Part shown: in pieces, positions 1-24,764 of the stretch
How the letters are laid out: the number at the start of each line of letters is the position of its first letter
How positions within the stretch are numbered: position 1 is the stretch's first letter
Made by a program: the position numbers and the translations under genes
The notes under the pieces: model-generated
Database searches by the model: none
Told to the model about the DNA's origin: nothing
Seen by the model: only the letters and a program-made list of their open reading frames with translations
Assembly (NCBI GenBank): GCA_020348985.1
Contig: CP070761.1
Location: 562,934 to 587,697 of the forward strand
DNA length: 24,764 bases
DNA from: Candidatus Thorarchaeota archaeon
Lineage (GTDB): Archaea > Asgardarchaeota > Thorarchaeia > Thorarchaeales > Thorarchaeaceae
Reading direction: 5' to 3'

Positions 1-112
1 GGTTCGTATAGGCATCCAAATACACAGCAGAGCTCGCCTCTCTTGGCGCGCTAATCAATAGCAGAAAGAGGATAAGACAGGACAGAATCAAGGGTTTCTT
101 CGGAGCAATCAT
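1..112 (-). CDS. 5' end of a gene running off the window; N-terminal signal peptide or membrane anchor (secreted/surface protein)
   Basis: Manual translation from ATG at 112 gives MIAPKKPLILSCLILFLLLISAPREASSAVYLDAYTN, open to the window edge. It has a basic n-region, a hydrophobic h-region and an ASSA-like cleavage region. A GGTG-type SD lies upstream and a TTTATAG TATA-like element at ~163-169 (minus strand). Confidence 0.7.
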   Translation of the reverse strand, partial: MIAPKKPLILSCLILFLLLISAPREASSAVYLDAYTN

Positions 113-205
113 GTAGTCCCACACCACCACAGTTGTTTCGATTGCCATCCGTGGATTTGAAACTATAAAGGGGCCACTTCAGCGCAATGCGGGATTGTGC
201 ATACT

Positions 206-916
206 TCAATTCTTTACTCCAATGAAAAGACCTTCCTTAGAAAGGCCCGGCTCGACAAACTCGGAAGACAGCCCGCTGTCTTCCATGATCTCGATGAACC
301 TGTTTCTTGGAAAGACTCCCATAGGGCTTGGGTCCACAAAATGCTCTACTCCATCCCTGGTTGCCACGAGAAAGTGGAAGTTAAGATATGCCGTATCTTC
401 TTCTACTCTGGTTGAGTTTACACGGGCTATCTTGATGTCCGGAAGATCCACGCTGCTCAATCCCATTGATGTCTTCTTCACAGTTTCCTTGGTGAATATT
501 GGTTCAAGAATCAATACACCGCCTGAAGTCAAGTGTTTGGCAAAGGAGCGAATAGCTCTGGTCAACTCCCCTAGAGTCGCAAGGTATCCGATTGAACCGA
601 ACAGGCAAGTAATGACGTCAAACTCTGAGGTCAGCTCCATATCAACCATACTGGCGTGCAAGAGTGGAATATCTTCCAGCTTCTTCCTTGCAACGGCTAG
701 CATTTCTTTGCTAGCATCCAATCCAGTCACTTCGTAGTTCTCTCTGAGAAAGATGAGATGACCTCCAGTCCCACAAGCAACGTCTAACAACCTGTTTCCG
801 TTGGACTTCTTGAACTGCTGTATGACCTCATGGAGCTTTTCAGACTCGGATTTGTAGTCCTTGAAGGAGTACATCTGATCGTAGTAACTAGCCAGCCTTG
901 TATAGAAATCCGTCAT
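206..916 (-). CDS. Class I SAM-dependent methyltransferase
   Basis: Motif I LLDVACGTG, followed by VTGLDAS, FDVITCLFGSIGY and HLTSGGVLIL. N-terminal YYDQMYSFKDY is typical of TylM1/DesVI-like methyltransferases. Confidence 0.92.
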   Translation of the reverse strand: MTDFYTRLASYYDQMYSFKDYKSESEKLHEVIQQFKKSNGNRLLDVACGTGGHLIFLRENYEVTGLDASKEMLAVARKKLEDIPLLHASMVDMELTSEFDVITCLFGSIGYLATLGELTRAIRSFAKHLTSGGVLILEPIFTKETVKKTSMGLSSVDLPDIKIARVNSTRVEEDTAYLNFHFLVATRDGVEHFVDPSPMGVFPRNRFIEIMEDSGLSSEFVEPGLSKEGLFIGVKN

Positions 917-1001
917 ACCTGGTAAGTCAAAGACATGTCAAAGATAAACCGTGCGGCTCAAAGGACTGTGGAGTCATGAATTCTAGGAAGCCATACCAGC
1001 T

Positions 1002-3323
1002 TCAGATCCAATCTGCGGTCTCGAGTTTTGTTGGGAGGTATTCATCAGTTAGATACTCAAAGGAATGAGCCGCGAATGACTGAATCTCTGCCTTCTCTTT
1101 GAGTTTGAGCATAAGTCCTAGGTCCTTAACCCATTCCTTATTGACCTGCACGAAGGGCTCCTTCAGCATGTCCTTGACTCGCTTCGTGTCAGTTGGTGTC
1201 ATAGGAATTCGGACGGCCTTGGGGATGTTGTACTCATCAAGATCACGACTGAGAACCCCCAGCAACTTAAGCTCGGGAGTTGCGATGAATGGTGACTCAT
1301 AGCTTAGTCTCTTACTTCCACGCAAGAAGACAGAATAGATGTAGTGTCCGTACGGATCGCTGTCAACCAGAGCAAATGCTGGGATTTCGAGCTCTTTGAC
1401 TAACGTCTTGAGAAACGCTCTTGTAGCAATGTCACCAGATCCTTTACCCGTCAACACGATACAGGGCTGCCGATTCCAGAACTTGGCCTCTGCGAGTCTC
1501 ATGACTGCAGCATCCTTTTCTGACAGTATGATATATTCAGCATCACTCTCAAGAATCTCAACTTGATCAAGAAACGGGGTAATGGCCCATCCTCCAGTTC
1601 CCATCCTAGTGAGGTCAATCCTGTCGCCGCCATCCTGGATAACTACTCGCCCCATTGCTGAGCCTCGTGCAGATGCTACAACGTGAATGCTGTCACGAGT
1701 TGTCTGAATCATTGATGCCAGGTCTTCAATGATCTTGTCGGAGTACTTCTGGTCACGAAACAGATTGACATCACTGTAGAAGACCTCTCGTTTCGTGGCA
1801 TGTAGATTCGATTTGAGTAGCTTGTATACAATTTCCATGACCCTTGCTGTGCGAGTAGCATCTACAACAGATGCCAGTGAGTGATACGGACGCGAGATTG
1901 TCCGCATGCCTAACAGCAGGAGGTCCCTGATCTCATCCCACACAATATTGTCAGCTGATCTACTCGGTATTTCGAATACTGGTCTACCAGACATCATGGT
2001 CTCGTGGAGAATCTCCATTGCGATTTCCACAAGCTTCTCGCTTGTTTCATCGGCGGTCAATGCCACGACTTCAACTGTGTCTTGGATTGGCGCCTCTGGA
2101 TCGGGAATTGCGGCTTTCTTCTCAGCTTCTTTCCATTTCTTTTTCATTTCCTTTGTGACTTTCTTGACAGACTCTGGAACCGGGAGCCCAGACCTCCCTC
2201 GCTTGATTTTCAGTCTCTTTCGTCCAACTCTTCTGGCTGGAATCTCCTCTTCTGGAGCTGGCATTGGTTCGACTTCGGGCTTGACGACTTCTACCTTCTT
2301 CTTGGGTTTCTTTGCTTTGGTTGGTTTGGGCTTGGCCTCGGCAGGCTTCTCTTCCGGTGGTGGTGCCTTCTTTTCAGAAACGACCTCTGGAGCTGATTCT
2401 CCAATAATGCTTTCGAGTTGCCGTCTCTGTATCAAATCTTTCGCAGCATAAACAACTTCAGATGCACGATCAATGCTGAGACCTCCAACAGCACTCGATA
2501 CTCTTCTCGGATCAGCTCTGGAAAGCCTAGCCACAGTATCGTAGCCTGATGATTCGAGCTTGATTGCAAGCTTCGAACCAACTCCAGGCACATCGGCTAG
2601 AGCAAACGCATGAGATGGCGGTGCTTCAGCTTCATCTTCGGGAGCATGCTCCGGTTTCTCTTTGGATTTCACAAGTCTTTTGGCTGCTGTTACTAGATTC
2701 TTTGCTCCGTCTTGGCTGACTCCGTCCACTTTCTTCGCGACAGATGCGTAGCGCGCTTTAGAGAGTTTCCAGACCGAAACGTATCCAGCTTTCTTGAGTT
2801 TTTCCTCCAGCTTTGGACCAACACTCGGAAGATCTCTGAGTGACACATCGAGGTCGGGCTCAACCGGTACCTCTTTCACGACTCTCTTCACAGCATCTGT
2901 CGTTTCAGGAGCTAGTGTCTTCTTTGCCAACTTCTTCTTCGGAGCCTTCTTCTTTAGTTCAGGTTTCTTCTTGGCAGCTGGCTTTTTCTTTGTGGGTTCC
3001 TCTTCCGGAGCCACCTCTTTCTTTGGTTCAGGCTTGTCCTTTTCAGGTGTCTTCTTCTTAGCAGCCGGTTTCTTCTTGGGAGCCGCCTTCTTCGGTTCAG
3101 GTTTATCCTTTTCAGGTGTCTTCTTCTTAGCAGCCGGTTTCTTCTTGGGAGCCGCCTTCTTCGGAGCAGTCTTCTTCGAGGTCTCTGGCTTCTTTGCAGC
3201 GCTTTTCTTGACTTTCGGCGTTGCAATGGCTTTCTTGGTCTTCTTCTTGTCTCCACTGTTCAACATTGTGTCCAGACTTGCTTGGACGACTTCGGGCTTT
3301 TTCTTGCGTTTCTTTGAGCTCAT
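1002..3323 (-). CDS. top6A: DNA topoisomerase VI subunit A (Spo11 family) with long N-terminal Lys-rich and HhH extension
   Basis: The C-terminal ~350 aa contain the 5Y-CAP catalytic Tyr motif TKREVFYSD, Toprim SEKDA, LTGKG and DSDPYG. The start overlaps the top6B stop (ATGA). Confidence 0.96.
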   Translation of the reverse strand: MSSKKRKKKPEVVQASLDTMLNSGDKKKTKKAIATPKVKKSAAKKPETSKKTAPKKAAPKKKPAAKKKTPEKDKPEPKKAAPKKKPAAKKKTPEKDKPEPKKEVAPEEEPTKKKPAAKKKPELKKKAPKKKLAKKTLAPETTDAVKRVVKEVPVEPDLDVSLRDLPSVGPKLEEKLKKAGYVSVWKLSKARYASVAKKVDGVSQDGAKNLVTAAKRLVKSKEKPEHAPEDEAEAPPSHAFALADVPGVGSKLAIKLESSGYDTVARLSRADPRRVSSAVGGLSIDRASEVVYAAKDLIQRRQLESIIGESAPEVVSEKKAPPPEEKPAEAKPKPTKAKKPKKKVEVVKPEVEPMPAPEEEIPARRVGRKRLKIKRGRSGLPVPESVKKVTKEMKKKWKEAEKKAAIPDPEAPIQDTVEVVALTADETSEKLVEIAMEILHETMMSGRPVFEIPSRSADNIVWDEIRDLLLLGMRTISRPYHSLASVVDATRTARVMEIVYKLLKSNLHATKREVFYSDVNLFRDQKYSDKIIEDLASMIQTTRDSIHVVASARGSAMGRVVIQDGGDRIDLTRMGTGGWAITPFLDQVEILESDAEYIILSEKDAAVMRLAEAKFWNRQPCIVLTGKGSGDIATRAFLKTLVKELEIPAFALVDSDPYGHYIYSVFLRGSKRLSYESPFIATPELKLLGVLSRDLDEYNIPKAVRIPMTPTDTKRVKDMLKEPFVQVNKEWVKDLGLMLKLKEKAEIQSFAAHSFEYLTDEYLPTKLETADWI
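3025..3162. repeat. Near-perfect 69-bp in-frame tandem duplication within top6A (KKAAPKKKPAAKKKTPEKDKPEP x2)
   Basis: The unit ggttcagg...gagccgccttcttc begins at 3025 and again at 3094. The copies differ only at a couple of synonymous positions. Confidence 0.93.
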
Positions 3324-5365
3324 TCAGATTCCACCTCGAGCACATCTTCGCCATCTTCTTCTCCCATGCCTAGTGGTACATCGGCCACAAGATCTGTTCC
3401 TCTTGTATCGGTTTCTGTCTCTTCTAAGTCCGTGAGAGTCTCGAATCCAGTAATTGCATCTCTAATCTTTCCGGCAACAATCTCACTGTCGAAATCACAG
3501 CTTGGATCTCCATCGTTTGCGATGCTAACCAAACTCTCAGCAAACTGGTCTGCGTACATAGCCAAAATGCCTGCTCGTTTTGCTTTTCGTCGGGCGGTCT
3601 CTCGACGAGTAATGAATCGCCTGAACTTTCTCCCTGCGTCCTCAAGGGCGAGTTTTATCTCTCTGAGCATGACTTCGTCTTCCGCCAGCGCTTGCTTACT
3701 CTGCCCCTTGAACATAACGTGAACATAAGCCCCTGCCACATGTATGAAGACCATTATCGGTCCTCTTGGTATTCCGTTGTCAAATGTGGCCACCTTGTAG
3801 TTCTTCCAGTTCACGGAAGCCGTGGCCTTCCAAGTGGCACAATCGCTGTTGTCTCGCAGCTTGGGAACACGATTGACAAAACGCCAAAGAACCATCGGTG
3901 CAGACGTGGCATTCTTTATTTCACCACCATACGCTATACAGGCTTCTACTGCGAAAGAAAGCCCCTTACCAGAGGTCGGCTTTCGAGTGACAGCCGTGAC
4001 GAAGTCAGGATTATACGCCATCTGAATTGTTTGTTCAAATATCTCTTCACCGACGGGGACAACAGTGTCTGTCGGAGGCGCAATGTAATCTTGATTGGAA
4101 AAGATCTTGTACAGATACTCTACCTCAGTCTTTGACAACCCGTCAGTCGGAGTCCTAGCGGACAGAACGTCTAGATGACGTCGCCTTAGCTCCTTGTTTG
4201 TGTCTGATACTATGGTCCTAGCTTTGTTGGGACTCAATCTACAGAAAGCTCGAGTAAGAAATCCCATTAGGTCCCTTTCCCTGGTCTCACGCAACAGGTC
4301 CTGAAACTCACCTATTCGGATGCTGGCTGGATGCGGTTGCGCGTACTTCGGTTCATCAGGAAATGCCTTGACTCTCCGAGGATAGATGAAGACCTTGCCA
4401 TAGGGATCAATGAAGACTAGCGTGACATGAGAGTTCAGGAGTGAAGCCATCTCTGCGTAAGTGTCCGCGTAGCCCCTTCTGTATTGTATGTTGAGATAGT
4501 TGAGCTTGATGTATGTACCATTCTCAAAGGGAAGGTCCATGTCAATTGGTCCTCCCACGTATTCTTTCGTGTTCGCAGTGGTTGTGTAGAAGTCTGCTAC
4601 AGTTGTTACTTCAGAAGTGAATCTCTTGGAAACTGTGAAGATCGGTTTCCCTGTTGTATTCTGCGAATCACTGAATGCCGAGGGCGCTCCGAAGCCCTGG
4701 CTTCCTCGTGTCTGTCTAAGCCGCTCCGATTTGCTCGAGGCAAGGTAGATCCCGTACTTCTCAAGATCGGATGCGATCATTCCTACGCCATTGTCAAAAC
4801 ATGTGAATTCGTATACCTTGAATCCTTCCTCATCATCGATTGGAACAAGGTCCGGCATGAACACCTCTGTTATCTGAATGACAGCAAAAGGCTCTCTCTT
4901 CTTTATTAGGCTACGGAACGGAACTAGGAACTTCCTGAAAGTTGTAAGACGGTCTTCCAAACTTTCTCTCCGTCGAGCTGGTATCTCTACTTCCTTTCCT
5001 GCTCGTATGTCTCGCTCAAGTTGTTTGCTAATAGCAATAGAGTCCTCCAACGTGGGCTCAAGTTTCGATCTTATTTCATCCACTATTTCGGGTTCCAGAT
5101 TGTCCTTTAGACGAGGTCGCTTGCTTGTCTTCCACCACCATGACTCAAGTGCGTCAATAGCATTGTCGAGGAACTCGATTGCGTACTGAGTGTGTTTGTT
5201 CAGTCCGGTCTCAAACCCGACCAGCTGAGTTCTCTTTCGCATGAACTTCGCAATCGTTCCCTGTCTGATGTCGCCTGAGTCTCCTGCAGGTGGAAGTCCT
5301 GTTTGCTCTGACTTCTTATTCGACTTGCCCGACGTCTTCTTAGTTTTCTTTCCCGACGGACTCAA
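3320..5365 (-). CDS. top6B: DNA topoisomerase VI subunit B
   Basis: GHKL motifs EFLDNAIDA, FDNGVGM, QTRGSQGFG and NGTYI. Transducer RFVNRVP and FKGQSKQ. TTG start with an upstream GGAGTG SD, adjacent to top6A. Confidence 0.96.
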   Translation of the reverse strand: MSPSGKKTKKTSGKSNKKSEQTGLPPAGDSGDIRQGTIAKFMRKRTQLVGFETGLNKHTQYAIEFLDNAIDALESWWWKTSKRPRLKDNLEPEIVDEIRSKLEPTLEDSIAISKQLERDIRAGKEVEIPARRRESLEDRLTTFRKFLVPFRSLIKKREPFAVIQITEVFMPDLVPIDDEEGFKVYEFTCFDNGVGMIASDLEKYGIYLASSKSERLRQTRGSQGFGAPSAFSDSQNTTGKPIFTVSKRFTSEVTTVADFYTTTANTKEYVGGPIDMDLPFENGTYIKLNYLNIQYRRGYADTYAEMASLLNSHVTLVFIDPYGKVFIYPRRVKAFPDEPKYAQPHPASIRIGEFQDLLRETRERDLMGFLTRAFCRLSPNKARTIVSDTNKELRRRHLDVLSARTPTDGLSKTEVEYLYKIFSNQDYIAPPTDTVVPVGEEIFEQTIQMAYNPDFVTAVTRKPTSGKGLSFAVEACIAYGGEIKNATSAPMVLWRFVNRVPKLRDNSDCATWKATASVNWKNYKVATFDNGIPRGPIMVFIHVAGAYVHVMFKGQSKQALAEDEVMLREIKLALEDAGRKFRRFITRRETARRKAKRAGILAMYADQFAESLVSIANDGDPSCDFDSEIVAGKIRDAITGFETLTDLEETETDTRGTDLVADVPLGMGEEDGEDVLEVESE

Positions 5366-5693
5366 TTCTCAATTCACTCCGTTATTCTATTCCTATGAAA
5401 GCAAGCCTTGTCTCCAAGAACGGCCCAAATCGCCGTCTTCTCAACGCCTGTGATGTCTGGCGCTCCCAGATTATCACGGGAGATTCTATTCTCCTAATAT
5501 TGTTTCGGTCATATATACGCCTAGGGCGGTATTTCCTATCGCTGGAGCACTTTGGTTCATTTAATCGAATCTCCGATGGATTCACACAATTCACATGTGC
5601 TGAACTTGGTACACGTGTTCCAAGGAGCCAAGACGAATGCATGCAAATGGTGAGGTTTTTCCGTGATGAGTACAGCCAAAGACTCGCTGAGAA

Positions 5694-6452
5694 ATGGCGC
5701 GTAGGAACATTATCAGAGTTTTAGGAGTGCCAGGCATTCCATTGATTGACGAAGATTGTGATCTTGTCCAGGCTATTCTCTCAGCTATTTCAACTTCTGG
5801 GATTCAGCTGATTGATGGCGACATTCTAGTTTTGGCGCAGACAGTCATCTCAAAGTCTGAGGGGCGCGTTGTACACAAGGACTCTGTGGAGGTTTCACCT
5901 AGAGCCAAAGAAATTGCAGATGTGAACGGATTCGACCCAGTGCATGTCGAGCTTGCTTTGCGAGAATCAAGGAAAGTTCTGCGAACTGATGGTGTGCTCA
6001 TTACGGAGAACTTGAATGGACTTGTGTGCAATTTCAGTGGCGTTGATAGATCAAACGCTCCTGAGGGATACTTCGTTCTTCTTCCTGAAGATCCAGACAA
6101 TAGTGCCAGACGAATCCTAGAGGAGATGGAATCCAGAACCGGACTTGCGCTTGCAGTTGTCATAACCGACACCCAAGGCAGACCTTGGCGCAAAGGTTCC
6201 ATCAACATCGCAATTGGCTGTGCTGGAATCAACGCTTTCAAACACAATCGCGGACTTGAGGATCTCTATGGCCGAATCATGCAGAGATCAACCGTCTGTC
6301 AGGTAGATGAAATCGCTTCAGCCGTCGAACCAATCATGGGTCAGGGAGCGGAAGGAATACCACTTGTCATAATTAGAGGGTATGACTATGAAACAGGCCC
6401 AGAACGCGGAAGCGATATTCCGCGTCCTGAAGACGAAGACTTGTTTAGATGA
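5694..6452 (+). CDS. cofE: Coenzyme F420-0:L-glutamate ligase
   Basis: Motifs GIPLI..DL, DGDILVLAQTVISKSEGR, SGVDRSN, LLPEDPD, VITDTQGRPWRKG, DLYGR, DEIAS and EGIPLVIIRG. Confidence 0.95.
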   Translation: MARRNIIRVLGVPGIPLIDEDCDLVQAILSAISTSGIQLIDGDILVLAQTVISKSEGRVVHKDSVEVSPRAKEIADVNGFDPVHVELALRESRKVLRTDGVLITENLNGLVCNFSGVDRSNAPEGYFVLLPEDPDNSARRILEEMESRTGLALAVVITDTQGRPWRKGSINIAIGCAGINAFKHNRGLEDLYGRIMQRSTVCQVDEIASAVEPIMGQGAEGIPLVIIRGYDYETGPERGSDIPRPEDEDLFR

Positions 6453-6456
6453 TCTG

Positions 6457-7119
6457 CTAGTCGTTTCGATGGCCGCACTTTCCACAAAATCTATCGCCGG
6501 GATCCATGGGATTCCCACAGTTTGTACAGAAGCCGCCACCTGTTGCGGCAGGACCAACCGTCGGAGCTCCACCAGTGTCAATTGGGGCTCCACAATTGGG
6601 ACATGATGCCGCGTGGCCAGCTCTGGCGCCACAGTATGGACACTTGCCCTGCTCTCTCGCAGATGTTAGATTCGCAACTACAGACGGTATAACTTTCTTC
6701 TGCCTGAAACTGAACCTCATGTGTCCACCTGATTTTAGCTCTACTATGAGGTCGTTTCCAGTCTGCTGTGCATTTGATATAGCGAGGACAGGAATGGCGA
6801 TGCTCTCGGTGTTTCCGTCTTTGTCCTTGTTGTAGTAACTGTCTTGATTCCATGATGAGATAGCCACGCCGATTGCGGCATAGGCGAGTCCTCTGCTGAG
6901 TCCTCTGGCCAAAGCGTCACCGACACCACGACCGCGTCCAGCGCTAGCAAGAGCTGCTGCCCCAAGAATTGCCCCTCCAATCAACGCGCCCTTCTTGACG
7001 GCCCCCCAGCGTGAAGGTTTCTTCATCCAGACAATCCGGATGTCGGTAACTTCCAGTGAGCCATCCTCACCGTCGAACTTGACATCTTTCTCACGAATCA
7101 TCTTGGACTCATGACCCAT
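6457..7119 (-). CDS. Double zinc-ribbon protein with a putative PH-like N-terminal domain and a Gly/Ala-rich hydrophobic insert
   Basis: Four CxxC motifs (CPYC, CPNC, CTNC, CGKC). ATG at 7119 (MGHESK) is preferred over the upstream TTG at 7197. The PH-like call is pattern-based only. Confidence 0.8.
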   Translation of the reverse strand: MGHESKMIREKDVKFDGEDGSLEVTDIRIVWMKKPSRWGAVKKGALIGGAILGAAALASAGRGRGVGDALARGLSRGLAYAAIGVAISSWNQDSYYNKDKDGNTESIAIPVLAISNAQQTGNDLIVELKSGGHMRFSFRQKKVIPSVVANLTSAREQGKCPYCGARAGHAASCPNCGAPIDTGGAPTVGPAATGGGFCTNCGNPMDPGDRFCGKCGHRND

Positions 7120-7297
7120 TGTTGATAGTCCTGAGCCCGAAACTGAAACTGACAAGAATCCTGGTCTTTCTGACAAATAAGACACCTGAACCTCCAATCT
7201 CAGGATTTTGTATTAACTACATCGGTTGTATACTAATGTCAAGGATGTGACTTCGAGGTAGCAATCGAAGCGGAAAGGGCGGAAAGAAAAGGAGTGT

Positions 7298-7330
7298 GCG
7301 ACTCCCCGGAGCTTGGCCCCGGGAAGCCGC
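7298..7330 (-). terminator. GC-rich 15-bp stem-loop followed by a pyrimidine/U-rich tract, downstream of the MFS gene
   Basis: Minus strand reads GCGGCUUCCCGGGGC-CAA-GCUCCGGGGAGUCGC. All three non-Watson-Crick positions are G-U on this strand. It is followed by ACACUCCUUUUCUUUCC and lies about 30 nt after the MFS stop. Confidence 0.7.
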
Positions 7331-7362
7331 GTTGGAGATAGATAGTAACCTTCAATCTATGA

Positions 7363-8943
7363 TTAGTCTAAGTTCCCAACAAAGTCTGGGTCTCCCGAAA
7401 CATCCTGTGTATCCCACAGGTCACCTTGGGGTTTCAGTGTAGCGACAGTTTCCTCAACTAATGCAAGCTGAGGTGCCTCTTCAACTGGCTCACCCTCGGT
7501 GACCGTGGGTATTGCTTCGGAGATAGAAGACTTGTCTTGAGAATCGTCATGTGCTTTGGGGATGGGATAACTCAAACCTCGCCTTATCAGGAAGACTCCG
7601 CCAAGTGAAATTGCTGAGATGATTGCCAATGTGATTGGGAATCCTATGACTGAAAGTAACCATCCGAAGAAGGCAATCTGTGGCATTGCGAAGATTGTCA
7701 TTAGTGTTGGAGTGAGACTGTACATCGAGTTGCGAATTCGGTTGGGTATCACATCCAGCAAGAGTCGCTGAGTCAAGATCTCGGCCATTGCTCCGGTGAA
7801 TGAGGTCCCGATAAAGGCTGAAGTGAGGAGTAGAACCGGGAGCAGGTTCGCGGCGGGAATCTCTAGAAGCACAATATCTGTGAAAGGTAGGATTAAGCTG
7901 GCAACCGCCGACCCAGCCGCAGCGGGAGGCAAGAGCCACATGATGACTGCTATCAGCATGTAGAACAGTGAGCCGCCAAGCTGTAGGAATCTGAATCTGG
8001 GAATCCACTTCTTCGGCTCGAACCTTCTTGACCAGATGCCAGAGCGTTCCTGTGAAAACACCCCAGGAATGAATAGGATTGTCCGGTAGCTTGACACCGC
8101 AATGTCTGTCAACAAGTATGAGAAGTAGAGTGGGAACAAGATCAAGTTGCCCCAAACCATCGTACTGCTGAACATGACACAGCCGCCGATGATGACGTAG
8201 AAAACAAACTTGTCACTCACAAGGAAGCTGACGCCTGACTTGAGAAGATTGGTATACTCACTCATTGTGGGCCGCTTCTCTCTTGCCGCCTCAACTTCTG
8301 GGAAGTCCTTGACGAATCTGAGGACCGTGATTGCGATTAGAACAGATAGCAACGCCTGAACTTGGAAGACCCAGGGTCTACCCCAGACTGTAGCAAGTAT
8401 AGCACCTGGTATCAGAGAAAGGGTGGACACGATCTGGAAGAGCATTCCAACTCTCCCCATGAACACGCCATACTGCTTTCTGTTCTCATCGCCCGGCATG
8501 GCAATTCTGTAGTTGTTGTCGAACCATGCCATGAAAGACCCAGACATCTGTGAATTGCCGAGCCCCATGAATATGTAGATGACAATAAGGTAGGCAAACG
8601 GAGTTGCTGAGTTGACGAAGGAGACCATGAAGAATGCTACCGCAAATGATCCGAATGCGGCTGCAATGATGTATCTCTGCCCAATCCAGTCGCCGATTGC
8701 TCCAGTTGGATAATCCAGAATGACCTGTACGAGCATCTGGAAGACGACGAGTACGCCAACTATTCCCAGACCTTCAATGAATGATCCGTGCCCCACAGCC
8801 TCTGCAACAAATATCATGAAGAACGTGGTTGAGAGTGTAACAGTTGCAGACACAATGGGTAGGAGCATAGATAGTATTTTGGCCAAAGAGAGTGTCTTCT
8901 CATTGGCGTCAGTGAGACCGTAGAATGTCGCTGTTCTGCTCAT
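7363..8943 (-). CDS. MFS transporter with an acidic C-terminal tail
   Basis: About 12 hydrophobic segments, motif A-like DYPTGAIGDWIGQR and a C-terminal loop DVIPNRIRNSMYSL. ATG at 8943 (MSRTAT) is chosen; alternative starts are 8952 and 8958. Confidence 0.92.
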   Translation of the reverse strand: MSRTATFYGLTDANEKTLSLAKILSMLLPIVSATVTLSTTFFMIFVAEAVGHGSFIEGLGIVGVLVVFQMLVQVILDYPTGAIGDWIGQRYIIAAAFGSFAVAFFMVSFVNSATPFAYLIVIYIFMGLGNSQMSGSFMAWFDNNYRIAMPGDENRKQYGVFMGRVGMLFQIVSTLSLIPGAILATVWGRPWVFQVQALLSVLIAITVLRFVKDFPEVEAAREKRPTMSEYTNLLKSGVSFLVSDKFVFYVIIGGCVMFSSTMVWGNLILFPLYFSYLLTDIAVSSYRTILFIPGVFSQERSGIWSRRFEPKKWIPRFRFLQLGGSLFYMLIAVIMWLLPPAAAGSAVASLILPFTDIVLLEIPAANLLPVLLLTSAFIGTSFTGAMAEILTQRLLLDVIPNRIRNSMYSLTPTLMTIFAMPQIAFFGWLLSVIGFPITLAIISAISLGGVFLIRRGLSYPIPKAHDDSQDKSSISEAIPTVTEGEPVEEAPQLALVEETVATLKPQGDLWDTQDVSGDPDFVGNLD

Positions 8944-9155
8944 CCTGCGCATCCCCAACAGTCATGTCCGTTAATCGGACTTGATTCAATTCGGCCAAGT
9001 CCTCTTGGCTCGAATTCCTTGCTTCCTACTCCGTTCAATGGATAATTCTCCACGTGTGTAAATGACTGGTCACACGTTATGCTGATAGTGGGCCTTCGTG
9101 CCCAGTTCTGTGGGCAGTATGTGGCCAGGTCGGGCAAGGTTCTATCGTAGGTCAT
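8940..9155 (-). CDS. Hypothetical 71-aa protein (MTYDRTLPDL...NGHDCWGCAG)
   Basis: GGAGA SD just before the ATG at 9155. Its TGA overlaps the MFS ATG (ATGA). A TTTATATG TATA-like element lies upstream at ~9213-9220. No recognisable family. Confidence 0.5.
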   Translation of the reverse strand: MTYDRTLPDLATYCPQNWARRPTISITCDQSFTHVENYPLNGVGSKEFEPRGLGRIESSPINGHDCWGCAG

Positions 9156-9209
9156 TGCTCTCCATCTCCATTTTAGTTTGTTCCCCAAACGTTCTCAGCA
9201 CAGACCTAA

Positions 9210-9228
9210 GTTCATATAAAGGTTTGCT
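9210..9228 (-). promoter_or_regulatory. Putative archaeal BRE/TATA promoter for the 71-aa ORF and MFS unit
   Basis: Minus strand reads AGCAAACCTTTATATGAAC: a purine-rich BRE-like stretch plus TTTATAT. Confidence 0.5.
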
Positions 9229-9281
9229 TCACCAACTATAATTAGCATTTGGTTCGTATAAGAGTCCTTCGCATGACGCAA

Positions 9282-9371
9282 CTACCTACGGAAGTAGGAA
9301 TATGCCATCGCACTGGTGCTGATGTTCTTCTTTGAACCGTGAGTATTCTTGATTTTCTTCGCAATCGCCAT
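9282..9371 (-). CDS. 29-aa basic small peptide, copy 1: MAIAKKIKNTHGSKKNISTSAMAYSYFRR
   Basis: ATG to TAG by manual translation. Same length as its paralog at 10970-11059, 22/29 identical, with synonymous changes at A21, Y24 and R28. GTGA SD-like motif and a TATA box upstream. Confidence 0.75.
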   Translation of the reverse strand: MAIAKKIKNTHGSKKNISTSAMAYSYFRR

Positions 9372-9399
9372 GTTTTTTCACAAGAATTACTGTGCCGAT

Positions 9400-9411
9400 T
9401 CAGTATATAAT
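9400..9411 (-). promoter_or_regulatory. TATA box of peptide copy 1
   Basis: Minus strand ATTATATACTGA, identical in copy 2 (11088-11099), about 30-40 nt upstream of the ATG. Confidence 0.7.
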
Positions 9412-9441
9412 GCGGAGCCACAATTGAGGGTCACAGAATAG

Positions 9442-9458
9442 AGTCACATAATGTGACT
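9442..9458. promoter_or_regulatory. Perfect 8-1-8 palindromic operator AGTCACAT-A-ATGTGACT
   Basis: Perfect inverted repeat, conserved in copy 2 with only the central base changed. An extra GTCACA half-site lies 13 bp to the left in both copies. Confidence 0.8.
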
Positions 9459-9476
9459 ATCTCGACGACTCGATTA

Positions 9477-10949
9477 TTACAGCTCCTTCTTAATGACATG
9501 GTTCACTAGACTATTTAGGTCTGCAAACTCGCTTTCATAGTAGACATCAGGTTGGACCCTTGTCTCTTCGTTGGCGCTTCCTGTGTAGTCGATCCCCATC
9601 CCAGGAGTGAATCTGACCACAAGTTTGGAGTTTGGTAGAATGTAGTAGATGGGAGAGTCACTAATGCCATCCCCTCCCGTGGGTGTGCCGTAGAGCTTGG
9701 CGAATCCGGTCTCCTTGCAGAAGAGTGCAAATGCGTCTGTGGCAGAGAAGGTCTCACCATCTATGAGAAGCACAATCTTTCCCTTGAAGTCGAATTCTCC
9801 TGATGACCCTACTGTCTGAGTGTAGTCATATATCGTGAAGTCATCTGCTAACACTTCTGGGGGCAGCTCATCGAACACGTCCTTTGAGACAATTGAACCG
9901 ATGTCAGCAGTTTCTCTGAACATTTCTACGTATGCGCCGGATCTAAACGCCAGGTGCATCCTGCTGCTCAAGGTCTTCTTTGCAAGTGGGGATATGACGT
10001 TCGTCATCCAGGGCAGATAGCTACCCCCCTCATTTCCACGAACGTCAATGATGAGCAGTCTGTAATCCTCGATTTGCTTGTAGAAGTCCAACAAAACTCT
10101 GCTATCTTCTTCAAACATCCCGTCAGAGAAATCTCCAATCCTGATATATGCAGCACCTCTCTTGGGCCAGGTTCTCGTTTCCAGCCTAGGTACTGGGTAT
10201 TTGATGGTGGCATAAGGATATGGAAAGTCATATCCTGAAGGAAATACAACCTGTTTCTCTTCTCCTGACTTCCTTCTTATTGTGAATTCTGCGTCGGGTC
10301 CGAAATGTCGGGGAGCTATTTTCCACAGATAGTGCTTCTCCCTCTTGAAATCCCAGTCCAGAAACCCTTTCTCATAGCAGCCTTGTATTGCTTCATCGAT
10401 TGGTATGCCATTGACAGCAGTCACTATTGTCCTCTTGCCGTATCTCTTCTCCCACGAACCATGACCTGTGGCGATGAGATATTCTCCGTTATTGTAGACG
10501 ATGAACACATCGAAGTTGAGGTAGATCCTATGTTTGAAGTACTCCTCAATGATTGGTTCCCAATACGCGTAGTATTCTTTGAGTTTGTCTGTGAAGATGT
10601 GACAGTAGGGTTCCTTAGTTCTATATTCTTCGACATCATAGTAATCATAGAGCCAATCAGGAATGAGGATGATTGTGTGTCTGTTCTGAAGTGCTTGGAC
10701 CGCGTCAAACAGGACATCGAGATACTCCAACGTGGACTCAGATTCCTGCATTCTGTCACGATATCCTCGAAGCAGATCCAGCCATGCATATCCATGGGTC
10801 CTTTCCTTTAGAGAGATGTAAGGATTGCTTTGCTTCATAAGGCGAAACAACGTTTCGAGATCTGTCAGCCAATCGTCTTTCGTCATATTCTTTGGATGAA
10901 CCGGATTCAATCTGAGCTCTTGAGGGTAGGTCATGAGAGTGCCGTCCAT
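9477..10949 (-). CDS. S41 family peptidase (C-terminal processing/IRBP-like), no obvious signal peptide
   Basis: Motifs AYIRIGDF, LIIDVRGNEGG, VLLIDGETFSATDAF (catalytic Ser), LYGTPTGG and RVQPDV. PDZ-like VTAVNGIPI segment. Confidence 0.92.
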   Translation of the reverse strand: MDGTLMTYPQELRLNPVHPKNMTKDDWLTDLETLFRLMKQSNPYISLKERTHGYAWLDLLRGYRDRMQESESTLEYLDVLFDAVQALQNRHTIILIPDWLYDYYDVEEYRTKEPYCHIFTDKLKEYYAYWEPIIEEYFKHRIYLNFDVFIVYNNGEYLIATGHGSWEKRYGKRTIVTAVNGIPIDEAIQGCYEKGFLDWDFKREKHYLWKIAPRHFGPDAEFTIRRKSGEEKQVVFPSGYDFPYPYATIKYPVPRLETRTWPKRGAAYIRIGDFSDGMFEEDSRVLLDFYKQIEDYRLLIIDVRGNEGGSYLPWMTNVISPLAKKTLSSRMHLAFRSGAYVEMFRETADIGSIVSKDVFDELPPEVLADDFTIYDYTQTVGSSGEFDFKGKIVLLIDGETFSATDAFALFCKETGFAKLYGTPTGGDGISDSPIYYILPNSKLVVRFTPGMGIDYTGSANEETRVQPDVYYESEFADLNSLVNHVIKKEL

Positions 10950-10969
10950 CTAATCTTCGTACGACGCAA

Positions 10970-11059
10970 CTACCTGCGGAAGTAATTGTATGCCATTGCA
11001 TCTGCGTTGATTCTCTTCTTTGAACTGTGAGTTTTCTTGATTTTCTTCGCAATCGCCAT
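10970..11059 (-). CDS. 29-aa basic small peptide, copy 2: MAIAKKIKKTHSSKKRINADAMAYNYFRR
   Basis: ATG to TAG by manual translation. Paralog of 9282-9371. Ends 20 nt before the S41 peptidase ATG. Confidence 0.75.
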   Translation of the reverse strand: MAIAKKIKKTHSSKKRINADAMAYNYFRR

Positions 11060-11087
11060 GATTATTCACGACCGTTAGAGAGCATAG

Positions 11088-11099
11088 TCAGTATATAAT
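11088..11099 (-). promoter_or_regulatory. TATA box of peptide copy 2 / S41 unit
   Basis: Minus strand ATTATATACTGA, identical to copy 1. Confidence 0.7.
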
Positions 11100-11129
11100 A
11101 CGGAGCCACGAATAAGGGTCACAGAACAG

Positions 11130-11146
11130 AGTCACATGATGTGACT
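11130..11146. promoter_or_regulatory. Perfect 8-1-8 palindromic operator AGTCACAT-G-ATGTGACT
   Basis: Perfect inverted repeat at the same distance from the TATA as in copy 1. Lies in the divergent region shared with the hydroxyacyl-CoA dehydrogenase gene. Confidence 0.8.
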
Positions 11147-11258
11147 ATTGCAACGAGCACCACCACGCGAATCAGACACAGCTGACGCCTCTGAGGGACA
11201 CACATATTACGCACCTTTTGTCGAGCAGTTGGTGCATTACCAGTTCGAGGTAGTATCC

Positions 11259-12140
11259 ATGGAGATAAAGAAGATAGCAGTTCTGGGCGCAGGACAAATG
11301 GGAAACGGGATTGCCCATGTTTGTGCCCAAGCTGGATACGAGGTAAAGATGAGGGACATCGAACAGAAGTTCCTAGACAAGGGACTAGCGGCAATCACGA
11401 AGAATCTAGAGCGAGGTCTCAAGAAGGGTAGAATCACTCAAGAGGAGATAGATGCAATTCTTGGCCGGATAGAGCCAGTATTGGATCTAGGAGATTCGGT
11501 CAAAGATGCGGACCTCGTGATAGAGGCCATCCCAGAGATAGTAAAGCTGAAGCTAGAGACTTGGGGCGAGGTCGACAAGACCGCTCCAGAGCATGCGATT
11601 CTAGCTTCTAATACTTCAAGCATCAGCATAACACAGATGGCAGCTGTTACGAACAGACCAGAGAAGTTCATTGGTATGCACTTCTTCAATCCTGTCCCAG
11701 TGATGGGGCTTGTGGAGATTATCAAGGGCCAAGCAACTTCGGATGAAACGGTTAAGGTCATTGAGGACGTTTCTGCCAAAATCGGCAAGGAGACTGTCCT
11801 TGTCAACGAGGCCCCAGGGTTTGCTGTGAATCGGTTACTTGTTCCAGCACTCAACGAGGCCGTATTCGTAATTCAAGAGGGTATTGCGACAGTGGAGGAC
11901 ATGGACAAAGCAATCAAGCTCGGACTCAACTGGCCGATGGGTCCGTTGACGCTTATGGACTTCGTGGGACTCGACACAGCCCTCTACATATCCGACTACT
12001 TCGTGGACGAATTCAAGGATAGCAAGTATCGTGCCCCTGCATTGTTGCGAAAGATGGTTCGTGCAGGTTGGCTAGGTCGAAAGTCCGGCAGAGGATTCTA
12101 CGATTATAGCGGAGACGAGCCAAAGCCGATAAGGTTCTAA
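11259..12140 (+). CDS. hbd: 3-hydroxybutyryl-CoA / 3-hydroxyacyl-CoA dehydrogenase
   Basis: Motifs IAVLGAGQMGNGIA, VIEAIPE, ASNTSS, GMHFFNP, PMGP..LMDFVGLD and GRKSGRGFY. ATG at 11259 with an upstream GAGGT SD. Confidence 0.95.
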   Translation: MEIKKIAVLGAGQMGNGIAHVCAQAGYEVKMRDIEQKFLDKGLAAITKNLERGLKKGRITQEEIDAILGRIEPVLDLGDSVKDADLVIEAIPEIVKLKLETWGEVDKTAPEHAILASNTSSISITQMAAVTNRPEKFIGMHFFNPVPVMGLVEIIKGQATSDETVKVIEDVSAKIGKETVLVNEAPGFAVNRLLVPALNEAVFVIQEGIATVEDMDKAIKLGLNWPMGPLTLMDFVGLDTALYISDYFVDEFKDSKYRAPALLRKMVRAGWLGRKSGRGFYDYSGDEPKPIRF

Positions 12141-12217
12141 ACACAGACGGGGTCTCTCGAAGACCACTGATTACCTCATAGCAACCTAAATAGTGGTCAC
12201 CTTCATCTAGTCGTAGT

Positions 12218-13069
12218 GTGGTCGAAATGATATTCAAAGAGGGGACGTACACCGGATACGATGGCACTCGAATGTTCATGGCAAAGTGGATTCCCCAAAG
12301 CGAAGATCCCAGAGCTCTATTGATTGCCGTCCACGGACTTGGGAGCCATGGTGGGGACATGAGGACTATTGGAGAATTCCTAGCAGAGCGGGGCATCGCA
12401 GTTTTCGCTCCTGATATGAGAGGTTTCGGCCATTATTCTGGGACTAAGGGTCATGTGATGAAGTACGAAGAGTACATTGAGGATATGCAGAACATCGTTA
12501 TGGAGGTCAAAGACGAATTCAAGAATAAGCTTACTTTCCTTCACGGAAGTTCTCTTGGCGGCCTACACGTCATTTGGTATGCACTGACTTATCCCCGTGT
12601 CACTGACGGAATCGTTCTATCATGTCCAGCAGTTGCCCAGAGTGTTGAGGTTGGGTGGGGGAAGCTGTTCATTGCGAAGATTCTTTCCCTGCTGAACGTA
12701 AAACGGTACTACACAGGGTATGTTCCTGTAGAAGACGCCACGCGAAACCCTGATGTTGTTGAACGCCACAAGAAAGATCCACTACGATTTGAAGGGGTGA
12801 CTCCCAGATTTGGAGTGGAGGTCCTAAAGGCAGTCAATCGGGCTTTGAAGATGGGTCCCTCAATTCTGGTTCCCATTCTCTACCAACAGGCTGGTGCCGA
12901 CAAACTTGTGTCACCAGAGAAAAGCAAGCAGTTCTTCGACAGCATTGAATTCAAGGACAAAGCTTGGATTCTCTACGATGGCCTCTACCATGAACTCCAC
13001 GAGGAACCAGAGAGTGACAGAGTGTTGACTGACCTCTATAGTTGGCTTGACCACCGAATGCCTACATAA
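12218..13069 (+). CDS. Alpha/beta hydrolase, lysophospholipase/monoacylglycerol lipase family
   Basis: Motifs VHGLGSH, DMRGFG, nucleophile GSSLGG, ADKLV and YHELH. Confidence 0.92.
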   Translation: MVEMIFKEGTYTGYDGTRMFMAKWIPQSEDPRALLIAVHGLGSHGGDMRTIGEFLAERGIAVFAPDMRGFGHYSGTKGHVMKYEEYIEDMQNIVMEVKDEFKNKLTFLHGSSLGGLHVIWYALTYPRVTDGIVLSCPAVAQSVEVGWGKLFIAKILSLLNVKRYYTGYVPVEDATRNPDVVERHKKDPLRFEGVTPRFGVEVLKAVNRALKMGPSILVPILYQQAGADKLVSPEKSKQFFDSIEFKDKAWILYDGLYHELHEEPESDRVLTDLYSWLDHRMPT

Positions 13070-13130
13070 TCTGGCTTTTGGGCAGAGTAAAAAGGCACCG
13101 TGCCTGACATACTAGGTTGAGCGTGGTCTT

Positions 13131-13973
13131 ATGGAGCCAGAGGAAACTACCTATTTGGGACATGATGACACTGAGATGCTGATGAGGGTTTGGAGGCCAG
13201 AAACGTCAAACCCAAAGGCGATTGTAGTAGGCATTCATGGGCTTGGCAGTCACAGTGGACTTCTCTCTTTTGTCGCTGAGGCTTTCGCGACCAATGGATA
13301 TGTGTTCTATGCACCAGACTTGAGGGGCTTTGGAACATTCCCCGGCAGGAAGGGACATGTTGACAGCTTCGACGAGTACGTAAACGACATGCATCGGTTA
13401 CTCGGGTACGTCCAGACTCTTGAGGAAACGAGCTCTACCGTCCTTTATGGCCATTCTCTTGGAGGACTTCACATTCTGCACTATGTGACTCGCCACCCTG
13501 ACATGGTTGATGCGATTGTTACGCCTTGTCCAGCAGTTTCAGACCGTCTTAAGATTGGTAGGGGGACTTTAATTCTAGCTTCACTGCTCTCTCGACTCAA
13601 TGTGAAAACCGTGTTCGACAATGGACTTGACAAGCAGCTCATTTCAAGAAATGAAGAGGTAGTAAAACGAAACATGGAGGATCCGTTGCGATATGACAAG
13701 GCAACCCCTCGCATGGCTACTGAAGGTTTCAAAGTTCAGGACGAAGTCTTCAACTCGGGCCACTTGATTACTGTCCCGGTTCTAATGCAGCAGTCTGGAG
13801 ATGACTTGATTCTAGTTCCCGAAAAGAACAAGGAGTTCTTCGACACAGTTGCATCTGAAGACAAAACGTGGAAGTTGTATGAAGGACTGTATCACGAGCC
13901 ATTCCAAGAACCCGGTGGCGAGCAAGTCCTGGCCGACCTGTTTGCATGGCTAGATGAGAGATTTCCCGGCTGA
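13131..13973 (+). CDS. Alpha/beta hydrolase, lysophospholipase/monoacylglycerol lipase family (paralog)
   Basis: Motifs IHGLGSH, DLRGFG, GHSLGG, DDLIL and YHEPF. Confidence 0.92.
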   Translation: MEPEETTYLGHDDTEMLMRVWRPETSNPKAIVVGIHGLGSHSGLLSFVAEAFATNGYVFYAPDLRGFGTFPGRKGHVDSFDEYVNDMHRLLGYVQTLEETSSTVLYGHSLGGLHILHYVTRHPDMVDAIVTPCPAVSDRLKIGRGTLILASLLSRLNVKTVFDNGLDKQLISRNEEVVKRNMEDPLRYDKATPRMATEGFKVQDEVFNSGHLITVPVLMQQSGDDLILVPEKNKEFFDTVASEDKTWKLYEGLYHEPFQEPGGEQVLADLFAWLDERFPG

Positions 13974-14039
13974 CGGACATGTACCACTTCGAAACGATTA
14001 AGAGATTCTCATTTGCGGTATTGAAGACAGCCTCGGAGA

Positions 14040-14675
14040 GTGATAGCTGTGACAGAGGAAAAGAAGAAGGACAAGTACAGCTTCGATTGTCTTGAGAAAG
14101 AGTGCGGGAACAGGGTATGCTGCACACGGCCAATAGTGACTGTTACGATTGATGACATTTCGCGATGGACCAATCAGCAACTTCTGTCTCATATCATGCA
14201 TGCTATCACAATTCACACTCCCGAGTCAGAGACCGACCTCTTCCGAATCGAAACCAAACGGCAGCCTCTGAAAGCTGATCCTGACAAGTCCGCATGTTTC
14301 CTCTTCAATGAAGAAAGCAACACCTGTACAATTCGTTATTCAAGACCGATCTCCTGCAGAACTTTTCCCCTTGAGTTTACGGGAGATAGGTACATCCTAA
14401 GCAACAAGGAATGCGCTGGGATTGGACGGGGCAAACCAAGCAAGGAGTCTCTAGAGGAAGCGAGGGATCTTGCTGAACAAGAGTACAGGGAGAAAATGAG
14501 TACAGTATCGGCCCTTCCTGGAGTCTACTCTCTCTTCACACTGCAAATGATCGAGCAATCTGCCAAGGCTATGGAGGGCCTGTCTGAAGAGGACCGCCAA
14601 AGCATTCAAGAGATCATGTCACGAGGAGACTCTTCCGAGAGTGCTCCCGAGTCCCCAGCTGAGGATGCAGACTAA
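14040..14675 (+). CDS. YkgJ-family cysteine-cluster (Zn/Fe-S) protein
   Basis: Motifs FDC...CG..CC, CFLF....TCTIRYSRPISCRTFP and CAGIG. Confidence 0.85.
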   Translation: MIAVTEEKKKDKYSFDCLEKECGNRVCCTRPIVTVTIDDISRWTNQQLLSHIMHAITIHTPESETDLFRIETKRQPLKADPDKSACFLFNEESNTCTIRYSRPISCRTFPLEFTGDRYILSNKECAGIGRGKPSKESLEEARDLAEQEYREKMSTVSALPGVYSLFTLQMIEQSAKAMEGLSEEDRQSIQEIMSRGDSSESAPESPAEDAD

Positions 14676-15784
14676 GTAGGCTCAATTATGAACATGTCCT
14701 TGGGCGCATATGTGATTTCTTCGCAACCTTCTTCGTGAACGCACACCAAGTCTTCTATCCTAATTCCGAAGTGGCCTTCGAGGTAGATACCTGGTTCGAC
14801 ACTGTGGGTCATTCCTGATTTGAGTTCCAGTGAGTTGCCTCTCACAAGATATGGCGGCTCATGAACTTCAATCCCTATTCCATGGCCCAGTCTGTGGGTG
14901 AAGTTCTCCGCATAACCTGATTCTTCGATAACCCTGCGGGCAATCCCATCAGCCTTCCCACAGGCAAGACCTTCTTGTATCTCCCTAAGGGCAGCCGATT
15001 GAGCTTCACGGACAACCTCGTAAATGGCTTCTTGTTCCTCACTTGGGTCGCCGACCACACCAACCCTTGTCATGTCAGTGTTATACCCATCGACTGTGCA
15101 GCCGCAGTCCATAAGCACAATGTCTCCCTTCTTCATCTGTCTCTTTCCAGAACCCGCATGAGGTAGAGCACTATTCTCGCCAAACTGCACAGTTGTGAAG
15201 GTGGGTTTTGCTCCCTTTCTGACAACCTCATTGCTGACCACGCGACTGAGCTCCAGCTCAGTCATTCCAACCTCGGCGGACTCGTAGGCCTTTGTGACTG
15301 CTTTAGTGATTACTCTTCCTGCCTCCTTCATCAATTTGAGCTCATCCGGGCTCTTGACAAGACGCATTCTTTCAACAACGCTTGCCAGTGACAGCGAGTC
15401 CCTGAATCGACCAAGTGCCCGCTCTGCACGCCAGTAGATGCCCACAGGGAGGCTGTCATCAAACGCAGCTTTGTATCCTACGTCTTTCTTTCCAATCCAT
15501 CCGGAAATAACGGCGTATGGGTCCTCGTCTTCTTCCCAGGGCAAGAAGCCCTTGATCCAAGTCCTCTGTGCCAGTCCTGAAACCTCAAAGGCAGGGGCCA
15601 CAATCATTGGGTCACTGTCTGATGTGATGACAAGCGCCACGAGTCTCTCTGTCATTTCTGTCTCGGCACCAGTAAGATACTGAAAACTTGGCGAAGGGGT
15701 CACTAGGGCAAAATCCGTATCCTTCTCTACAAGAAATCCACGTAGCCCTTCAATCCGAGATTCGTAGTGTTTCGAATCTAGCAT
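14672..15784 (-). CDS. pepQ: Xaa-Pro aminopeptidase/prolidase (M24 family)
   Basis: Motifs RLVKSPDEL, SALPH, DCGC..DGYNTDMTR, HRLGHGIGIEVHE, SVEPGIY and GIRIED. Start MLDSK at 15784 is preferred. Confidence 0.92.
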   Translation of the reverse strand: MLDSKHYESRIEGLRGFLVEKDTDFALVTPSPSFQYLTGAETEMTERLVALVITSDSDPMIVAPAFEVSGLAQRTWIKGFLPWEEDEDPYAVISGWIGKKDVGYKAAFDDSLPVGIYWRAERALGRFRDSLSLASVVERMRLVKSPDELKLMKEAGRVITKAVTKAYESAEVGMTELELSRVVSNEVVRKGAKPTFTTVQFGENSALPHAGSGKRQMKKGDIVLMDCGCTVDGYNTDMTRVGVVGDPSEEQEAIYEVVREAQSAALREIQEGLACGKADGIARRVIEESGYAENFTHRLGHGIGIEVHEPPYLVRGNSLELKSGMTHSVEPGIYLEGHFGIRIEDLVCVHEEGCEEITYAPKDMFIIEPT

Positions 15785-15943
15785 CTGGAAGCTCTCACAA
15801 CCGCTCATGTAGTAGATATGGATGTACATAACCGTGACGGTTGAAGTTGAATGTAGTGTCTCTCTCATCTCTCAGCGGGTTTGTGAGAATCAGAGTTAAA
15901 TGGGGGAGATAGTCTTGACCGCCTTCAGCGAGGAAAACAAAGA

Positions 15944-17290
15944 ATGGCTGATTCTGAGTCTCACGATGGTTCCCAGAAGCTTCCAAGAAGCGTTTACCTA
16001 GTAGGGTCCCTCACAAGATTCGCTCAGGGCATGTATCAACCGTTCACGCAGGCTTACATGATAGATATGGGTGCGTCATTTGCAGAGCTTGGTGCCTTCA
16101 GGGCTGTTGGAAACGCTGCTCCAACAATCCTACAACCAGTATGGGGAGCAAAATCAGACCAAATTGGTCGAAGAAAGCCATTCGTGGCTTTTGGTACATT
16201 GACAGGATTCTTCACAGTGTTTCTATTCTTGTTTGCTGTAACACCTGTTCAAATGATCGTTCTCTTTGGAATCCAGTCTCTGTTACTCAGTATTCAGATT
16301 CCAACTTGGCTTTCGCTCATAGGGGGTTTGATGGATGAGTCCAATCGAGGGGACGAACTCGGAAAGCTGGGACGAGTCACGGACGTCGTCTCACTCATTG
16401 CTACTCTGGTTTCTGGTTTTATTGCCGGGCTCCCAGTCCTTGTGACTTTCCTTAGGTCCTTGTTTGGCGGTTTGGGTGAAGTTCTTCTTCCCGTGGTTGA
16501 TCCATCACGAGCAGAGTACTACTTGCCGTTCTATCTGACTGCCGTGATAGGTATTGCCGCATCTCTCCTATCATTGAAGATCAAAGAGAGACCCCCGGAC
16601 TCAGACAAAAGGAGAGAGTTTCCCCCGCTTCTCCAGATAATCTCGAAGCCTGGCAATTTCCGTCGATTGTGTGCTGTCACCATGTTCTTCTCGTTTAGCA
16701 TGGCGATGGCTTGGCCCTACTTCGCAGTAGTACAGAGAGACTTCCTTGGATTCAGCCTCTTTGAGTTCGCAATTGCTTCTGCAATAATGACAAGCGTATC
16801 TGCGATACTGACACTCTACTTTGGTAGACTCAGTGACAGAGTTGGAAGAAAACCACTCATTGTGTTTGGAAGGGGGATCCTCTTCGTTGTTCCTCTGATT
16901 TACGCCCTCGCACCGGATGCATTGTGGATATACATCGCAAACGCGATTGCTGGAGTATCCATAGCATCATCTTTCAATGCAATCACTGCCTACATCTACG
17001 ATATCGCTCCCGAGGAAGAAAGAGGGTCGTATCTTGCGGTCTATAATACTTTCTCAGGAATAGTCTTCTTGTTCGGCTCGCTAATTGCTGGGTTACTTGG
17101 TGATGCACTGGTTCCTTTCATTGGCTGGTATCTTGGTGCGATCACTATGCTACTTGTGTCCACGGCTCTTAGGTTTGTTTCGTCATTCTTTTACGCATTA
17201 CTGAAGGAGCCCCGAGACTACGATTCCTCAATCTGGAAAGAGCTCAATGGCTTGATAGGCCGAAGACGTGTGTCCCCAGAAGACCTCTAG
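15944..17290 (+). CDS. MFS transporter
   Basis: Motif A appears twice (GAKSDQIGRRK and GRLSDRVGRKP), plus DIAPEEERG and about 12 TM segments. Confidence 0.93.
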   Translation: MADSESHDGSQKLPRSVYLVGSLTRFAQGMYQPFTQAYMIDMGASFAELGAFRAVGNAAPTILQPVWGAKSDQIGRRKPFVAFGTLTGFFTVFLFLFAVTPVQMIVLFGIQSLLLSIQIPTWLSLIGGLMDESNRGDELGKLGRVTDVVSLIATLVSGFIAGLPVLVTFLRSLFGGLGEVLLPVVDPSRAEYYLPFYLTAVIGIAASLLSLKIKERPPDSDKRREFPPLLQIISKPGNFRRLCAVTMFFSFSMAMAWPYFAVVQRDFLGFSLFEFAIASAIMTSVSAILTLYFGRLSDRVGRKPLIVFGRGILFVVPLIYALAPDALWIYIANAIAGVSIASSFNAITAYIYDIAPEEERGSYLAVYNTFSGIVFLFGSLIAGLLGDALVPFIGWYLGAITMLLVSTALRFVSSFFYALLKEPRDYDSSIWKELNGLIGRRRVSPEDL

Positions 17291-17307
17291 AACAGACAGA
17301 CTTAAGG

Positions 17308-17718
17308 ATGCAATCAATAGAGCTTGAGACCTGCAATCCAGATCCGCTTTGTGAGGATGGCAAATTGAAGAAGAAGCTGAGCTTTGAAGACGGCTGGAAA
17401 GTCGAGATCAGGCGAGGGATTCTTCAGTATGCTGTCTTGGCGATAGTAAGGCATCACACACAGGGTATTCATGGATACGGAATTGCAAGAGAACTTGAAG
17501 ACAAAACTGACGGTCTCTTGGTTGTGAAGGAGGGGACATTGTATCCAATCCTTCACCGATTGAAGAAGGAACGCCTGCTTGACGTTAGTACGGAACCGTC
17601 GGAAGCCGGACCAAGGAGAAAGGTATATGTTCTCACCTCGGAAGGCGACCGAGTTCTGCGCGCTCTTACTGTGATTTTGGGTGACATCTTTGAGAAGTTG
17701 GAGGTGCTTAGAGAGTGA
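17308..17718 (+). CDS. PadR-family transcriptional regulator
   Basis: Motifs RRGILQYAVL, HGYGI, EGTLYPILHRL and GPRRKVYVLTSEG. Confidence 0.93.
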   Translation: MQSIELETCNPDPLCEDGKLKKKLSFEDGWKVEIRRGILQYAVLAIVRHHTQGIHGYGIARELEDKTDGLLVVKEGTLYPILHRLKKERLLDVSTEPSEAGPRRKVYVLTSEGDRVLRALTVILGDIFEKLEVLRE

Positions 17719-18197
17719 TTGATTCAGCCATTGACAAGATTGTCGAAGATTACCTTCGGAGAATACGGAAGCTTCTTCCTGATAGCTTCGAGACCGATGA
17801 CTTGGTCGATGACCTCCGATCTCACATTATTGACTCATATGAAGACAAGATTGGGAAGAAACCTGAAGCAGATCGTGTTGTGGTTATAAGGGAGGTCCTT
17901 GAAGAGATAGGCGAACCCGAGGAAATAGCTGAGGAGTACAGGCTTGGTCCACCGAGTGAGCAGGCATTAGAACGTCGTAGAAAACTGGGAACTCGCGTAA
18001 TCTTGAGACTTGTCGCCGCAATAGCTGTGATCATTATAGCTGCTGCAATCGCTGCAACTATCACAGAAGGAGCCCTTGACTTCGGTCTGACAGTTCTTGT
18101 CCTACTCATTTTTGTTGTTGCTGAATGGTTTGCAAGTGCTTGGCAAGCAGGAGAAATGACACCTCTCGATGTAATAGATGGAGATAGGGAAGCCTAA
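17715..18197 (+). CDS. HAAS-domain (PadR-associated) membrane protein, two TM helices
   Basis: Pattern YL..I...L, DLRSHI and EEIGEPEEIAEEY, followed by two hydrophobic helices. Overlaps the PadR stop (GTGA). Confidence 0.8.
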   Translation: MIDSAIDKIVEDYLRRIRKLLPDSFETDDLVDDLRSHIIDSYEDKIGKKPEADRVVVIREVLEEIGEPEEIAEEYRLGPPSEQALERRRKLGTRVILRLVAAIAVIIIAAAIAATITEGALDFGLTVLVLLIFVVAEWFASAWQAGEMTPLDVIDGDREA

Positions 18198-18223
18198 AGT
18201 GTCTGCGAGCTCTGGGTTTCGCC

Positions 18224-18793
18224 ATGGATGTTCAAACACACTACTTTGATGATGCTTCACCCGAGCACACTGATGCCGTACTCTCTTTGGTCTCGAAGAC
18301 ACTAGAGACGAACAAGGCAATCCGGTACGTGGTTGTGGCGACAACGCAAGGTGATACTGGAGTTGCTGCTGCGCGAAGATTCTCTGACTGGAATGTCATT
18401 GTCGTTACACATCAGACAGGGTTCATTGCCCCGAATTTCAATGAACTTACAAAGGAAAGTCGACGGGAGATTGAGGATGCAGGTGCAACGATTCTGACGA
18501 CCACTCACGCCTTTGCTGGAGTTGGCAGGTCACTTCGAAAGCAGTTCGACACCTGGTCTGTTCCTGAGATATTCTCCATAGCATATAGGACTCTCGGACA
18601 GGGAACCAAAGTTTGCGCGGAAATCGCTCTGATGGCTGCCGATTCCGGACTCATACCAGTAGACGAGGATGTAATATGCGTTGGAGGTACTGGAAGAGGC
18701 GCAGACACTGCATGGATTGTCAGGCCCACCTACACAAACACGTTTGCCGATCTTCAATTGAAAGCATGCATCTGCAAGCCTCTGGAATTCTAG
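18224..18793 (+). CDS. Stand-alone pyruvate kinase C-terminal-like (PK_C) domain protein, archaeal MTH1675-type
   Basis: Motifs [47 protein letters not shown] and [10 protein letters not shown]. Confidence 0.85.
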
Positions 18794-19830
18794 TCGAATA
18801 CCTCCGAGTATTTGCCCAAGTACTTTTTCTGTTCCTTGGAAAGCTTGGTCGGAATATGAATGCTCAGCAGCACGATTTGATCCCCGTCCCTTCCGTCCTG
18901 AGTATGGACCCCTTTTCCTCTCATTCTGAAGCGAGTTCCCCCAGCCGTGGCCTTGGACACTTTGATCTTGCTAGTGCCCCACATTGTCGGCACCTCTATC
19001 TCCCCGCCGAGAACAGCAACAGAGAATGGAATTTCCCACTCGAGGATTACATGAAGACCTCGTCTGAGGAAGATTTCATGAGGTTCTACACTGAACCTCA
19101 CTATCAAATCACCATTAGGTCCACCCCTCTGACCCGCATCTCCACCGCCACGGATTCTCTGTCCCATCCCATCCTCTACACCAGGTGGTATGGGTACCTT
19201 AATCTCAATTCTCTCTTTCTGCAGACCTGAACCCTTGCACTTCGGGCATGGAGAATCTATAATCTCCCCGGCGCCTTCACAAGTCGGACATGTTTCTGAA
19301 ACTCTAAGAAAGCCTCCCATGCTTCGCATGACCTGTCCATTTCCTCGACAAGTTGAGCATGTTCTCGGAGACGAGCCAGGTCCGGCTCCAGATCCGTTGC
19401 AAGTCTCGCATCTGGTCTGTCGGCTGAACGCAATCTCTTTCTCTACGCCAAAGAAGGCTTCTTCGAAAGTCAGAGGTATAGTGATTCTGAGATTCCTTCC
19501 TTGGGGAGGACCGTATCTGCCTCTTCTACCCATTCCGAAATCGCCGAATCCAAAGCTTCGAAACAGCCCTCCAAACAGGTCGTCGAAACTTCCCACATCG
19601 ACTCCCCTGAAGTCAGCTGTCCCAAATCGATCATAGTTTGACCTCTTCTCCGGATCACTGAGGACTTCGTATGCTCTGTTGATTTTCTTCAGCATCTCCT
19701 CGGCTTTGGCATTTCCTGGATTCCGATCTGGATGATACTTTTTTGCAAGAGTCCTGTATGCTTTCTTAATCTCTTCTTGAGAGGCAGTCCTGCCCACACC
19801 AAGTATTTCATAGAGGTCCTCTTCAGCCAA
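18790..19830 (-). CDS. dnaJ: Chaperone DnaJ
   Basis: J-domain with HPD, a G/F-rich region and four CxxCxGxG repeats. Confidence 0.97.
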
Positions 19831-19856
19831 CTAACCACACCCATACTGACAAGAAG

Positions 19857-21719
19857 TCAATCAAGGTCTTCAAAGTCTACATCTACGGCTTCTTCGTCGT
19901 CACTAGACTCAGCCCCGCCTGAAGGCTGCGGCCCTGCTGGACCAGCTCCGCCAAACATTTGACTAGGATCTACACCTGCAGCACCAGGTTGCTGCGAACC
20001 GTAGACTTTCTCTGAGACCTTGTACAGAGTTTGTTGAAGGTCTTCGGATCCACTCTTTATTCCTTCGAAGTCTTCTGCTTCGATGGCCTTTCTGAGCTTT
20101 TCCGATTTCTCTTCTATCTCCTTCTTCATATCCTCAGGAACTTGATCGCCAAAGTCTTTCAGCATTTTCTGTCCTTGGTAGATAAGATGATCCGCACCTA
20201 CCTTTGCCTCAATCTGTATCTTCCTCTTTGCGTCTTCTTCAGCATACTTCTGGGCTTCCTCGACCATCCGTGATATGTCTCCTTCCTCTAGATTCGTTGA
20301 GGCCGTAATTGTGATCGACTGCTCGTTTCCTGTCTTCAGATCTTTGGCTTTCACATTCACAATGCCATTGGCATCGATGTCGAATGTTACTTCTATTTGA
20401 GGCACTCCCCGTGGAGCAGGTGGGATGCCGTCCAGTCTGAAACGTCCCAAAGTCATGTTCTGTGCGGCCAACGGACGTTCTCCTTGGACCACATGGATGT
20501 CAACAGCAGGCTGACCGTCAGCGGCAGTTGAGAAGATCTGGCTTTTGTTGGTAGGAATTGTTGTATTCCTTTCGATTAGTGGTGTAGCAATGCCACCCTC
20601 GGTCTCAATGCTAAGTGTCAACGGAGTGACATCCAAGAGAAGTATATCGTGCTCTCCAGAGAGAACACCCGCCTGAGCTGCTGCACCAAGTGCAACACAT
20701 TCGTCAGGGTTGACACTCTTGTCACCCTCCTTCCCGAACATTGTCCTGATTATGTTCTGAATCATCGGCATTCTGGTTGCGCCGCCGACGAGCAGAATCT
20801 TGTTGATCTGTTCCGGCTCTTGCTTGGCATCAGAGAGCGCTTGCTTGATCGGACCGATAGTAGCTTGAACCAAGTCCTCTGTCATATGTTCAAACTGTGA
20901 TCTTGCAAGTTCGACATTGATGTGTTTGGGACCCGAAGCATCTGCTGTGATATACGGCAGGTTGATTGTAGTCTGCATCACGGTTGATAGCTCAATCTTT
21001 GCCTGCTCCGCCGCATCTCTAATCCGCTGCATTGCAGAGAGATCCTGTGTAATGTCCATCCCAGTCTCATCGTTAAACTGCTTGACGACCCAGTCGATGA
21101 CTCTCTTGTCCCAATCATCCCCGCCCAACTGTGTGTTTCCACTTGTTGACAATACCTGATAGACTTCCTCTCCTATTTCGAGGATTGACACATCAAAGGT
21201 TCCGCCACCGAGATCATAAACGAGTACTTTGACCTCCTGTCCCTTGTCGAGACCGTAGGCCAAGGCGGATGCCGTGGGCTCGTTGACTATTCTCTCAACT
21301 TCAAAGCCCGCGATTGTCCCTGCATCCTTTGTCGCTTGCCTCTGACTGTCGTTGAAGTAGGCAGGTACCGTGATCACGGCTTTGACAATCTTCTCTCCCA
21401 GGAATGCCTCCGCATCATTCTTCAGCTTTCTAAGGATCATCGCAGAGATTTCCTGAGGGCTGTACTCGGTGTCACCTATCTTCACCTTGTAGTCTTGTCC
21501 CATTTTCCTCTTTATTGAACGTACTGTTCTCTCGGGCATAGAGACTGCTTGGCGCCTTGCCAGCTCGCCAACCACAATCTCCCCCTTTGGTGTTATGCCA
21601 ACTACGGATGCTGTTAGTCGTTTACCTTCTGCATTGGGAATTATCGTTGGTTTTCCGCCCTCCATGTAGGCGATGCCACTGTTTGTTGTTCCCAAATCAA
21701 TTCCTACAATCTTGCTCAT
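19857..21719 (-). CDS. dnaK: Chaperone DnaK (Hsp70)
   Basis: Motifs [30 protein letters not shown] and [15 protein letters not shown]. Lacks the ~23-aa Gram-negative-type insert. Confidence 0.98.
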
Positions 21720-21721
21720 CA

Positions 21722-22363
21722 CTACTCACCCTGTTCTTCTTCATCTCTCAGGTCATCGAAATCCAAATCGACCTCAATCTCTACATCACTTGTGTCCTCA
21801 GCGACAGATTCGAAAACATGTCGGTTCACAACAACGAGCGCGGGCCGAAGAACCCTCTCTCTAATCATGTAGCCTCTCTGAATCTCTTCCACAACCATCC
21901 CGTCTGGAACATCTGGATCATTTGATTTGGCTACTGCATGCTGATAGAAGGGATCAAATTGCTTTCCCGTAGACTCAATCGGACGCACATGTTCCTGCTC
22001 AAGTATCTTTACGATTTGCTGAACTATGGCCGCTACACCCTCTCTGGCAGCGTCTGGGTCTTCAGCAAAGTCCGCACCCAGGGCACGCTCGAGATTGTCC
22101 AGGACTTCCATGAACCTAAGGAGGATTGATTCACTAGCGAACTGGGCTGCGTCCGAGAATCTGCTCTCGATTCTCTTGCGGTAGTTGTCGAACTCTGCCT
22201 GAAGTCTACGCAGCCTCTCCTGAAGATCATCTTCAACCGTTTCTACTTCGAGCGTGATTTCTTCCTCATCTGGTGCTGGCTTGGACCCGTCAGCATCCTT
22301 CAAATCCGCATCGTCTAAAGGAGGGTTATCAGATGCCTTGTTTGCTTCATTGTTTTCATGCAT
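21722..22363 (-). CDS. grpE: Nucleotide exchange factor GrpE
   Basis: Motifs [29 protein letters not shown] and [14 protein letters not shown]. Directly upstream of dnaK. Confidence 0.97.
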
Positions 22364-22599
22364 TTCTCGGTCACTCTGGTTCTCTATGGATTACGCTGAC
22401 TGGCAAACACGCACAGAAGCATATCGAGCCTATGGCTCGACGTGGGGAAAACCACTGAAAGGCGAATCCCCCGGTGACTCGGTCCCATCAGCCAGATGTA
22501 CGAAGAAAAACCTTTCGACTTGGTCTGTATTGAGATCCTAATCCAACCCACATCCTAACCGAAAACAACATTTGTGGCATTAGGACCCGGAATCAAGGA

Positions 22600-23340
22600 G
22601 TGCACGAAGATTTGGATATAGAAAAAGCGAAGCGACTGCTCTCTCAATCTCAGAGAGTCTGTGCCCTGACTGGCGCCGGCATAAGTGTTGACTCCGGCAT
22701 ACCCGACTTCAGATCGGAAGGCGGTCTCTGGGCACGATACGACCCTCATGAATATGCAACCTATGACAGTTTTCTCAGGGATCCAACGAAGTTCTGGACT
22801 ATGGGGCGAGAGCTTGCAGAAGTACTGATCAGTGCAGAACCAAACGCGGCTCATCTATCATTGGCCAAGATGGAGGAAGAAGGCAAGCTGATTGGTGTCA
22901 TCACGCAAAACATCGACAATCTTCACCAGGTTGCCGGAAACAAGAATGTAGTGGAACTTCATGGAAATTACTTGCGGGCCTATTGTATGGACTGCGAAAG
23001 AGAATACGTTGGAGAGGAAATACACAGACGAGTTGCCAGTGGGGAGGTCCCTCCAAAGTGTGATCATTGTGGCGGCGTTCTAAAGTCTGAGGCTGTACTA
23101 TTCGGTGAACCACTTCCTGAGAAAGCGATGGGAGCAGCAATCCGTCTCTGTAAGAAGGCGGACCTGATGCTCGTCGTTGGAACAAGTCTAACCATCTATC
23201 CTGCGGCCTATCTCCCGCAGCTTGCGAAGGATTTTGGTGCGAAAGTTGTTCTTGTGAGTCTTGAAGGCGTCGATCGAGATGGAGTAGCAGATTGTGTTGT
23301 CAAAGGAAGAGCCTCTGAGATTCTTCCGAAGATACTCTGA
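22600..23340 (+). CDS. cobB: NAD-dependent protein deacylase (Sir2/CobB family)
   Basis: Motifs GAGISVDSGIPDFR, TQNIDNLH, ELHGN, two CxxC, LFGE and VGTSL. Confidence 0.95.
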   Translation: MHEDLDIEKAKRLLSQSQRVCALTGAGISVDSGIPDFRSEGGLWARYDPHEYATYDSFLRDPTKFWTMGRELAEVLISAEPNAAHLSLAKMEEEGKLIGVITQNIDNLHQVAGNKNVVELHGNYLRAYCMDCEREYVGEEIHRRVASGEVPPKCDHCGGVLKSEAVLFGEPLPEKAMGAAIRLCKKADLMLVVGTSLTIYPAAYLPQLAKDFGAKVVLVSLEGVDRDGVADCVVKGRASEILPKIL

Positions 23341-23369
23341 GCCTGTCTGGGCGTCGTTTCTACAGATTC

Positions 23370-23382
23370 CGAACCCTTAAAC
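23370..23382 (+). promoter_or_regulatory. Putative BRE/TATA promoter for the CitG-like gene
   Basis: CGAACCCTTAAAC lies about 27 nt upstream of the ATG at 23409, consistent with a nearly leaderless archaeal transcript. Confidence 0.45.
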
Positions 23383-23408
23383 GGTAATTGATTCCCCCTG
23401 CACACAGC

Positions 23409-24368
23409 ATGTCGGAGATTGCCTGGAAGCTTTCGGCCAATGGTCAACTAGCTGTTCTCCTTGAAGCGAGCTCACCAAAACCTGGCAACGTCAGCAGGTT
23501 GAGACGATTCTCAGACACTGGTTATCGACACTTCCTGGCAAGCGCGACCCTATTGGGAAGAGGTTTATACATTGCCGCATCAAGAGGTGTTTCTGTTGCG
23601 GAGGGCGAAGTGGATGCCTCGAATGTACTCATTGGTGAGCTGGTGTACCAATGCGCTGAAGACGTCTTCACAGGCCTAAACCGAAGAAACACCCTTTTGG
23701 GCACGATTCTCCTACATGTTCCTCTGGTAGTGAGCATTGCGGCGGGAGTCAAGGAAAAGGGTTTCTTTGACTCAACCATAACAAGGTCTTGGATTTCCAC
23801 CGTGTTGGGCAGAACAACCAACAAAGACGCAATTGATGTGTACCGAGCTTTTCACTTCACACGTCAAAGCGGCGAGATGAACAAAGAAGACTCGTCGTGG
23901 ACAAAGGTCCATGACAGATATGATATCGACAATCCGAATGTCTACGATAATCTTAGAAAAGATGACATTTCTTTGATCGACTTGTTTCAGAAGTCCGCCT
24001 CAGTTGACACCATCAGTAGGGAATGGTCTGAGGATTATGAGTTAACTCTCACCCAGAGCCATCCATATTTGAGCGACCTGTCCGAGAGTCTTGAGGATCT
24101 CGAAGAGGCAATAGTGAAGACTTTCATCTGGCTTCTTTCGAAGCAACCTGATGGTCTAATTGCAAAGAAGGCAGGTTGGGATCAAGCAGAAGAAGTCACC
24201 AGGCTGGCTCAGGTGATAGTGGAGGGCGGCTTCTCTTCAAATGATATTTCAAACCTCGATGTCTATTTGAGGTCCGACGGAAATCTACTAAATCCGGGCT
24301 CAACTGCAGACCTCGTGTCAGCAGCCATTCTTTGTAGGCTTGCTGAATTGCAGTTCCCAAAGCCCTGA
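23409..24368 (+). CDS. citG: Triphosphoribosyl-dephospho-CoA synthase (CitG-like, archaeal type)
   Basis: Motifs LLEASSPKPGNV, NTLLGTILL, PDGLIAKK and LNPGSTADL. Start MSEIAW is preferred. Confidence 0.85.
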   Translation: MSEIAWKLSANGQLAVLLEASSPKPGNVSRLRRFSDTGYRHFLASATLLGRGLYIAASRGVSVAEGEVDASNVLIGELVYQCAEDVFTGLNRRNTLLGTILLHVPLVVSIAAGVKEKGFFDSTITRSWISTVLGRTTNKDAIDVYRAFHFTRQSGEMNKEDSSWTKVHDRYDIDNPNVYDNLRKDDISLIDLFQKSASVDTISREWSEDYELTLTQSHPYLSDLSESLEDLEEAIVKTFIWLLSKQPDGLIAKKAGWDQAEEVTRLAQVIVEGGFSSNDISNLDVYLRSDGNLLNPGSTADLVSAAILCRLAELQFPKP

Positions 24369-24474
24369 CCAAGTATCGGGATCCATAAGGTCATTCTATC
24401 AATAGTGGTTTTGACTGGTGTGAGCTATCAGAAAGAAGATTAGAGAGTCCGAGACCCGCACGGGGCTCATTGGA

Positions 24475-24747
24475 CTACATGAGAAACTGACGAAACACGT
24501 GCTCATACCTAGCACGAAGTTGCCGTGTCTTCTCGGCGTTTGCTATGTAGAGAGGTTGCCTCATATCACGCAAATTCGGAATTCTCTTACAGAGATCTTG
24601 GCCCATTAGCTTTCGAAGGGCAAACGAAACTGTTCTGGGTGCAAGATCCACCTTTGAACTGATGTCCTTGGGGGTCATTGGTCCTTCCTTTGCCAACCGG
24701 GAGAGCACTACAATTGCACTTCTTGGTAGATTTAGGGACACATTCAC
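24475..24747 (-). CDS. Small winged helix-turn-helix protein (MarR/ArsR-like, archaeal)
   Basis: Motifs GPMTPKDI, LAPRTVSFALRKL and PNLRDMRQPLY. GTG start with a GGTGA SD. Confidence 0.85.
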   Translation of the reverse strand: MNVSLNLPRSAIVVLSRLAKEGPMTPKDISSKVDLAPRTVSFALRKLMGQDLCKRIPNLRDMRQPLYIANAEKTRQLRARYEHVFRQFLM

Positions 24748-24764
24748 CTATTGATCACCCCAAT

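Follow-up and report, generated by a model that had tools for sequence, protein, structure and literature searches.

In the archaeal family Thorarchaeaceae, the DNA-cutting A subunit (Top6A) of the main, Asgard-type ('class I') topoisomerase VI carries a long N-terminal arm in front of an intact catalytic core, and this arm probably holds the enzyme on DNA. The window, the whole 24,764-nucleotide stretch that was analysed, contains the top6A gene at positions 1002..3323 (minus strand, as for all features below). The product, recognized by its open reading frame and by Pfam and NCBIfam matches, is 773 residues long including the arm. From the N to the C terminus, its parts follow one another as tip motif, disordered tail, two (HhH)2 domains, charged linker, SGLPVP motif with an adjoining helix, and core. 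The fusion of arm and core is real and, as its conservation indicates, under selection. An Asgard origin of the genome, which a preliminary description had left conditional, is confirmed, as the DNA is from Thorarchaeota. In the literature on topoisomerase VI and on Asgard and Thorarchaeota Top6A, we found no description of the arm.

Modular organization of the arm-bearing Top6A

The arm contains two helix-hairpin-helix domains. Domain 1 spans residues 159–223 (2655..2849) and was identified by Pfam, NCBIfam, a domain model (87.7 bits) and AF2. Domain 2, which spans residues 239–303 (2415..2609), matches Pfam HHH_5 and the domain model (80.6 bits). The two are separated by an acidic, proline-rich spacer (residues 224–238; 2610..2654) with pLDDT values below 50; the net charge of residues 225–240 is −5. 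Pfam HHH_5 matches two stretches of the protein (E 1.2e-13, the best covering residues 242–296), IMS_HHH matches residues 160–180, and NCBIfam RadA N-terminal profiles align to residues 160–219 and 242–303. The motifs SLRDLPSVG and LADVPGVG begin at residues 161 (nt ~2843) and 242 (nt 2600), respectively, in agreement with the coordinates of the preliminary description. Two HhH units had been read in these segments; both are present, and each is a complete (HhH)2 domain, with five helices predicted by AF2 at a pLDDT of ~90. Across 63 homologues, residues G169, Y181, R191, G201, S203 and K215 of domain 1 and P246, G247, G249, K251, G260, Y261, R266, R269, G281 and A287 of domain 2 are invariant. 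These include the hairpin positions G169, G201, P246, G247, G249 and G281.

When the di-HhH profile was compared with solved structures, the best match was an (HhH)2 domain of topoisomerase V (residues 623–683, E 3.9e-12), followed by the N-domains of Rad51/RadA, L32e, a Ski2-type helicase and Pol beta. The likeness to the RadA/Rad51 N terminus, already proposed in the preliminary description, is borne out by the RadA profile alignments and by the superposition of a single AF2 HhH domain on the RadA N-domain (0.9 Å over 58 residues). Foldseek searches with the two-domain model yielded weak matches (best E 3.5e-4, TM ~0.35), and topoisomerase V–DNA complexes were also listed with weak E-values. 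Since the two domains are flexibly linked, only single-domain superpositions are informative. Within the genome, the closest HhH paralogue is that of ribosomal protein L32e (75 bits), and the RadA domain ranks fourth (59.6 bits). RadA is not favoured as the HhH donor, because the L32e domain is closer. The same domain type is found on RNA polymerase subunit Rpo6, and its presence on L32e and Rpo6 marks it as a general nucleic-acid module. Domains of the (HhH)2 type can also serve in contacts between proteins. Going by their family, the HhH domains of the arm would bind the DNA backbone without sequence specificity.

Upstream of the HhH domains, residues 1–158 (2850..3323) form a Lys/Ala/Pro-rich tail, predicted to be disordered, for which AF2 returned pLDDT values of 35–51 and no secondary structure. 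Residues 1–150 contain 37% K, 14% A and 13% P and have a net charge of +40. In homologues, the tail ranges from 22 to 158 residues and the K+R content from 20 to 45% (median 39%); among 63 homologues, the composition is conserved but the sequence is not. Tandem Repeats Finder revealed a 69-nt (23-residue) tandem duplication of 2.1 copies with 96% identity (3019..3164), as well as a looser array of 3.3 copies (2932–3161). This duplication explains why no other protein in the sample has a tail as long. Median tail lengths are 92, 61, 46 and 28 residues in proteins with two, three, four and seven HhH domains, respectively. Tail and HhH domains therefore seem to trade off, in a set of related sequences with few independent events. 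Similar tails are found on unrelated proteins of the same genome (ribosomal, HEAT-repeat and TPR proteins among them). Basic tails were also noted on Asgard-type subunits elsewhere, namely on A subunits in families f4 and f18 and on B subunits in families f2, f4 and f24.

Near the N-terminal end of the tail lies a short conserved tip motif, residues 10–22 (PEVVQASLDTMLN; 3258..3296), which was delimited by conservation and by a complex model. It contains the sequence VVQASLDTML, corresponding to a family consensus of TVQ[AS]TLG[ED][VL][VL], and residues Q14, T16 and L17 are conserved in 62, 61 and 62 of 63 homologues, respectively. Compared with the PIP box, Q-x-x-[LIM]-x-x-[FYW]-[FYW], the tip has Q14 and L17 near the terminus, while positions 7–8 are aliphatic (ML, [VL][VL] in the family). 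Both Fen1 copies of the genome end in QSSLSDFF, so the genome's own PIP boxes retain the aromatic pair. When the complex with the genome's own PCNA was modelled, residues 10–22 were placed in the PIP site with a score of 0.75 (best control 0.00), a level attained by 58 of 80 solved complexes and by 2 of 110 mismatched pairs; as PIP–PCNA complexes are abundant among solved structures, this pass may show likeness and not binding. Three docking runs had at least 74% of contacts in common, with a partner pLDDT of at least 57, and the modelled interface joins PCNA residues 40, 43–47, 123–128, 225–226 and 242–250 to Top6A residues 10–22. The tip resembles a PIP box without the aromatic pair, and is a candidate for clamp docking.

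Downstream of the HhH domains lies a Pro/Glu/Lys-rich linker (residues 304–376; 2196..2414), predicted to be disordered (pLDDT 35–49). It overlaps a second charged stretch, residues 310–425, composed of 21% K, 16% P and 15% E. The span between the last HhH domain and the core is near-constant, ranging from 103 to 134 residues in 120 two-domain homologues. The linker is followed by the SGLPVP motif and a helix at residues 384–404 (together 2112..2195), defined by conserved columns, by alignment with arm-less Asgard proteins and by pLDDT values of 75–79. S378 is invariant, and G379, L380 and P383 are found in at least 90% of homologues. The stretch KIKRGRSG was considered as an AT-hook and dropped, as homologues conserve SGLPVP and not the RGR core. 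In the alignment, helix 384–404 corresponds to the N-terminal helix present in Asgard orthologues that lack the arm; an extra N-terminal helix of Asgard/eukaryote-type Top6A was described by Brinkmeier et al. 2022 (PMC9665070). The extension, put at ~420 residues in the preliminary description, is real and long but was overcounted, since residues ~384–420 are the N-terminal helix common to all Asgard-type Top6A proteins; the lineage-specific part stops near residue 380.

The catalytic core (5Y-CAP plus Toprim) spans residues 420–773 (1005..2066). TP6A_N (PF04406) matches residues 490–548 (E 1.3e-19), Toprim (PF21180) matches residues 597–767 (E 2.5e-53), and NCBIfam Top6A profiles cover residues 420–773 only. 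The catalytic tyrosine of the REVFY motif is Y516 (nt 1776–1778), and the metal-binding residues of the Toprim domain are E602 (nt 1518–1520) and D654/D656 (nt 1356–1364); all are invariant across 63 homologues. Profile matches and motif positions agree with the earlier placement of the core, with a tyrosine near residue 516 and a Toprim domain, in the last ~350 residues. The best NCBIfam Top6A model, NF003333, scores 298 bits, below its cut-off of 465; these models were built on other archaeal lineages, and the score appears to reflect divergence of the Asgard type, not exclusion from the Top6A family. In the full-length AF2 model, the core is poorly predicted (mean pLDDT 54.9, pTM 0.27), and the arm therefore cannot be placed against it.

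The topoisomerase VI operon and the distribution of the arm

The start codon of top6A overlaps the stop codon of top6B in an ATGA sequence (3320..3323), read directly from the DNA. Such start/stop overlaps are the usual sign of translational coupling. At the class I loci of relatives, the B gene likewise lies directly upstream of the A gene, overlapping it or a few bases apart. The top6B gene (3320..5365) encodes a 681-residue protein that matches the Pfam transducer domain (E 8.8e-43) and the NCBIfam Top6B model (325 bits, cut-off 274). Alignment with Asgard Top6B proteins revealed an Asgard-type subunit, with a GHKL insertion of ~85–100 residues and a short basic N-terminal tail; the N-box, the G1 and G2 boxes and the WKxY motif are readable in the sequence. 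The charge table shows that Top6B ends in an acidic tail, the last 40 residues (3323..3442) having a net charge of −15. In the arm-bearing family, seven of the eight copies have a tail charge between −12 and −18 and the remaining one has −7; the charge is −7 in the sister family f2 and ranges from −8 to +8 in other Asgard-type copies. Strongly acidic Top6B tails thus appear to occur only in the arm-bearing family, in sequences that are related and reflect few independent events.

In solved topoisomerase VI holoenzymes, the Top6B C terminus adjoins the Top6A N terminus. Family f27 pairs an arm-less Top6A of 403 residues with a Top6B of 1113 residues that carries a C-terminal HHH_5 array (E 1.1e-29), which seems to be an independent parallel to the Top6A arm. 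Thorarchaeia are reported to have two further topoisomerase VI pairs of ordinary size (PMC12680538), as do the relatives of this genome, and further topoisomerase VI operons are found elsewhere in the genome, outside the window. The notion that the genome is devoid of the euryarchaeal-type 'class II' enzyme was rejected, as a class II top6B gene is located at the very start of a contig. As the contig end and a spacer of 100 N cut off this gene, its top6A partner probably went missing at the contig break. GyrA was not found in the genome, and Thorarchaeota have been reported to be without gyrase (PMC9348778).

The top6A product is 100% identical to its own database entry. At E ≤ 0.001, 248 database proteins match it, and the 120 listed are 644–855 residues long and all contain HHH_5 and both Top6A domains. 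The long form recurs in many independent assemblies, deposited at NCBI, JGI, ENA and Logan, and the long open reading frame is neither a chance product nor a chimera. In the family, 41 of 41 genomes searched carry a single long-frame copy of the arm-bearing Top6A, featuring 2–7 HhH domains. Accordingly, the extension noted in the preliminary description holds as a conserved part of the protein in one frame with the core, and the assembly chimera that the same description had named as a possible objection is contradicted by the family genomes and the independent assemblies. Low-complexity DNA does yield long spurious frames on both strands, and the assembly, a metagenome bin, consists of 132 contigs with runs of N between them. 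Yet next to no chance is left for an artefact in which translation begins near the core or the fusion stems from assembly or annotation. The same single open frame recurs in hundreds of independent assemblies, no N is present in the window, the HhH domains are kept at the protein level in frame with the core, the N-terminal tip is itself conserved, and the top6A ATG overlaps the top6B stop codon. Moreover, the start of the arm-less f2 orthologue aligns with no methionine of the long form. An internal start may give rise to an additional arm-less isoform.

The arm is absent from the 420-residue orthologue of the sister family f2 and from sampled orthologues of 26 other Asgard families. Of the top 150 Top6A relatives found in a library comprising 1.84 billion proteins, only two clusters, both of Thorarchaeota, have it. 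In a tree of 51 Top6A proteins, an Asgard-type clade of 28 rows (SH-aLRT 96) includes the arm-bearing core; the arm-bearing copies form a single clade (100) whose sister group is f2 (99). Phmmer scores range from 280 to 707 bits within this clade, versus 36–146 bits for the other two classes. Of the three classes, only the Asgard-type core also matches yeast Spo11 (E 2.8e-6), and Asgard-type Top6A has been placed next to eukaryotic Top6A/Spo11 in a 2025 paper (PMC12680538). As far as these comparisons reach, the arm is a lineage-specific gain confined to one archaeal family and not an ancestral eukaryotic trait. The relevance to eukaryogenesis once suggested for it is not upheld, given its absence from f2, other Asgard families and nearly all of the best Top6A relatives. 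Being confined to one family, the arm has no bearing on the origin of Spo11 or chromatin.

Proposed role of the arm

As a whole explanation, we lean towards an arm that serves Top6A as a DNA tether, and possibly as a clamp tether too. Thorarchaeaceae would have added a flexible N-terminal arm to the A subunit of a vertically inherited, Asgard-type topoisomerase VI whose A and B subunits are made from one operon. The lysine-rich tail and the two (HhH)2 domains would bind the DNA backbone without sequence preference, and would thereby raise the affinity, salt tolerance and residence time of an otherwise slow, distributive type of enzyme. Topoisomerase VI of M. mazei is indeed slow and works in a highly distributive manner (PMC8837201). 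The arms, one for each A subunit, would leave the holoenzyme at the A–B junction, beside the DNA gate. The tip motif may hook the enzyme to the PCNA sliding clamp at replication forks, where supercoils or precatenanes would be removed, and the acidic Top6B tail, which would emerge at this corner too, may shield the basic arm in the absence of DNA. From these features we infer that the arm would bind DNA, could dock on the clamp and could be masked by the acidic end of Top6B. The built-in DNA-binding module of the preliminary description remains the best reading, because a polycationic tail is conserved together with two domains whose fold is known for DNA binding. A bolder version is conceivable but rather doubtful. 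In it, the enzyme would be the first of the type II topoisomerases to have a built-in connection to the replication clamp: a degenerate PIP tip would sit on PCNA, tail and (HhH)2 domains would sit on DNA, and the eukaryote-related topoisomerase VI of a gyrase-less archaeon would move with the fork. The acidic Top6B tail would mimic DNA and hold the arm closed off DNA, and the independent HhH arrays on Top6B of other Asgard families would be other answers to the same need.

Other explanations were weighed against the same evidence. The arm could be a protein-docking or regulatory scaffold, an entropic spacer whose short motifs (the tip and SGLPVP) recruit partners or take modifications, and not a DNA binder. 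The presence of two short conserved motifs amid variable disordered sequence, the modelled docking of the tip on PCNA and the near-constant length of the stretch before the core are in line with this idea. It is unlikely nonetheless, as the invariant hairpin glycines and lysine positions are typical of DNA-backbone contact, the net charge is strongly positive, and docking alone hardly explains an expansion to seven HhH domains or the independent array on the Top6B of another family. Quite unlikely is a linker-histone-like role, in which the tail, like the H1 C-terminal tail, would condense DNA or link archaeal histone fibres to one another and the enzyme would act as an architectural protein. 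Residues 1–150 do resemble the C-terminal tail of histone H1, which is likewise Lys/Ala/Pro-rich with KKAAPKK-type repeats, and the tail grows by tandem duplication. However, H1 has a winged-helix globular domain that the arm lacks, no linker-histone family is among the Pfam matches to the Top6A product at E ≤ 1, and there is no sequence homology. What stands of the 'H1-like' tail of the preliminary description is its composition; to judge from these comparisons, the likeness is compositional only and the arm is not an H1 relative. A tail that varies so widely in length and is almost gone where HhH domains multiply is better explained as a generic affinity module, comparable tails occur on unrelated proteins of the genome, and a catalytic enzyme would hardly be abundant enough for genome compaction. 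No result points to condensation, the other function that had been suggested.

Two further explanations start from the HhH domains. In one, RadA-N-like domains would couple a Spo11-like cutter to RadA in a proto-meiotic double-strand-break machine. The RadA profile alignments on both domains and the yeast Spo11 match of the core speak for it, and in two relatives the radA gene is found a few kb or less from the operon. We nevertheless consider it very unlikely, since L32e is the closer paralogue, the domain type is a general one also present on Rpo6, the best solved match of the profile is topoisomerase V and not RadA, and top6A is coupled to the gene of a complete ATPase subunit, Top6B, an arrangement that fits a strand-passage enzyme. 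In the other, the domains would add DNA-repair chemistry, as do the AP or dRP lyase domains of topoisomerase V. That enzyme supplies the best solved match, and K215 and K251 are invariant. Such activity is still highly improbable in the arm, as only a minority of the topoisomerase V domains, three of twelve (HhH)2 domains, have AP or dRP lyase activity (PMC9489208), and similarity is also high to the non-catalytic domains of RadA, L32e and NusA.

Known systems and significance

The arm-bearing protein shares with other Asgard-type Top6A proteins (PMC12680538, PMC9665070) its clade, the N-terminal helix, the intact tyrosine and Toprim motifs and an adjacent Asgard-type Top6B, and differs from them by ~380 extra N-terminal residues found only in its own family. 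Canonical archaeal Top6A proteins have the same fold and motifs (S. shibatae 2zbk, E 2.7e-54; M. jannaschii 1d3y, 5.7e-39; M. mazei 2q2e, 2.1e-33), but measure 301–389 residues in solved entries and are devoid of an arm. They resemble the class II pair of the relatives (M. mazei, 218 bits).

Topoisomerase V of Methanopyrus kandleri also carries tandem (HhH)2 domains, 12 as opposed to the 2–7 found here. DNA is wrapped by this array, which also stimulates activity and serves as a processivity factor (PMC9489208). In contrast to the type IIB enzyme described here, topoisomerase V has an unrelated catalytic domain (type IC), and its array is C-terminal, whereas that of Top6A is N-terminal, interspersed with disordered linkers and preceded by a polycationic tail. 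The lysine repeats of Streptomyces TopA stabilize the enzyme–DNA complex and confer high processivity (PMC5714199). They too form a Lys-rich, repeat-expanding, low-complexity tail on a topoisomerase, although TopA is a type IA enzyme whose tail is C-terminal and comes without HhH domains or a tip motif. The parallel lies in the working principle and does not extend to ancestry. BIN4/MIDGET and RHL1, which bind DNA, exemplify another topoisomerase VI supplemented with DNA-binding parts. They are extra partners of the plant enzyme (PMC9665070) and, unlike the arm, separate polypeptides; no similarity to the Top6A arm was detected, and no homology is claimed.

Topoisomerase VI is an archaeal relative of the enzyme family behind eukaryotic Spo11, and is slow and distributive on its own. 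In Asgard archaea, it apparently acquired DNA-binding arms at least twice, on different subunits and at the same corner of the enzyme. Arm-bearing topoisomerases VI therefore represent ready-made experiments on the DNA tethering of a type IIB topoisomerase. If the tip binds PCNA, the arm would provide a direct link between a type II topoisomerase and the replisome, in the lineage of archaea most closely related to eukaryotes.

Organization of the topoisomerase VI operon and of the Top6A arm

The top6A gene (1002-3323, minus strand) is an ORF of 773 residues located downstream of the 681-residue top6B gene (3320-5365, minus strand); read from the sequence, the top6A ATG overlaps the top6B TGA as ATGA. 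Pfam places a winged-helix domain at residues 490-548 of Top6A, a Toprim domain at 597-767 and HHH_5 in two stretches. NCBIfam Top6A profiles cover residues 420-773 only, and RadA N-terminal profiles align to residues 160-219 and 242-303. Residue 516 is the tyrosine of the REVFY motif, E602 is the Toprim glutamate and D654/D656 form the DxD motif; all are invariant in 63 homologues. Domain matches and motif positions therefore agree with the preliminary description of a Top6A carrying a lysine-rich tail and two HhH domains, which is correct in content and in coordinates.

The N-terminal extension, or arm, starts with a conserved tip, VVQASLDTML (family consensus TVQ[AS]TLG[ED][VL][VL]), in which Q14, T16 and L17 are each retained in 61-62 of 63 sequences. 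The tail, predicted to be disordered in the structure model, extends to residue 158; within residues 1-150, Lys accounts for 37%, Ala for 14% and Pro for 13%, and the net charge is +40. A 69-nt tandem duplication (3019-3164) within the tail-coding DNA has lengthened the tail recently. Two (HhH)2 domains, at residues 159-223 and 239-303, each consist of five helices (pLDDT ~90), and their hairpin Gly and Lys positions do not vary among the homologues aligned. A disordered Pro/Glu/Lys linker separates these domains from a conserved SGLPVP motif, which precedes the catalytic core together with a helix at residues 384-404. This helix is the additional N-terminal helix reported by Brinkmeier et al. 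(PMC9665070). Alignment with arm-less orthologues revealed that it is common to all Asgard-type Top6A proteins, which puts the lineage-specific part at approximately residues 1-380. In the full-length structure model, the core was too poor to place the arm.

The last 40 residues of the window's Top6B have a net charge of -15. The corresponding value ranges from -12 to -18 in 7 of the 8 Top6B copies examined from the same family (Thorarchaeaceae, hereafter f1) and is -7 in the eighth; it is -7 in the sister family f2, and ranges from -8 to +8 in other Asgard-type copies. Because the acidic Top6B tail adjoins the basic arm, these few, related sequences suggest masking, in which the Top6B tail would cover the arm when the enzyme is off DNA, a predicted autoinhibition. 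In an alignment with 3320-5365, the N-box and G1 box of the GHKL domain are separated by an insertion of ~85-100 residues in all Asgard-type Top6B proteins; where the classical N-terminal strap reads SPAEFFYRNR, theirs is IAKFMRKRTQLVGF.

The window (C1:562934-587697) coincides exactly with a single complete contig of a metagenome bin, and the contig stops 1 kb beyond top6A. The host genome (G000), deposited as a "single contig" of 3,157,342 bases, consists of 132 contigs and 131 joining runs of 100 N, and synteny across these joins carries no meaning. Upstream of the operon is a divergent gene for CofE, the F420-0:gamma-glutamyl ligase (5694-6452, plus strand). A similar 251-residue gene occupies the same place in two other genomes (G005 and G027), and this side of the operon is a conserved neighbourhood without an obvious functional link. 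In two relatives (G075 and G005), radA is found a few kb from the equivalent operon (L006:10624-11556; L010:1378-2421).

Distribution of the arm and topoisomerase VI classes

At E<=0.001, a database search with Top6A retrieved 248 proteins. Those listed (120) range from 644 to 855 residues, all feature HHH_5 and both Top6A domains, and most of the named proteins among them are labelled Thorarchaeota. Two HhH domains are present in 121 of the 128 arm-bearing sequences examined, and 3, 4 or 7 in the remainder. In these 128 sequences, tails are 22-158 residues long (median K+R content 39%), and the median length falls from 92 to 61, 46 and 28 residues as the number of HhH domains rises; in two-domain forms, 103-134 residues separate the last HhH domain from the core. 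Exactly one long-frame Top6A copy was found in all 41 f1 genomes searched. In a survey covering 28 Asgard families (251 genomes), Top6A frames longer than 650 residues occur in f1 only among the matches listed, with 228 weaker matches outside the listing. Of the best 150 Top6A relatives in a library holding 1.84 billion representative proteins, only two clusters have these HhH domains, both of the Thorarchaeota type.

A tree built from 51 Top6A sequences unites the arm-bearing proteins in one clade (SH-aLRT 100), the sister of which is the 420-residue arm-less Top6A of f2 (SH-aLRT 99). The simplest reading of this topology is that the arm was gained once, at the base of f1. In an f2 genome (G112, L020:1103-3205), the arm-less Top6A pairs with a Top6B whose N-terminus forms a Ser/Lys/Thr-rich tail of ~50 residues; in f2 it is the other subunit that bears the basic tail.

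Relatives within f1 hold up to three B-A topoisomerase VI operons. Class I, the Asgard type to which the window's pair belongs, features an arm-bearing A subunit (709-953 residues in the copies examined) and a B subunit of 648-725 residues. Class II (A ~350, B ~500 residues) has M. mazei as its closest solved relative (218 bits), and class III (A 381-387, B 505-597 residues) is divergent. The window's Top6A core clusters with the standard Top6A from each Asgard family sampled; class I Top6A has its best match in S. shibatae Top6A and is the only class also matching yeast Spo11. The conserved Asgard Top6A has been placed as sister to eukaryotic Top6A/Spo11, with a second copy in several Asgard clades and a third in Thorarchaeia (PMC12680538). 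The class I grouping and the copy number observed here reproduce this result; the three copies and the eukaryote-like core are already published. The text of PMC12680538 makes no mention of HhH domains, and no description of the arm was found in the literature searched on Asgard and Thorarchaeota topoisomerase VI; databases name the arm-bearing protein "helix-hairpin-helix domain-containing protein" or "SPO11".

The second operon of G000, of class III, is complete (L003:4929-7747, C1:2258929-2261747, minus strand). Its Top6B is canonical (558 residues, NF003218 at 549 bits) and its Top6A divergent (381 residues, Toprim only ~70 bits); a gene for a 223-residue coiled-coil/wHTH-like protein follows the pair. 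Relatives conserve the class III operon, which is the only type in family f13. A class II, euryarchaeal-type top6B is found at a contig start (L052:5599-7101, C1:1273598-1275100), cut by the contig end and a 100-N spacer (L052:5648-5747); its product is 49% identical to a same-genus copy over residues 1-449. The class II top6A is absent downstream, where expected. Given this position right at the contig start, top6A is probably missing through the contig break and not lost from the organism, and most relatives carry the full class II pair (B ~500, A ~350 residues). No GyrA was found in G000, and gyrase is reported to be lacking in Thorarchaeota (PMC9348778). Elsewhere, a genome of family f16 (G041, L042:862-2253 and 12273-13436) has two Asgard-type Top6A genes (463 and 387 residues) on the same contig at a distance of 11 kb, and each is accompanied by a separate Top6B (2289 and 557 residues, respectively); the same arrangement occurs in G058 and G050.

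Possible roles of the arm

The frame, domains and tip are conserved across independent assemblies, which makes it very unlikely that the long frame is an artefact. The preliminary description had proposed a DNA/chromatin-binding or condensing module with an H1-like tail. The likeness to linker histones is one of composition: Pfam detects no globular H1 domain in Top6A, and similar tails occur on unrelated G000 proteins; a linker-histone-like condensing role is improbable. A 50-residue stretch in which Lys makes up at least 30% occurs in only ~16 G000 ORFs. Among these are the ORFs for an S25e-like ribosomal protein with KKKAPAKKKAE repeats, a HEAT-repeat protein and a TPR protein, and a Lys-rich C-terminal tail is also present, in an odd place for such a tail, on an 893-residue HdrA/MvhD-like iron-sulfur flavoprotein (Lys-rich loci L057, C1:1909967-1910887; L058, C1:1331941-1332618; L059, C1:123758-124663; L060, C1:1260715-1263396).

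Single Top6A HhH domains superpose on RadA N-domains at 0.9 A, and the di-HhH profile matches Rad51/RadA N-domains, L32e, a Ski2-type helicase and Pol beta after its best match, the (HhH)2 domain of topoisomerase V (E 3.9e-12). The case for a link between topoisomerase VI and RadA is nevertheless weak, as ribosomal protein L32e bears the closest paralogue of the Top6A HhH domain in G000 and RNA polymerase subunit Rpo6 has this domain as well. That the arm adds a lyase activity like that of topoisomerase V is highly improbable. In G000, the same (HhH)2 type is fused to three other proteins (L053, C1:979028-979840; L055, C1:747797-748453; L054, C1:1542073-1543650): L32e, where an N-terminal copy leads into a Lys/Pro-rich linker, the cassette also seen in Top6A; Rpo6/RpoK, where it is also N-terminal and the fusion looks unusual; and a 525-residue protein, where it is C-terminal and there is no other Pfam match.

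The tip lacks the aromatic pair that the PIP boxes of G000 itself retain, as in its two Fen1 copies, which end in QSSLSDFF. A complex model of G000 PCNA with Top6A residues 1-40 scored 0.75 (best control 0.00), a mark reached by 58 of 80 solved complexes vs 2 of 110 mismatched pairs. Model runs had at least 74% of contacts in common, with a partner pLDDT of at least 57. Modelled contacts involve PCNA residues 40, 43-47, 123-128, 225-226 and 242-250 and Top6A residues 10-22, and the modelled PCNA surface is the classical PIP site. The model favours PCNA docking by the tip, but because many PIP-PCNA complexes have already been solved, it shows a resemblance to them and not binding itself; docking of the tip on the clamp is a tentative prediction, with the chances somewhat against it.

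Profile and structural matches indicate that the folded arm domains are of a DNA-binding kind. In topoisomerase V, the (HhH)2 array wraps DNA, stimulates activity and works as a processivity factor, and tandem arrangements are otherwise unusual (PMC9489208). Lysine repeats of Streptomyces TopA stabilise the TopA-DNA complex and give processivity (PMC5714199), and M. mazei topoisomerase VI is slow and highly distributive (PMC8837201). From these parallels and the domain type, we infer a tethering role for the arm, which would keep the enzyme on DNA. This reading is supported by the shortening of the tail as HhH domains multiply, by short basic tails that recur, in other families, on either the A or the B subunit of Asgard-type enzymes, and by family f27 (G123, L050:2074-5415), in which a 1113-residue Top6B carries a C-terminal HHH_5 array (~residues 645-1109, E 1.1e-29) beside an arm-less Top6A of 403 residues. 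In solved holoenzymes (2zbk, 2q2e), the Top6B C-terminus adjoins the Top6A N-terminus, so the f1 and f27 fusions bring domains of one kind to the same corner of the holoenzyme. Other very long Asgard-type Top6B proteins have no HhH matches (L033, 1082 residues; L049, 1165; L043, 961), and the 2289-residue Top6B of L042 is partly masked. DNA binding, docking on the clamp and autoinhibition are all predicted for the arm-bearing enzyme, in which the arm would act as a tether holding topoisomerase VI on DNA.

Follow-up and report, generated by a model that had tools for sequence, protein, structure and literature searches.

Gene content of the MFS-S41 locus

We analyzed a stretch of 24,764 nucleotides from a Candidatus Thorarchaeota genome (referred to below as the window), in which a peptidase gene, a transporter gene, and two micro-ORFs, each with its own promoter module, are read from the minus strand. 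In the direction of transcription, the locus begins with module 2, whose palindromic operator (core GTCACA-N2-TGTGAC; positions 11128-11148) was identified by an exact pattern match in the organism's own genome and is kept across genera. It is followed by a third GTGAC(CC) box (11115-11126; reading and alignment) and by a TATA box (11092-11098) that begins 39 nt 5' of the ATG, a spacing found equally in relatives. The micro-ORF behind it, B2 (10970-11059), encodes a basic protein of 29 amino acids with a net charge of +8 (HMM E-value 4e-12), and its stop codon lies 20 nt in front of the ATG of a gene for an S41-family peptidase of 490 amino acids (9477-10949). Module 1 consists of a palindromic operator (9440-9460), likewise found by pattern match and kept across genera, a third GTGAC(CC) box (9427-9438; reading and alignment), a TATA box (9404-9410; reading and cross-genus comparison) and a conserved initiator-like motif, cTTGTGAAA (at about 9376-9384), defined by cross-genus comparison; it precedes micro-ORF B1 (9282-9371; 29 amino acids, basic, net charge +7, HMM E-value 4e-15).

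Downstream of B1, we found a second TATA-like element, AACCTTTATATG (9213-9224), which is present between the peptides and the MFS gene in two other genera as well, and, within the MFS leader, GGTCAC/GTGACC boxes that form a degenerate array (9065-9128), delineated by comparison across MFS loci. This array is spanned by an ORF of 71 codons with four Cys residues (8940-9155), a doubtful gene recognized by reading, whose TGA overlaps the ATG of the MFS transporter gene (524 amino acids; 7363-8937, counted from the ATG to which the orthologues align). The unit ends in a terminator-like element (7283-7330), in which folding indicates a hairpin (7298-7330; -33 kcal/mol, z = -2.95) and a T-tract (7283-7290). 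An Rfam search of positions 7300-11300 gave no match at E-values up to 1.

Much of what the first-pass annotation had described at this locus was borne out. The two paralogous ORFs of 29 codons are present, encode the peptides given and share 22 of 29 residues; both larger genes were confirmed with Pfam, and the hairpin behind the MFS gene is real and carries its T-tract. B1 and B2 lie within a direct repeat of 202 nt (copies at 9267-9468 and 10955-11156; 81% identity), whose alignment shows that the palindrome, the third GTGAC box, the TATA box and the ends of the ORFs are kept. The stretch of about 28 nt between TATA box and ATG has diverged between the repeats, in agreement with what had been claimed for this spacer, and within the C-terminal block we recovered the three synonymous differences as well (Ala GCG/GCA, Tyr TAT/TAC, Arg CGT/CGC).

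A family of basic micro-proteins confined to one lineage

When the 3.16-Mb host genome was searched with an HMM of the peptides, exactly nine small ORFs were found with E-values of 4e-8 or better, and no further match up to the cut-off of E = 5. These nine members of what we term the A/B family are spread over six loci, so the two peptides of the window are not a private pair; the commonest form of the family is the A-B-C micro-operon described below. Members are present in 53 of the 59 genomes of the host's own taxonomic family (Candidatus Thorarchaeota), with up to 11 matches per genome, a count that, like those given for the MFS transporter below, overstates independence since the genomes of one family are kin. 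None was found in the 191 genomes from 27 other families of the phylum. A library of 1.84 billion proteins contained 48 small-protein matches to the family.

The A/B proteins are 26-37 amino acids long, and 55 of the 56 unique peptides start with ATG. They begin with MA[LI]A(K) and finish with a conserved (I/Q)ST.A[IL].Y.Y..R(R) block, the basic linker in between varying in length; conservation is strongest in the C-terminal dozen residues, and the N-terminus is conserved too. Judged by their full-length match to the B profile, which gave no background matches, B1 and B2 are true members of this lineage-specific family. All these peptides are hydrophilic (mean GRAVY -0.60 for A and -0.89 for B; -0.66 and -0.91 for the two window peptides), with a mean hydrophobicity of about 0 over the last 12 residues, and we saw no signal sequence, double-glycine motif, Cys residue or hydrophobic stretch in them. 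AlphaFold2 modeled one A-type member as a single helix, with a pLDDT of 80 in the conserved block, and co-folding of A, B and C returned a score of 0.02, which counts neither way.

The claim that the peptides belong to no recognized family stood up to searches of Pfam, NCBIfam, PDB, and Rfam. Neither Pfam and NCBIfam for A and C nor Pfam for B gave a hit, the A/B and C profiles matched nothing among the PDB sequences, and full-text literature searches turned up no account of such proteins. Look-alikes of A and C in the ESM Atlas (scores up to 0.85) belong to clusters without names and are uninformative.

Selection on the peptides, also proposed earlier, is supported by the pooled pN/pS of the A/B sequences (0.28), which points to purifying selection. 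The case for coding is carried by the relatives, since the B1/B2 pair on its own is statistically weak (NG86; 5 synonymous and 10 non-synonymous differences, omega 0.41). In both window copies, the ATG, the reading frame, the length and the conserved stretch at either end are intact, and in the family the Arg-Arg end is retained through the codons CGT, CGC and AGG. Part of the C-terminal conservation has another source: second cistrons use GGAGGT-type Shine-Dalgarno sites located within the last codons of the preceding ORF. An RNA structure behind the conservation was considered and rejected; the only consensus structure returned by RNAalifold is the terminal hairpin of C, and none covers the A or B codons.

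Operon forms, the shared switch and neighboring genes

In its usual form, the family is organized as a coupled micro-operon of three genes that encode a basic A, a basic B and an acidic C protein and end in a hairpin terminator. The gap between B and C is 0-12 nt, and C ends with ..VL.LEAT inside the terminator. These operons self-terminate (hairpin and T-run), often with a convergent gene behind them, and adjoin neither a protease nor a transporter gene; most cassettes lack a neighboring transporter. The window copies have no C partner, C-type ORFs being found in the host genome at two other loci only. Of three proteins of 70-90 amino acids in the public library that resemble B-C fusions, the two looked up proved to be gene-calling artifacts in which TAG was read as Gln; TAG is the commonest stop codon of long ORFs in the host genome, where we saw no suppressor tRNA.

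A position upstream of the MFS gene is the second recurrent form of the family. The transporter (PF07690, 54.2 bits against a cut-off of 33.4 bits; no NCBIfam subfamily and, by sequence, no PDB relative) has family members in 34 of 40 genomes of the taxonomic family. Peptide matches were found at 13 of 30 fetched MFS loci (12 of 32 MFS entries under a stricter position rule) and, in a second sample, A/B ORFs lay upstream of the MFS gene at 24 of 72 loci; a C-type ORF lay there at none of the 72. This linkage is scattered over several MFS subclades, and single A/B ORFs 5' of the MFS gene are retained in several genera. The distance from micro-ORF to MFS start is 100-870 nt, with the second conserved TATA element and the box array in between. 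Where the host genome has one hybrid ORF, the homologous module of a same-genus genome is followed by both an A and a B ORF.

Cassettes and MFS-linked copies alike are preceded by a switch of about 100 nt that is kept across genera and comprises an inverted GTCACA/TGTGAC repeat, a third GTGACCC box, a TATA box and the initiator-like TTGTGAAA about 8 nt 5' of the ATG. This GTGAC-box operator-promoter, about 39 nt 5' of the ATG, is present on both window copies and in many genera, and most copies outside an ArsR-linked locus possess it. Across loci, the promoter is more highly conserved than the coding part. The box array in the MFS leader occurs only where peptides occur (13 of 13); elsewhere, it stands 5' of a second micro-ORF. 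Since the left arm of the array is changed in the MFS leader of the window without compensation (assessed by eye), we rejected an RNA stem and regard DNA sites as the likelier interpretation. One additional match to the palindrome, at genome position 1083243, was taken as chance; it lies inside an apparent ferredoxin-type coding region (CxxCxxC, by eye).

Linkage to the S41 peptidase did not recur. The protein has a Peptidase_S41 domain (PF03572, residues 267-470; 80.7 bits against a cut-off of 24 bits), and membership in the tail-specific Prc/Ctp subfamily was not borne out, with a score far below the cut-off of the C-terminal processing peptidase model TIGR00225 (20.2 bits; cut-off 218.6) and no PDZ family match at E-values up to 0.01; no N-terminal membrane segment was seen by eye. 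Orthologues with 60-65% identity occur in 2 of 40 other genomes of the family, with neither a peptide nor such a promoter module beside them, and in another genome of the host's genus, the syntenic locus contains a single module and no S41 gene. Judged by synteny, the S41 gene is a local capture and a recent addition to this locus. The ORF of 71 codons has no sequence homologue in 40 genomes, where only positional analogues were seen. By these comparisons, the peptidase and the 71-codon ORF are not parts of any conserved system. The first-pass annotation had combined precursor, protease, Cys mini-protein and exporter into one system; the association with the MFS transporter is recurrent, and that with the protease is local.

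Possible functions of the micro-proteins

Our preferred reading, to which we assign slightly less than even odds (about 0.45), is that B1 and B2 are lineage-specific micro-proteins that are co-regulated with the transporter and act inside the cell in trans, with the S41 gene and the 71-codon ORF standing outside any conserved system. Each micro-ORF is the first cistron behind the conserved switch, whose GTGAC boxes are presumably occupied by a DNA-binding regulator. Candidates for this role are an ArsR-like protein encoded beside the core operon and a small winged-helix protein whose gene precedes the bactofilin gene. At this locus, the ancestral layout has one module with its micro-ORFs upstream of the MFS gene; synteny shows that, in the host line, the sporadic S41 gene arrived along with a duplicate module, so that S41 is now placed under the same switch. 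The micro-proteins themselves are most likely intracellular partners or modulators within the regulon of the transporter.

There is precedent in Escherichia coli, in which SgrT (encoded beside SetA, under SgrR), MntS (with MntP), MgtS and AcrZ are small-protein modulators co-regulated with a transporter. As in those cases, a protein of roughly this size (30-50 amino acids in E. coli) is made from a switch that also drives a membrane transporter, a switch that is stress-responsive in E. coli, and the layout resembles that of E. coli K-12, where sgrT lies directly 5' of the MFS exporter gene setA. Unlike these modulators, the Thorarchaeota family has multiple copies per genome, most often within a three-gene operon of its own. 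By eye, it has no sequence likeness to SgrT; a suspected resemblance of C to SgrT was dismissed on comparison with the SgrT sequence.

The strongest competitor, in our estimation improbable though by no means negligible, is that the micro-ORFs are cis-acting leaders whose translation, perhaps with stalling at the aromatic-Arg-Arg-stop end, controls the S41, MFS or GNAT gene behind them. In bacteria, SpeFL, TnaC and the leaders of cmlA, fexA and ermC control the gene that follows; they too are short ORFs upstream of a transporter or enzyme gene (SpeFL being of similar length) and basic with an aromatic C-terminal stretch up to the stop codon. A leader ORF fits as well with the short distances from single micro-ORFs to larger genes, namely the 20 nt to the S41 gene, 35-38 nt at L036 and L054, and, for a GNAT gene of the host genome, 24 nt when measured to its longest ORF. 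Counting in the same direction are a portable promoter module, duplicated ahead of S41, whose first cistron is the micro-ORF, the peak of conservation in the C-terminal dozen residues and a peptide length close to that of the ribosomal exit tunnel. However, A/B micro-ORFs do not always lie directly 5' of a gene to be regulated: the commonest A-B-C form is free-standing, with its own terminator and no payload gene, and the start of the MFS gene is separated by a long gap and a second promoter with its box array. The N-terminus is conserved as well, and C-terminal conservation partly reflects the Shine-Dalgarno site of the next ORF. Since the A-B-C operons self-terminate, often in front of a convergent gene, we favor action in trans. 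In a more specific and distinctly unlikely version, the micro-ORFs would encode nascent-peptide sensors: arrest peptides as long as the exit tunnel, which sense a metabolite or drug at the ribosome and gate the MFS gene, the S41 gene or the C ORF. The short distances to S41 and other genes, a conserved C-terminal block that runs up to the stop codon and a coupling geometry that is fixed are compatible with it. We know of no translational control of this kind described in archaea.

We consider it similarly unlikely that leaderless basic peptides are pumped out as signals or antagonists by the adjacent MFS protein, with S41 as processing or resistance protease. At a third of the MFS loci, tandem leaderless paralogous peptides do adjoin the transporter. 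Aureocin A70, enterocin L50 and the psm-alpha operon with its Pmt exporter are leaderless multi-peptide systems that likewise possess tandem, paralogous, multi-copy peptides of 20-45 amino acids near a transporter, the psm genes being encoded in the core genome. Those systems use hydrophobic or amphipathic peptides and ABC-type exporters, whereas the A/B peptides are hydrophilic (GRAVY -0.6 to -0.9), strongly basic and do not form amphipathic or hydrophobic membrane-active helices, the transporter belongs to the MFS, and the operon has an acidic third peptide. Most cassettes have no adjoining transporter, and the family, present almost throughout its lineage, is not strain-specific. To our knowledge, MFS pumps carry small molecules, not unmodified peptides of 3-4 kDa. 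With pheromone and class II bacteriocin loci, the likeness is one of gene order in this window alone; here, the protease linkage is not conserved and there is no processing motif. Export and processing have no positive support, since the peptides are hydrophilic and lack a signal sequence, double-glycine motif or Cys; the micro-proteins are probably not precursors destined for export and proteolytic processing.

Because the C partner is missing, the window copies may also be decaying relics, truncated A-B(-C) remains that serve as 5' leader while selection maintains the promoter-operator driving S41 and MFS. We give this little weight as well. It is in line with the separate A and B of the same-genus genome where the host has a hybrid ORF, with the higher conservation of the promoter and with a B1/B2 omega that derives from only 15 differences. 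Against it, both copies preserved their start, frame, length and conserved ends after the duplication, synonymous codons hold the Arg-Arg end where no downstream ORF needs a Shine-Dalgarno site, and single A/B ORFs persist 5' of the MFS gene in several genera.

What is new here is the gene family and its operon; its function is only predicted. The data correct the protease-precursor-exporter reading of the locus, which had depended on a single gene inserted recently. No known relatives of eukaryotes are closer than the Asgard archaea, and genes as short as A, B and C are easily overlooked by routine annotation. The family persists in almost every Thorarchaeota genome sampled, and its own operon grammar and a switch shared with a lineage-specific transporter make it a defined, testable regulon of one DNA motif, three synthesizable peptides and one transporter. 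The single public RNA run shows no expression, since no contig fell on the peptides and only two short contigs (151 nt each) fell within the MFS gene; public DNA runs from sediments contain the locus.

The micro-ORFs and their repeat

All features listed in the first-pass annotation, namely two peptides, palindrome, TATA box, S41 peptidase, 71-aa ORF, MFS transporter and hairpin, were found on the minus strand. ORF reading places the two 29-codon micro-ORFs, B2 and B1, at 10970-11059 and 9282-9371, respectively. Their equal length and the identity of 22 of 29 residues were confirmed, and both lie within a direct repeat of 202 nt (10955-11156 and 9267-9468) whose copies are 81% identical. Each copy runs from a 21-nt palindrome over a third GTGAC box and a GTGGCTCCG stretch to a TTATATA box, which begins 39 nt ahead of the micro-ORF ATG in both copies; there follow a spacer, whose previously noted divergence was borne out by the repeat alignment, the micro-ORF, and about 10 conserved bases past its stop codon. 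In Pfam searches, the larger neighbor at 9477-10949 proved to be an S41 peptidase and the one at 7363-8937 an MFS transporter; a strong hairpin and a T-tract follow the latter. Two 151-nt contigs of a sediment metatranscriptome run match the MFS gene at 7509-7816 with at least 99% identity; they provide a weak hint of expression, and DNA carry-over could account for them.

Several sequence features indicate that the micro-ORFs are coding. An ATG start is present in 55 of the 56 distinct peptides collected (26-37 aa), and selection on the peptide, as proposed by the first-pass annotation, is reflected in a pooled pN/pS of 0.28 (pairwise Nei-Gojobori counts, orthologous pairs); the B1/B2 pair alone gave 0.41, a value derived from only 15 differences. 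GGAGGT-type Shine-Dalgarno sites precede the second cistrons and are placed in the last codons of the preceding ORF, an overlap that explains in part why these ORFs end in Arg-Arg-stop or Val-Arg-stop. The window copies have no close ORF behind them, yet both Arg residues persist, encoded by CGT, CGC or AGG. RNAalifold predicted no shared RNA structure in the A and B codons of twelve whole cassettes.

A micro-protein family and its A-B-C operon

A DNA search of the 3.16-Mb genome revealed a third copy of the module (palindrome, third GTGAC box and TATA element), followed by ORFs of 36, 29 and 40 aa, the second of which is clearly related to B1/B2. The candidate system of two peptides thus proved to be a real family, but a wider one: a peptide profile search identified exactly nine A/B members at six loci, six of the shorter B type and three of the longer A type, with no further match up to E = 5 and the motif in no larger protein of this genome. 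Of 59 genomes from this taxonomic family, 53 gave A/B matches, at up to 11 per genome; the 191 genomes drawn from 27 further families of the phylum gave none. Searched with the profile, 1.84 billion representative proteins yielded 48 small ones in the A/B length class; gene callers have therefore already found such peptides in metagenomes. Pfam, NCBIfam, PDB sequences, Rfam, the ESM Atlas and the literature searched yielded no name for them. The earlier remark that no known family was recognised for them is upheld to this extent, and the A/B family is undescribed as far as these libraries and papers show. Judged by its sequences, it represents a conserved, translated micro-protein family. One lone B-type micro-ORF of this genome (L087:429-1216; G000:C1:1705728-1706515) sits just 5' of a GNAT acetyltransferase gene behind a different upstream region with GGTCAC/GTGACC words.

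In most relatives, the genes are arranged as a three-cistron micro-operon encoding A (33-38 aa, mean net charge about +5), B (26-31 aa, about +7) and an acidic C (30-41 aa) that is variable save for its last eight residues. A and B are separated by 5-8 nt, B and C by 6 nt in 13/18 cassettes. The operon is self-terminating, since the last codons of C fall within a 9-bp hairpin that a T-run follows; three pairs of this hairpin show compensatory exchanges, each either synonymous or stop-to-stop. At L003:1802-1969 and 18 related loci (e.g., L023, L075, L032), the last eight residues of C are encoded within this hairpin, with the stop codon in the 3' arm, synonymous GTG/GTA and CTC/CTT and stop-to-stop TGA/TAA exchanges, and a loop variable at third codon positions. 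The conserved stretch thus seems to serve both as protein and as terminator. Of 18 cassettes (L020-L035, L073-L083), 17 keep B and C in one frame and 15 have TAG as the B stop; B-C fusions of 70-90 aa appear among public gene predictions in which TAG is translated as Gln, and a second in-frame stop in the B-C gap of two cassettes argues against read-through.

About 10 of 34 cassettes share one neighborhood, with a divergent upstream gene that is weakly ArsR/PadR-like (its best Pfam matches stay below the curated cut-offs) and, downstream, a SAM methyltransferase gene in convergent orientation. This ArsR-linked core cassette adjoins one or two genes (L020:33-404, L088:1170-2004) for proteins of about 125 aa with a ..WQ(T/S)(S/N)NW.. 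motif; these had no Pfam match and may resemble Asgard profilins. AlphaFold2 modeled one A-type member as a single helix (mean pLDDT 66 overall, 80 in the conserved block).

The operator-promoter and its linkage to transporter genes

The operator-promoter of about 100 nt is conserved from genus to genus, better than the coding part. Outside the ArsR-linked locus it precedes most cassettes, every MFS-linked one among them. The palindrome occurs in this genome at three peptide loci and, in a compact form, before a bactofilin gene. At the latter site (L014:1200-2850; G000:C1:2787094), the element lacks a micro-ORF, precedes a 422-aa bactofilin-domain gene and lies 20 nt behind the stop codon of a small gene whose winged-helix match is weak (HTH_45, below the Pfam cut-off) and whose product is a candidate regulator of the GTGAC boxes. 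In several genera, an extra array of GGTCAC/GTGACC boxes is located between peptides and MFS gene, where a second TATA-like element is also conserved. The array occurs only at peptide-bearing loci (13/13), and in two genomes it stands directly 5' of a second micro-ORF.

The linkage to MFS genes is real. Among 30 MFS loci taken from genomes of the family, 13 contained one or two A/B matches; under a stricter rule (upstream, same strand) 12 of 32 MFS rows qualified, spread across several subclades of one well-supported MFS clade. In a second sample, the 900 nt upstream of the MFS gene contained between one and three A/B ORFs at 24 of 72 evaluable loci, and a C ORF at none. Chance adjacency would be well under one percent, since the copies number no more than about a dozen per 3 Mb. 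These genomes are related, however, and one old arrangement followed by losses explains much of the pattern. The conserved linkage sought by the first-pass annotation hence exists for the transporter but not for the protease: of 40 other genomes of the family, only 2 yielded an S41 orthologue, which has no peptide and lies behind a different upstream region. A same-genus genome has a locus collinear with the window, flanked by the MFS gene and a 3-hydroxyacyl-CoA dehydrogenase gene, that contains one promoter module, A and B and lacks S41; this genome's line has therefore gained S41, along with a second module copy, only recently. The S41 gene was captured locally.

The 71-codon ORF (8940-9155), which overlaps the MFS start by ATGA, is present as annotated, but it is doubtful as a gene: a search of 40 family genomes turned up no homologous sequence, the box array lies inside it, and the conserved Met-Ser start of the transporter yields ATGA by itself. 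Small ORFs 5' of most genes of this MFS family (L042-L071) end at or across the MFS start in 22 of 29 starts scored, with an ATGA overlap in 12/29; their sequences are unrelated save for a CxxC in three. Several end in ..Y.Y.WRL.., the Trp-Arg codons providing the Shine-Dalgarno site of the MFS gene.

Possible modes of action

The switch is conserved, and the micro-protein genes recurrently stand before one transporter family. The boxes would be DNA sites for one regulator, which may switch on the micro-proteins jointly with the MFS transporter and, in the present genome, with S41. The micro-proteins themselves probably act in trans within the cell, because the layout met most often in the family is an operon that terminates itself and has no payload gene, because the peptides are hydrophilic and basic and lack export or processing signals, and because an acidic partner is co-encoded; their putative binding partner could be the transporter, the regulator or a nucleic acid. 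Since single copies sit 20-40 nt ahead of larger genes, a role as leader ORFs is the main rival to action in trans. Export of the peptides by the MFS protein is conceivable, as is the reading of the two window copies as simple relics. A peptide precursor processed by S41 and exported by the transporter, as envisaged initially, found no support.

Elsewhere in the window, the minus strand encodes topoisomerase VI (subunit B, 3320-5365; subunit A, 1002-3323). Its A subunit carries an N-terminal extension of about 480 aa that contains helix-hairpin-helix motifs and a stretch of Lys-rich tandem repeats (DNA repeats at 2900-3176).
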